Below are positions 1 to 64,000 of a stretch of DNA of 64,000 bases, in pieces. Position 1 is the first letter of the stretch; each line of letters opens with the position of its first letter. Below the pieces are notes generated by a model, which was given only the letters and a program-made list of their open reading frames with translations, ran no database searches and was not told where the DNA came from. The DNA is from Thermus sp. (GTDB taxonomy: Bacteria > Deinococcota > Deinococci > Deinococcales > Thermaceae), in the NCBI RefSeq assembly GCF_039793865.1, contig NZ_JBAMMI010000085.1, positions 1,101 to 65,100 on the forward strand, written 5' to 3'. The translations under genes were made by a program, and so were the position numbers.

Positions 1-306
1 GACTTCCTCGCCCGGATGAAGGAGGGGGCCCTCCTGGTGAACGCGGGAAGAGGCGCTCTTGTGGACACGGAAGCCCTCCTGGAGGCCCTGGAGGCGGGGC
101 GGGTGCGGGCCTTCTTGGACGTCACCGACCCCGAGCCCCTTCCCCAGGGCCACCCCCTCTGGCGGGCCCAGGGGGCGGTGATCACCCCCCACGTGGCCGG
201 GCTTTCCGAGGGGTTTTCCCGCCGGGCGGCCCGCTTCCTCTCCGAGCAGGTGGGGCGGTACCTCCGGGGGGAGCCCCTCCTCAACGTGGTGCGGGAGGGG
301 TATTAG
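1..306 (+). CDS. D-isomer-specific 2-hydroxyacid dehydrogenase family protein, C-terminal fragment (5' end upstream of window)
   Basis: The frame is open from nt 1 to TAG 304-306. LVNAGRGALVD, FLDVTDPEP and ITPHVAG are the NAD-binding and catalytic-His motifs of this family. GC3 is high. Confidence 0.85.
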   Translation, partial: DFLARMKEGALLVNAGRGALVDTEALLEALEAGRVRAFLDVTDPEPLPQGHPLWRAQGAVITPHVAGLSEGFSRRAARFLSEQVGRYLRGEPLLNVVREGY

Positions 307-307
307 G

Positions 308-517
308 GTGGAAGTCATCCTTCACGGCGACCTCCGCCGCTTCGGCGAGCGGTTCCAGGTGGAGGCCAGGACCCCGAGGGAGGCCCTAAAGAAGCTGGGG
401 ATCCCCCTGGAGGAGGCCTGGCTCCTCGCCGTGGGGGACAAGGCGGTGGGCCTGGACGAGGAGGTGGAGGGCCCCCTCGAGGTCTACCCCCCCATCGCCG
501 GGGGGTGGTATACTTGA
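308..517 (+). CDS. ThiS/MoaD-type beta-grasp ubiquitin-like small protein, C-terminus ...YPPIAGG-WYT
   Basis: 69-aa ORF with a GTG start 1 nt after the upstream stop. The layout (MxVxLxG ... EVYPPIAGG) is typical of ThiS/MoaD sulfur carriers. Three extra residues follow the Gly-Gly. Confidence 0.6.
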   Translation: MEVILHGDLRRFGERFQVEARTPREALKKLGIPLEEAWLLAVGDKAVGLDEEVEGPLEVYPPIAGGWYT

Positions 518-592
518 GGTCCTGCCGCAAGGGGCAGGGGGCGCCAAAGGGGGGGAGCCGCCCAACGCCCACCCCGCGTGGAAAGGAGAAGC

Positions 593-1615
593 GTGCAGAA
601 GAAGGACCTCCTCTCTACGCCCGTGGAGCCCATAGACATCAAGGCCTTTGACGCCGGGCCCATCCTCGAGGCCATGGGCAAGACGGCCTTCCAGGCCAGG
701 AACCTCCACCGGGCGGCGGAGATCTACCTGGAGATGCTCCAGGACGACTGCGCCGTCATCCTCACCCTGGCGGGGAGCCTGGTCTCCGCGGGCCAGGGCC
801 TGATCGTCCACGACCTCATCCGGAAGGGCCTGGTGGACGTCGTCGTGGCCACCGGGGCCAACATCGTGGACCAGGACTTCTTTGAGGCCTTGGGCCACCG
901 CCACTACCAGGGGGACCCGAAGGCCGACGACGAGGCCCTAAGGCGGCTTTGGATTGACCGCATTTACGACACCTACATTGACGAGGAGGAGCTGAGGCAC
1001 ACCGACTACACCGTGGCCGAGATCGCCGAGGGCCTAAAGCCCCGCCCCTACTCCAGCCGGGAGTTCCTCTGGCACATGGGCCGCTACCTGGCGGAGCGGG
1101 GCCTGGGGGAGAGGAGCATCGTGCGGGCGGCCTACGAGGAGGGGGTGCCCATCTTCGTCCCCGCCTTCTCCGACTCCTCCGCGGGCTTTGGCCTCGTCTA
1201 CCACCAGGTGAAGCGCCCCGAGGCCCACGTGACCATAGACTCCGTGGCCGACTTCCGCGAGCTCACCGAGATCAAGCTGAAGGCCGGGACCACGGGGCTC
1301 GTGATGCTCGGGGGCGGGGTGCCCAAGAACTTCGCCCAGGACATCGTGGTGGCCGCCGAGGTCTTGGGCCACCGGGTGGAGATGCACAAGTACGCCATCC
1401 AGATCACCGTGGCCGACGAGCGGGACGGGGGGCTTTCCGGCTCCACCCTCTCCGAGGCGCAAAGCTGGGGCAAGGTGGACGCCCGCCTCTCCCAGATGGT
1501 CTTCGCCGAGGCCACCCTGGCCTTCCCCCTCCTTGCCTCCTACATTTGGCACCGCGCCCCCGCGCGGGCCAAGCGCCGCTACGCCGATCTCTTCCTGAGG
1601 GAGGTTCCGGCTTAG
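593..1615 (+). CDS. Deoxyhypusine synthase-like (homospermidine synthase-like) protein
   Basis: The track ORF is 578-1615. Family-typical blocks are present: ILTLAGSLVSAGQG, VVATGANIVDQD, GGGVPKNF, QITVADERDGGLSG. GTG 593 is preceded by the GGAAAGGAG Shine-Dalgarno and is preferred over GTG 578. Confidence 0.85.
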   Translation: MQKKDLLSTPVEPIDIKAFDAGPILEAMGKTAFQARNLHRAAEIYLEMLQDDCAVILTLAGSLVSAGQGLIVHDLIRKGLVDVVVATGANIVDQDFFEALGHRHYQGDPKADDEALRRLWIDRIYDTYIDEEELRHTDYTVAEIAEGLKPRPYSSREFLWHMGRYLAERGLGERSIVRAAYEEGVPIFVPAFSDSSAGFGLVYHQVKRPEAHVTIDSVADFRELTEIKLKAGTTGLVMLGGGVPKNFAQDIVVAAEVLGHRVEMHKYAIQITVADERDGGLSGSTLSEAQSWGKVDARLSQMVFAEATLAFPLLASYIWHRAPARAKRRYADLFLREVPA

Positions 1616-1626
1616 GCCATCGGGCG

Positions 1627-1659
1627 GGCGGGGGGCGCTTTACCGCCCCCCGCCTTTTT
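1627..1659 (+). terminator. Rho-independent terminator after the DHS-like gene
   Basis: GGCGGGGGGCG (1627-1637) pairs perfectly with CGCCCCCCGCC (1644-1654) around a 6-nt loop. TTTTT follows at 1655-1659, 12 nt after the stop codon. Confidence 0.8.
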
Positions 1660-1675
1660 GGTAGACTCCCGGCAA

Positions 1676-4432
1676 ATGCCCGAGGAGCTCAGGCTTTTCC
1701 TGAAGGAGCGCTTCGGCGTCCAGGGGCCCCTTCCCCCCGGGCGCTTTGAGGCCGAGCTCGCCAAGCAGCTGGGAAGCCCGGCCAAGCGGGCCCCCCTCCT
1801 CAAGGCCTGGCGGGCCTACCTGGGGGGTGGGGGGCGGGAGGCGGTGCGAAGTTTCTACCGGGAGGTCCTCAAGGTCCCCAAGGGGGAGGCCCTGGTCTAC
1901 GGGATGCACCTCCCCTTCCTGGAGTTCTACGCCAAGGAGGTGCCCTCCCGGGTGGAGGGGCGGGTCCTGGAGGTGGGGCCTTTCACCGGGGCCCTGGTGG
2001 GCTTCCTGCAAAGGCAGCGCCCCGACCTGGAGTGGCACGCCCTGGAGGGGGTGGAGGAGGCGGTGGAGGTGGGCAGGAAGAGGGTGCCGGAGGTGGCCTG
2101 GCACCTGGGCTGGGCGGAGGAGGCCGAGCTTCCCCCCTTTGACACCCTGCTTCTCCTCTCGGTCTTTCCCGAGGGGCTCGTGGACCAGGACCTGGAAGGC
2201 CGCCTGGCTCCGGAGGCCTTCTGGAAGCGCTTCGCCTTCTTTGAGCGCCTGCCCCTCTTCCTCCGCCTCCTCCGCCCGGGGGGGCTTCTCGTCTACGGCC
2301 ACGGGCCCTTTTTGGGCAAGAGCCCGGAAGGGGTGGAGGAGGGGCTCAGGCGCCTAGGTTTCGCCGAGGTGGAGCGGGTGGGGGAGGGGGAGTACTTCCT
2401 CGTCCTCGCCCGGAGGCCCGAGGCCCTGGCGGAGGCCTTCGTGGGGGAGGCCTTGGAGGAGCCTTGGGAGGAGCCCGAGCCCGTTTTGGCGCGGGGGGTG
2501 GACCTCGAGGAGGTGCGGACCCTTTTGGAGGCGGGCAACCACAAGGAGGTCCTGGCCCGCCTGCCCGAGGAGGCGGCGGGGGAGGCGGCCTACCTCCGGG
2601 GCCGGGCCCTCTTGGCCCTCTCCCGCTACGCCGAGGCGGAGGAGGCCTTAAGGCGGGCCCTCTCCGAGGAGGCGGAGGACCTTAGGGCCTTGGTCCTCGT
2701 GGAGCTCGGGGAGTACGAGAGGGCGAGGAGCCGCCTCGAGGCCCTGGCGGTGCGGGGCGGGCGGTACCGCCTGGCCCTGGGCCGGGTCTACCTGGCCCAG
2801 GGGCGGTACGCCGACGCCCTCCGGCAGTTCGTGGAGTCGGGGCTCCTCGAGGCCGAGGTCTACATCCAAGAGGCCCTGGAGCGCATCACCGACAGGATGC
2901 GCCGCTACGCCCGGGAGGGGGAGTGGACCGAGGTGAGCCGTCGGGCGGAGTTCGTGGAGGACCTCTCCCCGGGCCTCCTCACCCGGGAGATGCTTCGGCT
3001 TGGCCTAAGAGCGGCCCTTTTCCAAGGGCTCTTCGCCCGTGCCGAGCGCTACGCCAGGAGGCTCGCCGATTGGGACGAGGCCGAGGGGTTCTTGGGATTG
3101 GCCCTGAGCGCCCTCCGCCTCCGCACCCCCCTGGACTACCGGGGAGAGGACCTGAAGGCCGTGGAGCCCTACCTCACCGAGACCCTGAGCCGGGCGGAGA
3201 TCCCCGAGGCCTCCTTGCTCCTCGGCATCCTCCGTCAGCGGGAAGGGCGCATGGCCGAGGGCCTTTACCTTCTGGAGCAGGCGGCCCGCCACGGGGAAGG
3301 GGAGGTGGCGGGGATGGCCTTCCACCACCTGGCCGAGGTAAAGCGGGCCCTAGGTCGCCCTCTTCGGGAGGTCCTTGGAGACCACAAGCGGGCCCACGCC
3401 CTAAGGGCCTACCCCGCCCCCTACCTCTTCCGCCTGGCCCGGGAGGCCCTGGAGGGGGGGGAGGAGGTGCTCGCCCGGGAGCTCCTTTCCCGGGCCCGGG
3501 ACGCCGGGCTCGAGGCCGTGGCCGAGGAGGACCTCCTGGGACTCCTGCACCTTCTGGAGAGGCTGGAGGGGCCTTGGGCCGCCTTCAGCGTCCTCTACCA
3601 GGCCCTAAGCCACACGCCGCAGCCGCCCCTGGAGCTTCTGGCCTTGGCCTACCGGCTCTCCCGGGCCTTCCGGGAAAGCCCCGAGGCCGAGACGGCGCGG
3701 GGGCAGTACCTGGCCGCCCTCTACGGGGCGGGGAGGGCGGAGGAAGCGGAGGCCCTTCTCCTTTCCGAGCTCAAGGAGCACCCCCAGGCCCTGGAGGTCC
3801 TCTTTGACCTGGCCGAGCACCACGAGGCCCAGGGGGACTGGCGCCGGGCGGCGGAGTACTGGCAGAAGGCCCTGGAGGTGGCCCTTTACCGGGAGAAGGA
3901 CCTGGCCCTGGCCCGGGAGATCCTTAGGAACCTCCTCTTCCTCAAGCCCCACGACGAGAGCCTGGCCCTCTACCTGGAGGAGCTTAAGGCGGTGGGGAAG
4001 GGCTTGAAGGCCCTGGGAGAGGAGGCGCCCCCCTTGCCCGAATCGCCCGGAAAACTCCTGGAGGAGGACCTCCCGAGGTTCCACGGGGAGCACCTCCTGG
4101 TGGTGGGGGGGCACACCCAGCTCCGTAGCCGCCTCGTTCCCTTTTTGGAGGCCCGGGGCCTCAAGGTGGACTGGTACGACGCCGACAGCGCCGGGGTGGG
4201 AAAGGAGGCCCTGAGGCGCATCCTGAGCCGCCTGGAGAAGGCCCACGGCCTCATGATCGTCTCCAGCTACGTGGGCCACGACCTCTCCGAGCCCGTGCGC
4301 CTCGAGGCCGAGCGCCTGGGGGTGCCGGTGCACGTCATCCCGGGCCGGGCCCGGGGGGCCACGGGGTTCTTGAGGGCCCTCAAGGCCTTCGCCCCGGAGG
4401 TCTTCAAGAAGGCCCTCAAAGGGGTACAGTAG
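1676..4432 (+). CDS. Large multidomain protein: N-terminal class I SAM-methyltransferase-like fold, central TPR-like helical repeats, C-terminal DUF2325-like domain
   Basis: The track ORF is 1658-4432. ATG 1676 lies 8 nt after a TAGACT -10-like box at 1662-1667. RVLEVGPFTG and LLRPGGLLVYG resemble MTase motifs I and post-I. The middle is a long Ala/Leu/Glu/Arg-rich repeat region. The C-terminus (LLVVGGHTQLRSRL...GLMIVSSYVGHDLS...VPVHVIPG) resembles DUF2325. Confidence 0.7.
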   Translation: MPEELRLFLKERFGVQGPLPPGRFEAELAKQLGSPAKRAPLLKAWRAYLGGGGREAVRSFYREVLKVPKGEALVYGMHLPFLEFYAKEVPSRVEGRVLEVGPFTGALVGFLQRQRPDLEWHALEGVEEAVEVGRKRVPEVAWHLGWAEEAELPPFDTLLLLSVFPEGLVDQDLEGRLAPEAFWKRFAFFERLPLFLRLLRPGGLLVYGHGPFLGKSPEGVEEGLRRLGFAEVERVGEGEYFLVLARRPEALAEAFVGEALEEPWEEPEPVLARGVDLEEVRTLLEAGNHKEVLARLPEEAAGEAAYLRGRALLALSRYAEAEEALRRALSEEAEDLRALVLVELGEYERARSRLEALAVRGGRYRLALGRVYLAQGRYADALRQFVESGLLEAEVYIQEALERITDRMRRYAREGEWTEVSRRAEFVEDLSPGLLTREMLRLGLRAALFQGLFARAERYARRLADWDEAEGFLGLALSALRLRTPLDYRGEDLKAVEPYLTETLSRAEIPEASLLLGILRQREGRMAEGLYLLEQAARHGEGEVAGMAFHHLAEVKRALGRPLREVLGDHKRAHALRAYPAPYLFRLAREALEGGEEVLARELLSRARDAGLEAVAEEDLLGLLHLLERLEGPWAAFSVLYQALSHTPQPPLELLALAYRLSRAFRESPEAETARGQYLAALYGAGRAEEAEALLLSELKEHPQALEVLFDLAEHHEAQGDWRRAAEYWQKALEVALYREKDLALAREILRNLLFLKPHDESLALYLEELKAVGKGLKALGEEAPPLPESPGKLLEEDLPRFHGEHLLVVGGHTQLRSRLVPFLEARGLKVDWYDADSAGVGKEALRRILSRLEKAHGLMIVSSYVGHDLSEPVRLEAERLGVPVHVIPGRARGATGFLRALKAFAPEVFKKALKGVQ

Positions 4433-4437
4433 GGGCT

Positions 4438-5256
4438 ATGGAGGCCTTGGCCCTTGGCTACTCTCCCTGCCCCAACGACACCTTCATCTTCTACGCCCTG
4501 GCCCACGGCCGGGTGGAAAGCCCCGTTCCCTTGGAGCCCGTCCTGGAGGACGTGGAGACCCTGAACCGCTGGGCCCTGGAGGGGAGGCTTCCCCTCACCA
4601 AGCTCTCCTACGCCGCCTACGGCCGGGTGCGGGACCGGTACGTGGCCCTAAGGAGCGGGGGGGCCTTGGGGAGGGGGGTGGGGCCCCTCCTCGTGGCCAG
4701 GCGCCCCCTCCCCCGCCTCGAGGGGGCCCGGGTGGCCATTCCGGGGCGGAACACCACCGCCTTCTTGCTCCTCTCCCTCTACGCCCAGGGCTTCCACCCC
4801 GTGGAGGTGCGCTACGACCAGATTCTCCCCCTGGTGGCCCAGGGAGAGGTGGAGGCGGGCCTCATCATCCACGAAAGCCGCTTCACCTATCCAAAGTACG
4901 GCCTCGCCAAAGTGGTGGACCTGGGGGAGTGGTGGGAGGAAGAGACCGGCCTACCCCTGCCCCTCGGGGCCATCCTGGCCCGGCGGGACCTGGGGGAGGG
5001 GCTCATCCTTGAGCTGGACCGGGCGGTGCGCCGGAGCCTGGAGTACGCCCTGGCCCACCCCGAGGAGGCCCTGGACTACATGAAGGCCCACGCGAAGGAG
5101 CTTTCCGAGGAGGTCATCTGGGCCCACGTGCGCACCTACGTGAACGGCTTCAGCCTGGACGTGGGAGAGGAGGGGGAGCGGGCCGTGGCGCGCCTCTTCG
5201 CCGAGGCCGAGGCCCGGGGGCTCGTTCCCCCTTCGGCCGCCCCCCTTTTTCTGTAG
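4438..5256 (+). CDS. mqnD: 1,4-dihydroxy-6-naphthoate synthase (futalosine pathway of menaquinone synthesis)
   Basis: The N-terminus LGYSPCPNDTFIFYAL and overall length match the MqnD/VitK2_biosynth family. The T. thermophilus MqnD is a characterised member. Confidence 0.85.
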   Translation: MEALALGYSPCPNDTFIFYALAHGRVESPVPLEPVLEDVETLNRWALEGRLPLTKLSYAAYGRVRDRYVALRSGGALGRGVGPLLVARRPLPRLEGARVAIPGRNTTAFLLLSLYAQGFHPVEVRYDQILPLVAQGEVEAGLIIHESRFTYPKYGLAKVVDLGEWWEEETGLPLPLGAILARRDLGEGLILELDRAVRRSLEYALAHPEEALDYMKAHAKELSEEVIWAHVRTYVNGFSLDVGEEGERAVARLFAEAEARGLVPPSAAPLFL

Positions 5257-5259
5257 ACC

Positions 5260-5883
5260 ATGCTCCAGGGGCTACCTCCCGAGGCGCGCAAGGAGGCCGC
5301 CGGGGTCTTCCAGCCCCTCAGGGTGCGCCGGGGGGCCCTTCTCTACGCCGAGGGGGACCGGGCCGATGGCCTCTACCTGGTGCGGGAAGGCCTCCTGTTG
5401 CTGGAGCGCTTGGGCCCCGCCGAGGAGCCCGCCACCTTGGGGGTGGTGGGCCCGGGGGAGCTTTTGGGGGAGGAGGCCCTGGTGGGGGAGGACAGGCGGC
5501 GCGCCGGGGCCGTGGCCCTCACCTACGGCGAGCTCCTCTTCGCCCCCAAGGACCGGCTTGACCCCCTTTTGGCCCGCTTTCCCCAGGTGGGGGCCTGGCT
5601 CCTCGAGGCCCTCTACCGCCGCCTGCGAGCGGCGGAGGAGAGGCTTTGGGAGGTGCGCCACCTCTCCGTGGCCCAGCGCCTGGCCCGGTTCCTCCTCCGC
5701 CTGGGGCGGGAGGGGGAGGTGGTCCTCTCCCACCAGGACCTGGCCCGCATGGTGGGGGCCACCCGGGAAACCGTGACCAAGCTCCTGGGGGAGTGGGCCC
5801 TGGAGGGCTGGGTGGAGCTGGGCTACCGCCGGGTGGAGGTCCTGGACCCCAAGGCCCTTGCCCGCCTGGCGGAGGCGCTTTAG
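5260..5883 (+). CDS. CRP/FNR family transcriptional regulator
   Basis: A cNMP-binding beta-roll (LYLVREGLLLLE ... GELLGEEAL) is followed by a C-terminal HTH (SHQDLARMVGATRETVTKLL). Confidence 0.9.
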   Translation: MLQGLPPEARKEAAGVFQPLRVRRGALLYAEGDRADGLYLVREGLLLLERLGPAEEPATLGVVGPGELLGEEALVGEDRRRAGAVALTYGELLFAPKDRLDPLLARFPQVGAWLLEALYRRLRAAEERLWEVRHLSVAQRLARFLLRLGREGEVVLSHQDLARMVGATRETVTKLLGEWALEGWVELGYRRVEVLDPKALARLAEAL

Positions 5884-5893
5884 GCTCTAAAGC

Positions 5894-7348
5894 ATGGAGC
5901 CCGCCCTGCTGGCCCGCCTTTTGAACCTGCCCCAAGGGGAGGAGGCCCTAAGGTCCCGCCTGGGCCGAAAGGGCCACCCCAGGCTTGGGGAGGCCCTTGG
6001 GGCCTACCTTGAGCGCCTTCAGGCCCCGGAGGAAGCCTTCAGGGCCCTGAAGCGCCTCGAGGCGGGGGCGGTGGTCACCGGCCAGCAGGCGGGGCTTCTC
6101 GGGGGGCCCGCCCTCACCTTCTACAAGGCCCACACCGCCTTGGGCCTGGCGGAGCGGGTAGGGGCGGCCGGGGTCTTTTGGGTGGCCTCCCAGGACCACG
6201 ACGTGGAGGAGGTGCGCCACCTCCACCTCCTCGTGGACGGGGAGGTGCGCACCCTCTCCCTTCCCTTCCCCCCCCTGCCCGCGGGGCGCCTTTCCCTGGA
6301 GCCTCACCGCAAGGCCATCGCCGACTTCCTCGGCCCTTGGGCGAAGGACCCCCGCCTGGTCTACGCCCTGGAGGCGGGAACGCTTTCCGAGTTCTTCGCC
6401 CGGGTCCTCCTGGCCTTTTTTGGGGAGCGGGGGCTCCTCCCTTTTGACCCCATGGCCGAGGAGCTCGCCCCCCTCTTCCAGGAGGCCCTGGAGCGGGAGC
6501 TGGAGGACCCCTTGGGGAGCGCCGAGGCCATCAACCGGGAGGCGGAAAGGGTCCGGGGCCTTGGGGGGAAGGCCCCTCTTCGGCGCAAGCCCGGGGCCGC
6601 CAACCTCTTCCTGGAAACAGACCAAAGACGCCTCCTCTTCTACGAGGGCGGGGCCTTCACCGACGGGGTGCGGCGCTACACCCAGAGGGAGCTCCGGGAG
6701 ATCGCCCGCGCCGACCCCTCCCGCCTCACCCCGGCGGCGGGTCTGAGGCCCGTGTTTCAGGACCTGGTCCTCCCCACGGCGGGCTTCGTGGTGGGGCCCA
6801 ACGAGTTCCGCTACGTGGCGGAGCTTTCCGGGGTCTACGCCCTCTACGGCCTTACCATGCCCGCCCTCTTCCTGAGGGTGCAGGGGGTGGTGCTGGAGCC
6901 CCCCATCCTTCGCATCCTAAAGCGGTACCGCCTGGACCCCTGGGCCTTCGTGGAGCGGGGAGAGGGGGCCTTCCTCGAGGCCCTCCGGGAGGACCTGGAG
7001 GGCTTCCGGCAGGTGGAGGAGGGGCTCGCCCGGCTCCTGGAAGAGGCCCAGGCCCTGGCGGAGCGGGCCCGGGCCCTGGAGCCCACCCTGGAGCGCCCCT
7101 TCCGCCGCTTCCGGGCGAGGCTTCAGGGGGAGGGGGAGCGGCTTCTTCGGAAGGTGCTCCGCGCCCGGCTTTCCCGGGATGCGGTGTTTTTCCACCACCT
7201 GGAGCGCTTAAGGCGCCACCTCCTTCCCCTGGGGCTTCCCCAGGAGCGCGTTTTCCCCTACGCCATGTACGCCTTGCGCCACCAAGACGCTTTGCGGAGC
7301 CTGGAAGAGGCGCCCTTAGAGGGGCGGGCGGTGCTGGTCCTGGGGTAG
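5894..7348 (+). CDS. bshC: BshC-family protein (putative bacillithiol cysteine-adding enzyme)
   Basis: The signature VVTGQQAGLLGGPALTFYKA, the 484-aa length and a coiled C-terminal region are typical of BshC/YllA. Confidence 0.75.
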   Translation: MEPALLARLLNLPQGEEALRSRLGRKGHPRLGEALGAYLERLQAPEEAFRALKRLEAGAVVTGQQAGLLGGPALTFYKAHTALGLAERVGAAGVFWVASQDHDVEEVRHLHLLVDGEVRTLSLPFPPLPAGRLSLEPHRKAIADFLGPWAKDPRLVYALEAGTLSEFFARVLLAFFGERGLLPFDPMAEELAPLFQEALERELEDPLGSAEAINREAERVRGLGGKAPLRRKPGAANLFLETDQRRLLFYEGGAFTDGVRRYTQRELREIARADPSRLTPAAGLRPVFQDLVLPTAGFVVGPNEFRYVAELSGVYALYGLTMPALFLRVQGVVLEPPILRILKRYRLDPWAFVERGEGAFLEALREDLEGFRQVEEGLARLLEEAQALAERARALEPTLERPFRRFRARLQGEGERLLRKVLRARLSRDAVFFHHLERLRRHLLPLGLPQERVFPYAMYALRHQDALRSLEEAPLEGRAVLVLG

Positions 7349-7360
7349 GATGGAAGGCCG

Positions 7361-8422
7361 ATGCGCGGCTTTTTCCGGCTTTTCCTCCTTCTCCTCGCCC
7401 TCTTTTCCGGGCGGGGCCAGGGGCAGGACCTATGGCTTCGGGTCCTCCTCCGGGAGGCGCCCTTGGGCCAGGAGGTGGTCCTCAGGCTCCCCGAGGGGAA
7501 GGTGCGGGCCTGGGCCACGCCCCAGGGGGTGGCGGTGGAGGGAAGGGTCTACCCCTTCCTTGACCTTCCCGCCCCCTATTTCGTCCTGGGAGGCCGGGTC
7601 TACCGGGGCGGGGTGCGCCTCCTCGCCCGGGGGAGGAAGCTTCTCGTGGTGAACCTCGTTTCCCTGGAGGACTACCTCCTCGGGGTCCTGCCGGGGGAGA
7701 TGCCCGAGGGCTTTCCCCTGGAGGCCCTGAAGGCCCAGGCGGTGGTGGCCCGCACCTTCGCCGTAAGCCGCCTGAACCCCAAGGCCCCTTACGACCTCTG
7801 CGCGGACGAGCGCTGCCAGGTCTACCTGGGCTTTTCCGCCGAAAAGGAACGGTACCGGGCGGCGGTGGCGGCCACCCGGGGCCAGGTCCTGAGCTACGGG
7901 GGAAGGGCCATCTCCGCCCTCTATCACGCCGACTCCGGGGGGATGACGGCGGGAAACGAGGAGGTCTTCGGCCAGGCCCTGCCCTACCTCCGCCCCCGCC
8001 CCGACCCCTACGCCAAGGGCCCCAAAAGCCTTTGGCGGATGCGGGTGGAAAAGGCCCGAGCGGCCAAGGTGCTCCGGGCTCTGGGGTTCCGTCCGGCGGG
8101 GGAAGACCCTCCCCGGGTTCTGGAGCGAAGCCCCTCGGGCCGGGTGTGGCGGGTGCGGCTTCTGGGGGTGGAGCTTCGGGGCCTCGAGGCGGGCCGCTTC
8201 CTGCGCCTTCTGGGGCTTCCCTCTACCCTGGTGGAGTTCCAAGGCTTTGAGGCGTTGGGCCGGGGGCTGGGGCACGGGGTGGGACTTTCCCAGTGGGGGG
8301 CCAAGGGCATGGCCGAGGCGGGGTACGGCCACCGGGAGATCCTGGGACACTACTTCCCCGGCACCTTTCTTTCGGACCTTCTCCTAGGGGGGCTTCCGGG
8401 TCCGGCCTTGGCCCTTCGCTAG
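7361..8422 (+). CDS. SpoIID/LytB-domain protein (peptidoglycan lytic transglycosylase-like), secreted
   Basis: A signal-like N-terminus is present. LEDYLLGVLPGEMP, EALKAQAVVARTFA, HADSGG and the GHGVGLSQWGA blocks are characteristic of SpoIID. Confidence 0.85.
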   Translation: MRGFFRLFLLLLALFSGRGQGQDLWLRVLLREAPLGQEVVLRLPEGKVRAWATPQGVAVEGRVYPFLDLPAPYFVLGGRVYRGGVRLLARGRKLLVVNLVSLEDYLLGVLPGEMPEGFPLEALKAQAVVARTFAVSRLNPKAPYDLCADERCQVYLGFSAEKERYRAAVAATRGQVLSYGGRAISALYHADSGGMTAGNEEVFGQALPYLRPRPDPYAKGPKSLWRMRVEKARAAKVLRALGFRPAGEDPPRVLERSPSGRVWRVRLLGVELRGLEAGRFLRLLGLPSTLVEFQGFEALGRGLGHGVGLSQWGAKGMAEAGYGHREILGHYFPGTFLSDLLLGGLPGPALALR

Positions 8423-8425
8423 GCC

Positions 8426-8887
8426 ATGTGGATCCCCACGCCCCTAGGGCCCCTCTGGCTGGAGGTTTCCCCCTTTGGGGTGCGGCGCTTGGAGCCCGTC
8501 CTTTTTCTCCGGGGAGAGGAGGCAAGGGGCTCCCTAGCCCGTGCCGTGCGGGAGAGGGTGGAGGCCTACTTCGCCGGGGAGCGCCTGAACTTTTTGGACC
8601 TGCCCCTGGACTACGCCGGCTTCTCCCCGGCCCGGGTAGCGGTCTACGAGCGGGTGCGGCGCATTCCCTACGGAAAGACGGAAAGCTACGGGCGCCTGGC
8701 CCGGGAGCTCGGCCTTGCTCCCCGGGCCGTGGGGGCGGCCCTTAGGGCCTGCCCCTTTTTCCTCCTGGTACCCGCCCACCGGGTGATCCACGCCGATGGT
8801 CGGCTTGGGGGGTTTCAGGGCCAGGAGGGGCTGAAGCGCTGGCTCCTCGCCTTTGAAGGGGCCTTAGACCTCCACCCAGACCGCTAG
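8426..8887 (+). CDS. Alkyltransferase-like (ATL) protein, an O6-alkylguanine-DNA alkyltransferase homolog lacking the acceptor cysteine
   Basis: The MGMT C-terminal domain is present (RIPYGKTESYGRLA ... RAVGAALRACP). The active-site PCHRV motif reads PAHRV, so Cys is replaced by Ala. Confidence 0.85.
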   Translation: MWIPTPLGPLWLEVSPFGVRRLEPVLFLRGEEARGSLARAVRERVEAYFAGERLNFLDLPLDYAGFSPARVAVYERVRRIPYGKTESYGRLARELGLAPRAVGAALRACPFFLLVPAHRVIHADGRLGGFQGQEGLKRWLLAFEGALDLHPDR

Positions 8888-10291
8888 GGAAAAGGGGGGA
8901 AGCTCGGGGCCACAGAGGCGCCCCCCCATGGGGGTACAGGCCTTCCCCGAGAGGAGGTCCACCGCCTGGGCTCCCCGGGGCAGGGCCCCGTGCAGGGGGA
9001 AGTCCTGGCGGAAGGGGTGGGGGGTGGCGTTCGCCACCACCAGGTAGGGCCCGCGGGTGAAGGCCAGGTGGCCGTCCTGGGCGTAGACGCGCCGGTAGGG
9101 GGCGGTGCGCAGGAGGGGGTGGTCCTTGCGTAGCCTCGCCAACCGCCGCACCGCCTCCCAAAGCTCCCTCCGCCAGCGGGCTTCCTCCCAGACCATCCCG
9201 CCCCGGTTATCCGGGTCGTGGCCCCCTTCCATGCCCACCTCTTCCCCGTAGTAGACCGTGGGGTTTCCGGGCAGGAGGAAGAGGAGGGAAAGGGCGAGCC
9301 TCGCCCGCTCCACGCTTCCCCGCATCAGGCTGAGGAGGCGAGGGGTGTCGTGGGAGGTGAGGAGGTTCATCTGGGCCCGGACCACCTCGGGGCGGTAGCG
9401 GCCAAAGAGGTCCTCCAGCCGATGGCTGAAGGCCAGGGCCTGGAGGGGTTCAACGGGCCCAAGCCCCGAGCGGGCGGCGAGCTCCCGGTCCAGGGCCTCC
9501 CCCCCCACGAAGCCCAGGAGGGCCCGGGCGAGGGGGTAGTTCATCACCGCGTCAAACATGTCCCCCTGGAGCCAGAAATCCGCCTCCTCCCAGATCTCCC
9601 CCACCAGGTAGGTCTCGGGGTTCGCCCCCTTGACCCTGCGCCGGAACTCCCGCCAGAACTCGGGGTCTGGGATCTCGTTCGGCACGTCCAGGCGCCAGCC
9701 GTCTACGCCGAAGCGAATCCAGTGCTCGGCCACGGAAAGCAGGTATTCCCGCACCGCCGGGGTCTCCACCTTGAGCTTGGGGAGCTCGGGGTTGCCCCAC
9801 CAGGCCTCGTAGTTGGGCTCGAGGCCGTAGGCGTTGAGGGGGAAGCCCTTCACGTGGTACCAGTCCCGGTAGGGGCTCGCCTCCCCGTTTTCCAGAAGGT
9901 GCTGGAAGGCGAAAAAGCCCCTTCCCGTGTGGTTGAAGACCCCGTCCAGGATGACCCGGACCCCGTGGGCGTGGGCCACCTCCAAGAGGTGGCGCAGGGC
10001 CTCGTTGCCCCCGAGGAGGGGGTCCACCTGGAAGTAGTCCACGGTGTGGTAGCGGTGGTTGGCGGTGGAGGCGAAGACGGGGTTGAGGTAGAGGGCCTCC
10101 ACCCCCAGGTCCAGGAGGTAGGGAATCTTCTCCGCCACGCCCCAAAGCGTTCCCCCCTTGAAGCCCCTTAGGGTGGGGGGGGCTTCCCAGGGCTCAAAGG
10201 GTCCCGTAGGGGCGGGCCTGCCCGGGGGGCCTGCCCGGAAGAAGCGGTCGGGGAAGATTTGGTAAAAGAAGGCGCCCTGGTACCAGGCCAT
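8864..10291 (-). CDS. GH13 alpha-amylase family enzyme (neopullulanase/cyclomaltodextrinase/alpha-glucosidase-like)
   Basis: All four GH13 regions are present: DGVFNHTG, GWRLDVPNE, GEIWE, LTSHDTPR. The start is set at ATG 10291 (MAWYQGAFFYQIFPDRF). The 57 codons upstream in the track ORF are Pro/Arg-rich and overlap the divergent gmk leader. Confidence 0.85.
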   Translation of the reverse strand: MAWYQGAFFYQIFPDRFFRAGPPGRPAPTGPFEPWEAPPTLRGFKGGTLWGVAEKIPYLLDLGVEALYLNPVFASTANHRYHTVDYFQVDPLLGGNEALRHLLEVAHAHGVRVILDGVFNHTGRGFFAFQHLLENGEASPYRDWYHVKGFPLNAYGLEPNYEAWWGNPELPKLKVETPAVREYLLSVAEHWIRFGVDGWRLDVPNEIPDPEFWREFRRRVKGANPETYLVGEIWEEADFWLQGDMFDAVMNYPLARALLGFVGGEALDRELAARSGLGPVEPLQALAFSHRLEDLFGRYRPEVVRAQMNLLTSHDTPRLLSLMRGSVERARLALSLLFLLPGNPTVYYGEEVGMEGGHDPDNRGGMVWEEARWRRELWEAVRRLARLRKDHPLLRTAPYRRVYAQDGHLAFTRGPYLVVANATPHPFRQDFPLHGALPRGAQAVDLLSGKACTPMGGRLCGPELPPFSLAVWVEV

Positions 10292-10382
10292 GGGGGAGAG
10301 TGTACCACGGGGAGAAGGTGCCCAGATCACAAAAATCCTTGCCGGGGCCGGGGGCTTTTGGTATCCTCCCGGGGTGAGGGGT

Positions 10383-11045
10383 ATGCGGGGCCAGCTCTTC
10401 GTCATGACCGGGGCCAGCGGGGTGGGGAAGGGCACGGTGCGGGCCAAGGTCCTGGAGCGCACCCGCCTTTTCTACTCCATCTCCATGACCACCCGTCCCC
10501 CCCGCCCGGGGGAGCGGCACGGGGTGGACTACTACTTCGTGGACCGGCCCACCTTTGAGGCCCTCCTCGCCCAAGGGGGGTTTCTGGAGCACGCCGAGTA
10601 CGTGGGGCACCTCTACGGCACCCCCAAGGCCCCGGTGGAGCGGGCCTTGAGCCGGGGGGAGGACGTGCTCTTGGAGATCGAGGTCCAGGGGGCCCTCCAG
10701 GTGAAGGAGAGGATGCCCGAGGCCGTGCTCATCTTTCTGGTGCCCCCTTCCCTTTCCGAGCTCAAGCGCCGCCTGGTCTACCGGGGCACGGACGACCCCG
10801 AGAGGATTCGGAGGCGCCTGGAGCAGGCGGAGTGGGAGATCAGGAACGCCCACCGCTTTGACTACGTGGTGGTGAACGACGTGCTGGAGGAGGCGGTGCG
10901 GGACTTCCTCGCCATCCTCACCGCCGAGCGCCGCCGCACCGAGCGCATGGGGGAGGCCCTGAGCCGGGCCCTCGCCCGGGACGCGTCCTTGGAGGAGGAG
11001 CTGGAGGAGATCCTGAGGAGGAGCCATGGCGGAACCGGGGATTGA
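10383..11045 (+). CDS. gmk: Guanylate kinase
   Basis: [19 protein letters not shown]-loop, TTRPPRPGE and the YVGHLYGT blocks are present. The start is set at ATG 10383 rather than the track start 10290. Confidence 0.9.
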
Positions 11046-11328
11046 CAAGCTCTTTGGCATGGTGGATTCCAAGTACCGGCTCACGGTGGTGGTGGCCAAA
11101 AGGGCCCAGCAGCTTCTGCGCCACCGCTTCAAGAACACCGTCTTGGAGCCGGAGGAGAGGCCCAAGATGCGCACCCTCGAGGGCCTCTTTGACGACCCCA
11201 ACGCCGTGACCTGGGCCATGAAGGAACTCTTCACGGGCAGGCTCGTCTTCGGGGAGAACCTGGTCCCCGAGGACCGCCTGCAGAAGGAGATGGAGAGGCT
11301 CTACCCGGTGGCGGAAGAGGAGGGTTAG
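11026..11328 (+). CDS. rpoZ: DNA-directed RNA polymerase omega subunit
   Basis: [30 protein letters not shown] is the RpoZ signature. The gene follows gmk, which is the conserved gmk-rpoZ order. Confidence 0.9.
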
Positions 11329-12515
11329 TGGCCCGGGTCCTGGTGGCGGTGGCGGGGGGGGCGGCGGCCCTGAAGGCCCCCCACCTCCTCCGCCTCCTCC
11401 GGGCGAGGGGGCACGAGGTCCGGGTCCTGGCCACGCCGAGGGCCCTGGAGTTCATCACCCCCCTTTCCCTGGCGGTGGCCGCGGGGGGCGAGGTGGCCAC
11501 GGAGGAAGCCTGGTTCCGCCCCGATGGCCGGGCCCTCCACATAGAGCTCGCCCGGTGGGCCGAGGCCGTCCTGGTGGCCCCGGCCACCGCCGACGCCATG
11601 GCCAAGGCCGCCCTTGGCCTCGCCGACGACCTCCTCTCCGCCACCCTCCTCGCCGGGGCGAAGAGGGTGGCCTGGGCTCCCGCCATGAACGAGGCCATGT
11701 GGCTTTCCCCCCAGACCCAGGCCCACGCCGAGCGGCTTAAGGCCCTGGGCCACGCCCTCTTCGGCCCCGCCTACGGCCCTTTGGCGGCGGCGGGGGAGGG
11801 AGAGGGGTGGGGGCGGATGCTGGAGCCCGAGGAACTGGTGGAGCGCCTCGAGGCCCTCCTCGCCCCTAAAGATCTAAAGGGCCTTCGCCTTCTGGTCTCC
11901 GCCGGGCCCACCCGGGAGTACCTGGACCCCGTGCGCTTCCTCTCCAACCCCTCCTCGGGCCGGATGGGCTACGCCGTGGCCGAGGCCGCCCGGGACCGGG
12001 GGGCGGAGGTGGTCCTGGTTTCGGGCCCCACTGCCCTCCCCGACCCCTGGGGAATGGAGGTGGTGCAGGTGGAAAGCGCCCTGGAGATGCGGCAGGCCAT
12101 CCTGGACCGCTACCCCTGGGCCGAGGCGGTGGTGATGGCGGCGGCGGTGGCCGACTACCGGCCCGCCGAGACCCTCAAGGAGAAGGAGCCCAAGGTGGAG
12201 GCCGAGCGCCTCCTCCGCCTGGTGCCCAACCCCGACATCCTCAAGGAGCTCGGGGAGAGGAAGGAGGGCCGGATTCTGGTGGGCTTCGCCATGGAGACCG
12301 GGGAGGGCCTGGAACGGGCCAGGGAGAAGCTAAGGCGCAAGAACCTGGACCTTATCGCCCTCAACTGGGTCAACCGGGAGGGGGTGGGCTTTGGGAGCCT
12401 GGAGAACCAGGTGGTCCTCCTCCTTAGGGACGGGCGGGTCCTGGAGCTTCCCCGCATGAGGAAGCGGGAAGTGGCCGAGCGTATACTGGATTTGGTCAAG
12501 GAGCTTAGGGGTTAA
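11328..12515 (+). CDS. coaBC: Bifunctional phosphopantothenoylcysteine decarboxylase / phosphopantothenate-cysteine ligase
   Basis: An N-terminal flavoprotein domain ([17 protein letters not shown]) and a C-terminal DFP ligase domain ([32 protein letters not shown]) are present. GTG 11328 overlaps the rpoZ stop by 1 nt. Confidence 0.9.
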
Positions 12516-12518
12516 GGG

Positions 12519-13016
12519 ATGGGTATGCGCAGCAAGGCGGAGCGGCACCGCGCCATCCAGGAGATCGTGCGCAAGGAGGAGATCGGCACCCAGAAGGAGT
12601 TGGTGGAGCGCCTGCGCCAGCTCGGGTTTGAGGTGACCCAGGCCACGGTGAGCCGCGACATCGCCGAGCTCCGCCTGGCCCGGGTGGCCCTGGGCAAGGG
12701 GCGGCACAAGTACGCCCTCCCCTCCACGGAGCTTCCCGAGGACGTGTACGAGGAGCTCAGGCGGCAGGTGGGCCTCTTCGTGAAGGACGTGGACCGGGGC
12801 GGCAACCTCTTGGTGCTCAAGACCGCCGAGGGGCACGCCTCCGGCATCGCCCTCCTCATAGACCGCCTCAGGCGGGACGAGATCGTGGGCACCCTGGCGG
12901 GGGAGGACACCATTTTGGTGGTGGCCCGCACGGAGGAGGACGCCAGGGCCTTGGAGGAGGAGTTCGGCGGGCTTCTCCTTTCGGGGAAGGCCCTGGGGAG
13001 GCCCGCCCCCTCCTAA
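12519..13016 (+). CDS. argR: Arginine repressor
   Basis: A winged-helix N-terminus ([40 protein letters not shown]) and a C-terminal oligomerisation/Arg-binding domain ([12 protein letters not shown]) are present. Confidence 0.9.
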
Positions 13017-13020
13017 AGCC

Positions 13021-13632
13021 GTGCCCGAGTTTTTCCTGAAGTCCTTCCTCACCCTTTTCGTGGTCATGGACCCGGTGGGCCTGGTGCCGGTGTTTTTGGC
13101 CCTGGCCGGGGACCGCTCCCCCAAGGAGCAGGCGCGCATCGCCCGCAAGGCGGTCCTGGTGGCGGGAGGGCTTCTCACCTTCTTTTTCTTCTTCGGCCGG
13201 GGGCTTCTGGGCTACCTGGGCATCAGCCTGGACGCCCTGCGGGTGGCCGGGGGTATCCTCCTTTTCCGCATCGCCACGGAGATGGTCTTTGCCCATCACG
13301 AGCGGGAGACGGAAGAGGAGGCCAGAGAGGCCTTGGAGCGGGCGGACATCTCCGTCTTCCCCCTGGCCATCCCCCTGATTGCGGGCCCGGGGGCCTTGGC
13401 CAGCGTGCTGGTCCTGGGAGCGGAGGCCACGCGGGTGCCCTTGGGGGTGGGGATGGTCCTCCTCACGGCCTTTCTGGTCCTGGCCCTGGCCTACCTCTTC
13501 CTGCGGGCGGCCATCCGGGTGCGCCGGGCCTTGGGGCGCACGGGGGTCAACGTGGTGACCCGGGTCCTGGGCATTCTCCTCGCCGCCTTGGCGGTGCAGT
13601 ACGTGGCCCAGGGGGTCAAGGGCCTTCTTTAA
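13021..13632 (+). CDS. MarC/UPF0056 family integral membrane protein
   Basis: About 6 TM segments with family-typical FVVMDPVG and PLAIPLIAGPGA motifs. GTG start. Confidence 0.85.
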   Translation: MPEFFLKSFLTLFVVMDPVGLVPVFLALAGDRSPKEQARIARKAVLVAGGLLTFFFFFGRGLLGYLGISLDALRVAGGILLFRIATEMVFAHHERETEEEAREALERADISVFPLAIPLIAGPGALASVLVLGAEATRVPLGVGMVLLTAFLVLALAYLFLRAAIRVRRALGRTGVNVVTRVLGILLAALAVQYVAQGVKGLL

Positions 13633-13655
13633 ACTTCTCGCGATGCGTCCGGCTT

Positions 13656-13726
13656 TAATACCACCCCATGCTGGCTTGCATGGGGGCCCCGGGAAAGAAG
13701 GCCCACGGCTTAGGCGAAGGATTCAC
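13656..13726 (+). repeat. Copy A of a dispersed roughly 70-nt intergenic repeat carrying a stem-loop
   Basis: The 20-mer TAATACCACCCCATGCTGGC (13656-13675) is identical to 47950-47969. It contains the hairpin CCCCATGC-N6-GCATGGGG (13664-13685). Looser similarity continues to ...TTCAC. Confidence 0.6.
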
Positions 13727-13845
13727 AGGGGGTTTTCTAGGGTTCCTTCCCCCGCCTCGATCCCTCCTGCGCCTACCCCGTAGACGGGGGTAAGGGGCAG
13801 GGGAGGGGTTCCGCTCCACCCCTTCATCCGGGGCTTCGGGGAGGC

Positions 13846-15420
13846 TCAACCTTGGACCTCGGGGCGCTCTAGGAGGAGCCGGGCGTGGGAGAGGGCGGCC
13901 TCGGTGTACTGGCCGGAGAGGAGGCGGGCGAGCTCCCGCACCCTGGCCTCTCCCTCCAGGACCTCCACCCGCACCTCCTCCCCCGCCTTCACCACCTTCA
14001 GGTGGCGGTGGGCCCGGGCGGCGATCTGGGGCAGGTGGGTGACCACCAGGACCTGCCGGGTCTCGCTCAGGCGGGCCAGGCGCTCGGCCACCTTCCAGGC
14101 GGTCTCCCCGCCGAGGCCCGCGTCCACCTCGTCAAAGACCACGGTGGGGGCCTCGGCCCCCGTGAGGAGGGCGAGGGCCAGGGCCACCCGGGAGAGCTCC
14201 CCGCCGCTTGCCGCCCCCAGGGGGGCGGGGGGAAGGTGGGGGTTGGCGGAGAAGCGGAAGGCCACCTCCTCGAGGCCGAAAGGCCCCGGCTCCGGGAGGG
14301 GCTTGAGGTCCACCTGGAAGCGGGCCCTGGGAAAGCCGAGCTCGGAAAGCTCCCGCTCCATGCCCCGGGCGAGGCGCTCCGCCGCCTGCCTGCGGGCCTC
14401 GCCCAGGGCCTCGCCCGCCAGGAGGAGGGCCGCTTCCGCCTCCTCTAGGGCCCGCGCCACCTCCTCTAGCCGAGCCTCCCCTCCCTCCAGGGTGGAGAGC
14501 TCCGCCCTCGCCCGCTCCGCGTGGGCCAGCACGTCCTCCAGGGTGGGCCCGTACTTGCGCTTCAGGCGCTCCAAGAGGGCGAGGCGGGCCTCGAGGGCCG
14601 AAAGCCGCTCCGGATCCCCCTCCAGGCCCTCCAGGTAGTCCGCAAGCTCCCGGGCCACGGCCTGGGCCCCGTGGAGGGCGGCCTCCAGGTCCTCCGCCAG
14701 GGCCTCCAGGGCCCGGTCAAACCGCCCCCCCGCCTTAAGCTCCCTCAAGGCGGCCTCCAGAGGCCCCAGGGCCTCCTCCTCCAGGAGGCCGTAGGCCCTT
14801 CCTGCCCGCTCCCTCAGGGCCTCGAGGTGGCGGAGCTTCCGGGCCTCCTCCGAAAGCTCCTCGTCCTCCCCCGGGCGGGGCTTGGCTTCGGCGATCTCCT
14901 TTAGCTGGAAGCGAAGGAGGTCCTCCCGCTCGGCTTTGGCCCTGAGGGCTTCTTCTAGGGCTTCCTTTTCGCCCTTTAGGGCCTGGTGGCGGGCGTAGGC
15001 CTCCTGGTAGCGGGCGAGAAGCTTTGGGTCCAGGAGGGCGTCCAGAAGCTCCCGCTGGCGCCTCGGGGAGAGGAGGGCGAGGGCCGCGTGCTGGGCGTGG
15101 AGGGAAAGCCACCTCTCCGCCTCCTCCTGGAGCTCCTTCAGGCTCACCACCTCCCCGTCAATGCGGGGCGTGGAGCGGCTTCCCACCCTCCGGGAGAGGA
15201 CCCGCTCCTCCTTCCCCTGGAAGAAGGCGGTGACGAGAAGGCTATCCCCAAAGGGCCCCACCCTCCCCTCGGGCTTTTCCCCGAGGAGGAGGGCCAGGGC
15301 GTCCACCAGGAGGCTCTTTCCCGCCCCGGTTTCCCCGGTGAGGACGTTGAGGCCGGGGGCGAGCTCCAGGGCGGCCTCCCGGATGACGGCGAGGTTTTGC
15401 ACCTCGAGGCGCCGGAGCAT
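13846..15420 (-). CDS. recN: DNA repair protein RecN
   Basis: N-terminal Walker A GETGAGKS, a long coiled-coil middle, and C-terminal SGGELSRVALAL signature plus Walker B VFDEVDAGLGG. Confidence 0.92.
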   Translation of the reverse strand: MLRRLEVQNLAVIREAALELAPGLNVLTGETGAGKSLLVDALALLLGEKPEGRVGPFGDSLLVTAFFQGKEERVLSRRVGSRSTPRIDGEVVSLKELQEEAERWLSLHAQHAALALLSPRRQRELLDALLDPKLLARYQEAYARHQALKGEKEALEEALRAKAEREDLLRFQLKEIAEAKPRPGEDEELSEEARKLRHLEALRERAGRAYGLLEEEALGPLEAALRELKAGGRFDRALEALAEDLEAALHGAQAVARELADYLEGLEGDPERLSALEARLALLERLKRKYGPTLEDVLAHAERARAELSTLEGGEARLEEVARALEEAEAALLLAGEALGEARRQAAERLARGMERELSELGFPRARFQVDLKPLPEPGPFGLEEVAFRFSANPHLPPAPLGAASGGELSRVALALALLTGAEAPTVVFDEVDAGLGGETAWKVAERLARLSETRQVLVVTHLPQIAARAHRHLKVVKAGEEVRVEVLEGEARVRELARLLSGQYTEAALSHARLLLERPEVQG

Positions 15421-15443
15421 CCCCTTCCATTGTAGGGGCCCCG

Positions 15444-16974
<1,531 letters not shown>

Positions 16975-16978
<4 letters not shown>

Positions 16979-18363
16979 AGCTCCAGGGCGAGCTTCTCCC
17001 CTTCCAGGGGCACCCCCGCCGGGTAGCGCCCGTTGAAGCAGGCGAGGCAGATGGGCCCCCCGATGGCCCGCCTCACCCCCTCCTCCGAGAGGAAGGCCAG
17101 GGAGTCGGCCCCGATGTAGGCCCGGATCTCCTCCACGCTCTTCTGTGCGGCGATGAGCTCCTTGCGGGCGGCGGTGTCTATGCCGTAGTAGCAGGGGAAG
17201 CGGATGGGGGGGCTACTCACCCGGAAGTGGACCTCGAGGGCCCCGGCTTCCTTGAGCATCTGCACGATCCGCTTGCTGGTGGTGCCCCGCACGATGGAGT
17301 CGTCTATGAGGACCACCCGCCTGCCCTTCACCGCCCCCGTGGGGGAGAGCTTGAGCCTCGTCTTCAGGTCGCGGAGCTCCTGGGTGGGCTGGATGAAGGT
17401 GCGCCCGGCGTAGGGGTTCTTGTAGAGGCCGAACTCCAAGGGAAGCCCGCTCGCCTTGGCGTAGCCCACGGCGGCCCCGATGCCCGAGTCCGGCACGGGG
17501 ACCACGAGGTCGGCCTCCGCGGGGGCCTCTCGGAAGAGCTCCATCCCCATCCGCACCCGGGCCTCGTAGGCCTCGGTGCCGTCCAGGAGACTGTCGGGCC
17601 GGGCGAAGTAGATCCACTCAAAGGCGCACGGGGCGGGCTCCGGGGGGAGGGCCTGGAGGCTATGGAGCTCGCCCTCCTCCACCCAGACCACCTCCCCGGG
17701 GCGCACGTCCCGCACGTACTCCGTCCCCATGAGGAGGAGGGCCGGGGGCTCGGAGGCGAAGGCGTAGCCCCAAGGGGCCTCCCCCAGGACCAAAGGCCGC
17801 ACCCCGTGGGGCTCGCGGAGGGCGAGGAGGGTCTTCGGGCTCATGAGCAGGATGGAGTACCCCCCTTCCAGCTGCCGCATGGCCTGGGCGGCGGCCTCGG
17901 GCAGGGGAAGGTGGCCCAGGCGGGCGAGGAGGAGGAGCATCACCTCGGTGTCCGAGGTGCTCTGGAAGGTGGCCCCCTCCCGGAGGAGCCGGTCGCGGAG
18001 GGGCTTGGCGTTGGTGAAGTTGCCGTTGTGGGCGATGGCCAAGACCCCGTGGGCGGTCCTTGCGGTGAGGGGCTGGGCGTTGATGCGCAGGTTGGAGCCC
18101 GTGGTGGAGTAGCGGGTGTGGGCGATTCCCAGGCGGGCCTCCGGAAGGCGGAGCTTTCCCAGGCGCTCCTCGGTGAAGACCTGGTTCACGAGGCCCAGGT
18201 CCTTTTCCACCCAAAACGCCTTGCCGTCCGTGACCGCCATCCCCGCCGCCTCCTGGCCCCGGTGCTGCAGGGCGAGGAGGCCGAGGTGGAGAAGCCCCGC
18301 CACGTCCACGGGGCCTTCGCTCCAAAGCCCGAGGACGCCGCACTCCTCCTGGGGCTTATCCAT
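16975..18363 (-). CDS. purF: Amidophosphoribosyltransferase
   Basis: N-terminal propeptide-Cys (ECGVLGLW), the Ntn glutaminase domain, the PRTase loop VVLIDDSIVRGTT, and a C-terminal Fe-S Cys pattern. Confidence 0.95.
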
Positions 18364-20536
18364 CCAGCACCTCCCGCAAGGGGGCCTTCCAGGCCGTGAG
18401 GAGCTCCTCCACGCCCCACTCTAGCACCCCGTCTGGGGTGAGGACCGTGAGGCTTGGCCCGCCCGTCTCCCCCAGGACCCGGTAGGGGAGGCCCCTTTCC
18501 TCCAGGAAGAGGGTGGCCTCCTGGAGGCGGGCTTTCTCCACGGTGAAGAGGATGCGGCTTGGGGCCTCGCCGAAGAGGGCCTCGAGGCCCTGGGAGCGCA
18601 CCTCCACCGTGGCCCCCACCCCGTGGGGGAAGGTCATCTCGGCGAGGGCCACCAGAAGCCCCCCCTCCGCCACGTCGTGGGCGGTCCGGGTGAGGCCCCT
18701 CCCGATGAGCTCCCGGATGGCCTCCTGCACCGCCTTCTCCCGCCCGAGGTCAAGCCTCGGGGGGTGGCCGAACTCCCTCCCCGTGAGGAGGTAGAGGACC
18801 TCGCTCGCCCCAAGCTCCCCCCTTTCCTCCCCAATGAGGAGGAGGACCTCCCCCGGGCGCCTAAAGCCCATCTCCGCCCGCTTGTCCACCTCCAGAACCC
18901 CCACCACCCCCACCATGGCCGTGGGGGGGATGCGCCGCCCCCCGCTTTCGTTGTAGAGGGAGACGTTCCCGGAGACCACGGGGACGCCTAAGGCCTCGCT
19001 CGCCTCCTTGAGCCCGGCGAGGGTCTCGGCGAGCTCGTGGTAGCCCTCGGGGGTCTCGGGGCTTCCCAGGTTGAGGCCGTCGGTGTAGGCGAGGGGCCTC
19101 GCCCCCACCACGGAGACGTTCCGGCAGGCCTCCGCCAGGGCGTGCATGGCCCCAAGCCGGGGGGAAAGGCGGCTATACCGGGGGTTCTGGTCCACCTTGG
19201 CGGCCACGCCGAGGCGGGTCCCCTGGATCCATAAGACGGCGGCGTCCCCCCGGCCAGGGAGGAGGGCGGTGCGGGTCCCCACCTGGTGGTCGTACCGCTC
19301 GTAGACCGCCTCCCGGCTCGCCAGGTTGGGGGAGGCGAGGAGCCTCTTTAAGACCTCCTGGGGGTCGGCCTCCAGGGGGGGGATGGGGGTTTCCCGGAGC
19401 CTCCTTATCTCCGGGTCCTCCCGCCCCACCCTCACGTAGGTGGGGGCCTCGGCCAGGGCCTCCGTGGGCACCTCGGCCACCACCTGGCCCCTAAAGAGGA
19501 CCCGGAAGACCCGCTCCGGGATGGTCCTGGCCACGGGGACGCAGTCTAGGCCCCACCTCCGGAAGACCTCCTCCAAGGCCCCTTCCTTCCCCTCCTTGGG
19601 CACCAGGACCATGCGCTCCTGGCTTTCCGAGAGGAGGAGCTCCTCTGGGGTCATCCCCGCCTCCCGGGTGGGGACGAGGTCCAGGTGGAGCTCCACCCCG
19701 AGGCCCGACTTGTGGGCGAGCTCCGAGAGGCTACTGGTGAGCCCCGCCGCCCCCATGTCCTGGACGCCTTCCACCAGGTCAAGCTCTATGGCCTCGAGGG
19801 TGGCCTCCATGAGGAGCTTGCCGAGGAAAGGGTCCCCCACCTGGACCGCGGGCCGGTCCTCGGCCTTCTCCTCCTTGAGCTCGCGGCTCGCGAAGGCCGC
19901 CCCGCCGATCCCGTCCCGGCCTGTTTTGGCCCCGGCGTAGTAGATGGGGCGGCCCAAAGAGGCCCGGCTTCGCTTCAGGCGCTCCTCCCTCAGGAGGCCT
20001 ATCCCCATGGCGTTCACCAGGGGGTTTTCCCGGTAGCCCTCGTGGAAGTAGAGGTCCCCCCCCACCGTGGGCACCCCGATGGCGTTGCCGTAGAAGCCGA
20101 TCCCCGAGACCACCCCCTTGAGGAGGTAGCGGCTTCTAGGCTCCTCGGGCGGCCCGAAGCGGAGGGAGTCCAGGAGGGCGATGGGGCGAGCCCCCATGCT
20201 CAGGATGTCCCGGAGGATCCCCCCCACCCCCGTGGCCGCCCCCTGGAAGGGCTCCACCGCCGAGGGGTGGTTGTGGCTTTCTATCTTGAAGGCCACGGCC
20301 CAGCCCTCGCCCACCCGCACCACGCCGGCGTTCTCCCCGGGGCCCTGGAGGACGGCTCCTCCCTCCCTGGGAAGCTCCTTGAGGAGGGGGCGGGAGTTCT
20401 TGTAGGCGCAGTGCTCGCTCCACATCACCTTGAAGAGGAGGAGCTCCACCCGGTTGGGCTCCCGCCCGAGCCTGCGGACGATCTCCCGGTACTCCCCTTC
20501 CGGGATCCCGATCTCCTTGGCCAGGGCTTCCATCAC
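18356..20536 (-). CDS. purL: Phosphoribosylformylglycinamidine synthase subunit II
   Basis: The SEHCAYK, ESHNHPS and DVAEGGL blocks are present in a 726-aa protein. The start is GTG 20536 or ATG 20533, overlapping the upstream stop. Confidence 0.95.
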   Translation of the reverse strand: MMEALAKEIGIPEGEYREIVRRLGREPNRVELLLFKVMWSEHCAYKNSRPLLKELPREGGAVLQGPGENAGVVRVGEGWAVAFKIESHNHPSAVEPFQGAATGVGGILRDILSMGARPIALLDSLRFGPPEEPRSRYLLKGVVSGIGFYGNAIGVPTVGGDLYFHEGYRENPLVNAMGIGLLREERLKRSRASLGRPIYYAGAKTGRDGIGGAAFASRELKEEKAEDRPAVQVGDPFLGKLLMEATLEAIELDLVEGVQDMGAAGLTSSLSELAHKSGLGVELHLDLVPTREAGMTPEELLLSESQERMVLVPKEGKEGALEEVFRRWGLDCVPVARTIPERVFRVLFRGQVVAEVPTEALAEAPTYVRVGREDPEIRRLRETPIPPLEADPQEVLKRLLASPNLASREAVYERYDHQVGTRTALLPGRGDAAVLWIQGTRLGVAAKVDQNPRYSRLSPRLGAMHALAEACRNVSVVGARPLAYTDGLNLGSPETPEGYHELAETLAGLKEASEALGVPVVSGNVSLYNESGGRRIPPTAMVGVVGVLEVDKRAEMGFRRPGEVLLLIGEERGELGASEVLYLLTGREFGHPPRLDLGREKAVQEAIRELIGRGLTRTAHDVAEGGLLVALAEMTFPHGVGATVEVRSQGLEALFGEAPSRILFTVEKARLQEATLFLEERGLPYRVLGETGGPSLTVLTPDGVLEWGVEELLTAWKAPLREVLDG

Positions 20537-21246
20537 GTGAGGAGGGCGAGGAGCTCCCGGTGGTCCTTCACCTTGGCCGTGGGCTTCACCTCCCCGTTCA
20601 CCTCCCTCAGGCCCACGTACTGGACCGCCCAGGGGTAGCCCGCCCCGAAGGCCCCCTTGATGCCCGTCTGGGGCAGGTCCCCCACGTGGAGGGCCTCCTC
20701 CGGGGCGATGCCTAAGGCCTCGAGGGCCACCCGGAAGGCCTCGGGCCTGGGCTTCACGAAGCCCGTCTCGTCGGAGAAGCTATAGGCCTGGAAGACGTCT
20801 AGGCCCTGCCGCTTGAGGTGCTCCCGGAGGAGGCGGCCCGGGGTCATGCCGGTGTCGGAGACCAGGGCCAGGGGGTACCGCTTGGCGAGCTCCTTCAAGA
20901 CCGCTACGCCGGGAAGGGGCTCGAGGTCGGCGAGGAGGGCGCTTTCCTCCAGGCGCCTTGCGGTGAGGGCGATGAGGCCGGGGTCGTGGGGGGCGCCGAG
21001 GAGGGCGAAGATGCGGGCCACCCGCTCGTAGGTGGGCATGTGCTCCCCCGCCTTCCAGGCCTCCTCAAAGGCCAAGGCCGCCTGGCGGTAGGCCTCCCGC
21101 ACCTCGGCCTCCTCCGCGGGGTGCCCCGCCTCGGAGAGGGCGTCCAGGAGGATCTCGTACCGGGCGGGCATGACCTTTTCCAAAAACGCCTCCCCCTCGG
21201 TGAAGAGGGTGCCCCAGAAGTCAAAGGTGATGGCTTTGGGTTTCAT
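20533..21246 (-). CDS. HAD-superfamily protein with atypical catalytic motifs, embedded in the pur operon
   Basis: HAD motifs I-IV are recognisable (ITFDFWGTLF, LALVSDTG, VKPRPEAF, HVGDLPQTG). Asp+2 of motif I is Trp, and the second acidic residue of motif IV is missing. ATGA/TGA overlaps join it to purQ and purL. Confidence 0.8.
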   Translation of the reverse strand: MKPKAITFDFWGTLFTEGEAFLEKVMPARYEILLDALSEAGHPAEEAEVREAYRQAALAFEEAWKAGEHMPTYERVARIFALLGAPHDPGLIALTARRLEESALLADLEPLPGVAVLKELAKRYPLALVSDTGMTPGRLLREHLKRQGLDVFQAYSFSDETGFVKPRPEAFRVALEALGIAPEEALHVGDLPQTGIKGAFGAGYPWAVQYVGLREVNGEVKPTAKVKDHRELLALLT

Positions 21247-21926
21247 CGCGCCACCTCTTCCACGAGCCCCAGGAAGAAGGGGAGCCCGTCGGTGTTGCCC
21301 AAGACCTCGTCCACGGCCCTTTCGGGGTGGGGCATCATGCCGAGGACGTTCCCCCTTTCGCTCACGATGCCCGCGATGTCGTGGAGGCTCCCGTTGGGGT
21401 TGTAATCGGCCTCCCCCTTGAGAGGCGCGTAGCGGAAGACCACGAGGCCCTCCCCCTCGAGGCGCGCCAAGGTCTCCGGGTCGGCGTAGTAGCGGCCCTC
21501 GCCGTGGGCGATGGGAAGCCTGAGGACCTGGCCCTTCCCGTAGAGCCGGGTGAAGGGGAGGTCGTTTCGCTCCACCCGCACCCCCACCTCCTTGCAGGTG
21601 AAGTGGAGGTTGAGGTTGGCAAGGAGCGCCCCCGGCAGAAGCCCCGCCTCGGTGAGGATCTGGAAGCCGTTGCAGACCCCCACCACGTACCGCCCCTCCC
21701 GGGCGAAGCGGCGCACCGCCTCCATCACCGGGCTCTTGGCGGCGAGGGCCCCCGCCCTCAGGTAGTCCCCGTAGCTGAAGCCTCCGGGGAGGAAGACCCC
21801 GTCAAAGCCCTTGAGGTCCCTCTCCGTGTGCCAGAAGAACTCCGCCCGGACCCCCGCCTTCGTTAGGGCGAAGCGGGCGTCCTCGTCGCAGTTTGCGCCG
21901 GGAAAGCGGACGATGGCCCACCTCAT
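21243..21926 (-). CDS. purQ: Phosphoribosylformylglycinamidine synthase subunit I (glutaminase)
   Basis: Class I amidotransferase with the nucleophile elbow GVCNGFQ and the PHPE motif. Confidence 0.95.
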   Translation of the reverse strand: MRWAIVRFPGANCDEDARFALTKAGVRAEFFWHTERDLKGFDGVFLPGGFSYGDYLRAGALAAKSPVMEAVRRFAREGRYVVGVCNGFQILTEAGLLPGALLANLNLHFTCKEVGVRVERNDLPFTRLYGKGQVLRLPIAHGEGRYYADPETLARLEGEGLVVFRYAPLKGEADYNPNGSLHDIAGIVSERGNVLGMMPHPERAVDEVLGNTDGLPFFLGLVEEVAR

Positions 21927-22177
21927 GGGAGTTCCTTCAGGGCCTCCAGGGCGTAGACCTCCATCACCGGGTTGGCGAGGGTTTTGCCGAACTCCAAGGC
22001 CTTCCGCTCCGCCTCCAGGAGGGTTTCCGCCGGGAAGACGATCTCCAGCACCTTCCCCACCCGCACGCTTTCCACCGGGTGGCCGAGGTCCTTTAAGACC
22101 CCCTCCACCGCCCGGCCCTGGGGGTCTAGGATGCCCTCTTTGAGCTCAATGAGCAGGGTGGCCCGGTAGCGCGGCAT
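21923..22177 (-). CDS. purS: Phosphoribosylformylglycinamidine synthase subunit PurS
   Basis: 84 aa counted from ATG 22177 (MPRYRATLLIELKEGILDPQG). The 38 upstream codons of the track ORF are Gly/Pro/Arg junk overlapping purC. Confidence 0.9.
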   Translation of the reverse strand: MPRYRATLLIELKEGILDPQGRAVEGVLKDLGHPVESVRVGKVLEIVFPAETLLEAERKALEFGKTLANPVMEVYALEALKELP

Positions 22178-22188
22178 ATGGCCCAAGT

Positions 22189-22878
22189 CTACCCCAGGAC
22201 GCGCCTCAGCACTTCTTGGTAGGCCTCCTCCACGCCGCCCAGGTCCTTGCGGAAGCGGTCCTTGTCCAAGGGCTCCCCCTTCTCGTCCCAAAGGCGCATG
22301 GTGTCGGGGCTGATCTCGTCCGCGAGGAGGACCTCCCCATTCGCCTTCCCGAACTCCAGCTTGAAGTCCACGAGCTCCAGGCCCCGCTCGGCGAAGAAGC
22401 CCTTGAGGAGCTCCCCCACCCGGAAGGTGGTGGCCTTCACCGCCTCAAGCTCTGCCTCTTCCGCAAGCCCCAGGGCGAGGACGGCGTTCTCGCAGATCAG
22501 GGGGTCTCCCAGGGCGTCGTTTTTCAGGGAGAACTCCAGAAGGGGCGTCTTGAGCGGGGTCCCCTCCTCCAGGCCGTAGCGCTGGGCGAAGCTCCCTGCG
22601 GCCCTATAGCGGAGGATCACCTCCAGGGGAAGGATCGCCACCCTTCTCACCCGCATCTCCCGATCGGAGACCTCCTCCAGGAAGTGGGTTTTCACCCCGT
22701 GGGCCTCGAGGTAGCGGAAGAGGGCCGAGGAGACCTTGTTGTTCACCACGCCCTTTCCGGGGATCACTCCCCGCTTCTTTGCGTTGAAGGCGGTGGCCTC
22801 GTCCTTGAAGTAGACCCTTAGGGTGTCCGGGCCTTCCCGGTAGAGCACCTTGGCCTTGCCCTCGTAGAGCTTCTCCAT
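22189..22878 (-). CDS. purC: Phosphoribosylaminoimidazole-succinocarboxamide (SAICAR) synthase
   Basis: MEKLYEGKAKVLY is the canonical PurC N-terminus. GAGGAGAGG lies just upstream of ATG 22878. An alternative ATG at 22917 would overlap the upstream stop as ATGA. Confidence 0.9.
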   Translation of the reverse strand: MEKLYEGKAKVLYREGPDTLRVYFKDEATAFNAKKRGVIPGKGVVNNKVSSALFRYLEAHGVKTHFLEEVSDREMRVRRVAILPLEVILRYRAAGSFAQRYGLEEGTPLKTPLLEFSLKNDALGDPLICENAVLALGLAEEAELEAVKATTFRVGELLKGFFAERGLELVDFKLEFGKANGEVLLADEISPDTMRLWDEKGEPLDKDRFRKDLGGVEEAYQEVLRRVLG

Positions 22879-22913
22879 GCCTCTCCTCAAAAGGGGCACG
22901 GGGCCCTTTGCCC

Positions 22914-23279
22914 TCATTGTAGCGGCAGGAGGCGAAGCCGCGTCTTTTCGGGGCCGATCACCGCTAGGGCTCCCCGCTGCAAAGCCTCGGAGAAGCGACT
23001 CAAGACTTCCAGCACCTGCGGTAGGGCCTCAGGGGGTTCTGTGTAGGGGAGGCGGAGGAGGATCACGCTAGGTCCGTCCTCTCCCGTGAGGGAGAGGAGG
23101 TGGCCGAAGTCCAGATCGGCAGTGAGGACCGTATAGCCCCGCTCCCTGGCCCAAGCGAAGAGAACCTCGTCGGGGGCGTTTTCCGGGCCCACGTCGCGCC
23201 ACCAAACGGCTTCGTACCCCGAGGCCTGGAGGGTTTCCCGCCAGCGCGGCGAGAGGTTCATGTCCACCAGGATCTTCAC
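22914..23279 (-). CDS. DUF5615/Mut7-C-type PIN-like domain protein (putative toxin)
   Basis: KILVDMNLSP...VLTADLDFGHLL matches the PIN-like DUF5615 pattern. GTG 23279 overlaps the DUF433 stop as GTGA. Confidence 0.65.
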   Translation of the reverse strand: MKILVDMNLSPRWRETLQASGYEAVWWRDVGPENAPDEVLFAWARERGYTVLTADLDFGHLLSLTGEDGPSVILLRLPYTEPPEALPQVLEVLSRFSEALQRGALAVIGPEKTRLRLLPLQ

Positions 23280-23503
23280 GGGCTCAAAGCGTGCTCTTCT
23301 TCCTCCAGCCTCCAAGCGGCGTAGGCCAAGGCTTCCCGGATGTCCTCGAGGGTAAGCTCCGGGTAGTCCCGGAGGAGGTCCTCGGGACGTTCTCCGTGGG
23401 CCAGCCGCCGGAGCAGGGCTGCCACCGTGAGGCGCATCCCCCGGATGGTGGCCTTACCGCCGAAGAGGCGGGGATCGTGGGTGATCCGGCTAAACAGGGG
23501 CAT
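23276..23503 (-). CDS. DUF433 domain protein (putative antitoxin/HTH-like partner of DUF5615)
   Basis: FGGKATIRGMRLTVAALLRRLAHGERPEDLLRDYPELTLEDIREALAYA is the DUF433 signature. The protein is 75 aa. Confidence 0.7.
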   Translation of the reverse strand: MPLFSRITHDPRLFGGKATIRGMRLTVAALLRRLAHGERPEDLLRDYPELTLEDIREALAYAAWRLEEEEHALSP

Positions 23504-23512
23504 GCCCCCATT

Positions 23513-24823
23513 CTAAAGCCCGAACCGGGCGTAGATGGCGTCCACGTGCCGGAGGAAGGGCTTTGGGTCAAAGAGGGCCCTTAGCTCCTCCCCCTTGAGG
23601 GGGTTTTCGGGGTCGGCCTCCAAAAGTTCCAGGAAGCTTTTCCTCTCTTCCCAGCTCCTCAGGGCGTTCCGCTGGACGAGGGCGTAGGCCCTTTCCCGGG
23701 AGAGGCCCCGGGCGATGAGGGCGTTCAGGACCCGCTGGGAGTAGATGAGGCCCCGGGTGAGGTCCAGGTTCCGCTTTAGGTTCTCCTCGTGGACCACGAG
23801 GCCCTTCAGGATTTCCTTGAGGCGCCTCAAGGCGTAGTGGGCCAGGGTGGTGGCGTCGGGGAAGATGACCCTTTCCACCGAGGAGTGGGAGATGTCCCGC
23901 TCGTGCCAGAGGGCGATGTCCTCCAGGGCAGGGGAGAGGTAGCCCCTTAAAAGCCTCGCCACCCCGGTGAGGTTCTCCAGGCCCACGGGGTTTTTCTTGT
24001 GGGGCATGGAGGAGCTTCCCGTCTGGCCCTCGTGGAAGGGCTCCTGGGCCTCGAGGACCTCCGTGCGCTGGAGGTGCCTTAGCTCCACCACCACCCGCTC
24101 CAAGTTGCCGCCCAGGAGGGCGAGGGCCGCCATGACCTCGGCGTGCCGGTCCCGGGGGACCACCTGGGTGGAGACGAGCTCGGGAAGAAGGCCCAGGCGC
24201 TGGGCCACGTGGGCCTCCACCTCGGGGGGGACGTGGGCGTAGTTCCCCGCCGAGCCCGAGAGCATGGCCACCCCGATGGCCTCCCTCGCCCGCTTGAGCC
24301 TTTCCTCGTCCCTTTGGAAGGCGGCGAGGAAGGAAAGGAAGCGGAGGCCGAAGCTCGTGGGCTCGGCGTGGACCCCGTGGGTGCGGGCGACGGCGGGGGT
24401 GCGCTTGTAGCGGAGGGCGAGGGCTCTAAGGCCCTCCTCCACCCCCTTTAGCTCCTCCAGGACGAGGTCCAGGGCCTCTACCAAAAGGGCGTTTTGCGCC
24501 GTGTCCACCACGTCCGAGCTGGTGAGGCCGAGGTGGAGGTAGCGGCCCACCTCCTCGTCTTCCGTCCACTCGGTGAGGGCCCGGGTGAAGGCCACGAGGT
24601 CGTGCCGGGTCTCGGCCTCTAGCTCGGCTACCCTCCGGGCGAAGGCCCCATCTAGGGGCCTTGCCTCAAGCTTGGCGAGAAGCCTCGCCGCAAGGCCCCT
24701 AGGCACCTCCCCCAGGGCCTCCCAGGCCTCGAGGGCGTAGGCCTCCACCCAAGCCCACATCCGGTAGCGGTTTTCCTCCGACCAGAGGCGGGCCATCTCC
24801 GGCGTCTGGTAGCGGGCGATCAT
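23513..24823 (-). CDS. purB: Adenylosuccinate lyase
   Basis: MIARYQTPEMARLWSEENRY N-terminus and the fumarate-lyase signature GSSSMPHKKNP. The start is set at ATG 24823, not the track start 24937. Confidence 0.95.
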   Translation of the reverse strand: MIARYQTPEMARLWSEENRYRMWAWVEAYALEAWEALGEVPRGLAARLLAKLEARPLDGAFARRVAELEAETRHDLVAFTRALTEWTEDEEVGRYLHLGLTSSDVVDTAQNALLVEALDLVLEELKGVEEGLRALALRYKRTPAVARTHGVHAEPTSFGLRFLSFLAAFQRDEERLKRAREAIGVAMLSGSAGNYAHVPPEVEAHVAQRLGLLPELVSTQVVPRDRHAEVMAALALLGGNLERVVVELRHLQRTEVLEAQEPFHEGQTGSSSMPHKKNPVGLENLTGVARLLRGYLSPALEDIALWHERDISHSSVERVIFPDATTLAHYALRRLKEILKGLVVHEENLKRNLDLTRGLIYSQRVLNALIARGLSRERAYALVQRNALRSWEERKSFLELLEADPENPLKGEELRALFDPKPFLRHVDAIYARFGL

Positions 24824-24908
24824 GCCCTTTAGGGTACCAGGGAACGGGCGAGCAAGCTGGAGGGGAGCGTATACCAACGGTTGTGGCCCCTCTAGGGGGT
24901 CGCAGACC

Positions 24909-25113
24909 ATGAAGACCCTGGGCGAGATCCGGCGCATCTTGGCCCAACAAGCCGGAGCTTCGGGCGCGCTTCGGCGTGCGGGAGCTGGCCATTTTCGGTT
25001 CCCACGCCCGGGGAGAGACCACCCCTTTGAGCGAAGACCTTGGGGTGGGAGATCCGCGGATTTGCAGGATCGCCTGGAAGCTTATGGGGCCTTCCCAGGG
25101 GGCCTTGCGGTAA
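24909..25113 (+). pseudogene. Frameshifted, truncated relic of a MNT-type nucleotidyltransferase (antitoxin of HEPN/MNT modules)
   Basis: Frame 1 reads MKTLGEIRRILAQQ. After a +1 shift at about 24951 it continues PELRARFGVRELAIFGSHARGETTPLSED..., the GSxxRGE core of the minimal nucleotidyltransferase fold. Similarity then decays, and a stop follows at 25111-25113. Confidence 0.5.
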
Positions 25114-25116
25114 AGG

Positions 25117-25131
25117 GTATAGACTGGGCCC
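25117..25131 (+). promoter_or_regulatory. Leaderless promoter module GTATAGACTGGGCCC directly abutting ATG 25132
   Basis: The 15-mer is identical to 44516-44530, which abuts GTG 44531. It contains the -10-like box TAGACT followed by a 6-nt spacer. Confidence 0.5.
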
Positions 25132-25791
25132 ATGGTCCGGGCCCTGACCTTTGACGTGGGGAACACCCTGATCCTGGCGAGCCCCCGCTTCTGGCTCCTG
25201 CCCTTCTTGGAAGAGAGGGGGCTTAGGCCACGCAGGGATCCCAAAGCGGCGGCCTTGGCCGCCTTCCGCTTCTACGAGGACCACCACCTCCTGGCCCGGG
25301 ACCTGGAGACCGCCTTAGGCCTCTGGCGGGAGTTCCACCGGAGGCTTCTTGCGGGGATGGGCCTCGAGGACCACGCCGAGGCCCTTTCCCAAGAGCTCGT
25401 GGCCCGCTGGAAGGACCCCGCCCTCTGGCCCCTCGCACCGGGGGCGGAGGAGACCCTAAGGGCCCTGAAGGCCGAGGGCTACCCCCTGGCCGTGGTCTCC
25501 AACTGGGACGCCACCCTCCCCGAGATCCTGGAGGTGGTGGGCCTAAAGCGCTACTTTGACCACCTCGCGGTGAGCGCCTTCTCCGGCTACGCCAAGCCGG
25601 ACCCCCGCCTCTTCCAGGAGGCCCTCCAAGCCTTAGGGGTAGCCCCGGAGGAGGCGGTGCACGTGGGGGACTCCGAGGCGGACCTCCTGGGGGCGGAGGC
25701 CGTGGGGATGCGGGCCCTCCTCTTTGACCCCCTGGGGGAAAACCCCAAGGCCCTTTCCCGGCTTCAGGCGGTGCTAGACTACCTCCCATGA
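25132..25791 (+). CDS. HAD-superfamily hydrolase (subfamily IA, REG-2-like)
   Basis: The motifs LTFDVGNTL, VVSNWD, AKPDPRLF and HVGDSEADLLGA are present. Confidence 0.8.
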   Translation: MVRALTFDVGNTLILASPRFWLLPFLEERGLRPRRDPKAAALAAFRFYEDHHLLARDLETALGLWREFHRRLLAGMGLEDHAEALSQELVARWKDPALWPLAPGAEETLRALKAEGYPLAVVSNWDATLPEILEVVGLKRYFDHLAVSAFSGYAKPDPRLFQEALQALGVAPEEAVHVGDSEADLLGAEAVGMRALLFDPLGENPKALSRLQAVLDYLP

Positions 25792-26153
25792 GCGTCCGGG
25801 AGGCCCTCTGGGGGGAGAAACGGGAGGCCATTGAGGAGGCCCTGAAGGAGGCAGACGAGGACCTCTTCCGCTACATCCGGGACTTCGCCTACGAGGAGGT
25901 GTTGGCCAGGCCGGGTCTGGACCTGAAGACCCGGGAGCTTCTCGCCATCACCGCCCTCATCGCCTTAGGAAGCCCCAAGGAGCTCGCCACCCACCTGGAG
26001 GGGGCCCTGAGGGTGGGGGCCACGGAAAGGGAGGTGCGGGAGACCATCCTTCAGGCGGCCCTCTTCTTGGGCTTTCCCCGGGCCCTGGCCGCCATGAAGC
26101 TTTTCCAGAAGGTGCTCAAGGGCCGTGGTGCTCCTCACGAGGGGGAAGGATAG
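25788..26153 (+). CDS. Carboxymuconolactone decarboxylase (AhpD-like) family protein
   Basis: LDLKTRELLAITALIALG ... REVRETILQAALFLGFP is the CMD-domain pattern. The start overlaps the upstream stop as ATGA. Confidence 0.8.
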   Translation: MSVREALWGEKREAIEEALKEADEDLFRYIRDFAYEEVLARPGLDLKTRELLAITALIALGSPKELATHLEGALRVGATEREVRETILQAALFLGFPRALAAMKLFQKVLKGRGAPHEGEG

Positions 26154-26805
26154 GGCGCTTCTCGCCAGGCTCGCCGCCCTCGGGATAGAGGCGGCGGAGG
26201 TGGCCCTCTTGGAGCAGGTGGACCTCCCCGCCCTCGCCCGCCTGCCCCAAAGGCTTAAGGAGGGGTGGGACTACGTGGCCGTGACCTCCAAGGAGGGGGC
26301 GAAGCGCCTCCTTCGGGCCTGGGAGGAGGCGGGCCGCCCCTTCCTCAGGGTGGCGGCGGTGGGGGAGGGCACGGGGAAGGTCTTGGCGGAAGGGGGGCTT
26401 TTCCCCGCCTTCGTGCCGGAAAGGGCCACGGCCCGGGACCTGGCCCAGGGCTTCCCCGAGGCGAGGCGGGTCCTCTTCGTGGCCGGGGATCTGGCGGGGC
26501 GGGACCTGGAGGAGGGGCTTAGGGCGAGGGGGGTCCTGGCGGAGCGCGAGGAGGTCTACGCCACCCGGGAAAGGGACCTCGCCCCCGAGGAGGTGGCCCT
26601 TTTGGAGCGGGCGGAGGTGGTGGCCTTCTTCAGCCCAAGCGGGGCCAGGGCCTTCGCCCGCTGGACGGGAAGGCGCCCCCAAGCCGCCGCCATCGGCCCA
26701 AGCACCGGGGAGGAAGCGAGGCGGTTCGGCTTTCCCGTGGTGGAGGCGGAAAGCCCGGGCCTCGAGGGCCTCTTCCGGGCCATCCTCCGGGTCCTCGGGC
26801 GGTAG
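26125..26805 (+). CDS. hemD: Uroporphyrinogen-III synthase
   Basis: Two-lobed HemD pattern (VLLTRGK, VAVTSKEGAKRL, AAVGEGTGKVL, VLFVAGDLAGRDL). It lies directly upstream of hemA. GTG start. Confidence 0.75.
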   Translation: MVLLTRGKDRALLARLAALGIEAAEVALLEQVDLPALARLPQRLKEGWDYVAVTSKEGAKRLLRAWEEAGRPFLRVAAVGEGTGKVLAEGGLFPAFVPERATARDLAQGFPEARRVLFVAGDLAGRDLEEGLRARGVLAEREEVYATRERDLAPEEVALLERAEVVAFFSPSGARAFARWTGRRPQAAAIGPSTGEEARRFGFPVVEAESPGLEGLFRAILRVLGR

Positions 26806-26850
26806 GGGCTTCCGTCCCTACGCCCTTGGCGTATACTCTCGGGGAGGAAT

Positions 26851-27966
26851 ATGGCCCTGCCCCTCTACCTGGTGGGCCTCTCCCACAAGACCGCTCCCGT
26901 GGAGGTGCGGGAGCGGGCCTCTTTGGACCCCGTGGTGGGCCTGCCCGCCGCCCTTTCCGCCCTGGGCAAGGGGGTGGTCCTCTCCACCTGCAACCGCACG
27001 GAGCTCTACGGGGTGGGGAGCCCCGAGAGGGCCAAGGCCCTCCTCCTAAAAAGGGGGGTGGCTCCCCGGCACCTCTACGTGAAGGAGGGCCAGGAGGCCC
27101 TGCGCCACCTCTTCCGGGTGGCGGCGGGGCTGGACTCGCTGGTGGTGGGGGAGGCCCAGATCCTGGGCCAGGTGCGGGAGGCGCTCTTCTTGGCGAGAAA
27201 GTACGGGGCCACGGAGAGCCTCCTGGAGAAGGCCTTCCAATCCGCCATCGCCCTGGGGAAAAGGGCCCGGAGCGAAACGGGCATTGGGGCAGGGGCGGTG
27301 AGCGTGGCCTACGCCGCCTTGGACCTGGCCCTCGCCGTCTATGGGGACCTCTCCGGGCTCTCCGTGGCCGTGCTGGGGGCGGGGGAGATGGCGGAGCTCT
27401 TCCTCACCCACCTCAAGGCCCACGGGGTGGGGCGGGTGCTGGTGGTGAACCGCACCGAGGAAAGGGCGAGGGCCCTGGCGGAGCGCTTTGGCGGGGAGGC
27501 CTTCGGCCTTCCCGCCCTTCCCCAGGTCCTCCGCCAGGCGGACCTGGTGGTGGCCTCGGCGGCGGCTCCCCACTACCTGGTGGGGCCCGAGGACCTGCCT
27601 AAAAGGGCCAAGCCCCTCTTCCTCATAGACATCGCCCTGCCCCGGAACATAGACCCGCGGGTGGGCCGCCTCCCCCACGCCTACCTCTACAACCTGGACG
27701 ACCTGGAGCGGGTGGTGGAGAGGAACCTTAGGGCCAGGGAGGGGGAGGTGCCCAAGGTGGAGGCCCTGGTGGAGAAGGCCCTCGCCGACTACCTGGAGTG
27801 GTACGCGGGCCACCGGGTGCGGGAGGCCATTCGCGCTCTGGAGGAGCGTCTTTTTCAGGAGGTGGCCCGGGAGCTGCCCGGGGCCGACCCCCTCACCTGG
27901 CGCAAGGAGGCGGGCCGCCGGGCCCACCCCCTGATCCTGGCCCTCAAGGCCCAGGCCCGGCCATGA
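26851..27966 (+). CDS. hemA: Glutamyl-tRNA reductase
   Basis: GLSHKTAPVEVRE, LSTCNRTELY and the NADPH-binding VLGAGEM motif are present. A GGGGAGGA Shine-Dalgarno and a TATACT box lie upstream. Confidence 0.95.
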   Translation: MALPLYLVGLSHKTAPVEVRERASLDPVVGLPAALSALGKGVVLSTCNRTELYGVGSPERAKALLLKRGVAPRHLYVKEGQEALRHLFRVAAGLDSLVVGEAQILGQVREALFLARKYGATESLLEKAFQSAIALGKRARSETGIGAGAVSVAYAALDLALAVYGDLSGLSVAVLGAGEMAELFLTHLKAHGVGRVLVVNRTEERARALAERFGGEAFGLPALPQVLRQADLVVASAAAPHYLVGPEDLPKRAKPLFLIDIALPRNIDPRVGRLPHAYLYNLDDLERVVERNLRAREGEVPKVEALVEKALADYLEWYAGHRVREAIRALEERLFQEVARELPGADPLTWRKEAGRRAHPLILALKAQARP

Positions 27967-28715
27967 CCCCGGCGAGCCCCCTGGCCCTCCTCGGGGTGGT
28001 GCTCCTGGCGCTAGGGCTTTTCTGGCCCCGGGGAATGGGGTGGGGGGCCCTTGTTTACCTGGGGGCGGCCCTGGCCGATGCCCTCTTCAAGGGGCCTTTT
28101 TCCGGCCCTGCCCAACCTGCCCTCCTCCTTGGGGGGCTTCTCGCCCTAAGGGGGGCCACCCTTTTGGAGAGGCCCTGGCTCGCCCCTCTCGGGCGCTATC
28201 TGGCCCTCCTCTCCCTCCTCCTGGGGCTTTTCGCCCTCAAGGCCCTGCCCCACCCGGGGGAGGGCCTCTCCCCCTTCCTCTCCCTCCTCCACGGGGGGGC
28301 CTTTCTCGTGGCCTACCTCGCCTTGAGCGTGGGGGTGGGGGCGGGGGCGATGTGCGCCCTGCAGGACCTGCGCCTGCGCCGGGCCCCCGAGCGGGCGGTG
28401 GGGAGCGCTCCCCTCTGGAGCCTGAGGCGCCTGGAGCAGGGGTACCTGCGGGTGGGGTACGTGGCGGCCACCCTGGGGCTCGCGAGCGGCATGGCCTGGG
28501 CCTTCGGCTACTTCGGAAGCCCATTGAGCCCGGACCCCAAGGAGGTCCCCGCTCTCTTGGGCTGGCTCCTCCTCACCCTTTACTTCCTCCTGGAGGAGAG
28601 GCTTCGGGGTCTTTCGCGGGCCGGGGTTCTTCTCCTCGCCTACGGCCTTCTCCTCTTCGCCTTCCTGGGGGCGCCCTTTTTAGGCTCCCGGCACCCCTCG
28701 AGGCTTCCTTTTTGA
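27963..28715 (+). CDS. Cytochrome c assembly (CcsA/HemX-like) membrane protein
   Basis: A polytopic membrane protein that starts at ATG 27963, forming an ATGA overlap with the hemA stop. The hemA-hemX arrangement resembles Bacillus. The track ORF 27798-28715 has a non-coding-looking N-terminal extension. Confidence 0.7.
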   Translation: MTPASPLALLGVVLLALGLFWPRGMGWGALVYLGAALADALFKGPFSGPAQPALLLGGLLALRGATLLERPWLAPLGRYLALLSLLLGLFALKALPHPGEGLSPFLSLLHGGAFLVAYLALSVGVGAGAMCALQDLRLRRAPERAVGSAPLWSLRRLEQGYLRVGYVAATLGLASGMAWAFGYFGSPLSPDPKEVPALLGWLLLTLYFLLEERLRGLSRAGVLLLAYGLLLFAFLGAPFLGSRHPSRLPF

Positions 28716-28739
28716 AAAGGTAGAGGGAACCTCAAGGAG

Positions 28740-28922
28740 GTGGAGCGCATCCTGGGGGTGTCCTACCCCACGGTGCGGGCCCGGCTGGACGCCCTCCTCA
28801 AGGCCCTGGGGTACGAGGAGGAAGACAGGGAGGAGGACCGCCTACAGGTCCTGGAGGCCCTGAGGCGGGGGGAGATCAGCCTGGAGGAGGCGGTGGCCCG
28901 CTTGCGGGAAGGGAAAAGCTGA
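28740..28922 (+). CDS. DUF2089-like HTH fragment (lacks the N-terminal zinc ribbon); possibly a gene remnant
   Basis: (RGNLKE)VERILGVSYPTVRARLDALLKALG matches the C-terminal HTH of DUF2089 proteins. An in-frame stop at 28713 removes any zinc-ribbon part. The first possible start is GTG 28740. Confidence 0.4.
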   Translation: MERILGVSYPTVRARLDALLKALGYEEEDREEDRLQVLEALRRGEISLEEAVARLREGKS

Positions 28923-30282
28923 AAGCCGTCCCCTTGCCCACCTGGCTCTCCACCCAGACCTCCCCCCCGTGGGCCTCGAGGATGGCCTTCACGATGGCGA
29001 GGCCGAGGCCCGAGCCGCCCCTTTCCCGGTCCCGGGCCTTGTCCACTCGGTAGAAGCGTTCAAAGAGGTGGGGAAGGTGCTCCTCGGGGATCCCTTCCCC
29101 GTCGTCCTCCACCCGCACCACCGCCTTGTCCCCCAGGTCGAAGGCCCGAAGCCAGACCCGCCTCGCCCCTGCCTTGAGGGCGTTAGAGACCAGGTTGGCC
29201 ATGACCTGGTGGAGCCGGTCGGGGTCCCCCAGGACGTAAAGCTCCTCGGGGGCCTCCACCCGGATCTCCCCCTCAAAGCTCTTGGCGAACTCCTCCCGCA
29301 CCTCTTCCAGGAGGTCTAAGACCCGCACGGGCACGGGGCGGATCCTCCAAGTGCCGCTTTGGGAGAGGTCCAGGAGGTCGGAGACCAGCTTGCCCATGCG
29401 CTCCGCCTCCCGCTTCACCACCTCGAGGCTCTCCCGCTGGGCCTCGGTGAGGGGGGTGCGGCGGAGGAGGTAGCCCACGTGCCCCAGGATGGCGGTGACG
29501 GGGGTTCTGAGCTCGTGGGAGGCGTCCTGGAGGAAGCGGGTCTGGGCCTCAAAGGCCTCCTGCATCCGGGAGAGCATCCCGTTCAGGGCCTTGACCAAGG
29601 CGGCCACCTCGTCCTCGGTCTCCGGCTCGGGCAGGGGCTCGGGGCGGGCGCTCATGGCCTCGGCCTTGCGGGCCGCCCACTCCAGGGGCTCCAGGGCCCG
29701 GGCCACGAGCCTTCGGGCCAGGAACAGGACCAGGAGGAGGACGAGGAGGGCGGTCCCGGCGTAGATGCGGGCGAACTGGCTGAGGGTGGCCTCGAGGTCC
29801 TCCGTGGGCTTGCCCACCAAAAGGGCCCCCTTCCACACCGCCCCGGAGAGGTTCACCTCCACCCGGCGGGCGTAGACCAAAAGGCGCAAGGGGCTTCCCT
29901 CCCGGGGAAGGGCCACCTGGGCCCAGACCTCGCCCTTTTCCAGGAGGGCGCGGTACTGGGCCTCGCCCAGGAGAAGCCTTCCCTGCCCCAGGGCGGGGCT
30001 TTTCTGCAGGCTGATGCCCCCTTCCTTGGCCAAAAGGGCGGGGTTTTCCTCGGGGAGGAGCTGGACCTCGGCGTAGAGGCTCGGCGGGAGGCCCGCCTCC
30101 AGGAGGGCCTGCCCCCCGAGGTTGAGAAGGCGCACCACCTGGTTGCTGGCCTCTAGGAGCTCCCCCCGGAGGTTCCGGTAGAGGAAGCTCCTGAGAAGGC
30201 CTTCCAGGGCGAAGCCCAAGACCAGGAGGGCCACGAGGAGAAGCCCCGCCGTGAGGAGGGTGATCCGGGTCCTGAGGGTCAT
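28876..30282 (-). CDS. Sensor histidine kinase (HAMP-HisKA-HATPase_c)
   Basis: ATG 30282 (MTLRTRITLLTAG...), two TM segments, the H-box SHELRTPVTAI, an N-box, and G-boxes DDGEGIP / GGSGLGLAI. Confidence 0.85.
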   Translation of the reverse strand: MTLRTRITLLTAGLLLVALLVLGFALEGLLRSFLYRNLRGELLEASNQVVRLLNLGGQALLEAGLPPSLYAEVQLLPEENPALLAKEGGISLQKSPALGQGRLLLGEAQYRALLEKGEVWAQVALPREGSPLRLLVYARRVEVNLSGAVWKGALLVGKPTEDLEATLSQFARIYAGTALLVLLLVLFLARRLVARALEPLEWAARKAEAMSARPEPLPEPETEDEVAALVKALNGMLSRMQEAFEAQTRFLQDASHELRTPVTAILGHVGYLLRRTPLTEAQRESLEVVKREAERMGKLVSDLLDLSQSGTWRIRPVPVRVLDLLEEVREEFAKSFEGEIRVEAPEELYVLGDPDRLHQVMANLVSNALKAGARRVWLRAFDLGDKAVVRVEDDGEGIPEEHLPHLFERFYRVDKARDRERGGSGLGLAIVKAILEAHGGEVWVESQVGKGTAFSFSLPASGPPPPPG

Positions 30283-30307
30283 GCCGGGGGGTTGGGCGGG
30301 CCTGGGC

Positions 30308-30982
30308 TCAGTCCTCCCTGAGGACGTACCCCACCCCCCGCACCGTGTGGATGAGGCGGCGCTCCCCCCCGGCCTCCAGCTTCTTGCGCAGGTAGCCGAT
30401 GTAGACGTCCACCACGTTGCTTCCCCCTTGGTAGCCCGGCCAGACCTTCTCCTCAATCTCGTAGCGGCTGAAGACCTTGCCGGGGTTCTTGGCGAGGAGC
30501 TCCAGGAGCTCAAACTCCTTGTTGGAGAGCTCCACCCGCCGCCCGCCCCGGAAGACCTCCCGGCCCTCGAGGTTGATGATGAGGTCCGCCACCCGGATCT
30601 CCCCGGTGATGGCCGGGGTGACCCGGCGGAGGTGGGCCCGCACCCGGGCGAGGAGCTCCTCTATGGAAAAGGGCTTCACCAGGTAGTCGTCGGCCCCGGC
30701 GTCCAGGCCCGCCACCTTGTCCTCCACGCGGTCCTTGGCGGTGAGGATGAGGATGGGCACGTTGGAGGTCTTGCGGATGCGCTTGGCCACCTCAATCCCG
30801 TCCATGACGGGAAGCATCAGGTCCAGGATCACCAGGTTGGGGTTCACCTCCCGGAACTTGGAAAGCCCGGTGATGCCGTCGTGGGCCACCTCGGTGCGGT
30901 AGCCCTCCGCCTGGAGCTCTAGCTCAATGAAGCGGGCGATGTCCTTCTCGTCTTCCACGATGAGGATCAGAGGGGGTTCCAT
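30308..30982 (-). CDS. OmpR/PhoB-family response regulator
   Basis: Receiver domain (ILIVEDE, ILDLMLP, LTAK) followed by a winged-helix output domain ([19 protein letters not shown]). Confidence 0.9.
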
Positions 30983-30998
30983 GCCCCCATGGTACTCA

Positions 30999-31014
30999 CT
31001 TTCTCATGAGAAAG
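30999..31014. promoter_or_regulatory. Perfect 16-bp palindrome CTTTCTCATGAGAAAG between ppsA and the response-regulator gene
   Basis: It is self-complementary over all 16 nt. It lies 17 nt upstream of the RR start codon at 30982 and 57 nt downstream of the ppsA stop. Confidence 0.35.
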
Positions 31015-31070
31015 CCAGGTGCGGGGCCCGGTTCACGAAAAAGGGCGGGGGTGCTCGCAGGCTGGCCAAG

Positions 31071-33464
31071 CTATCCGATTCCGAGCCTCGTTTCCACCTC
31101 CGCCACCTCCCGCACCGTGCGCAAGAGGGCGTCCGGGTTGAGGCTTAGGGAGTCTATGCCCCTTTCCACCAAAAAGGCGGCGAACTCGGGGTAGTCCGAG
31201 GGGGCCTGGCCGCAGATGCCCACAGGCCTCCCCTTGGCGTGGGCCTTCTCAATGAGCATGGCCGCGAGGCGCTTCACCGTCTCCCGCCTTTCGTCAAAGA
31301 GGTGGGCCACCCGTTCGGAGTCCCGGTCCAGGCCCAGGGCGAGCTGGGTGAGGTCGTTGGAGCCGATGGAGAAGCCGTCAAAGAGCTCGGCGAAGGCCTC
31401 GGCCTCGAGGACGTTGGCGGGAATCTCCGCCATCACGTAGACCTGAAGCCCGCCCTCCCCCCGCCTGAGGCCCCCCTCCGCCATGACCTCCAAGACCTTC
31501 TCCCCCTCCTCCGGGGTGCGGCAGAAGGGGACCATCACGTGAAGGTTCCTTAAGCCCATCTCCTCCCGCACCCGCTTCACCGCGGCCACCTCCAGGAGGA
31601 AGCCCTCCTTGTAGTCCGGGTGGTAGTAGCGGCTCGCCCCCCGCCACCCCAGCATGGGGTTCTCCTCCTTGGGCTCAAAGAGGTGCCCCCCGAGGAGGCG
31701 GGCGTACTCGTTGGTCTTGAAGTCGGAGAAGCGGAGGAGAACGGGCCTCGGGTAGAAGGCGGCGGCGATGAGGCCGATCCCCTCGCTCAGGCGCTCCACG
31801 AAGTAGGCCCGCTTGTCGGGGTAGGCCTCGGTGGCCTCCTCCACCTGGCGGCGGACCTCCTTGGGGAGGGTTTCAAACCGGGTGAGGGCCAGGGGGTGGA
31901 CGCGCACGTGGCTCGCGAAGACGAACTCCATCCGGAGAAGGCCCACCCCCTCGGTGGGGAGGAGGCTCGCCCTTAGGGCCTCCTCCGGGGTGCCCACGTT
32001 CACCAGGATCTTGGTCCGGGTCTTGGGCAGGGTCTCGGGGCGGATCTCCTCCACCTCAAAGGGGAGCCTCCCCCGGTAGACCCGCCCCACCTCCCCCTCG
32101 GCGCAGGAGACCGTGACCTCCTCCCCTTCGGGGACCAGCCGGGTGGCCCCCACCGCCCCCACCACCGCGGGCACCCCCAGCTCCCGGGCCACGATGGCCG
32201 CGTGGGAGGTGCGCCCGCCCCTTTCGGTGACGATGGCCGCCGCCTTCTTCATGATGGGCTCCCAGTCGGGGTTGGTGGTCTCCGTGACCAGGACCTCCCC
32301 CTCCTGGAAGCGGTCCATCTCCTTGGGGTCCTTGAGGACGCGGGCCCGGCCCGTGGCGATGGCCTCGCCCACGGCGAGCCCCTCCGCCAGGACCTCGCCC
32401 TTCTTTAGGAGGCGGAAGACGCGGAGGACCGGGGCCTTTTGCGAGTGGACGGTCTCGGGCCGGGCCTGGAGGACGAAGAGCTCCCCCGTGGGGCCGTCCT
32501 TGGCCCACTCAATGTCCATGGGGGTGGGGCTTCCCCGCTTCTTGGAGTAGTGGTCCTCAATCTTCAGCGCCCAGTCGGCGAGGAGGAGGACCTCCTCGTC
32601 CTTTAGGGCGAAGCGGTTCCGCAGGTAGGGGGGCGTGGGGCGGTTCTTGAGCCTCCCTTCCCTGGGGTCAAAGGCCAGGGTGAACTCCTTGGCGCCGAGC
32701 CGCTTATAGACCACGGCCCGGAAGCCCTCCCGGAAGGTCTCCTTGTGCACGTAGTAGCCGTCCGGGACCACCCGGCCCTGGACGATGTTCTCGCCGAGGC
32801 CGTAGATGGCCGTGAGGTAGACCAAGCCCCGGTGGCCGGTGTCGGGGTCCAGGGTGAAGATGACCCCGCTTGCGGCGGCATCGGCCCGCACCATGCGCTG
32901 GACCCCCACGCTTAGGGCCACCTTGAGGTGGTCAAAGCCCATGTGGGACCGGTAGCTGATGGCCCGCGCCGTGAAGAGGCTCGCCATGGCCCGCTTCACG
33001 TGGAGGAGGAGGCCCTCTTCCCCTTGGACGTAGAGAAAGCTTTCCTGCTGCCCGGCGAAGCTCGCCGTGGGGAGGTCCTCGGCGGTGGCGCTGGAGCGCA
33101 CCGCCACGGGGATCTCCTCCTCCCCCGCCTCCTGGGAGAGCTTGCGGTAGGCCTCGAGGATCTCCTCCCGGAGGTCTTGGGGGTATTCGCCCTTGAGGAT
33201 GAGGTTCCGTAGGCGGCGGCCCGCCCTCTCCAGGGCCTTGGGGTCCTCCGGGTCCAGCCCCTTGAGTTCCTTGGCGATGGCCTCCTCGAGGCCGTTGTGC
33301 CGGAGGAAATGCCGGTAGGCCTCGCTGGTGGTGGCGAAGCCTTCCGGCACCTTCACCCCTAAGGGGGAAAGCTCCCGGATCATCTCCCCCAGGGAGGCGT
33401 TCTTGCCCCCCACCAGGGGGACGTCCTCCAGGCCCACCTCGTGGAAAAACCGCACCCATCTCAT
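31071..33464 (-). CDS. ppsA: Phosphoenolpyruvate synthase
   Basis: N-terminal ATP-grasp (VGGKNASLGEM), the phospho-His motif GGRTSHAAIVARELGVP and a C-terminal PEP-utilising TIM domain; 797 aa. Confidence 0.95.
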   Translation of the reverse strand: MRWVRFFHEVGLEDVPLVGGKNASLGEMIRELSPLGVKVPEGFATTSEAYRHFLRHNGLEEAIAKELKGLDPEDPKALERAGRRLRNLILKGEYPQDLREEILEAYRKLSQEAGEEEIPVAVRSSATAEDLPTASFAGQQESFLYVQGEEGLLLHVKRAMASLFTARAISYRSHMGFDHLKVALSVGVQRMVRADAAASGVIFTLDPDTGHRGLVYLTAIYGLGENIVQGRVVPDGYYVHKETFREGFRAVVYKRLGAKEFTLAFDPREGRLKNRPTPPYLRNRFALKDEEVLLLADWALKIEDHYSKKRGSPTPMDIEWAKDGPTGELFVLQARPETVHSQKAPVLRVFRLLKKGEVLAEGLAVGEAIATGRARVLKDPKEMDRFQEGEVLVTETTNPDWEPIMKKAAAIVTERGGRTSHAAIVARELGVPAVVGAVGATRLVPEGEEVTVSCAEGEVGRVYRGRLPFEVEEIRPETLPKTRTKILVNVGTPEEALRASLLPTEGVGLLRMEFVFASHVRVHPLALTRFETLPKEVRRQVEEATEAYPDKRAYFVERLSEGIGLIAAAFYPRPVLLRFSDFKTNEYARLLGGHLFEPKEENPMLGWRGASRYYHPDYKEGFLLEVAAVKRVREEMGLRNLHVMVPFCRTPEEGEKVLEVMAEGGLRRGEGGLQVYVMAEIPANVLEAEAFAELFDGFSIGSNDLTQLALGLDRDSERVAHLFDERRETVKRLAAMLIEKAHAKGRPVGICGQAPSDYPEFAAFLVERGIDSLSLNPDALLRTVREVAEVETRLGIG

Positions 33465-34351
33465 GGGATCCCTCCCTTCTTTAAGGCCTCCTCCAGTACC
33501 CTCTCGGCCCTTTCCCCCTCGTAAAGGGCCTCCTCCGTGAGGAAGAGGCGGTGGGGGAGGGCGAGGAAGGCGGCGTCTCTGAGCTCCTTCCAGTCCACGA
33601 AGGGCTTCTTCCGCAGGTAGGCGAGGGCCTTGGCCAGGGCCAGCCAGGCCTTGGCCCCCCTGGGGGAAAGCCCCATGCGGAGGCGCCGGTCCTCCTCTGT
33701 GAGGAAGGCCACGTGGGTGATGGCCAAAAGGGCCTCCTTGGCCACCCGCACCTCCCCCGCCTCCTCCTGGGCCTTGAGGAGGTCCACCTCCACCGGCTCC
33801 GGGGTCTTGGGCTCCTCGGTGAGGATCCTAAGCCACACCTCCCGCCTCGGGGGGCGGAAGGGGATCTTGGCGGTGAAGCGGTCCAGCTGGGCCTCGGGCA
33901 GGGGGTAGGTGCCCTCCAGCTCCAGGGGGTTTTGCGTGGCGAGGACGAAGAAGGGCTCGGGCAAGGGGTGGCGCGCGCCCCCTGCGGTCACCGCCCTTTC
34001 CTGCATGGCCTCCAGAAGAGCCGACTGCACCTTGGGGGGCGCCCGGTTGATCTCGTCCGCCAGGACCACCTGGGCGAAGAGGGGGCCCTTCACGAACTCA
34101 AAGCGGCCTTCCCGGAAGACCTCGCTCCCCGTGAGGTCCTGGGGGAGGAGGTCCGGGGTGAACTGGATGCGCTTGTAGGCGAGGCCGCTCGCCCGGGCCA
34201 GGCTTTCCGCGAGGAGGGTCTTGCCCAGGCCCGGCATCCCCTCCAAAAGGGCGTGCCCCCGGGCGAGGAGGACGGCGAGGAGGGCCTCTATGACCTCCTC
34301 CTGGCCGAAGAGGGCCTCCCCCAGGGCTTCCCGAAGCCGCTCCAAGGCCAC
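33461..34351 (-). CDS. MoxR-like AAA+ ATPase
   Basis: Walker A GMPGLGKT, Walker B/sensor LADEINRAPPKVQSALLEAMQER, and the ATQNP motif. GTG start immediately follows the upstream TAG. Confidence 0.85.
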   Translation of the reverse strand: MALERLREALGEALFGQEEVIEALLAVLLARGHALLEGMPGLGKTLLAESLARASGLAYKRIQFTPDLLPQDLTGSEVFREGRFEFVKGPLFAQVVLADEINRAPPKVQSALLEAMQERAVTAGGARHPLPEPFFVLATQNPLELEGTYPLPEAQLDRFTAKIPFRPPRREVWLRILTEEPKTPEPVEVDLLKAQEEAGEVRVAKEALLAITHVAFLTEEDRRLRMGLSPRGAKAWLALAKALAYLRKKPFVDWKELRDAAFLALPHRLFLTEEALYEGERAERVLEEALKKGGIP

Positions 34352-36328
34352 CTAGCCCTCCTGGGCCCGCTCCTGGACGATCCTCTGGGCGAGGTGCGGG
34401 GGGACCTCGGCGTAGTGGCTGAACTCCAGGGTGTAGGCCCCCGCCCCCCCGGTGAGGCCGGGGAGGGCCTTGTAGTACTCCAGGACCTCGGCGAGGGGCA
34501 CCTCGGCGTGGACCACGCTCAAGGCCCCCTCCTGCTCCATGCCCAGGATCCTTCCCCGCCGGGCCTGGAGGTCGGAGAGGACGTCCCCCACCCGCTCCTG
34601 GGGGGCGAGGACCTTGAGGCGGTAGATGGGCTCCAAGAGCACGGGGTTCGCCTCGGCCATTACCTTCTTGAAGGCGAGGCTCGCGGCGATCTGGAAGGCG
34701 AGGTCCGAGGAGTCCACCTCGTGGTAGGAGCCGTTGTAGACGATGGCCTTGAAGCCCATCACGGGAAAGCCCGCCAGCACTCCCTTCTTGGCCGCCTCCT
34801 TGATCCCCTCCTCTATGGCCTCCTGGTACTTGCTGGGGATGACCCCGCCGGTGATGCGCCACTCAAAGGCGTACTCGGGGGCGGGCTCAAGCCTCAGCCA
34901 CACGTCCCCGTACTGGCCGTGGCCCCCGGTCTGCTTCTTGTACTTGCCCTGGCCCTCGGCCACCCTTCTTATGGTCTCCCGGTAGGGCACCTTGGGGAGG
35001 GAGTACTCCACCTCCACCCCGTAGTCCGAGAGGCGCTCCTTGGCCGTGGTGAGGTGAAGCTCCCCGTGGCCCCAAAGGAGGAGCTCCCCCGTCTCCTCCT
35101 GGCGCTCTATCTTCAGGCTCGGGTCCTCCTCGAGGAGCTTCCTCAGGGCCTCCCCCAGCCGGGCCTCGTCCGTGCGCCCCTTGGGGTGGAGGGCCACGGG
35201 CACGTTGGGCTCGGGGAGGCGGGCGAAGGGCACCTCCTCGCTTTCCGGCTTAGGCCCTTGCCAGAGCACCATGCCCCGGTGGAGGCCCTCCGCTTTGGGA
35301 AGGCCCAGGATGTAGCCCGCCTCCGCCTCCTCCACCTCCAGGAGGTCCTTCCCCATGGGCACGTAGAGGTGGGGGAGGCGCACCTGCCCCGCCTCGCTTT
35401 GGAGGCTGTCCCCGGGCCTGAGCCTTCCCCGGTAGAGGCGCACGTAGGCCACCTGGCCCATGAAGGGGTCCACCTGGACCTTAAAGACCTTGGCCAAGGG
35501 GGGGCCATCCCCGAAGCGCTCCGTGGGGGAGGGGAGGGCCTCCAGGACGAGATCCAGAAGGGGAAGCACCCCGATCCCCGCCTCCCCCGAGGCCAGGGCC
35601 ACGGGGTAGAGGAGGCCTCTCCGCACCGCCTCGTGGAAGGCCTTCTCCAGGACCTCCCCCGTGACCTCCTCCCCCTCCAGGTACTTCTCCAGGAGGCCCT
35701 CGTCGGTTTCCACGATGGCCTCGAGGACCTCCTGGCGGAAGCGCTCCGCCCTTTCCCTTTCCTCTTGGGGGACCGCCACCTCCACTTCCCGCCCCTCCTG
35801 GTAGCGGTAGGCCTTCCCGTGGAAGACGTCAATGAGCCCCACCCACTGCCCCCCCTCGTAGAGGGGGAGGTCTATGGGGAGGATGGGGCCCAGGGTGCTC
35901 CTCAGGTCCTGGAGGAGGGCGTAGTAGTCCCCGCCCTTGTCCAGCTTGGTGACCACCACCATGCGGGGAAGGCCGAGCCGCTCGGCCACGGTCCAGGCCC
36001 GTTCCGTGCCCACCTGCACCCCGCCCTCCGCCGAGACCGCCACCAAGGCGGCGTCCGCGGCCTCCAGGGCCCCCCGGATCTCCCCCACGAAGTCCCCGTA
36101 GCCCGGGGCGTCCAGGAGGAAGACCCGGTGGCCCCGGTAGCGGAGGGGGGCGACCCCGGTGCGCACCGTGGTGCGGTGGAGCCTGGCCTCGGGGGTGTAG
36201 TCCGTGGTGGTGGTGCCTTCTTCCACCCGGCCCCTGCGTTCCTTGGCCCCCGTGTGGAAAAGCAGGGCCTCGGTGAGGGTGGTTTTGCCGCTGCCTGCGT
36301 GCCCTACCAGGGCCACGGTTCGGATCAT
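34352..36328 (-). CDS. Elongation factor G paralog (EF-G-2-like)
   Basis: G1 GHAGSGKTT and G3 DAPGYGDF, with an EF-G domain II-V pattern. 658 aa counted from ATG 36328, with GAAGGAGG Shine-Dalgarno and a TATACT box upstream. Confidence 0.9.
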   Translation of the reverse strand: MIRTVALVGHAGSGKTTLTEALLFHTGAKERRGRVEEGTTTTDYTPEARLHRTTVRTGVAPLRYRGHRVFLLDAPGYGDFVGEIRGALEAADAALVAVSAEGGVQVGTERAWTVAERLGLPRMVVVTKLDKGGDYYALLQDLRSTLGPILPIDLPLYEGGQWVGLIDVFHGKAYRYQEGREVEVAVPQEERERAERFRQEVLEAIVETDEGLLEKYLEGEEVTGEVLEKAFHEAVRRGLLYPVALASGEAGIGVLPLLDLVLEALPSPTERFGDGPPLAKVFKVQVDPFMGQVAYVRLYRGRLRPGDSLQSEAGQVRLPHLYVPMGKDLLEVEEAEAGYILGLPKAEGLHRGMVLWQGPKPESEEVPFARLPEPNVPVALHPKGRTDEARLGEALRKLLEEDPSLKIERQEETGELLLWGHGELHLTTAKERLSDYGVEVEYSLPKVPYRETIRRVAEGQGKYKKQTGGHGQYGDVWLRLEPAPEYAFEWRITGGVIPSKYQEAIEEGIKEAAKKGVLAGFPVMGFKAIVYNGSYHEVDSSDLAFQIAASLAFKKVMAEANPVLLEPIYRLKVLAPQERVGDVLSDLQARRGRILGMEQEGALSVVHAEVPLAEVLEYYKALPGLTGGAGAYTLEFSHYAEVPPHLAQRIVQERAQEG

Positions 36329-36375
36329 GGCGCCTCCTTCTTGGTGCCCATAGTATAGGGCCAAGGAGGGGGCGA

Positions 36376-36759
36376 TTGTCCCAGGTGCTTTACCTGCCGC
36401 GAAGGCTCCTTCGGGAAACGGAGGCCTACCTTAAGGGCGAGGCCCCCAGGGAGGGGGTGGGGCTTTGGGCGGGGAGGCGCGAGGTGGAGCGGGTCATCCC
36501 CCTGCCCAACGTCCACCCTAGCCCCCTCACGGGCTACCTGGCCGAGCCCCTGGCCCTCCTAAAGGCCCTGAAGGCCCTGGAGCGGGAGGGGCTTGCCCTC
36601 CTCGCCATCTACCACTCCCACCCCAAGGGCCCCGCCCTCCCGAGCCCCACCGACCTCAAAGAGGCCCGCTGGCGGGTGCCCTACGTGATCTTCGGCACCG
36701 ACGGCTTCCGGGCCTTCCTCCTCCCCGAGGGGCGGGAGGTGGAGGTGGTCCTCCTCTAG
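36376..36759 (+). CDS. JAMM/MPN+ metalloprotease domain protein (Mov34/JAB family)
   Basis: Complete JAMM motif: E (PREGVGLW) plus HSHPKGPALPSPTD, which is H-x-H-x7-S-x2-D. TTG start is preceded by AAGGAGGGGG. Confidence 0.8.
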   Translation: MSQVLYLPRRLLRETEAYLKGEAPREGVGLWAGRREVERVIPLPNVHPSPLTGYLAEPLALLKALKALEREGLALLAIYHSHPKGPALPSPTDLKEARWRVPYVIFGTDGFRAFLLPEGREVEVVLL

Positions 36760-37235
36760 CCCCCGTAGAACCAGCCCGTGTCCCACATGACGAGGGGCCT
36801 GGCCTCGTAGCGCACCCCGGCCTCCACCACCTCGGCCAGCACCAGGCTGTGGTCCCCGCCCGGGTAGAGGTGGCGCACCTCGGCCTCGAGCCAGTAGGGG
36901 AGCTCGGTGAGGAGGGGGAGGCCGAAGGTGGGGGAGGGGGCGAAGGGGTGGCCGTTCAGGCGGTCCCCTTCCCGCACCGTGGGCTTGAAGAAGTCCTGGG
37001 CGATGGCCTTCTGGTCCTGGGCCAGGGTCATGAGGGCGAGCTTGCCCGTGCGCTCTATGAGGGCGTGGAGGTGGCTGTCCCGCTTGACCCCCAGGGCCAC
37101 GAGGGGAGGGGCGAAGGAGGCCTGGGTGACCCAGTTCACCGTCCCGGCGGCCATCTCCTCGCCGTCCCTCGCCGTGAGGACGTAGAGCCCGTAGGTGAAG
37201 CTCCGGAGGACCTTTTTCTTGGCCTCGAGGTCCAT
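36756..37235 (-). CDS. Flavin reductase-like FMN-binding split-barrel protein
   Basis: FTYGLYVLTA ... AGTVNWVTQASFAPPLVALGV is the Flavin_Reduct domain pattern. Confidence 0.8.
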   Translation of the reverse strand: MDLEAKKKVLRSFTYGLYVLTARDGEEMAAGTVNWVTQASFAPPLVALGVKRDSHLHALIERTGKLALMTLAQDQKAIAQDFFKPTVREGDRLNGHPFAPSPTFGLPLLTELPYWLEAEVRHLYPGGDHSLVLAEVVEAGVRYEARPLVMWDTGWFYGG

Positions 37236-37239
37236 GGCC

Positions 37240-38037
37240 CTATTCTACCTCGGTGAGGAGGGCCTTTAGGAGGGCTTCGTGAATCCGGCCGTTGGTGGCC
37301 ACGATGTACCGGTTTCCCAGGGTGTAGGGCTTTCCCGTAAGGTCCGTGACCCTGCCCCCCGCCTCCTCCACCAAAAGCCAGCCCGCGGCCACGTCCCAGG
37401 GGTTCAGCTTCACCTCCCAGAAGCCCTCCAGCCGCCCCGCGGCCACGTAGGCCAGGTCCAGGGCGGCGGCCCCCGGGCGCCTTACCAAAAGCCCCCGCCT
37501 CAGGGCCCGGGCGAAGTAGGTGAGGTTCTCCGGGTCCTGGGCCACGTCGTAGGGGAAGCCCGTGGCGAGAAGGCTTCCAAGGAGCCTGTCCCTCCCGGTG
37601 ACCCGGATGGGCCTCCCGTCCAGGTAGGCCCCCTCGCCCCTAAGGGCGTAGAAGGTCTCCCCCCGGGCGGTGTCCATGACCACTCCCGCCTGGATGACCC
37701 CATCGGCCTCGAGGGCCAGGGAGACCCCGTAGAAGGGGAAGCCGTGGGCGTAGTTCACCGTGCCGTCCAGGGGGTCCACGATGAAGCGCAAGGCGGCGTT
37801 CCCCTCGCTTCCCCCTTCCTCGCCCAGGAAGCCCGCCTCGGGAAAGCGCTCTAGGAGAAGGGTCTTGATGGCCTCCTCCGCCTCCCGGTCCGCCTGGGTG
37901 ACGAGGTCGGTGGGGCCCGACTTGGTCCCGTGGGTGAAGCCTTTTTCCAGGTAATAGTGGTGGATGCCCCAGGCTAGCCGGGCCGCCTCCAGCATGGTTT
38001 CAAGATGGGGAAAGAAGGGATGACCCTTGCCGATCAC
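37240..38037 (-). CDS. Inositol monophosphatase family protein (SuhB-like)
   Basis: The motifs FLGEE, VDPLDGTVNY and WDVAAG are present. Confidence 0.85.
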   Translation of the reverse strand: MIGKGHPFFPHLETMLEAARLAWGIHHYYLEKGFTHGTKSGPTDLVTQADREAEEAIKTLLLERFPEAGFLGEEGGSEGNAALRFIVDPLDGTVNYAHGFPFYGVSLALEADGVIQAGVVMDTARGETFYALRGEGAYLDGRPIRVTGRDRLLGSLLATGFPYDVAQDPENLTYFARALRRGLLVRRPGAAALDLAYVAAGRLEGFWEVKLNPWDVAAGWLLVEEAGGRVTDLTGKPYTLGNRYIVATNGRIHEALLKALLTEVE

Positions 38038-38044
38038 CCTTCTA

Positions 38045-38644
38045 TCATAGGCCCCGGAGCCTCTGGAAAAGAGCCCTGAGCTTGGCCTCGCTCTTCACCC
38101 CCGGGGCCTCCTCCACCCCGCTCGCCAGGTCTATGGCGTAGGGCTTTAGGGCCAGGGCCTCCCCCAGGTTTTCCGGGGTCAGGCCCCCGGCCAGGATGAC
38201 CCTCAGGCCCCTTTCCAGGAGGGGCCTGGCCCACTCCCGGGGGTAGGCCTGGCCGCTTCCCGGGGCGGGGCTGTCCAGGAGGAGGGCTTCCGCGGGGTAG
38301 TCCGCCCACTCGGGCCGCGCCGGGCCCTTGAGGGAAAAGGCCTTGATGACGGGGAAAAAGCGCCCGACGGCCTCGGCCCACTCCGGGGGCTCCTCCCCGT
38401 GGAGCTGGACCACCTGGAGGCGGGCCTCCTCCATCGCCCTAAGGACCTCCTCGGGGGGCTGGTCCCGGAAGACCCCCACCCGCACCACGAAGGGCCCGAG
38501 GGCCCGGGAGATGGCGCGGGCGGCCCCGGGCTCCACCCGCCTCCTGGAGCCCGGGGCGAGGACGAAGCCCAGGGCGAAGGCCCCGAGCTCCTCGGCCAGG
38601 AGGGCGTCTTGAAGGCGGGTGAGGCCGCAGATCTTGACCCGCAC
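38045..38644 (-). CDS. trpF: Phosphoribosylanthranilate isomerase
   Basis: VRVKICGLTRLQDA N-terminus (GTG 38644) and TIM-barrel PRAI blocks (QLHGEE, LLDS, ILAGGL). The 42 upstream codons of the track ORF are discounted. Confidence 0.85.
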   Translation of the reverse strand: MRVKICGLTRLQDALLAEELGAFALGFVLAPGSRRRVEPGAARAISRALGPFVVRVGVFRDQPPEEVLRAMEEARLQVVQLHGEEPPEWAEAVGRFFPVIKAFSLKGPARPEWADYPAEALLLDSPAPGSGQAYPREWARPLLERGLRVILAGGLTPENLGEALALKPYAIDLASGVEEAPGVKSEAKLRALFQRLRGL

Positions 38645-38663
38645 GGGGCCAGTATAAAGGCCC

Positions 38664-41558
38664 TCAGCCGCACTTAGAGTAGCCGCAGACCTGGCACTTC
38701 CAGCACCCCTCCTCCCGCACCAGGGCCTTCTCCCCGCAAGCGGGGCACTTCTCGGCCCCGGGGAGGACAAGCCCCCCGCCGGAGAGGACGGGGAGGGGCT
38801 CCTTTAGGGAGGGCGCGGGGGCGCTTCCCTTCAGGGCCTCGGGGATGGTCTCCAGGGCCACGGCGATGAGGTCCGCCTTGCTGGAGACGAGCCGCCCCTG
38901 GTAGGTGCCGTAAAGCCCCCCGTTGATGCCCCGGAGGGTGCGGATGAGGGCTTCGGGGGGCACCCCGTACTGCAGGGCGATGGAGACCACCCGGCCCAGG
39001 GCCTCGGAGTCGGCGTTGGCCTCGTCCCCTGCCTTCCCCGAAGTGAGGATGACCTCTATGGGCTTCCCCTCCAACACGTTCACCGTCACCAGGAAGCTCC
39101 GCTTCTGCCCCTCGGGGGTCATGAGCTTCACCATGTCCGTGAAGCCCATGAGGCGGCCCGGACGTTCGTAGACGGGCTCCCCTGCCTGGGGTTGCCTGGG
39201 GGGTTCGTGGGCTTGGAAGGGGATGTCCCGCGCTTTTTCCTCCCCTTCTGTATGCGCCTCGGCCTTCTTCTCCTCCTTCTTCACCGTGAGCACCTGAAAC
39301 TCCCGGGAGCCGTCCCGGTAGACGGTGATCCCCTTGCACCCCGTGCGGTGGGCCTCGAGGTAGGCGGCCTCCACGTCCTCCACCGAGGCGTGGTTTGGAA
39401 GGTTGATGGTCTTGGAGAGGGAGTTCCCGGCGTACCCCTCGGCGTCAAAGGCCCGCTGCACCGCCCCCTGCATGCGCACGTGGTCCAAGGGGTGGATGTC
39501 GTGGGCGCACTGGAAGACCCGCCGGATGGGCTCGGGGACGAAGGGGAGATTTTGCACGGAACCGTGGCCGTCCTTCTGGATCTCCTCCACGATCTTCTCC
39601 CAGTCCCACTTCCCGTCCTTGGCGAAGCCAGGGGCGGGCGGGTAGGCCTCCATGAGCTCCACGAAGAGAGGGTGGAGGAGGGGCTTGTACTCCCCGCCGA
39701 TCCTGCGCCAGACGAAGGGGCTGAAGACGGGCTCAATCCCCGAGGAGACCCCCATGAGCATGCTGGTGGTCCCCGTGGGGGCCACGGTGAGGAGGGCCAC
39801 GTTGCGCCGTGGGCGGACGCCTAAGGCCTGGAAGTACTCCCGGTGTTCCTCGTAGAGGGGGAAGACGCCCCTTTCCTCGGCCAGGGCCTCGGAGGCCCGG
39901 ATGGCCTCCTCCCTTTGAGCGGACATGATCTCGTAGACCTTCTCCCGGGCCTCCTCCGAGGCGTAGGGGAGGCCCATCTTGATGAGGGCGTCCGCCAGGC
40001 CCATGACCCCTAGGCCAAGCCGCCTGAGCCGCCTCGCCGCCTCCTCGTTGTCGGGGAGGGCGAACCTGTTCACGTCCAGGACGTTGTCCAGGAAGCGGAC
40101 GGCGGTGTGGACGTCCTTGCGGAACTCCTCCATCTGGAAGGCCCCGTCCTTCACGTAGGCGGCGAGGTTCAGGGCCCCCAGGTCGCAGGGCTCGCCCATG
40201 GTGAGCGGGATCTCACCGCAGGGATTGGTGGAGCGAATCCAATAACGGGGCCCCAAGCCCTTCAGGGCCGAGAACTCGTTGACCCGGTCCACGAAGATGA
40301 GGCCCGGTTCCCCCGTGGCCCAGGCGTGCCAGGCGATCTCGTGCCAGAGCCACCGGGCGGGGACCTTCCCCCCATAGAGGGGGATGGGCTTGGCGCCATC
40401 GGCCCGCTCGGGAAGCTCGGGGAGCCTGCCCGTGTAGGGGCCCTCCAGGGGGTAGGGGTAGTACTTCCCCGGCACCTCCACGGGGGTCACGGGCCAGAGG
40501 GTGTCCTCCTCCAGGGCCTTCATGAAGGCCTCGGTGACCAGGACGGAGATGTTGAAGGTGGAGATGTCCCCCTCGGCCTTCTCCCGGTCCAGGTCCTTGG
40601 CGGTGAGGAAGTCCAGGAGGTCGGGGTGGTCAATGGAGAGGGTGGCCATCCCCGCGCCCCTTCGCGTGCCCCCTTGGCGCACCACCCGGAGGACCGGGGC
40701 GTACACGTAGCGCAGGGTGGCCACGGGGCCCGCCCCTTCCGCTCCCAGGGCGGCCCACTCCAGGAAGTTGTCAAAGAGCTCAAAGAGAAAGCTCACCGGC
40801 CCCGAGCTCGTCCCCCCGCTTCCCCGGATGGGGGCTCCTTCCGGGCGGAGGAGGGAGAAGTCCACGTGGGGGGTGAGGCCCCTCCGGGCCAGGTCCGCGG
40901 CCTCGCGGGCGGCCTCCACGATGCCCCCCATGTCGTCGGGGACCAGGATGCGCTCCTTGGGGGGTTCCTCCACCACCCCCACCCCCCGCTCTTCCGCCAG
41001 GGCCATGAGCTCGGGGGAGAGCTTTCCGTAGACCACCCGGGCGAAGTTCTTGAGCCGGATCTCCTCCTTGGGCCCATCGGGGTTGGTGGGGGGGCGCATG
41101 AGGCCCCGGAGGAAGTCCTCGAGGTCCGGGTGCTCCGCCGAGAGGTAGGCCACCCCCCGCACCTCCCGGCGCCTGCCCGCCCCCTTGGAGCGGTAGGGGT
41201 CCAGGTTCACCCCGTTTCCGCCCCCCACCTTGGTGACCAGGGCGAGCTTCTTGGCCACCTCCATGATGCCCGCGAAGCTCTCGGGGGGGTTCTCCGTGGC
41301 CCCCTGGACGAAGCAGTTGAGGAGGTTGCCGTGGGCGGTGCCCGCCCCGGCGAGGATCCGGCCCCCCGGGGAGAAGCGCTTGGTGCTCATGAGCTCGTAG
41401 AACTTCTCCTCCCAGTAGGCCCTTTCCTCGGGCTTCTCGGGCTTGGCGATCTCCCGGGCCACCCGGCGGAACATCCCCAGGATGTCCCCGTCCCCGGGCT
41501 GGAGGTACTGGCGCTTGGCGATGGCCTGGGCGTGCTCGTCAAAGAAGGGTCGCTCCAT
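38664..41558 (-). CDS. nrdJ: Class II (adenosylcobalamin-dependent) ribonucleotide reductase with C-terminal Cys-rich zinc-finger tail
   Basis: RNR barrel blocks are present, including STNPCGEIPL (thiyl Cys) and GGTRRGA. The C-terminus is CPACGEKALVREEGCWKCQVCGYSKCG. GGGAGGA Shine-Dalgarno lies before ATG 41558. Confidence 0.9.
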   Translation of the reverse strand: MERPFFDEHAQAIAKRQYLQPGDGDILGMFRRVAREIAKPEKPEERAYWEEKFYELMSTKRFSPGGRILAGAGTAHGNLLNCFVQGATENPPESFAGIMEVAKKLALVTKVGGGNGVNLDPYRSKGAGRRREVRGVAYLSAEHPDLEDFLRGLMRPPTNPDGPKEEIRLKNFARVVYGKLSPELMALAEERGVGVVEEPPKERILVPDDMGGIVEAAREAADLARRGLTPHVDFSLLRPEGAPIRGSGGTSSGPVSFLFELFDNFLEWAALGAEGAGPVATLRYVYAPVLRVVRQGGTRRGAGMATLSIDHPDLLDFLTAKDLDREKAEGDISTFNISVLVTEAFMKALEEDTLWPVTPVEVPGKYYPYPLEGPYTGRLPELPERADGAKPIPLYGGKVPARWLWHEIAWHAWATGEPGLIFVDRVNEFSALKGLGPRYWIRSTNPCGEIPLTMGEPCDLGALNLAAYVKDGAFQMEEFRKDVHTAVRFLDNVLDVNRFALPDNEEAARRLRRLGLGVMGLADALIKMGLPYASEEAREKVYEIMSAQREEAIRASEALAEERGVFPLYEEHREYFQALGVRPRRNVALLTVAPTGTTSMLMGVSSGIEPVFSPFVWRRIGGEYKPLLHPLFVELMEAYPPAPGFAKDGKWDWEKIVEEIQKDGHGSVQNLPFVPEPIRRVFQCAHDIHPLDHVRMQGAVQRAFDAEGYAGNSLSKTINLPNHASVEDVEAAYLEAHRTGCKGITVYRDGSREFQVLTVKKEEKKAEAHTEGEEKARDIPFQAHEPPRQPQAGEPVYERPGRLMGFTDMVKLMTPEGQKRSFLVTVNVLEGKPIEVILTSGKAGDEANADSEALGRVVSIALQYGVPPEALIRTLRGINGGLYGTYQGRLVSSKADLIAVALETIPEALKGSAPAPSLKEPLPVLSGGGLVLPGAEKCPACGEKALVREEGCWKCQVCGYSKCG

Positions 41559-41572
41559 AGGTCCTCCCTAAT

Positions 41573-41592
41573 AACCCCCAGATCTTGGGGTT
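41573..41592. promoter_or_regulatory. Near-perfect 20-bp palindrome AACCCCCAGATCTTGGGGTT immediately upstream of the nrdJ RBS (candidate NrdR-type operator)
   Basis: 9 of 10 positions pair, centred on AGATCT at 41580-41585. It sits 15 nt upstream of the nrdJ start codon. Confidence 0.35.
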
Positions 41593-41689
41593 AGGTGGCA
41601 GGATGCTACTACTCCTTGGGTTTTCACGGCAAGTGGGGGGGACCACACTCTGGCCCGGGCGGTTGACGGGGCTTCTAAAGGTTACCAGA

Positions 41690-42997
41690 ATGGAAAGGAT
41701 GCGCGCCGCCTTTCGCACCCTGGGGTGCAAGGTGAACCAGGTGGAGACCGAGGCCCTTTTGGGCTTTCTCAAGGCGCTGGAGCCCGAGGTGGTCCCCGTG
41801 GAGGCCGGGGGGGCGGACCTCGTGGTCATCAACTCCTGCGCCGTCACCACCACGGCGGAGGCGGACACCCGCAAGGAGGTGCGCCGGGCCAGGCGGTACA
41901 ACCCCGAGGCCTTCATCGTGGTCACGGGGTGCTACGCCGAGCTCGCCCCCGAGGTCCTAAAGGAGCTCGGGGCGGACGCGGTGGTGCCCAACGCCCGCAA
42001 GGCCGAGCTTCCCCGGGTGATCCTGGAGCGCTTTGGCCTCCCCTCCGACCCCATCACCACCCCGCCCAACGAGTTCTGGGGGGCGGGGGAAAGGGGGCTT
42101 TTAAACAGCCGGGTGCGGGCCTTCCTGAAGGTGCAGGACGGGTGCCAGGCGGGCTGCGCCTACTGCATCATCCCGAGGCTTAGGGGCAAGGAGCGCCACC
42201 GGGACTACCGGGAGGCCTTGGCCGAGGCCGAGGCCCTTCTCCGCATGGGGATCCGGGAGATCGTCCTCACCGGGGTGCGCCTCGGGAGCTACCGGGGGCA
42301 CCCCCGGGGCCTCGCGGGCCTCGTGGAGGACCTTTACCACCTGGGGGCCAAGGTGCGGCTTTCCTCCATAGAACCCGAGGACACGGGGGAGGACCTCCTG
42401 AGGACCATTGGCCGCTACGCTCCCGAGGTCAGGCCCCACCTTCACCTCTCCTTGCAGACGGGCTCGGACCGGCTCCTCAAGCTCATGGGCCGCCGCTACG
42501 ATAAGGCCTACTACCGGGACCTGGTGCGGCGGGCCTACGAGCTCATCCCCGGCTTCGCCCTCACCACCGACGTCATCGCGGGCCTCCCCACGGAGACCGA
42601 GGAGGAGCACCGGGAGACCCTGGCCTTCCTGGAGGAGCTCAGGCCCACCCGGGTCCACGCCTTCACCTACACGCCGAGGCCCAAGACCCGGGCGGCCTCC
42701 ATGCCCCAGGTGCCCCCGGAGGTGAGGAGGCGCCGCACCAAGGAGCTCATCGCCCTGGCCCAGCGCCTGGCGGAGGAGCGGGTCCGCCCCAAGCTCGGGG
42801 AGCGGGTGGAGGTCCTGGTGGAAAGGGTCCAGGGGGGCGAGGCCTTAGGCCACACCCCCGACTACTACGAGGCCCGGCTTTCCGGGGAGGCCCGCCCCGG
42901 GGAGACGGTCTGGGCCCGGGTCCTGGGGGTGGAGGGGTACGTCCTTTTGGGCCGGGTGGAGGGGGTCAAGGGGCCCCTGGAGCTTCCCGTGCGGTAG
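41690..42997 (+). CDS. mtaB: MiaB-like tRNA methylthiotransferase (MtaB-type radical SAM enzyme)
   Basis: UPF0004 N-terminal domain (FRTLGCKVNQVE), radical-SAM CQAGCAYC, and a TRAM-like C-terminus. The start is set at ATG 41690. Confidence 0.8.
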   Translation: MERMRAAFRTLGCKVNQVETEALLGFLKALEPEVVPVEAGGADLVVINSCAVTTTAEADTRKEVRRARRYNPEAFIVVTGCYAELAPEVLKELGADAVVPNARKAELPRVILERFGLPSDPITTPPNEFWGAGERGLLNSRVRAFLKVQDGCQAGCAYCIIPRLRGKERHRDYREALAEAEALLRMGIREIVLTGVRLGSYRGHPRGLAGLVEDLYHLGAKVRLSSIEPEDTGEDLLRTIGRYAPEVRPHLHLSLQTGSDRLLKLMGRRYDKAYYRDLVRRAYELIPGFALTTDVIAGLPTETEEEHRETLAFLEELRPTRVHAFTYTPRPKTRAASMPQVPPEVRRRRTKELIALAQRLAEERVRPKLGERVEVLVERVQGGEALGHTPDYYEARLSGEARPGETVWARVLGVEGYVLLGRVEGVKGPLELPVR

Positions 42998-42998
42998 G

Positions 42999-43331
42999 AT
43001 GCCTTCCATGGGGTGCGTGTTCTGCCGCATCATCGCCGGGGAGCTCCCCTCCAAGAAGGTCTACGAGGACGAGGCCTTCGTGGCCTTCCACGATATAAGG
43101 CCCAAGGCCCCGGTGCACGTCCTGGTGGTGCCCAAGGAGCACGTGGAGAAGCTCTCCGACTACCCCGACACCGAGGAGGGGGAGGGGAAGCTCGGGGCCC
43201 TTTTCCGCACCGTGGGCCGGGTGGCGCGGCACCTGGGCCTCGAGGGCTACCGCGTCCAGGTGAACGTGGGGGAAAAGGGGGGGCAGGAGGTCTTCCACGT
43301 GCACGTGCACGTCATGGGGGGCTGGGGATGA
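42999..43331 (+). CDS. HIT (histidine triad) family nucleotide hydrolase
   Basis: CVFCRIIAGELPS and the triad FHVHVHVMGG are present. Confidence 0.9.
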   Translation: MPSMGCVFCRIIAGELPSKKVYEDEAFVAFHDIRPKAPVHVLVVPKEHVEKLSDYPDTEEGEGKLGALFRTVGRVARHLGLEGYRVQVNVGEKGGQEVFHVHVHVMGGWG

Positions 43332-44076
43332 GGAAGCGGTCCAAGACCCTCCCCGCGGGGTCCAGGGCGTAGCCCAAAAGGCCCTCCCGCCCCACCTCCA
43401 GGAAGAGGGCGTGGTGGGCCACGGCCAGGGCCCGGCTCCAGGGGAGGGGCGGCCGGGTGGGGTAGAGCCCCGCGCCCCCGCCCCCCACCACCAAGTGGGT
43501 GGTGGGGCCCACCTCCAGGCGCTCGTAGTGGTGGTCGTGGCCCGCGAGGACCAGGGCCACCCCGTGCCGCCGGAGGAGGGGCTCCAGGAGGCTCCTTAAG
43601 GCGGGGCTTCCCCCGTGGAGCCCCGAGGAGTAGAGGGGGCGGTGGAGGAGGAGGGCTTTCAGGGGAGCGGTGGAGCTTTGGAGGGCCTCCTCCAGCCAGG
43701 CCCGCTGGGCCTTGAGGTCGCCTTCCGTGTAGAGGACGAAGGCCTCGAGGCCCCCGAACCGGACCCGGTAGTAGGGCCTCTCCAGCCCGAAGCGCTTGAG
43801 CTGCGCCCTAAGGCTTGGGGCGTCGTGGTTGCCGAAGGCGGGGTAGAGGGGAACGGGGGGAAGCTCCTTCAGGAAGGCCTCCACCACGGCGCCCCTAGGG
43901 TAGAAGTTGTCCCCGGCGGTGAGGAGGGCCGTGAGGGGGCTATGGGCGTGCTCCCTTTGGAGGAGGGCCGCCACCTGGGCCCGCCCCCAGGTGTTCGCCC
44001 CCCAGTCTCCCAGGACCGCAAGCCGCTGGCCCAGGGCCAGGGAGAAGAGGAGGAGAAAGGGGAGAAACCGGCGCAA
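43312..44076 (-). CDS. Secreted calcineurin-like metallophosphoesterase
   Basis: Signal peptide MRRFLPFLLLFSLALG, then the metal-ligand blocks GDWG, GDNFY, GNHD and GHDHHYE. Confidence 0.8.
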   Translation of the reverse strand: MRRFLPFLLLFSLALGQRLAVLGDWGANTWGRAQVAALLQREHAHSPLTALLTAGDNFYPRGAVVEAFLKELPPVPLYPAFGNHDAPSLRAQLKRFGLERPYYRVRFGGLEAFVLYTEGDLKAQRAWLEEALQSSTAPLKALLLHRPLYSSGLHGGSPALRSLLEPLLRRHGVALVLAGHDHHYERLEVGPTTHLVVGGGGAGLYPTRPPLPWSRALAVAHHALFLEVGREGLLGYALDPAGRVLDRFLIPSPP

Positions 44077-44079
44077 GGT

Positions 44080-44508
44080 CTAGGCTTCCGCGGCCCCGTG
44101 GGGCTTGAGGCTCGCCTCCTCTACCCCCGCCTTCTCCACCACCTCCTCCGCCACCAGGATGGGCGCCCCCGCCCTTAAGGCCAGGGCCATGGCGTCGGAG
44201 GGGCGGGCGTCCACCTCCAGCTCAATCCCCCGGTGCTCCAGGATGAGGCGGGCGTAGAAGGTGCCGTCCCGGAGGTCTATGATCTCCACCCGCTTCAGCT
44301 TCGCCTGGAGCATCTCCATCACCGAGAGGAGAAGGTCCGGCGTGAGGGGCCTTGGGGGCTTTTCCCCTTGCAGGGCCACCACGATGTGGTGGGCCTCGAG
44401 GGGACCGATGACGATGGGTAAAAGCTTATCGTTCTCCGTCCTGAGCAGGACCACCACGCTGCCGTTTTGGGGGTCCACGCCCAGGGTTTCAATCTTGGCG
44501 CTCAGCAT
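44080..44508 (-). CDS. Bifunctional nuclease (BFN/DUF151) domain protein
   Basis: VVLLRTENDKLLPIVIGPLEAHHIVVALQGEKPPRPLTPDLL and DARPSDAMALALR are the DUF151 signatures. Confidence 0.8.
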   Translation of the reverse strand: MLSAKIETLGVDPQNGSVVVLLRTENDKLLPIVIGPLEAHHIVVALQGEKPPRPLTPDLLLSVMEMLQAKLKRVEIIDLRDGTFYARLILEHRGIELEVDARPSDAMALALRAGAPILVAEEVVEKAGVEEASLKPHGAAEA

Positions 44509-44515
44509 GCCTTCA

Positions 44516-44530
44516 GTATAGACTGGGCCC
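44516..44530 (+). promoter_or_regulatory. Leaderless promoter module GTATAGACTGGGCCC directly abutting GTG 44531
   Basis: Identical 15-mer to 25117-25131, with the -10-like box TAGACT at 44519-44524 and a 6-nt spacer. Confidence 0.5.
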
Positions 44531-45067
44531 GTGAGGACCTACCCTGTGGAGATCGCTGGGGTCAAGCGGGAGCTTCCCATTGTCCAGGTGGGGCCGGATG
44601 TGGCCGTGGCCCTTTTGAACCTCTTGGGCGACACCGAGCTCACCGAGGCGGCGGCGGAGGAGCTAGCCAAACGCTTGCCCCCGGAGGCGGAAACCCTGGT
44701 CACCCCGGAGGTCAAGGCCGTGCCCCTGGCCCACGCCCTTTCCCGCATCACGGGCAAGCCCTACGTGGTGGCCCGCAAGACGGAGAAGCCCTACATGATC
44801 AACCCCGTAAGCCGCCAGGTGCTCTCCATCACCACGGGGAAGCCCCAGCTCTTGGTGCTGGACGGGGCGGACGTTTCCCTCATCCGGGGTAAAAAGGTGG
44901 CCATCGTGGACGACGTGGTCTCCACGGGCTCCACCCTGGCGGGCCTCAGGGAACTCATCGAGAGCGTGGGGGGAGAGGTGGTGGCGGTGCTCGCCGTCTT
45001 CACCGAGGGTACCCCTCGCCAGGACGTCATCGCCCTGGGCCATCTTCCCCTTTTCAAGCCGGAATAG
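44531..45067 (+). CDS. Type I phosphoribosyltransferase family protein (purine PRT-like)
   Basis: Canonical PRPP loop [16 protein letters not shown]; 178 aa. Confidence 0.8.
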
Positions 45068-45076
45068 GAGGAGGCT

Positions 45077-45604
45077 ATGGAAACCTACCCCATCGCCATC
45101 GGCGGCATCACCCGGCACGTGCCCCTGATTGAGCCCTTACCGGGAAGGCGCATTCCCTTGGTGGAGTTCCTAGGGGACCCAGAGCTCACCCGGGCCGCCG
45201 CTTTGGCCTTGAAGCCCCTGGTGCCTTCGGATACCGAGATCCTCTTCACCACCGAGACGAGCCCCATTCCCCTCACCCACGTGCTGGCGGAGGCGTTGGG
45301 CCTGCCCTACGTGGTGGCCAGGAGGCGCCGCCGTCCCTACATGGAAGACCCCATCATCCAGGAGGTCCAGACCCTGACCCTGGGGGTGGGAGAGGTGCTC
45401 TGGCTGGACCGCCGCTTCGCCGAGAAGCTCCTCAACCAGAAGGTGACCCTGGTTTCCGATGTGGTGGCGAGCGGGGAGACCATGAAGGCCATGGAGAGGA
45501 TGGTGGTCCGGGCGGGAGGGCACGTGGTGGGGCGGATCGCCGCCTTTAGGCAGGGAAACCCCTCCTTGGAAGTGGCTACCGTGGCCGAGCTCCCGGTGCT
45601 TTAG
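45077..45604 (+). CDS. Phosphoribosyltransferase-like paralog with degenerate PRPP-binding loop
   Basis: Collinear with the preceding gene (YPxxIxG...PLxHxLxxxxGxPYVVAR+xxxPYM). The PRPP loop reads QKVTLVSDVVASGETM, with SD in place of DD and SGET in place of TGST. AGGAGGAGG Shine-Dalgarno. Confidence 0.75.
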   Translation: METYPIAIGGITRHVPLIEPLPGRRIPLVEFLGDPELTRAAALALKPLVPSDTEILFTTETSPIPLTHVLAEALGLPYVVARRRRRPYMEDPIIQEVQTLTLGVGEVLWLDRRFAEKLLNQKVTLVSDVVASGETMKAMERMVVRAGGHVVGRIAAFRQGNPSLEVATVAELPVL

Positions 45605-45622
45605 AAACGTTGTGGGGGTGTG

Positions 45623-45651
45623 CTGGGGGCTGGATGCTTTCCGGCCCCCAG
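45623..45651 (+). terminator. Candidate terminator hairpin after the PRT pair
   Basis: CTGGGGGC (45623-45630) pairs with GCCCCCAG (45644-45651) around a 13-nt loop, followed by GGGTATTTT. Confidence 0.45.
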
Positions 45652-45675
45652 GGGTATTTTGGGGAAGGGGGTTGC

Positions 45676-47061
45676 ATGAAAGGCATCGGGTTGTTGGCCT
45701 TTTCGGTTTTGGGCGGTCTGGCTTGGGCTGCCTTCTCCGATGTGCCCCAAGGCCCTCTCACGGAGCAGGTGGAGGCGGTGGTGCGGGCCGGGTGGATTCA
45801 GGGGTATCCCGACGGAACCTTTCGCGGGCATGAGGTCTTGAACCGCTACCAGCTGGGGACTGTTTTGGGGCGGGTGCTGAAGGATCTCGGGGTGGAGGGC
45901 AAGCCGGTGGCCTTTAAGGACGTGCCCCCCGGGCATTGGGCCCTGGAGCCCCTATCCTTGGCCGTGGCCTGGGGGCTTGTTACCGGTTACCCCGACGGGA
46001 CCTTTCGGGGGCAGGAGCCCTTGAACCGGGCTGCCTTGGCCGCGGTGCTTGCGCGCATCTTGGAGCGGCTGGGGGTGGCCAGGGAAGCCCTGTTGCCCTG
46101 GGACGTGTCCGAGGTTCACTGGGCAGCCCCGGCGGTGCGCCGGGTGGTGGGGGCGGGGCTTATGGACCTGAACCCGGACGGCTCTTTTGGCCTCGAGGCC
46201 CCGGTCAACCGCTACCAGATGGCCCGGGTCCTGGCTGCCTTGAGGTCCTTGCTGGAGGGGTTGGGCAAGCTTGGACCTAAGACCCAGGAAGCCCAGCCTT
46301 CCCCTCCCTCGCCACCCAGGCAGTCCCCGGGCACCCTTGCCCCAGCGGTGGCCAAGGAGCCCTTGGACCTGCCCGCCAGCTGGGTGGGTATGGCCCGGGG
46401 GCAGGTTTGGGTGGTGGGTGAGAAGGCCTGGCTGTGGGCCGCAGGTGAGGCCAAGGAGGCGGGGCCCGCGGGGGCCGGGGTGGCGTTGCCTCCCTGGCGT
46501 TTGCAAGGGGGTGTCCTGGAGGACGGCAAGAACCGGTATGTTCCCCTAGGGGCGGGCGGGGGCAAAGAGGTCCTTCCTCCGGTGCTCCGCCGAATGGGTG
46601 AGGGGCATTTGGCCCTGGACCCCTCGGGCAACTACCTCTTGCTGGTGAATGCCCGGCCTCTTTGCGATTGCCCAAGCCGGGTGGTGCGCCTGGTGCTTCT
46701 TCTGAGCAACCCCGTGGGCCTGTACGCAGAGTACGCTTACCTTTTGGACGGTCCTGAGGCCGAGGTGGCGGGGGTGGCCTGGCCCGATCCCAAGAACCTG
46801 CTGGTCCTCGAGGCCCAACCGGGAAGTGCCCGCCTGTACCGGGTCGACCTCAACGCCGGGGAGGACATCGCTTTCAGCGCTTGGGACGAAGGGGGTTTGG
46901 AGGAGCGGAACCCCATCCCGGTCCGCCCGGTGGACAAGGTGCTCTTGGCGGAACTCCCCTTGAGCCGACCCAAGGGCTTGGCCCTGGAGGACAAAGATCG
47001 CCTCCTGACGGTGATGGAGGACAAGCTGCAGCGGATTCACCTCCCAAGTGCCCTTTGGTAA
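45676..47061 (+). CDS. Secreted protein with three N-terminal SLH (S-layer homology) domains and an uncharacterised C-terminal domain
   Basis: ATG 45676 gives the signal peptide MKGIGLLAFSVLGGLAWA. Three repeats follow the pattern F(S/K)DVP...G(Y/L)PDG(T/S)F(R/G)...NR(Y/A)(Q/A)(L/M). Confidence 0.8.
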   Translation: MKGIGLLAFSVLGGLAWAAFSDVPQGPLTEQVEAVVRAGWIQGYPDGTFRGHEVLNRYQLGTVLGRVLKDLGVEGKPVAFKDVPPGHWALEPLSLAVAWGLVTGYPDGTFRGQEPLNRAALAAVLARILERLGVAREALLPWDVSEVHWAAPAVRRVVGAGLMDLNPDGSFGLEAPVNRYQMARVLAALRSLLEGLGKLGPKTQEAQPSPPSPPRQSPGTLAPAVAKEPLDLPASWVGMARGQVWVVGEKAWLWAAGEAKEAGPAGAGVALPPWRLQGGVLEDGKNRYVPLGAGGGKEVLPPVLRRMGEGHLALDPSGNYLLLVNARPLCDCPSRVVRLVLLLSNPVGLYAEYAYLLDGPEAEVAGVAWPDPKNLLVLEAQPGSARLYRVDLNAGEDIAFSAWDEGGLEERNPIPVRPVDKVLLAELPLSRPKGLALEDKDRLLTVMEDKLQRIHLPSALW

Positions 47062-47107
47062 AGGGCATAAACTCCCGGTCCAGGAGAGCACCCCGCATGG
47101 AGGGAGT

Positions 47108-47656
47108 TTAGCACCCCTCGGATCCCGGGCCCTGGGCATCCGACCGCCGTACCCCCCTTTCCGTGGCCAGGAAGGCCACGGGAATATCCCAGGGGTCCCG
47201 GGGAAGGCGAGGCAGGAGGAGGGCCTCGGGCACCACCCCCAGGGAGAGGGCCCTCACTCCAAAGAGGAAGCGGTCGTAGTACCCCTTGCCGTGGCCCAGC
47301 CGGAAGCCTTCCCGGTCAAAGGCGAGGCCCGGGACCACGATGAGCTCCAAGACCCCAGGGTCCACGGCCTCGGTGGTGGGCTCCTTAAGGCCGAAGGGCC
47401 CTGGCGCCAAGGGGCCCCAGGGGTGGACGCTTAGGCCCTCCCCGGCCACCTTGGGGAGGTAGTAGCGGACGGGGTAGGCCTCCACCAGGGGGGTGAGGTC
47501 CAGCTCGTGGGGGAGGGGGTGGTAGAGGAGGATGTGACGGAAGCCCCGTTCCCGAAGCCAGGGGAGGAGGGCCGAGAGGACTTGGCGGGAGAGGGTTTCC
47601 CGGTCCAGGGTGCGCCAGACCCGCAGGGCGAGGCGGCGCAGGGCAGGCTTGTCCAC
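47108..47656 (-). CDS. 5-formyltetrahydrofolate cyclo-ligase
   Basis: LIVVPGLAFDREGFRLGHGKGYYDRFL is the MTHFS signature. GTG start. Confidence 0.85.
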   Translation of the reverse strand: MDKPALRRLALRVWRTLDRETLSRQVLSALLPWLRERGFRHILLYHPLPHELDLTPLVEAYPVRYYLPKVAGEGLSVHPWGPLAPGPFGLKEPTTEAVDPGVLELIVVPGLAFDREGFRLGHGKGYYDRFLFGVRALSLGVVPEALLLPRLPRDPWDIPVAFLATERGVRRSDAQGPGSEGC

Positions 47657-47681
47657 GGGGGGAGGGTACTACGTCCCCGCC

Positions 47682-47708
47682 TTGACACTCAAGCTATTGG
47701 AGTGTCAA
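47682..47708. promoter_or_regulatory. Perfect inverted repeat TTGACACTC-N9-GAGTGTCAA (operator-like) carrying a TTGACA -35 hexamer on each strand
   Basis: The arms at 47682-47690 and 47700-47708 are exact reverse complements. The element lies in the 74-bp divergent intergenic region between the MTHFS gene and the FmdB-like gene. Confidence 0.55.
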
Positions 47709-47730
47709 AATGGGTCTAGGAGGGTAGGGT

Positions 47731-47952
47731 ATGCCGGTCTACGTCTACAAGGGCTTGCAGACGGGCAACTACTACGAGTTTGAGCAGGGCTTCCACGACG
47801 AGCCCCTTGCGGCCCATCCCGAGACGGGAGAGCCCCTTAAAAGGGTCATCACCCCGCCCGCCATCATCTTCAAGGGGTCGGGCTGGCACGTGAAGGATTA
47901 CGCCAAGAAGGACGGCGAGGGCAAGTCCGGGGGCGAGGAGAGCAAGGAGTAA
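47731..47952 (+). CDS. FmdB/CxxC_CxxC_SSSS-family homolog in which all four zinc-ribbon cysteines are replaced
   Basis: MPVYVYKG...YEFEQ...HPETGEPLKRVITPPAIIFKGSGWHVKDY aligns with the family consensus MPIYEY+C..CG..FE....CP.CG......I.......KGSGWY.TDY. There are no Cys residues. GGAGGG Shine-Dalgarno lies upstream. Confidence 0.6.
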   Translation: MPVYVYKGLQTGNYYEFEQGFHDEPLAAHPETGEPLKRVITPPAIIFKGSGWHVKDYAKKDGEGKSGGEESKE

Positions 47953-48024
47953 TACCACCCCATGCTGGCGCAAGCCGGCATGGAAACCCGGAAAAGGGGT
48001 CCCAAAGGGCTCTAAGGCTTCACG
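47950..48024 (+). repeat. Copy B of the dispersed roughly 70-nt intergenic repeat
   Basis: The 20-mer is identical to 13656-13675. It carries the hairpin CCATGCTGGC-GCAA-GCCGGCATGG (47960-47983; 10-bp stem with one G-U, GNRA loop). Confidence 0.6.
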
Positions 48025-48048
48025 CCAAAAGGGTATAAGGCCACTTCA

Positions 48049-48066
48049 GGCCGGCGCAAGCCGACC
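48049..48066 (-). terminator. Candidate terminator hairpin abutting the stop of the DUF192 gene
   Basis: The minus strand reads GGTCGGC-TTGC-GCCGGCC, a 7-bp stem with one G-U. It shares the GGCGCAAGCCG core with the hairpin at 47960-47983. Confidence 0.4.
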
Positions 48067-48518
48067 TAGGGCCAGCGCACCCGGTCCCCAGGGGCGAAGG
48101 TAAGGAGCCCCTCCCGCACTTCCAAGGCTCCCCGGTAGGCGGTGCCGGGGGCGTAGGTTTCCCCCGGCCTCAGGTGGGCCACCCGGAGCACCCGGCCTTC
48201 CCCGTCCAGGAAGGCCACCACCACCCCGAAGCGGTACCCCTGGGTGGTGAAGGGGGCGTCGGTGGCCTCGGGGAAGAGGTAGAGGAGGGCCTCGAGGGGC
48301 TCTTGCCGTAGGCCGAGCCCCCGAGCCCAGGCCTCGGGGGTGCGGGCCAGGCGGCCCTTCAGGACCTTGGTGCCTTCCGGGGTCTCCACCCGGATGGGGG
48401 TGGTGGGGGGAGGGGGCGGGAGCCTGCGGAAGGCCAGGAGGTAGCCGAGAAGGGAGAAGACCGAGAGGAGGATAAGGAGGAGGAAGGCGGCGAGGGGGAA
48501 GAGGGGGTTTCGCTCCAC
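48066..48518 (-). CDS. DUF192 (COG1430) family protein with N-terminal membrane anchor
   Basis: A TM helix followed by a divergent DUF192 pattern (ARTPEAWARGLGLR ... LLYLFP ... VVVAFLDGEGRVLRV). Confidence 0.65.
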   Translation of the reverse strand: MERNPLFPLAAFLLLILLSVFSLLGYLLAFRRLPPPPPTTPIRVETPEGTKVLKGRLARTPEAWARGLGLRQEPLEALLYLFPEATDAPFTTQGYRFGVVVAFLDGEGRVLRVAHLRPGETYAPGTAYRGALEVREGLLTFAPGDRVRWP

Positions 48519-48522
48519 TCCA

Positions 48523-48978
48523 CTACCTGGGCCAGAGCCTCAGGGCCTCGCCCCCCACCCGGGCGCCCTCGCTGAGGCCGCGCCTCCGGAACCAGCCCTG
48601 GTTCACCTCGAGGGCCCCCTGGTAGACCACCCCGGGGTAGTAGACGGGACAGGGGTCGGCCCTGCAGGGGGCCATGTCCAGGATGCGGAGGACGATCCCT
48701 TCTCGGTTGAAGAAGGCGATGGAAAGGGGGATGAGGGTGTTCTTCATCCAAAACCCTCCCGCGGTGGGGGTGGGGAAGAGGAAGACCATGCCCTCGTCCT
48801 CTCCTAGGCTTTTCCGGAACATGAGGCCCTGGGCCTGGCGCTCAGGGGTGTCCGCCACCTCCACCTTGAGGGGGTAGCGCTTGCCGTTTCCCTCCACGTA
48901 GAGGGTGCTCCGGGGGAAGGTGAGCCCCTGGGCCAGGGCGAGAAGGCCAAGGAGGGCGAGGAGGACAAGGAGGCGCAT
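48523..48978 (-). CDS. DUF192 (COG1430) family protein, secreted
   Basis: Signal peptide followed by EVADTPERQAQGLMFRKSL...GMVFLFP...FWMKNTLIPLSIAFF, the canonical DUF192 pattern. Confidence 0.75.
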   Translation of the reverse strand: MRLLVLLALLGLLALAQGLTFPRSTLYVEGNGKRYPLKVEVADTPERQAQGLMFRKSLGEDEGMVFLFPTPTAGGFWMKNTLIPLSIAFFNREGIVLRILDMAPCRADPCPVYYPGVVYQGALEVNQGWFRRRGLSEGARVGGEALRLWPR

Positions 48979-48985
48979 AGGCCCA

Positions 48986-50313
<1,328 letters not shown>

Positions 50314-50366
50314 GGGACAAGCTTACCCCAGGGCCCCGGCGCCCCGGTGCGCGAATGACCGGTCAG

Positions 50367-50372
50367 TATCAT
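50367..50372 (+). promoter_or_regulatory. -10 box (TATCAT) 6 nt upstream of ATG 50379; leaderless
   Basis: The plus strand reads GTATCATGGGGGCATG. Confidence 0.4.
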
Positions 50373-50378
50373 GGGGGC

Positions 50379-52184
50379 ATGGAGCCCGAGGTCTTGCTGA
50401 AGCTCCGCTTCCTTTCGGATCTCGTCCCCGGCCCCGAGGGCTTCCCCCTTTTCCTCCTCACCGAGATCCAGGAGGGGGACCCTCCCCGCTACCGTTCCCG
50501 CCTGGCCCTTTTTGACGGGAGCCTGCGCTTCCTCACCCAGGAGGGGGCGAGAAGGCCCCGCTACGCCCACCCGTACGTTTACTTCCTGCGCAAGGTGGGG
50601 GAGGGAGAAGAGCTTTTCCGCCTGGACCTTCGGGGGGGCGAGGCGGAAAGGCTCACGGAGACGGCCGGGGTGCTGGACTACGCCCTGGGCCCGGGGGGCG
50701 AGGTGGTCTTCCTGGCGCTGAAGGAGGCCCCAAGGCCCGGGGCGCCCCGCGTCTTTGAGGGCTGGCCTTTCAAGTTTGACGGGCGAGGCCTCCTCCCCGA
50801 GGGAAACGTGGCCCTTTACGCCTTGGAGAAGGGGAGGCCCCGTCTCCTCCTGGACCGCTACCCCGCCCCCAAGGAAATGGTTTACGCCCCCGAGGGCCTT
50901 TATTTGGTGATGCCCGAGGACCTCGAGGCCCAGATGGAGGGTCGGGATGCCCTCTACCTCCTCCGGGAGGGGCGCTTGGAGAGGGTCTACGGGGGTGTGG
51001 GCCCCATCTTCGGCCTGGAGTGGAGCCCAGAGGGCCTCTTCTTCCTGGGGCACGCCTTTGAGCGGGGCGGGGGGACGGAGGCGAGGCTTTACCACCTCAA
51101 GGGGGGCGAGGCCCGGGTGCTCCTGGAGGGGAGCCTAGGGAACTCCCTGAACTCCGACCTCCGCTTTGGCCAGCACGCCCAAGGCCCCAAGTGGGGCGGG
51201 GACGGGGTCTACGTGGTGCGCACCGAGGCCGGGAGGGCGAGGCTTTACCGGGTGGACCTGGAGGGGAGGGTGGAGGCCCTCACCGAGGAGGGAAGCGTTC
51301 TCGCCTTCGCCCTCACGGAGCGGGGGCTCTTCCTCCTCAAGGAGGGCCTCACCCGCCCGGCCCGCCTCGAGGGCCCCTTGGGCACCTTTGACCCCAACGC
51401 CGGGGTCTTGGACCTGGCCGAGCCCCTCTACACCGAGTGGACAAGCCCCGAGGGGCACGAGGTCCCGGGGTGGGTCCTTCTGCCCGAGGGGGAGGGGCCC
51501 CACCCGGTGATCCTCTACATCCACGGGGGGCCCCACACCGCCTTCGGCGAGGCCCCCATGCTGGAGTTCCAGCTCTTCCTCCGGGCGGGCTACGCCGTGG
51601 CCTTCTCCAACCCCCGGGGCTCCACGGGCTACGGCCAGGACTTCGCCCTCCTGGAGGGAGAGTGGGGGGAGCGGGACGAGCGGGACCTCCTGGGCTTCCT
51701 GGACCACGTGCTCGCCCACTTTCCCCTGGACCCTAAGCGGGTGGGGGTGGCGGGGGGAAGCTACGGGGGGTACATGACGAACTGGCTCACGGCCCGCCAC
51801 CCCGAGCGCTTCCGGGCGGCGGTCACCGACCGGAGCATCTGCAACTGGCTGAGCTTCTTCGGGGCGAGCGACATCGGCCCCCGGTTCACCTACCTGGAGC
51901 TTGGGGCCAGGCCCTGGGAAAGGCCCGAGGTGCTCTGGGAGAAGAGCCCCCTCCGCTTCGTCCACCGGGTCCGGACCCCCACCCTCGTGGTCCACTCGGA
52001 GGCCGACCACCGCTGTCCCATAGACCAGGGGGAGACCTGGTACACGGCCCTCCTCCACCTCGGGGTGCGGACCCGCTTCTTCCGGGTGCCGGAGGAGGGG
52101 CACGAGCTTTCCCGCTCGGGCCGGCCGGACCGAAGGATCGCCCGGCTTAGGGCCTACCTGGACTGGTGGCGGGAAAACCTGTAG
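50379..52184 (+). CDS. S9-family serine peptidase (acylaminoacyl-peptidase/prolyl oligopeptidase-like)
   Basis: N-terminal beta-propeller region and a C-terminal alpha/beta hydrolase with the nucleophile elbow GGSYGGYM, Asp (SEADHRC) and His (EEGHEL). ATG 50379 is preferred over the track start 50355. Confidence 0.85.
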   Translation: MEPEVLLKLRFLSDLVPGPEGFPLFLLTEIQEGDPPRYRSRLALFDGSLRFLTQEGARRPRYAHPYVYFLRKVGEGEELFRLDLRGGEAERLTETAGVLDYALGPGGEVVFLALKEAPRPGAPRVFEGWPFKFDGRGLLPEGNVALYALEKGRPRLLLDRYPAPKEMVYAPEGLYLVMPEDLEAQMEGRDALYLLREGRLERVYGGVGPIFGLEWSPEGLFFLGHAFERGGGTEARLYHLKGGEARVLLEGSLGNSLNSDLRFGQHAQGPKWGGDGVYVVRTEAGRARLYRVDLEGRVEALTEEGSVLAFALTERGLFLLKEGLTRPARLEGPLGTFDPNAGVLDLAEPLYTEWTSPEGHEVPGWVLLPEGEGPHPVILYIHGGPHTAFGEAPMLEFQLFLRAGYAVAFSNPRGSTGYGQDFALLEGEWGERDERDLLGFLDHVLAHFPLDPKRVGVAGGSYGGYMTNWLTARHPERFRAAVTDRSICNWLSFFGASDIGPRFTYLELGARPWERPEVLWEKSPLRFVHRVRTPTLVVHSEADHRCPIDQGETWYTALLHLGVRTRFFRVPEEGHELSRSGRPDRRIARLRAYLDWWRENL

Positions 52185-52195
52185 GGCCGGGGGGC

Positions 52196-52462
52196 CTAGG
52201 CCTGGTTCTCCGCCACGGGCTCGGGGATGGGGCCGAAGGTCTCCTCGTAGCGGGCCACGTTTTCCGCCAGGCTCCTTAGGAGGGCCTTGGCGTGCTGGGG
52301 GCTGGTGATGACCCGGCTCACCACCATGGCCCCGCCCTGGGGCTGGAGCAGGGCGAAGTCCAGGATGAACTCGTTCTTGGTGTGGGCGATGAGGGCCAGG
52401 TTGGTGTAGCGGCCTAGGGCGGTGTCCTTGTCTATCTGGATGTCCAACTTGAGTTCGCTCAT
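52196..52462 (-). CDS. DUF3467 family protein
   Basis: GRYTNLALIAHTKNEFILDFALLQP...VVSRVITSPQHAKALLRSLAENVARYEETFGPI matches the DUF3467 pattern. The start overlaps the upstream stop as ATGA. Confidence 0.7.
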   Translation of the reverse strand: MSELKLDIQIDKDTALGRYTNLALIAHTKNEFILDFALLQPQGGAMVVSRVITSPQHAKALLRSLAENVARYEETFGPIPEPVAENQA

Positions 52463-52809
52463 TTAAGGGCCTCCTCTAGCTTGGGCAACACCCTTTTTAG
52501 GGTGAGCCGTGCCCGGCCTAGGCTTTTCACCCCGTCCAGGAAAAGGAGAAGGTGATGCCCAGGAAGGGGCGCCAAAAGCAGCGCCCCTTCTGGGTACTCT
52601 ATCATGACCTCTTCCAGGTCTTCCTGGCCCAAGCCCTGGGCCAGGGCCTGGGCCGTGCCCAAGGCGGTGGCGGCCCGGGCGGAGAGGAGGCCGGGCTCCG
52701 GAGCCCCCTCCTCGCGAACCTCCTCCACCACAAAGCCGTCCTCGCTGAGCAGGGCCGCCACCCGCACTCCCCGGGTGGCCTTGAGTTCCTTGAGGGCTTC
52801 CTCCACCAT
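52459..52809 (-). CDS. Roadblock/LC7 (MglB-like) domain protein, paralog C
   Basis: GVRVAALLSEDGFVVEE ... AATALGTAQALAQGLG ... LLLFLDGVKSLGRARL follows the Robl alpha-beta-alpha pattern; 116 aa. Confidence 0.7.
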   Translation of the reverse strand: MVEEALKELKATRGVRVAALLSEDGFVVEEVREEGAPEPGLLSARAATALGTAQALAQGLGQEDLEEVMIEYPEGALLLAPLPGHHLLLFLDGVKSLGRARLTLKRVLPKLEEALK

Positions 52810-52817
52810 CTCTCCTC

Positions 52818-53147
52818 CTAGAGGCCCTGCACCTTTAGGGCGATGCGGGAAAGCTCCTGGCCGATGGCCTTGCGGTCCATGCCCCGTTCGATCACTGCCC
52901 CCAGGATGTACTCCCCCACCCTCAGGGCCAGCACCTCCTGCTGGTCCGTGGCCAGGGTGAAGCGGCGCACGTCCCCCGAGAGGGCCTCGGCCAGAGGGGC
53001 CATGTGGCGCACCAGGGAGGCGAGCTCCGCCGCCAGGACCTCGGCGGGGGGGGCGCCCCGGCCCAGGGCCTCAATCACCAGGCCGTCCAGCCCCGTGAGG
53101 ACCGCCCGCCGCACCCCTAGGGGGGCCAGGCTTTCTAGGTAAGCCAT
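52818..53147 (-). CDS. Roadblock/LC7 domain protein, paralog B
   Basis: ATG 53147 is preceded by GGGAGGTG. VRRAVLTGLDGLVIEALG ... AAELASLVRHMAPLAEAL ... ILGAVIERGMDRKAIGQEL. Confidence 0.65.
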   Translation of the reverse strand: MAYLESLAPLGVRRAVLTGLDGLVIEALGRGAPPAEVLAAELASLVRHMAPLAEALSGDVRRFTLATDQQEVLALRVGEYILGAVIERGMDRKAIGQELSRIALKVQGL

Positions 53148-53563
53148 CCCGCCACCTCCCAAAGCCTTTCCCTGGCCTTGGCCGTTTGCCACCGCGCCTG
53201 GCCGAGGTTGCCCTCGGCCTCTAGAAGAAGGAGGAGGAAGAGGTCCGAAGACCCTTGCCTAAAGGCCCAACCCTCCCGGGATGTGGAGCCAGCGCGCACC
53301 ATTCGGGCATAGCCTACCACGGGATGCCCCCCCACCAGAAGCTCCTCTACCCTGGGGGTGCCTAGGCTTCCCGCGTAGGCGGCCCGGGCCTGGCGCAGGA
53401 GGGCGGCGTGCTCGGCCACGGCTGCCTCCAGGTCCACCCGTCTCCGGCCGACCCCTTCCACCAAGAGGCCCTCCAGGGTGCCGATGGCGGCGGCGAAAGC
53501 CCCGTCCACCCGGTCCAGGAGGTCCTGCAAGAGGGTTTCGGTAGGGCTTTCGGGACGTCTCAT
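53135..53563 (-). CDS. Roadblock/LC7-like domain protein, paralog A (divergent, with an insertion)
   Basis: VDGAFAAAIGTLEGLLVEG ... AEHAALLRQARAAYAGSLG ... LFLLLLLEAEGNLGQARW keeps the Robl pattern, with about 20 extra residues before the last strand. Confidence 0.5.
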   Translation of the reverse strand: MRRPESPTETLLQDLLDRVDGAFAAAIGTLEGLLVEGVGRRRVDLEAAVAEHAALLRQARAAYAGSLGTPRVEELLVGGHPVVGYARMVRAGSTSREGWAFRQGSSDLFLLLLLEAEGNLGQARWQTAKARERLWEVAGWLT

Positions 53564-53600
53564 CTTCGCTGAAAGCGCGCCCTTCCCGGGCCGGATGGCT

Positions 53601-54185
53601 TCAGAGGGGCTTCCTCCCCTCCAGGGCCCGGCCCAGGGTCACCTCGTCGGCGTACTCCAGGCTCCCCCCCACGGGGAGGCCGTAGGCGGGCCGGGTCACC
53701 CGCACCCCCCGCTTCTTCAGCTCCTCGGCGAGGAAGAGGGCGGTGGCCTCCCCCTCCACGGTCATGGAGGTGGCGAGGACCACCTCCTCCACGCCTTTAA
53801 GCCGCCGGAAGAGGCCCTCCAGGTTGAGCTCCTTGGGGCCGATGCCCTCCAAGGGGTTCAGGGCCCCTCCCAGGACGTGGTAGAGGCCCCGGAACTCCCC
53901 GCTCCGCTCCAGGGCGTACAGGTCGGCCACGCTCTCCACCACGGCGAGGAGGGAGCGGTCCCGGTCCTCGTCCCGGCAGATGGGGCAGAGCTCCCCCTCG
54001 GCCAGGTTGCCGCACTCGCGGCAGACCCCCAGGCCCTCCAGGCCCGCCAAGGCCGCCCCCAGCTCCTCGGCCTCCTCCCGGTGGAAGGCCAGGAAGAGGG
54101 CCAGCTTCTGGGCGGTCTTGGGGCCGACGCCGGGCAGGCGGGAGAGGGCCCGGGTGAGCTTGAGGAGGCTTTCCGGGTAGCGCAT
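53601..54185 (-). CDS. recR: Recombination protein RecR
   Basis: HhH (LPGVGPKTAQKLA), the C4 zinc finger CRECGNLAEGELCPIC, and a Toprim domain. Confidence 0.95.
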   Translation of the reverse strand: MRYPESLLKLTRALSRLPGVGPKTAQKLALFLAFHREEAEELGAALAGLEGLGVCRECGNLAEGELCPICRDEDRDRSLLAVVESVADLYALERSGEFRGLYHVLGGALNPLEGIGPKELNLEGLFRRLKGVEEVVLATSMTVEGEATALFLAEELKKRGVRVTRPAYGLPVGGSLEYADEVTLGRALEGRKPL

Positions 54186-54503
54186 CTAAAGGAGCTTCCC
54201 CAGCATGTCCCCCACGCCCCCGAGCTCCCGGGCCATCTCCTTTTCCGAGAGCTCGTGGGCCTTCCTCTGGGCGTCCTGGATGGCCACCAAAAGGAGGTCC
54301 TCGAGGCCCTCGAGGTCTTCCTGGAAGGCCTTCAGGGCCTCGGGCTTAAGCCTCAGGGCGAGGATCTTGCCGTGGCCGTTCGCCTCCACCTCCACCAGGC
54401 CCTGGGCCGAGCCCACCACGGTCATTCGCTCCAGCCGCTCTTGGACCTCGGCGGCCTTCTTCTGGGCCTTCTGGGCTTCCTTCAAGAGCTTCTGCAGGTT
54501 CAT
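54186..54503 (-). CDS. ybaB: YbaB/EbfC family nucleoid-associated protein
   Basis: [25 protein letters not shown]-terminus from ATG 54503, with GGGAGGGAG Shine-Dalgarno. The conserved ybaB-recR order is present. The track ORF extension to 54764 is discounted. Confidence 0.9.
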
Positions 54504-54520
54504 GCTCCCTCCCCCATGAG

Positions 54521-54526
54521 TATAGT
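54521..54526 (+). promoter_or_regulatory. -10 box (TATAGT) 6 nt upstream of the hemB ATG; leaderless
   Basis: The plus strand reads GAGTATAGTGGAGGCATG. Confidence 0.45.
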
Positions 54527-54532
54527 GGAGGC

Positions 54533-55513
54533 ATGGAGCGCCCAAGAAGGCTTCGCTCGCCCCTTCTCCGCCCCCTGGTGGCCGAGGTGGAGCTCTCCCC
54601 CAGGCACCTCGTTCTCCCCCTCTTCGTGAAGGAGGGCGGGGAGAAGGAGGAGGTTTCCTCCATGCCCGGGGTCTTCCGCTACCCCCTCGCCGAGCTTCCC
54701 CGAGCGGGGGAGGAGGCCCTGAGGGCGGGCCTTGGAGGCGTGATCCTCTTTGGCGTCCTGCCACAGGAGGCCAAGGACCCCCTGGGCCAGGGGGCCTACG
54801 CCGAGGACGGGGTGGTGCAGCGGGCCCTAAGGCTTCTAAAACAGGAGTTTCCCGAGCTTCTGGTCATGGCCGACACCTGCCTTTGCGAGTACACGGACCA
54901 CGGCCACTGCGGGGTGGTGAGGGAAGGCCCTCTGGGCTTCTACGTGGACAACGACGCCACCCTGGACCTCCTCGCCAAGACCGCCCTCTCCCAGGCCCAG
55001 GCGGGGGCGGACGTGGTGGCCCCAAGCGCCATGATGGACGGGCAGGTCAAGGCCATCCGGGAGGCCTTGGACCGGGGAGGCTTCGCCCACGTGCCCATCC
55101 TCTCCTACGCCGTGAAGTACGCCTCCGCCTTCTATGGGCCCTTCCGGGAGGCGGCCCAGAGTGCCCCGGGCTTCGGCGACCGCTCCGGCTACCAGATGGA
55201 CCCCCGGGCGGGCCTGTGGGACGCCCTGAGGGAGGCGGCCTTGGACGACCTGGAGGGGGCGGACATGCTCATGGTGAAGCCCGCCCTCCCCTACCTGGAC
55301 GTGCTTTCCGCCCTGAAGGGGCGCTTCGCCAAGCCCCTCTTCGCCTACCAGGTCTCCGGGGAGTACGCCATGCTGAAGGCCGCGGCCCTGAAAGGCTGGC
55401 TGGACGAAAGGCGGGCCGTGCTGGAAAGCCTCTTTGCCCTCCGCCGCGCCGGGGCCCAGGGGATCCTCACCTACTACGCCCTCGAGGCCGCCCGCTGGCT
55501 GAAGGAGGCCTAA
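54533..55513 (+). CDS. hemB: Porphobilinogen synthase (delta-aminolevulinate dehydratase)
   Basis: LVLPLFV, the active-site Lys blocks ([10 protein letters not shown]; [15 protein letters not shown]), and a Cys-rich metal site [14 protein letters not shown]. Confidence 0.95.
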
Positions 55514-55516
55514 GTA

Positions 55517-55544
55517 CCCCACCGCGGCAAAAGCCGCGGTGGGG
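55517..55544 (+). terminator. Rho-independent-type terminator hairpin after hemB
   Basis: CCCCACCGCGGC (55517-55528) pairs perfectly with GCCGCGGTGGGG (55533-55544) around an AAAA loop. It begins 4 nt after the stop codon. Confidence 0.8.
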
Positions 55545-56034
55545 GCCCCAAAAGCGTTTTCCCATAGCCTCAGCTCGGGTATCCCATGTTGCGAAGCCAA
55601 CGCGCGGGCACTTAGCTCGCCCCTGACCGGGGGTCGTACCCCTTTGGCGCGAATCCTCCGCCCCAAAGCCGGGTCGTACGGCTCTTTGGGAGCGTGGGGG
55701 GCTCAGGCCTGGGTGGTCCTGGGGGCTTGCCTAGGGGCGGGCACGCCTCCCCTTAAGAGGGTGTGGCCGGAGGCCAAGGCCACCCCGGCCCCGGCCAGGA
55801 CGAAGACCGCTGGGGCGCCGATCCGCCCCTCTGGGGCTCCGCCCAGCATGGTGCCGAGGAGCACGGCGGCGTTCATCACGGCGCTGATGGTCTCGAGGGC
55901 CATGGACGCCTCCACGAAGCCGAAGCCCGGCGAACCCACCCCCGGCCACCCGGTGGACCTTGCTCCCCGCCTGGGAGACCAGGTAGGAGAGGATGAGCCG
56001 GGCGAAGGCCTTGTGGCGTAAGGTGGGGATTGTA

Positions 56035-57756
56035 TCAAGATTCGGGGTGGAGGACCAGGTAGGCCACCCTGCGCCCCTCCCGGGCGAGCACCAGGGTTCC
56101 CTCGGGCAGGCGGTAGAGGAGGAGGTCCTTGAGCCGCTTTGGCACCTCCCCCGCCTGGCCCACGTAGGCCGTGTCCTCCCTGAGGCGGAGGGAGAGGACG
56201 CTACTCCCCACCTTGAGGGCCTGGGGCTCGGGGGAGAGGGAAAGGAGGTGGACCTCGCCCCCCAGGGTCTCCTGGGTGGGGGGACGGCGGCCCAGGTATT
56301 CCCGGAGGGCCTCGCCCAGGGTATGGGCCTCCCCCTCCAGGCCCAGGGCCCGGCCCACCTCCAGGAGAAAGGGAAGGGGGTCTTGGGGCCCCAGGCGCTT
56401 TAGGGTCAGCTCCAGGCCCTTGCGGGCGAAGTCCAGGAGAGCCTCTTCCGGGGCTTGGCGGTACTTTTCCGCCAGGCCGGGCCCGAAGGCCTCGGGCTGG
56501 AACTCCCCCTTGAGCCTGGCGGAGAGGGCCCGGAGGAGGCGGAGGTGGGCGTAGTCCCCCTTAGGGCTGAGGAGGAGGGCCACCACCCGCCCCTCGGAGA
56601 GCAGTTCGTAGAGGCGGAGACCGCTTCGGGCCTCCAGCCTGAGGTGGAGGAGGTCTTCCTCCCGCACCGCCCAGACCTCGAGGTCCTCCCAGGGGAGGAC
56701 CAAGGTCTCCTCCAGGGGGTGGTCCTCGCCCCCAAGGCCCAGGTGCCAGCGGCCCTCGGCCTGGCTCAGGGTGAGGGTGAGGGGGCCCAGGGGAACGCGG
56801 CCCGGCCGCAAGGGAAGGGTGGCCAGGTTCTCTCCCACCCGGCCAGGGGGGGGCACCTCGGGCCAGGGGGTTTCCCCTTGAGGGGTGGGGAGGAGGTTGA
56901 GGAGGGCGAGGACCTTCTCCAGGGCCACGCGGAACCGGCGCCTCTCCTCCTCCAGGAGGAGCTCCCTCCGCCGCTCTTCCAGGGCCTCCTGTTTGAGGCG
57001 TTCCTCCAGGCGGGCGATCTCCTTAGGCCCTGCCCCGAGCCTTCGCGCCTCCTCCAGGGCCCGCCTCAGGGCGGCGAGGTCCCGCCTGGGGGAGAGGCCG
57101 TAGGCCCCGTCCCAGTCCAGGAGGCGGTTGAGGAAGCGGCGCACGTAGGTGCGGGTTTCCTCGGGGGGCAGGGGGAGGTCCTGGGGCAGGCGCAGGGCGG
57201 TCTCCAGGTACTCCAGGAGGAGGGCCTCGGCCACCTTGGGGTCCTCGAGGTCCACCAGGGGGTCCGAGAGGGCGGGGATGGGGTGGGTGGGGACGAAGCG
57301 GGCCAGGTTGAAGTCCCGCCGGAAGCCCTCCTGCTCCCGGTAGGCCCCGTAGTTCTGCAGAAAGGCGTGGACGAGCCTCAGTTCCTCACGCCTGCCCGAG
57401 AGGAAGTCCTTGGCCCGGTTTTTCACCTCCCGCTCGGCGAGGAGGCGCCACACCTTCAGGGAGATCCTCTTGAGGCGCTCCTGGATCTCGTCCTCCTGGG
57501 GGGCTTCGGGCTCCTCGAGGAGGAGGGCGGGGAGGTCTGGGGGAGCCGGGGGGGCTTGGGGAGTCCCGCCCCGCAGGGCCCGGAGGCGGGCGTCGGCCTG
57601 GCGGAAACGCTTGGCGAGGGGCGGGGGGAGGCGGGAGTCCGCCAGGAGGGCCCTAAGCTCCAGGAGGGCCCGCTTCCCCCCTTTGGGGGTGCGGCCCTGG
57701 AGAAGGTCCTCCACCCGGTACTCGTAGAGGTCCACCAGGTCGGCCAGGCGCTCCAC
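56035..57756 (-). CDS. Hypothetical 573-aa protein, no family recognised
   Basis: Long ORF with normal Thermus codon bias and a balanced composition (Y, W, K, F present), unlike the Gly/Pro/Glu/His-rich antisense ORF 56455-57963. GTG start lies 8 nt after a TATAGG box. Confidence 0.7.
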   Translation of the reverse strand: MERLADLVDLYEYRVEDLLQGRTPKGGKRALLELRALLADSRLPPPLAKRFRQADARLRALRGGTPQAPPAPPDLPALLLEEPEAPQEDEIQERLKRISLKVWRLLAEREVKNRAKDFLSGRREELRLVHAFLQNYGAYREQEGFRRDFNLARFVPTHPIPALSDPLVDLEDPKVAEALLLEYLETALRLPQDLPLPPEETRTYVRRFLNRLLDWDGAYGLSPRRDLAALRRALEEARRLGAGPKEIARLEERLKQEALEERRRELLLEEERRRFRVALEKVLALLNLLPTPQGETPWPEVPPPGRVGENLATLPLRPGRVPLGPLTLTLSQAEGRWHLGLGGEDHPLEETLVLPWEDLEVWAVREEDLLHLRLEARSGLRLYELLSEGRVVALLLSPKGDYAHLRLLRALSARLKGEFQPEAFGPGLAEKYRQAPEEALLDFARKGLELTLKRLGPQDPLPFLLEVGRALGLEGEAHTLGEALREYLGRRPPTQETLGGEVHLLSLSPEPQALKVGSSVLSLRLREDTAYVGQAGEVPKRLKDLLLYRLPEGTLVLAREGRRVAYLVLHPES

Positions 57757-57772
57757 GCTCCCATCCTATACA

Positions 57773-58537
57773 ATGGACGGGATGCGCCTCGCCCCCCGGT
57801 TCCAGGTGGCCGCCGTTTCCCACGTGGGGCGCCGCCAGAACAACGAGGACTTCCACCGGGTGCTCCGCCTCGAGGTGCCCCCGGGCGACCTCCTCCTCCT
57901 GGCGGTGGCCGACGGCATGGGGGGCATGGAGGCGGGGGAGTGGGCGAGCAAGGTGGCCATTGAGGCCCTCTCCCAGGCGGCGCGGGCCTACGCCGAGCAC
58001 TTGAAGGGAGGCCGCTCCGCCGTGGGGCTCCCCAGGGTGATGGAGAAGGCCTTCACTCTGGCCCAAAGGAGGGTGGAGGGGGAGGCGGAAAGGCTCGGAA
58101 AGCGGGGGATGGGCACCACCCTCACCGCCCTCCTCTACGCCGACTGGCTGAAGGAGGGGGTGGTGGGCCACATCGGGGACTCCCGGGCCTACCGCTTCGG
58201 TCCCCAGGGGCTTTCCCGCCTCACGGAGGACCACTCCTGGGTGGCGGAGCGGGTGCGGGAAGGCGTTTTGACCCCCACCGAGGCGGAGCGCCACCCCTAC
58301 CGCCACGTCCTCACCCGGGCCCTGGGGCTTCCCGAGGCCCGCTTTGACCTCCTCCCGGTGCGCCTCCTCCCGGGGGAAGGGGTGCTCCTGGTGACCGACG
58401 GGCTTTACGGCCTCTTGCCTGAAGAGGAGTGGCTTCTCGGCAAGGACCTGCAGGGGAGCCTCGAGGCCCTGGTGGCCGAGGCGCTTAGGCGCGGCGGGGA
58501 CGACAACATCACCGCCGTGGCCCTCAGGGTGGAGTGA
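57773..58537 (+). CDS. PP2C-family Ser/Thr protein phosphatase
   Basis: GRRQNNEDF, AVADGMGG, GTTLTAL, GDSRAY, TDGL and DDNIT motifs are present. The start may instead be ATG 57782. Confidence 0.9.
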   Translation: MDGMRLAPRFQVAAVSHVGRRQNNEDFHRVLRLEVPPGDLLLLAVADGMGGMEAGEWASKVAIEALSQAARAYAEHLKGGRSAVGLPRVMEKAFTLAQRRVEGEAERLGKRGMGTTLTALLYADWLKEGVVGHIGDSRAYRFGPQGLSRLTEDHSWVAERVREGVLTPTEAERHPYRHVLTRALGLPEARFDLLPVRLLPGEGVLLVTDGLYGLLPEEEWLLGKDLQGSLEALVAEALRRGGDDNITAVALRVE

Positions 58538-60492
58538 TGCACCTGCTCCTTTCCCTCCTCCTCGTTCTCCTCACCGCGGCCTTGGCCGCGCGGCTTTCCC
58601 CTTGGCCCCTCTTCCTCCTCCTCGCCCTCCTTGCCGGGGCGGGGATGGCCCTCGGGGTGCGGCCGGAGGCGGCCCTCCCCTGGCTCCTCCTGGCCCTGGG
58701 GACCCTGGCGGCTCCCCGGGTGTACCTGGGTCCTAGGCGCAGGTCCCCCAGGCGGAGGCCCGCCCGGGAAAAGAACCCCACCCGCACCAAGACCACGGAG
58801 GAGGAAAAGGCCCTCTCCCAGCGCTACGAGGTCCTGGAGAAGGTGGGGGTGGGGGGGATGGCCACGGTCTACAAAGCCAAAGACAAGAAGACGGGCCGCC
58901 TGGTGGCCTTAAAGGTGCCCCAGGAGCGCTTCGTGGGCGACCCCCGCTTCGTCCGCCGCTTCCACCGGGAGGCGGAGGTGCTGGCCAAGCTGGACCACCC
59001 CAGCATCGTCAAGGTCTACGACCACGGCCAGGTGGACGGGGTCCACTTCATCGCCATGGAGTTTTTGGAGGGGGAGGGGTTGGACAAGCTCATTGAGGAG
59101 CGGCGCCTGAACCTCAGGCAGGCCGCCGCCATCCTCGCCCGGGTGGCGGACGCCCTCCGGCACATCCACGCCCAGGGCATCGTCCACCGGGACATCAAGC
59201 CGGGGAACATCATGGTCCTCAAGGGGGCCCTCCGGGAGGACGGGGTGGACCCGAGGGGGGTGCGCCTCATGGATTTCGGCATCGCCGCCGGGAAGGTCCT
59301 CACCCGCCTCACCATCACCGGGGTCCGGATCGGCACCCCGGTCTACATGAGCTCCGAGCAGGCCAAGGGGCAGAACCTGGACCACCGCTCGGACATCTAC
59401 TCCCTGGGCATCGTCCTCTACGAGGCCCTGACCGGACAGCCCCCCTTCACCGGGGGGTACGAGACGGTGATCCACCAGCAGATCTTCCAGATGCCCACGC
59501 CCCCCAAGCAGCTTAGGCCCGAGATCCCCCAGGCCCTCTCCGACCTGGTGCTCAAGATGCTGGAGAAGGACCCGGCCAAGCGGCCCGCCCTGGAAGAGGT
59601 CATCCGGGTCCTGGAGGGCCCCTGGGACGAGGAGCGGGGCCTTGCCCATCCCCACTACCTCCTCCTCGGGGTGGAGGCCAAGAAGGGCACGGTGCGCCTT
59701 CTGGACCTCGAGGGCACCCCGGCCCGCCTCCTCTCGGGCATCGGCTCGGCCCCCGGGCACTTCCCCGCCCCGCCCCTGGCGGTGGCCGCCGACCCCGAGG
59801 GGGGGGTCTGGGTTTCGGTCTTTGAGCACGGGGCCAAGATGCTCCACCGCTTCTCCCCCGAAGGGGAGCTCCTCCTCTCCGTGGGGCCCTACGGCATGAA
59901 GCCCGGGGAGTTCCTCTTTCCCCTGGGCCTGGCCGTGGCCGACGGCGCCCTTTTCGTCCTGGACGGGGAGACGGCCACCATCACCCGCCTGGACCTGAAG
60001 GGCCACTACCAGGCCCGCTTCGGGGGACACGGCCCGGGCCGGGGAAGCTTTCAAGACCCCAAGGCCCTGGTGGCCTCGGGGGAGTTCCTCTTCGTCCTGG
60101 ACTACGGCAACCGCCAGGTGCAGCGGCTTTCCTTGGACGGGCGCTACCTCTCCCGCTACGCCTTCCGGCGCTCCAAGGAGAGCGAGGACCTCAGGCTCCT
60201 GGGGGGCGTGGGGGCTTCGGGGGAGAGGCTTTACCTTTACGATGCCGAGGCGGGCAAGGTGCGGGAGCTGGACCTCTCCGGGGCCCTCCTTGGCTCCTAC
60301 GCCCTGCCCCTCCTGGAAGGGGAGGACCGCATGAGCCTGGTGGAGCTTCTTCCCTTTGGGGGCATCCTCTACGCCGCCCGGCGGGGGAGCACCCGCATCC
60401 ACCGCCTAGACCTCAGGACCGGCGAGCCCCTTCCCCCCCTGGAGGTCTACGCCCCGGTGCGGGCCCTTGCCCTTTGGCGGAATCCGGCATGA
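58534..60492 (+). CDS. Hanks-type Ser/Thr protein kinase with N-terminal triple TM anchor and C-terminal NHL-repeat beta-propeller
   Basis: Three hydrophobic helices, then a basic linker, then the kinase domain (GVGGMATVYKA, VALK, HRDIKPGNIM, DFG, SSEQ). NHL repeats follow (G.PGEFLFPLGLAVADGALFVLD, GRGSFQDPKALVASGEFLFVLDYGNRQVQRL ...). The start overlaps the PP2C stop. Confidence 0.9.
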   Translation: MMHLLLSLLLVLLTAALAARLSPWPLFLLLALLAGAGMALGVRPEAALPWLLLALGTLAAPRVYLGPRRRSPRRRPAREKNPTRTKTTEEEKALSQRYEVLEKVGVGGMATVYKAKDKKTGRLVALKVPQERFVGDPRFVRRFHREAEVLAKLDHPSIVKVYDHGQVDGVHFIAMEFLEGEGLDKLIEERRLNLRQAAAILARVADALRHIHAQGIVHRDIKPGNIMVLKGALREDGVDPRGVRLMDFGIAAGKVLTRLTITGVRIGTPVYMSSEQAKGQNLDHRSDIYSLGIVLYEALTGQPPFTGGYETVIHQQIFQMPTPPKQLRPEIPQALSDLVLKMLEKDPAKRPALEEVIRVLEGPWDEERGLAHPHYLLLGVEAKKGTVRLLDLEGTPARLLSGIGSAPGHFPAPPLAVAADPEGGVWVSVFEHGAKMLHRFSPEGELLLSVGPYGMKPGEFLFPLGLAVADGALFVLDGETATITRLDLKGHYQARFGGHGPGRGSFQDPKALVASGEFLFVLDYGNRQVQRLSLDGRYLSRYAFRRSKESEDLRLLGGVGASGERLYLYDAEAGKVRELDLSGALLGSYALPLLEGEDRMSLVELLPFGGILYAARRGSTRIHRLDLRTGEPLPPLEVYAPVRALALWRNPA

Positions 60493-61139
60493 GGGTTCTT
60501 CTGGTGGAGGACGACCCCGGGGTGCGGGAGGCCTTGGAGCTTGGCCTCTCCCTGGAGGGGTACCAAGTGCGGGCCGTGGACCGGCCCAAAGAGGCCTTAG
60601 GGCTCCTTCCCTGGGCCGAGGCGGTGGTCCTGGACATCCTCCTGCCCGAGGGGGACGGGTTTTCCCTCCTCAAGGAGATCCGCGCCCGCTCGGAGGTGCC
60701 GGTCCTCATCCTCACCGCCCTGGAGGAGGTGGAGTGGCGGGTAAAGGGGCTGAGGGAGGGGGCGGACGATTACCTGGTGAAGCCCTACAGCCTCCAGGAG
60801 CTCCTGGCCCGCCTCGAGGCCCTGGCCCGCCGGGCGAGGAGGCGGGAGGAGGTCCTCGCCTACAAGGACCTCCGCCTCTACCCTAGGCGCATGGAGGCCT
60901 TCCGCGGGGAAAGGCGCCTCGCCCTTTCCCCCAAAGCCTTCCTCCTCCTCAAGGTCTTCTTGGAACGCCCGGAGGAGGTGATTCCCAAGGAAGCCCTGAT
61001 GCTTAGGGTCTGGGGGGAGCCCGTGGAGCCTGCCACCCTCGAGGTCCACCTCTCCGCCCTCCGGAAGGCCCTGGGGGAGCCCAGCCCCCTCCAGACGGTG
61101 CGCGGGTATGGCTACCGCCTTTTCCTCCCTGAGGGCTAG
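60489..61139 (+). CDS. OmpR-family response regulator
   Basis: MRVLLVEDD, VLDILLP and LTAL receiver motifs followed by a winged helix (LSPKAFLLLKVF, VRGYGYRL). ATG 60489 overlaps the kinase stop as ATGA. Confidence 0.9.
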   Translation: MRVLLVEDDPGVREALELGLSLEGYQVRAVDRPKEALGLLPWAEAVVLDILLPEGDGFSLLKEIRARSEVPVLILTALEEVEWRVKGLREGADDYLVKPYSLQELLARLEALARRARRREEVLAYKDLRLYPRRMEAFRGERRLALSPKAFLLLKVFLERPEEVIPKEALMLRVWGEPVEPATLEVHLSALRKALGEPSPLQTVRGYGYRLFLPEG

Positions 61140-62412
61140 GCTCTTCGCCCTCCTCCTCCTCGCCCTTCTCCTCCTCCTCGCCCCCCTGGCCTGGCTTTCC
61201 GCCCGGGAGGCGGAGCGGGCCGCGAGCGAGGACCTGAGGCGGGCCCTCTATACCCGGCTCTACCTCCTCCAGGCGGAGGGGGTGAGGGACGAGGAGCAGC
61301 TCCTCCTTGAGCTTTTCCGCCTGGCCCAGCTCTTCGGGGGCGGGGTGGGGTTTGTCCTCCGGGGGGGCGTGGCCCGGTTCACCCAGCTCGGGGACTGGCC
61401 TTTGCCCCCCGGGCTTCCCGCGGCTTTGGCGGCGGAAGGGGTCTACCAGGGGGTCTTTCGGGGGACGCTCTATGTGGCCCTGGCCCAAGGGGGGCTCGCC
61501 TATGGCCTCGGGGTACCCCTGGAAGGGGTTTCCGCCCTGGGGAGGCGGCTTCTCCTCCTCTACGCCACCTGGGGCGGGGGGCTTTTGCTTGGGGTCTTCC
61601 TCCTCGCCGCCCTCGCCCTTTCCTGGGCCCTCCGTCCCCTCCGGGAGCTGGAAAAGGCCTTGCGGGCCCGGGCCCCCGAGGACCTAAGCCCCCTCCCCGA
61701 CCCGGGCCTGGCCGAGCTCAGGCCAGTGGTGGCGGCGCTGAACGCCCTTTTCGCCCGGGTGGGGAGGCTCCTCGCCGAGCTCGCCGAGAAGGAGGAGGCG
61801 GCCCGGCGCTTCGCCCGCCACGCCTCCCACGAGCTCCGCACCCCCCTCACCGCCCTCAAGGGCTACCTGGAGGTGCTCCGCCGCAAAAACGAGCCCCGGG
61901 CCCTGGAGGGGGCCTTGCGGGAGGCCGGGCGCATGGAGGCCCTCCTCGCGGGGCTTCTCCGCCTCGCCCGCCTCGAGGCCCACCCCCTTTCCCCAAGGCC
62001 CTTGGACCTACGGGCCTTCCTGCGGGAGAGGGGGGTGGAGGCGGAGGGGGAGGGGGTGGTCCTGGCCGACCCTGAGCTTTTGGCCCTGGCGGTGGAGAAC
62101 GTCCTGGAGAACGCCCGCCGCCACGGCAGGCTTCCCGTGCGGGCGGAGCTTTCCCGGGAAGGAGAGGGGGTCTGGGTCTGGCTCGTGGACTCGGGGCCTG
62201 GTTTCCCCGAGCCCCTCCTGCCCCGGGTCCTGGAGCCCTTCGTGCACGGGGGGAAGGGGACGGGCCTGGGCCTCGCCCTGGTGGCCGCCGTGGCCCGGGC
62301 CCACGGGGGCAAGGCGCGGGCGGAAAACCGTGGGGGGGCAGGGGTGGGGCTTTTCCTGCCTTTGGCTTCCCTTAAGGTTTCCCCCGGTGCGCCCTTTGGG
62401 GAGGAGGGCTAG
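61108..62412 (+). CDS. Sensor histidine kinase (two TM, HisKA-HATPase_c)
   Basis: H-box ASHELRTPLTAL, N-box NVLENARRH, and G-boxes DSGPGFP / GTGLGLALV. The start is uncertain; ATG 61108 overlaps the RR gene by 32 nt. Confidence 0.85.
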   Translation: MATAFSSLRARLFALLLLALLLLLAPLAWLSAREAERAASEDLRRALYTRLYLLQAEGVRDEEQLLLELFRLAQLFGGGVGFVLRGGVARFTQLGDWPLPPGLPAALAAEGVYQGVFRGTLYVALAQGGLAYGLGVPLEGVSALGRRLLLLYATWGGGLLLGVFLLAALALSWALRPLRELEKALRARAPEDLSPLPDPGLAELRPVVAALNALFARVGRLLAELAEKEEAARRFARHASHELRTPLTALKGYLEVLRRKNEPRALEGALREAGRMEALLAGLLRLARLEAHPLSPRPLDLRAFLRERGVEAEGEGVVLADPELLALAVENVLENARRHGRLPVRAELSREGEGVWVWLVDSGPGFPEPLLPRVLEPFVHGGKGTGLGLALVAAVARAHGGKARAENRGGAGVGLFLPLASLKVSPGAPFGEEG

Positions 62413-62437
62413 CCTGGGCGCCGGGAGGTGATGGGAA

Positions 62438-62974
62438 GTGAAGGGAGCGGCTTTGGGCGCGCTGGTTCTTTTGGCGGGCCTTTCCCTGGCCCAGCAGGCG
62501 GACTACCGTATGGAGGCCCGGGCGGCCCTTGCCCTCTCCCAGCTGGAGCGGGTGGCCGGGCTGGCGGGGGGGGAGGAGAAGCTCCTCGCCTGGGCCAAGG
62601 AGGTGAAGGCCCGGGCGGAGAAGAGCCACGAGGCCAAGGCCTACTTCAAGGTCCTCCGGGAGGCCCAGGCGGCCCTTTTGCTTTACCGGGCCGCCCAAGG
62701 GGAGCCGAAGCTTAAGGCCCGGCCCCAGGCCCGCATGGGCTTTCACCACGGCTTCGGCCCGAAGGGCTGGGGCGGGAAAGGCGTGGACCTCAGGGCTCGG
62801 GCCCAGGCCGTCTCGGACCGGGCGGAGAAGGAGCTCGCCTACTACCGGGGCCAGGACCCCTTGGTGAAGGACCTGGTGGCCGAGGCCAAGAACCGGTTGG
62901 AGAAGGAGCCCGGCCGGGCCTGGATGCTGGCCCGGGCGGCCTTGGCCCTGATCTCGGCGGAGCGGGGCTTCTGA
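62438..62974 (+). CDS. Secreted all-helical protein, no family recognised (CpxP/Spy/ZraP-like context)
   Basis: Signal peptide MKGAALGALVLLAGLSLAQQ. The mature part is Ala/Lys/Glu/Arg-rich and predicted helical, with a central GFHHGFGPKGWGGKG loop. GTG start is preceded by GGGAGGTG. Confidence 0.6.
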   Translation: MKGAALGALVLLAGLSLAQQADYRMEARAALALSQLERVAGLAGGEEKLLAWAKEVKARAEKSHEAKAYFKVLREAQAALLLYRAAQGEPKLKARPQARMGFHHGFGPKGWGGKGVDLRARAQAVSDRAEKELAYYRGQDPLVKDLVAEAKNRLEKEPGRAWMLARAALALISAERGF

Positions 62975-62994
62975 GGCCGCACCGGGATTGACCC

Positions 62995-63402
62995 ATGCGC
63001 TGGCCCGTGCTCCTCCTCGCCTTCTTTGGGATGGCCCTGGGGGGGGAGCCCGGGCCTTTTTCGGAGGAGGCCGTCCTCCTGCGCTGCGCCGAGGTGGTGC
63101 GGGCCCTCGAGGTCCTGGCCCTCTACCGGGAGGGGGGGGCCACCCTGGTCCTCCTGGGGCGGGAGAGGCCCCTCCTCCTCCTGGCCCTGGAGGGGGAGAG
63201 ACCCTACCCCCACCTGGGCCCTCCCCGGGGCAGGCCCCTTCCCCGTAGGCCCTTGCCTTTCCTGAGGGAGTTCTCCCTGGCCCGGCGGGTGGTGGTCCTG
63301 CCGGGAGAGTACCGCTGCTTCGTCCTCCACCGGGGCCGGGTGGTGGGGGTGGTGCGTCTGGGGGAGGACCTCCGTCCCCTGCCCCTGCCCCAGGGCCCTT
63401 GA
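62995..63402 (+). CDS. Secreted hypothetical protein
   Basis: Signal-like N-terminus MRWPVLLLAFFGMALG and good GC3. No family was recognised. Confidence 0.5.
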   Translation: MRWPVLLLAFFGMALGGEPGPFSEEAVLLRCAEVVRALEVLALYREGGATLVLLGRERPLLLLALEGERPYPHLGPPRGRPLPRRPLPFLREFSLARRVVVLPGEYRCFVLHRGRVVGVVRLGEDLRPLPLPQGP

Positions 63403-63422
63403 GGGGGTAGAATGCCCCTCGT

Positions 63423-64000
63423 ATGAAGCCCGCTTTGGGGCCCGGGCTTTATCCCCTTTTAGGCCCCCCGGCCTCGGGGAAGACCCGGCTCGTCCTGGCC
63501 CACGCCCTGGAAGCCCTTAGGGCGCGGGGGCGGGTGTGGTGGGTGGGCCTGCCCCACCAGCGCGTTTACGTTCAGGAGCTTTTCGGCAGGGAGGGGCCCT
63601 TTTTGGGCCTGGAGTACCTCTCCTTCCAGGCCCTCTACTACCGGGCGCTGGCCGAGGCGGGTTGGCTTCGCCCCCTCCTTCCGGGGGCGGGGCGGGTGGC
63701 CCTGGTGGCCGAGGCCCTGCGGGAGCTCCATGGCCCTGGGGTAGCCCCCGGGGAGGCCCGGCTTTTCGCCCGGGCCATCGCCGAGCTCAAGCGCTTTGGG
63801 CTTTCCCCCTTCGCCCTGCCCAAGGAGGGGGAGGCGGGGAGGCTGAGGCGGGTCTACCTGGCCTACGAGCGCCTGAAGCGGGGAAGCCTGGATTACGATG
63901 ACTTCCGCCGCCTGGCGCTCAAGGTTCCCCTTCGCCTCTTCCCGAGGCCGCACCTGGTGGTGGTGGACGGTTTCCGGGAGGTGGGGCCCTTGGACTTGGC
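63423..64000 (+). CDS. P-loop NTPase, N-terminal part of a probable AddB/RecB-type helicase-nuclease subunit (3' end beyond window)
   Basis: It is open from ATG 63423 to the end of the window, so it is not in the ORF track. Walker A LLGPPASGKT is present, and VVVDGFRE resembles Walker B. A TAGAAT box lies 9 nt upstream. Confidence 0.45.
   Translation, partial: MKPALGPGLYPLLGPPASGKTRLVLAHALEALRARGRVWWVGLPHQRVYVQELFGREGPFLGLEYLSFQALYYRALAEAGWLRPLLPGAGRVALVAEALRELHGPGVAPGEARLFARAIAELKRFGLSPFALPKEGEAGRLRRVYLAYERLKRGSLDYDDFRRLALKVPLRLFPRPHLVVVDGFREVGPLDL

What the first reader, a model, noticed from the sequence alone, without database searches (positions are those of the whole stretch)
57773..63402. 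Single operon fusing PP2C phosphatase, Hanks kinase, OmpR/HisKA two-component pair and two secreted proteins
Seen in sequence: six plus-strand genes run without real gaps. The PP2C stop overlaps the kinase start (GTGA/ATG at 58534-58539). The kinase stop overlaps the response-regulator start (ATGA at 60489-60492). The RR and HK genes overlap by up to 32 nt. Two signal-peptide proteins follow after 25-nt and 20-nt gaps. Established: Hanks kinases and their PP2C partners are commonly co-operonic, and two-component pairs are commonly co-operonic. Cross-phosphorylation of response regulators by Hanks kinases has been documented in a few bacteria. Inference: obligatory translational coupling of a Ser/Thr kinase to an OmpR-type regulator suggests a hard-wired hybrid pathway in which the RR integrates His-Asp and Ser/Thr phosphorylation. 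The two secreted proteins would be the likely envelope output or accessory sensors. This specific six-gene architecture is not one I recognise as described.
Basis: partly seen in the sequence, partly recalled or inferred. Interest (0 to 1): 0.65.

Follow-up and report, generated by a model that had tools for sequence, protein, structure and literature searches.

The report
Thermus kinase/phosphatase–two-component composite operon
Six tightly packed signalling genes are real and conserved across the genus Thermus, but they are two older, independent modules (a Ser/Thr kinase/phosphatase pair and a two-component system with two periplasmic partners) brought together by a deletion, and nothing yet shows that they cross-phosphorylate.

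Summary
Six plus-strand genes (PP2C, Hanks kinase, OmpR-type regulator, HAMP/HisKA kinase, two signal-peptide proteins) lie at 57773-63402 with the stated stop/start overlaps. The same order and junctions occur in 12 other Thermus genomes.

- The kinase has N-terminal membrane helices and a C-terminal NHL propeller, with no helix between kinase and propeller.
- PP2C probably starts at 57782, 7 nt after a conserved TATAAT/TACAAT box, so the mRNA may be leaderless.

The "hard-wired hybrid pathway" reading is only partly supported.
- PP2C-kinase occurs without any two-component genes throughout Trueperaceae/Deinococcales.
- In Truepera, regulator-kinase-sec1-sec2 forms a separate cluster.
- In one Meiothermus genome the two modules sit about 9 kb apart on one strand, with eight unrelated genes between them. 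Thermus apparently lost that stretch.
- Several T. thermophilus strains carry a 2,244-nt deletion that destroys the two-component system; where the full genes are readable (L084), PP2C and the kinase are intact.
- The regulator is canonical. It has Val at the WalR-Thr101 position and no Thermus-specific Ser/Thr.

RNA-derived contigs are consistent with co-transcription but do not prove it. Verdict: a genus-specific composite operon, moderately interesting mainly as a natural test bed for kinase/two-component cross-talk.

The parts
57773..58537 (+). PP2C (PPM) Ser/Thr phosphatase. Likely true start is ATG 57782 (251 aa).
   Evidence: Pfam PP2C_2 E=7.6e-14. NCBIfam Stp1/IreP 168.8 bits, below its 230-bit cutoff. 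The second ATG is invariant and the first lies inside a conserved -10 box. 251-aa gene calls in relatives.
57767..57774 (+). Conserved TATACAAT / TATAAT box, 7 nt upstream of ATG 57782. Candidate -10 element of a leaderless operon promoter.
   Evidence: Alignment of 13 Thermus loci. The strict sigma-70 two-hexamer scan found nothing, so this is an inference from conservation and spacing only.
58534..60492 (+). Hanks-type Ser/Thr kinase. N-terminal membrane helices (about aa 1-62, nt 58534-58719), kinase domain (aa 98-357, nt 58825-59604), NHL beta-propeller (aa about 366-652, nt 59629-60489).
   Evidence: Pkinase E=2.2e-52. PknB kinase domains E~1e-50. NHL domains of Thin/TRIM71/TRIM2/3 E=1.5e-22 to 1.4e-17. 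Hydropathy shows hydrophobic helices only at the N-terminus. K127, HRD218-220, N225 and DFG247-249 are invariant across the phylum.
58534..58539 (+). PP2C stop / kinase start overlap (GTGATG).
   Evidence: The same GTGATG occurs in 11 of 12 Thermus loci; T. composti has GGATGA.
60489..60492 (+). Kinase stop / RR start overlap (ATGA).
   Evidence: ATGA is kept in all loci except T. thermophilus, which has GTGA.
60489..61139 (+). OmpR/PhoB-family response regulator (REC aa 3-109, winged-helix aa 142-211). D8, D9, D49, T76 and K98 are present.
   Evidence: Pfam. NCBIfam best hits PhoB/PmrA/CopR are all below their cutoffs. Residues read from the alignment.
61108..62412 (+). Sensor histidine kinase. 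TM1 aa 12-30, periplasmic loop of about 125 aa, TM2 aa 157-175, HAMP, HisKA (H-box FARHASHELRTP), HATPase_c. Overlaps the RR gene by 32 nt.
   Evidence: Orthologues at about 50% identity over about 90% of the length in Meiothermus, Calidithermus and Truepera.
62424..62431 (+). Shine-Dalgarno GGAGGTGA for sec1, inside the 25-nt HK-sec1 spacer.
   Evidence: Invariant in 13 Thermus loci.
62438..62974 (+). sec1: signal-peptide protein made of two predicted three-helix bundles joined by a variable His/Gly/Met/Pro-rich disordered linker. The C-terminus ...ALISAERGF is conserved.
   Evidence: 84 homologues, all named ones from Thermus. Alignment A1. AlphaFold pLDDT 83.6. No significant PDB fold match. 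Profile match to the 253-aa protein after the HK in Truepera: hhalign 93.5%, E=2.4e-7.
62995..63402 (+). sec2: signal-peptide protein, one helix plus 8-9 beta strands, with an invariant Cys31 and a nearly invariant Cys108 (probable disulfide).
   Evidence: 37 homologues, all Thermus where named. Alignment A2. AlphaFold pLDDT 86.9. No significant PDB match. Homologous to the Meiothermus 175-aa protein between HK and AddB (hhalign 97.1%, E=6e-11). Weaker match to the Truepera 188-aa protein (68.8%).
56035..57756 (-). Divergently transcribed 573-aa protein of unknown function. A conserved neighbour of PP2C-kinase in Thermus, Meiothermus and Calidithermus, but not in Trueperaceae.
   Evidence: tblastn synteny. 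No Pfam, NCBIfam or PADLOC family.

Best explanation
This is a composite operon specific to the genus Thermus. It was made by fusing two older, self-sufficient signalling modules.

Module A is a PP2C phosphatase plus a membrane-anchored Hanks Ser/Thr kinase. The kinase domain and the NHL propeller both sit on the cytoplasmic side, because there is no membrane helix between them.

Module B is a canonical OmpR-type response regulator, its HAMP/HisKA sensor kinase and two periplasmic accessory proteins (sec1, sec2).

In the common ancestor of Thermus, the roughly 9 kb that still separates the two modules in Meiothermus was deleted. That stretch holds peroxiredoxin, amine oxidase, photolyase, fasciclin, DUF4397, hydrolase, YceI and TetR genes. 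The deletion trimmed a few codons from the kinase 3' end and the RR 5' end and produced the ATGA overlap.

Since then the two-component genes have lacked their own upstream region. They are most likely expressed from the conserved promoter in front of PP2C (candidate -10 box TATAAT/TACAAT, leaderless start at 57782) and translated by coupling.

Shown here: the anatomy, the conservation, the independent existence of both modules, the intermediate gene order in Meiothermus, and natural loss of module B with module A kept.

Inferred: single-promoter transcription, and that each module keeps its own chemistry (Ser/Thr phosphorylation reversed by PP2C; His-to-Asp transfer from HK to RR). On this view the main consequence of the fusion is co-expression at the membrane, not an obligatory phosphotransfer link.

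The signal sensed by module B is unknown. A copper or envelope-redox role is a weak lead from SCO1/SenC and a Cu-monooxygenase-like gene inside the Meiothermus version.
For: Anatomy and domains.

Genus-wide conservation of order and junctions in 12 other Thermus genomes.

Module A occurs alone. PP2C-kinase(NHL) is found in about 30 Trueperaceae/Deinococcales loci, and in Meiothermus/Calidithermus it is followed by unrelated genes.

Module B occurs alone. Truepera radiovictrix has RR-HK-253aa-188aa with no kinase within 7 kb. The 253-aa protein matches the sec1 profile, and the 188-aa protein matches sec2 and its Meiothermus homologue.

Intermediate state. Meiothermus GCA_004152925.1 reads, on one strand: kinase, a 47-aa ORF, AhpC, amine oxidase, photolyase, fasciclin, DUF4397, hydrolase, YceI, TetR, RR, HK, SCO1, a Cu2_monoox-like gene, the sec2 homologue, AddB-like, AddA. 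AddB-like and AddA also follow sec2 in the window and in T. oshimai.

Ends are trimmed relative to Meiothermus: the kinase ends about 4 aa earlier and the RR starts 5 aa later.

Natural experiment. A 2,244-nt in-frame deletion with 5-nt microhomology makes an RR(1-~112)::sec2 fusion in several T. thermophilus strains and in T. parvatiensis. PP2C (251 aa) and the kinase (652 aa) are intact in L084.

Transcription. No terminator-like site lies at any gene junction. A 5,248-nt contig from an RNA-seq run of a Thermus isolate is colinear with 57816-62972, that is PP2C through sec1. Compost metatranscriptome contigs bridge the kinase-RR junction with even depth across the block: 27.2/26.1/23.3/27.6 in X25 and 21.7/18.6/16.9/16.2/18.1 in X26. 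A conserved -10-like box lies 7 nt before the invariant ATG.
Against: Transcript evidence is indirect. The contigs have no strand, may include DNA, reach 50-150 kb in the same runs, and one crosses the divergent promoter.

No -35 element was recognised, and the strict promoter scan found nothing.

The Meiothermus intermediate is seen in one genome. In Calidithermus and another Meiothermus, the 10 kb after the kinase lacks the RR-HK pair, and one metagenomic Thermaceae contig has TetR-RR-HK in another context. The order of rearrangements is therefore an inference.

The block has stayed fused, with a 4-nt overlap, throughout the radiation of the genus. That is compatible with selection for a functional link.

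T. parvatiensis has lost the two-component genes and also has a fragmented kinase, which could hint at joint dispensability.
Confidence: 0.6

Rival explanations
1. The fusion is functional: the Hanks kinase (reversed by PP2C) phosphorylates the OmpR-type regulator, or its histidine kinase, on Ser/Thr. The regulator then integrates His-Asp and Ser/Thr inputs, and sec1/sec2 act as envelope partners.
For: - Translational coupling (ATGA) is conserved across the genus.
- In every Thermus locus examined, the two-component genes lie next to the kinase.
- None of 33 Hanks-kinase loci from other phyla fetched in the same scan has an adjacent RR/HK, so the adjacency is unusual.
- There is precedent for kinase-to-OmpR-family regulator phosphorylation: PrkC to WalR Thr101 (PMC4478028), and CovR, GraR, VraR and DosR as listed in PMC6213207.
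- Both kinases are membrane proteins, so they could meet.
Against: - Both modules exist and are conserved separately in relatives.
- A natural allele removes the two-component system and, in L084, leaves PP2C and the kinase intact.
- The RR has Val97 where WalR has Thr101.
- Every Ser/Thr invariant in Thermus RRs is also present in at least one outgroup (Meiothermus or Truepera) orthologue that is not fused to a kinase.
- No FHA or other phospho-Thr reader is in the block.
- Gene adjacency by deletion needs no functional link.
Confidence: 0.2
2. The block is not one transcription unit. Promoters embedded in coding sequence (in the kinase 3' end for RR-HK, in the HK 3' end for sec1, and/or before sec2) keep the modules transcriptionally independent despite the overlaps.
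For: - The last ~25 codons of HK and the spacer to sec1 are unusually conserved at the nucleotide level (third-position conservation 0.86-0.91).
- The sec1-sec2 spacer varies from 0 to about 170 nt and carries a 13-bp-stem hairpin in T. caliditerrae and T. scotoductus.
- In the isolate RNA-seq run, the contig ends between sec1 and sec2, and the next contig has a different depth (230 vs 558).
Against: - No sigma-70-like site was found anywhere in 57000-64000.
- There is no peak of synonymous-site conservation in the last 400 nt of the kinase gene.
- RNA-library contigs bridge the kinase-RR junction at even depth.
- Overlapping stop/start codons leave no room for an untranslated leader.
Confidence: 0.15
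3. The kinase is part of an anti-phage defence system (a PD-T4-6 or MADS-type Ser/Thr kinase) and the block is a defence island.
For: PADLOC PD-T4-6 and mad6 models match the kinase domain (E down to 2e-85). The NCBIfam MAD6 model scores 172.7 bits.
Against: - The matches cover only the generic kinase domain (aa ~88-354), and the NCBIfam score is far below its cutoff (460).
- No other protein of the block hits PADLOC.
- The locus is a stable, syntenic chromosomal neighbourhood (hemB ... AddB/AddA) across a whole phylum, with a cognate PP2C. This is unlike mobile defence islands.
Confidence: 0.02

Closest known systems
Stk1/Stp1-type pairs (PknB/PstP, PrkC/PrpC, StkP/PhpP): a PP2C phosphatase gene co-transcribed with a Hanks kinase
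   Same: PP2C lies immediately upstream of, and overlaps, a Hanks kinase whose kinase domain is most similar to PknB, PknA and StkP. Co-operonic pairing is the rule for this class (PMC6213207).
   Different: There are no PASTA repeats. The PASTA-kinase model matches only its kinase part (positions 2-256 of 563; 306.5 bits vs cutoff 450). The membrane anchor is N-terminal rather than between the kinase and sensor domains. The extra domain is an NHL propeller on the same side as the kinase domain.
PknD of Mycobacterium tuberculosis (Hanks kinase with an NHL beta-propeller sensor). The architecture is recalled from my own knowledge.
   Same: Hanks kinase domain plus NHL-repeat propeller in one polypeptide.
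   Different: In PknD a transmembrane helix separates the cytoplasmic kinase from an extracellular propeller. Here hydropathy shows helices only at aa 1-62, so the propeller is predicted to be cytoplasmic. The NCBIfam PknD model scores 139.6 bits against a cutoff of 839.
PrkC to WalR (and Stk1 to CovR/GraR/VraR, PknH to DosR): Ser/Thr kinase cross-talk onto response regulators
   Same: The players are the same kinds: a Hanks kinase with its PP2C, and an OmpR-family regulator with its own histidine kinase (PMC4478028; PMC6213207).
   Different: In the known cases I am aware of, the kinase and the two-component system are encoded at separate loci (my knowledge; not checked in the papers read). 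Here they are fused into one block, but phosphorylation is untested. The WalR Thr101-equivalent residue is Val97.
Two-component systems with dedicated periplasmic accessory proteins encoded alongside (e.g. CpxAR-CpxP, ZraSR-ZraP). Recalled from my own knowledge.
   Same: RR-HK are followed by small signal-peptide proteins that have stayed with them since before the Thermus/Truepera split. sec1 is an all-helical periplasmic protein with a His/Gly/Met-rich segment.
   Different: There is no sequence or fold match to CpxP, Spy, ZraP or any solved structure. The accessory role is inferred from gene order only.

Membership tests
Hanks-type (eukaryote-like) Ser/Thr protein kinase | Protein-kinase fold with Gly-loop, catalytic Lys, HRD...N catalytic loop, DFG and an activation loop ending in (A/S)PE | tested here: met
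   Pfam Pkinase E=2.2e-52. GVGGMATV, K127, H218-R-D220...N225, D247-F-G and an activation loop with T257/T260/T262/T268 are all present. They are invariant from Thermus to Trueperaceae, except that SPE is SSE in the window.
PASTA kinases (Stk1/PknB/PrkC equivalog) | Extracellular PASTA repeats after a transmembrane helix | tested here: not met
   NF033483 scores 306.5 bits against a cutoff of 450. Only profile positions 2-256 of 563 match. The C-terminal half is NHL.
PknD-like NHL sensor kinases | NHL beta-propeller | tested here: met
   aa 366-652 match solved NHL domains at E=1.5e-22 to 1.4e-17. Pfam NHL E=2.9e-4.
PknD-like NHL sensor kinases | Propeller placed outside the cell, separated from the kinase by a transmembrane helix | tested here: not met
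   A Kyte-Doolittle scan finds hydrophobic helices only within aa 1-62. The 458-478 peak lies in a propeller strand. NF009651 PknD scores 139.6 bits against a cutoff of 839.
PPM/PP2C Ser/Thr phosphatase (Stp1/IreP type) | PP2C fold with metal-binding Asp motifs; cognate kinase adjacent | tested here: met
   PP2C_2 E=7.6e-14. DGMGG, GDSR, TDGL and DDN motifs are visible in the translation. The kinase gene overlaps its stop codon. The Stp1 equivalog cutoff itself is not reached (168.8 vs 230 bits), so membership is claimed for the family, not the equivalog.
OmpR/PhoB-family response regulator | Receiver domain with the acidic pocket, phospho-acceptor Asp, Thr/Ser and Lys, plus a C-terminal winged-helix domain | tested here: met
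   Response_reg E=2.6e-23 and Trans_reg_C E=2.5e-17. D8, D9, D49, T76 and K98 are present. No specific equivalog (PhoB, PmrA, CopR, TctD...) reaches its cutoff.
Class I (HisKA) transmembrane sensor histidine kinase | Two TM helices flanking a periplasmic loop, HAMP, HisKA with the phospho-His, HATPase_c | tested here: met
   TM at aa 12-30 and 157-175. HisKA E=5.9e-16 and HATPase_c E=3.7e-15 pass their cutoffs; HAMP is weaker (E=1.5e-4, 22.4 bits, below its 25-bit cutoff). The H-box HASHELRTP is present.
Kinase-regulated response regulators of the WalR type | Thr/Ser immediately before the conserved receiver Lys (WalR Thr101-Lys102) | tested here: not met
   The RR reads DDYLV97-K98 in the Thermus and outgroup orthologues displayed. 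The WalR site is taken from PMC4478028.
   Needs biochemistry or phosphoproteomics. T. thermophilus kinases for the phosphosites examined in PMC12667214 are still unidentified.
Single operon | One primary transcript covering all six genes | tested here: inconclusive
   There is no terminator-like site at any junction, and RNA-library contigs bridge PP2C to sec1, and to sec2 in X29. These are strand-less assemblies that may contain DNA. A break between sec1 and sec2 is seen in one run.

The most novel reading that the evidence does not exclude
After the deletion joined the two modules, the Thermus lineage may have fixed the fusion because the membrane-anchored kinase and PP2C directly tune the adjacent two-component system. 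For example, the cytoplasmic NHL propeller could dock the regulator or the histidine kinase, and the kinase could phosphorylate it. That would make a translationally coupled Ser/Thr plus His-Asp circuit that exists as one operon, with natural TCS-deletion alleles serving as built-in controls.
Probability: 0.15. Interest if true: 0.6.

Novelty: new variant of a known kind. Interest (0 to 1): 0.33.

Why it matters
All four enzyme classes are well known, and kinase-to-regulator cross-talk has been shown in Firmicutes and Actinobacteria. Those cases involve separately encoded partners, as far as I know.

Thermus offers a rarer setting:
- Both systems are fused into one translationally coupled block.
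- The pre-fusion state is preserved in sister genera.
- Natural alleles have lost one half.

This gives a clean, genetically tractable and thermostable system for two questions:
- Does gene fusion by genome streamlining create, or merely accompany, signalling cross-talk?
- What are the first substrates of a Thermus Ser/Thr kinase? None are known (PMC12667214).

The analysis also defines two conserved periplasmic protein families without known folds (sec1, sec2). They travel with this two-component system across Deinococcota.

Tried and rejected
- The strict sigma-70 promoter scan of 57000-64000 found nothing. The five terminator-like hits were fewer than in shuffles and none lay at a junction.
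- Third-codon-position conservation was tried as a probe for embedded promoters. It was dominated by GC3 bias. It gave no peak in the kinase 3' end and only a modest one at the HK 3' end.
- Foldseek of confident AlphaFold models of sec1 and sec2 against the PDB gave no hit with E<=0.001.
- The 'DUF4398' label that UniRef gives some sec1 homologues was not reproduced in any of 38 members or in the window protein at E<=10.
- The weak polyubiquitin hits of the 573-aa neighbour had no individually significant stretch and were judged spurious.
- sec1 is not homologous to the Meiothermus 175-aa protein or to the Cu-monooxygenase-like protein.
No RNA data exist for the window's own organism, which comes from a hot-spring metagenome.
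- A search for Thermus-specific Ser/Thr in the RR found none.
- Literature searches found no paper describing this locus or a Thermus kinase/two-component operon.
- The defence-system reading was rejected.
- I could not establish whether strains HB8 and HB27 carry the intact or the deleted allele.

Full report
OBSERVATION

The junctions can be read directly in the sequence:
- The PP2C stop TGA (58535-58537) sits inside GTGATG, so the kinase start (GTG 58534 or ATG 58537) overlaps or abuts it.
- The kinase stop and the regulator start share ATGA (60489-60492).
- The regulator and histidine-kinase genes overlap by 32 nt.
- A 25-nt spacer with a perfect GGAGGTGA Shine-Dalgarno (62424-62431) precedes sec1 (GTG 62438).
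- A 20-nt spacer precedes sec2.

Domain calls are secure (Pfam, NCBIfam):
- PP2C_2: E=7.6e-14.
- Pkinase: E=2.2e-52.
- Response_reg plus Trans_reg_C.
- HAMP plus HisKA plus HATPase_c.

None of the specific NCBIfam equivalogs reaches its cutoff (PASTA kinase, PknD, PhoB/PhoR, PmrAB, CopRS, TctD, CpxAR). The proteins are therefore members of the broad families only.

- The kinase has hydrophobic helices only at its N-terminus (aa 1-62, followed by PRRRSPRRRP).
- Its C-terminal 287 residues are a clear NHL beta-propeller (E=1.5e-22 to solved NHL domains).
- With no helix between kinase and propeller, both are predicted to be cytoplasmic. My recollection is that mycobacterial PknD differs in this respect.
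- Catalytic residues of the kinase are invariant from Thermus to Trueperaceae.
- The regulator has D8/D9/D49/T76/K98, and the histidine kinase has its H-box. Both systems look enzymatically competent and canonical.

CONSERVATION WITHIN THERMUS

A scan of one genome per species returned the kinase orthologue with flanks. tblastn with all window proteins, plus two look-ups, shows the same six genes in the same order in these genomes:
- T. arciformis, caliditerrae, thalpophilus, tenuipuniceus, composti, igniterrae, scotoductus and altitudinis.
- Two Thermus MAGs.
- T. thermophilus (some strains) and T. oshimai.

Protein identities are 62-93%. The junctions are conserved:
- GTGATG.
- ATGA (GTGA in T. 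thermophilus).
- A 26-32-nt RR/HK overlap.
- The SD before sec1.

The sec1-sec2 spacer is the only loose joint. It ranges from 0 to about 170 nt, with a 13-bp-stem hairpin insert in T. caliditerrae and T. scotoductus.

The downstream neighbour differs between lineages. It is AddB-like/AddA in the window and T. oshimai, and rplY/pth in T. thermophilus. The block therefore ends after sec2.

Upstream, a divergent 573-aa protein of unknown function is conserved in Thermus, Meiothermus and Calidithermus.

The alignment of the divergent intergenic region shows an invariant ATGCGCCT at 57782. It is preceded, after exactly 7 variable nucleotides, by CTATA(C)AAT, which is a perfect TATAAT in five species and TACAAT in seven, the window included. 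The first ATG (57773) is part of that box. I therefore think PP2C starts at 57782 on a leaderless mRNA. This fits the 251-aa gene calls in relatives. It is an inference from conservation and spacing, because the strict two-hexamer scan found nothing.

ORIGIN OF THE ARRANGEMENT

This part changes the interpretation.

(a) PP2C plus kinase(NHL) is found as an adjacent pair in about 30 Trueperaceae/Deinococcales loci and in Meiothermus/Calidithermus. None of these has an RR or HK within 10 kb. The next genes are a peroxiredoxin and unrelated enzymes, or convergent genes.

(b) The histidine kinase has clear orthologues, at about 50% identity over about 90% of the length including the sensor loop, in Meiothermus, Calidithermus and Truepera.

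(c) In Truepera radiovictrix the cluster is RR-HK-253aa-188aa, with no kinase nearby. The 253-aa protein matches the sec1 profile (hhalign 93.5%, E=2.4e-7). The 188-aa protein matches sec2 (68.8%) and the Meiothermus sec2 homologue. RR-HK-sec1-sec2 is thus an old four-gene module of its own.

(d) In Meiothermus GCA_004152925.1 a single strand reads:
- kinase(NHL), a 47-aa ORF, AhpC, amine oxidase, photolyase, fasciclin, DUF4397, hydrolase, YceI, TetR,
- then RR, HK, SCO1/SenC, a Cu2_monoox_C-like gene, a 175-aa protein,
- then AddB-like and AddA.

The 175-aa protein is homologous to sec2 (97.1%, E=6e-11). The same AddB-like/AddA pair follows sec2 in the window and in T. oshimai.

The simplest reading is that the Thermus ancestor deleted the roughly 9 kb between the kinase stop and the RR start. 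The kinase is about 4 residues shorter, and the RR 5 residues shorter, than their Meiothermus orthologues.

Caveats: this intermediate order is documented in one genome. Calidithermus and another Meiothermus lack RR-HK in the 10 kb after the kinase, and another Thermaceae contig has TetR-RR-HK elsewhere.

A NATURAL KNOCK-OUT

The sec2 search returned a 233-aa protein with a receiver domain. It is an in-frame RR(1-~112)::sec2 fusion created by a 2,244-nt deletion with 5-nt microhomology, CCTGG.

The fusion occurs in several T. thermophilus strains (e.g. SNM11, and the strain encoding VCU52289) and in T. parvatiensis. It removes the DNA-binding domain, the histidine kinase and sec1.

In one such locus (L084), PP2C (251 aa) and the kinase (652 aa, all motifs present) are intact. 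The kinase pair evidently persists without the two-component system. In T. parvatiensis the kinase is additionally fragmented and the 573-aa neighbour is gone.

TRANSCRIPTION

No terminator-like hairpin lies at any junction between the six genes. No RNA data exist for the window's own organism, which comes from a hot-spring metagenome.

In an RNA-seq run of a Thermus isolate, one 5,248-nt assembled contig is colinear with 57816-62972, that is PP2C to the end of sec1. Neighbouring contigs of different depth start beyond the divergent promoter and within sec2.

In four compost metatranscriptomes, contigs of a Thermus relative bridge the kinase-RR junction. Piece depths are flat across the block: 27.2/26.1/23.3/27.6 in one run and 21.7/18.6/16.9/16.2/18.1 in another.

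This is what one polycistronic mRNA would give. But the contigs are strand-less, may contain DNA, and in these runs can be far longer than operons. I rate co-transcription as likely, not shown.

CROSS-PHOSPHORYLATION

I looked for sequence traces of a kinase-regulator link and found none.
- The position equivalent to WalR Thr101, directly before the conserved Lys (PMC4478028), is Val97.
- The six Ser/Thr positions invariant in Thermus regulators (68, 76, 101, 183, 189, 203) are each shared with at least one unfused outgroup orthologue in Meiothermus or Truepera.
- There is no FHA or other phospho-Thr reader in or beside the block.

In favour of a link:
- The adjacency is unusual. None of 33 Hanks-kinase loci from other phyla in the same scan has an adjacent RR/HK.
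- The fusion has been kept throughout the genus.

No paper in the searchable library describes this locus. A 2025 study states that the kinases responsible for the T. thermophilus phosphosites it examined are not yet identified (PMC12667214).

THE TWO 'SECRETED' PROTEINS

Both have signal-peptide-like N-termini. By sequence search they are restricted to Thermus (84 and 37 clusters), but profiles reach Meiothermus and Truepera.

- sec1 is predicted, with pLDDT 83.6, as two three-helix bundles joined by a disordered, highly variable linker rich in His, Gly, Met and Pro.
- sec2 is predicted, with pLDDT 86.9, as a helix packed on 8-9 beta strands, with an invariant Cys31 and a nearly invariant Cys108.
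- Neither has a significant PDB fold match.

They belong evolutionarily to the two-component module, not to the kinase.

In Meiothermus, a SCO1/SenC copper chaperone and a Cu-monooxygenase-like protein are inserted between the HK and the sec2 homologue. Together with the His/Met-rich sec1 linker, this gives a weak lead towards copper or envelope-redox sensing. It is no more than a lead.

VERDICT

The architecture is a genuine, genus-wide composite operon. The comparative record shows it was assembled by deletion from two independent modules. Module A (PP2C plus kinase) occurs without module B both in other genera and in T. thermophilus deletion strains. Module B (RR, HK, sec1, sec2) occurs without module A only in other genera.

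The 'hard-wired hybrid pathway' is a legitimate but unsupported hypothesis, which I put at about 0.15-0.2. I class the finding as a new variant of known kinds. Its moderate interest comes mainly from its value as a natural, thermostable test bed for cross-talk between a kinase pair and a two-component system.

Noticed in passing
L084:4031-4732, L039:11616-12332 (T. thermophilus strains, T. parvatiensis): A 2,244-nt in-frame deletion with 5-nt microhomology (CCTGG) fuses RR codons 1-~112 to sec2 from about codon 16. The product is a 233-aa receiver::sec2 protein that databases annotate as 'response regulator' or 'CzcR'. PP2C and the kinase are intact in L084. The kinase is fragmented in T. parvatiensis.
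   Followed up: yes
window 55730-56024 (- strand): Only three short remnants are left of the MFS transporter gene that lies between hemB and the 573-aa gene in most other Thermus genomes examined. They correspond to aa 3-29, 238-258 and 341-393 of a 397-aa protein. The window carries a decayed pseudogene. T. composti also looks degraded here.
   Followed up: partly
window 57757-57781: The TATA(C)AAT box may serve both divergent genes. On the minus strand, its complement TATAGG lies about 8 nt before the GTG start (57756) of the 573-aa gene. Both divergent genes could therefore be leaderless from back-to-back -10 elements.
   Followed up: no
L002:14484-14520, L013:7562-7600 (between sec1 and sec2): An insert of about 100-170 nt begins with a perfect hairpin (CCCCACCCTGGCC...GGCCAGGGTGGGG) without a T-run. 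It is present in T. caliditerrae and T. scotoductus and absent from the window. It may be a repeat element or an attenuator.
   Followed up: no
window 62325-62437: The last ~25 codons of the histidine-kinase gene (peptide ...GAPFGEEG) and the spacer to sec1 are nearly invariant at the nucleotide level across 13 Thermus loci. This is more than the protein needs. It could be an embedded regulatory element for sec1.
   Followed up: partly
L092:11483-13482 (Meiothermus GCA_004152925.1): In Meiothermus, a SCO1/SenC copper chaperone and a 467-aa Cu2_monoox_C-like protein sit between the HK and the sec2 homologue, in the place of sec1. A TetR gene directly precedes the RR in Meiothermus and Calidithermus.
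   Followed up: partly
L081:4099-6055 vs L080:4097-6055 (T. thermophilus): The deposited genome AP024270 has the kinase split into 618 and 45 aa. An independent assembly of reads with an otherwise identical locus gives an intact 652 aa. This is probably a sequencing error or a strain-level frameshift.
   Followed up: no
window 28957-30967 (- strand): A second, paralogous OmpR-type RR (41% identity to the Meiothermus orthologue of the RR studied here) and a histidine kinase are encoded elsewhere in the window.
   Followed up: no
window 63423-63998 (+), runs off the window end: The gene after sec2 is the start of an AddB-like (PDDEXK) protein with a Walker-A motif. It is 52% identical to the Meiothermus AddB-like protein and is followed by an AddA/UvrD-type helicase in T. 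oshimai.
   Followed up: partly
window 56035-57756 (-): The 573-aa divergent neighbour has no family in Pfam, NCBIfam or PADLOC. Its polyubiquitin hits in the PDB have no individually significant stretch and look spurious. Its strict linkage to PP2C-kinase in Thermaceae suggests a functional tie that I did not resolve.
   Followed up: partly
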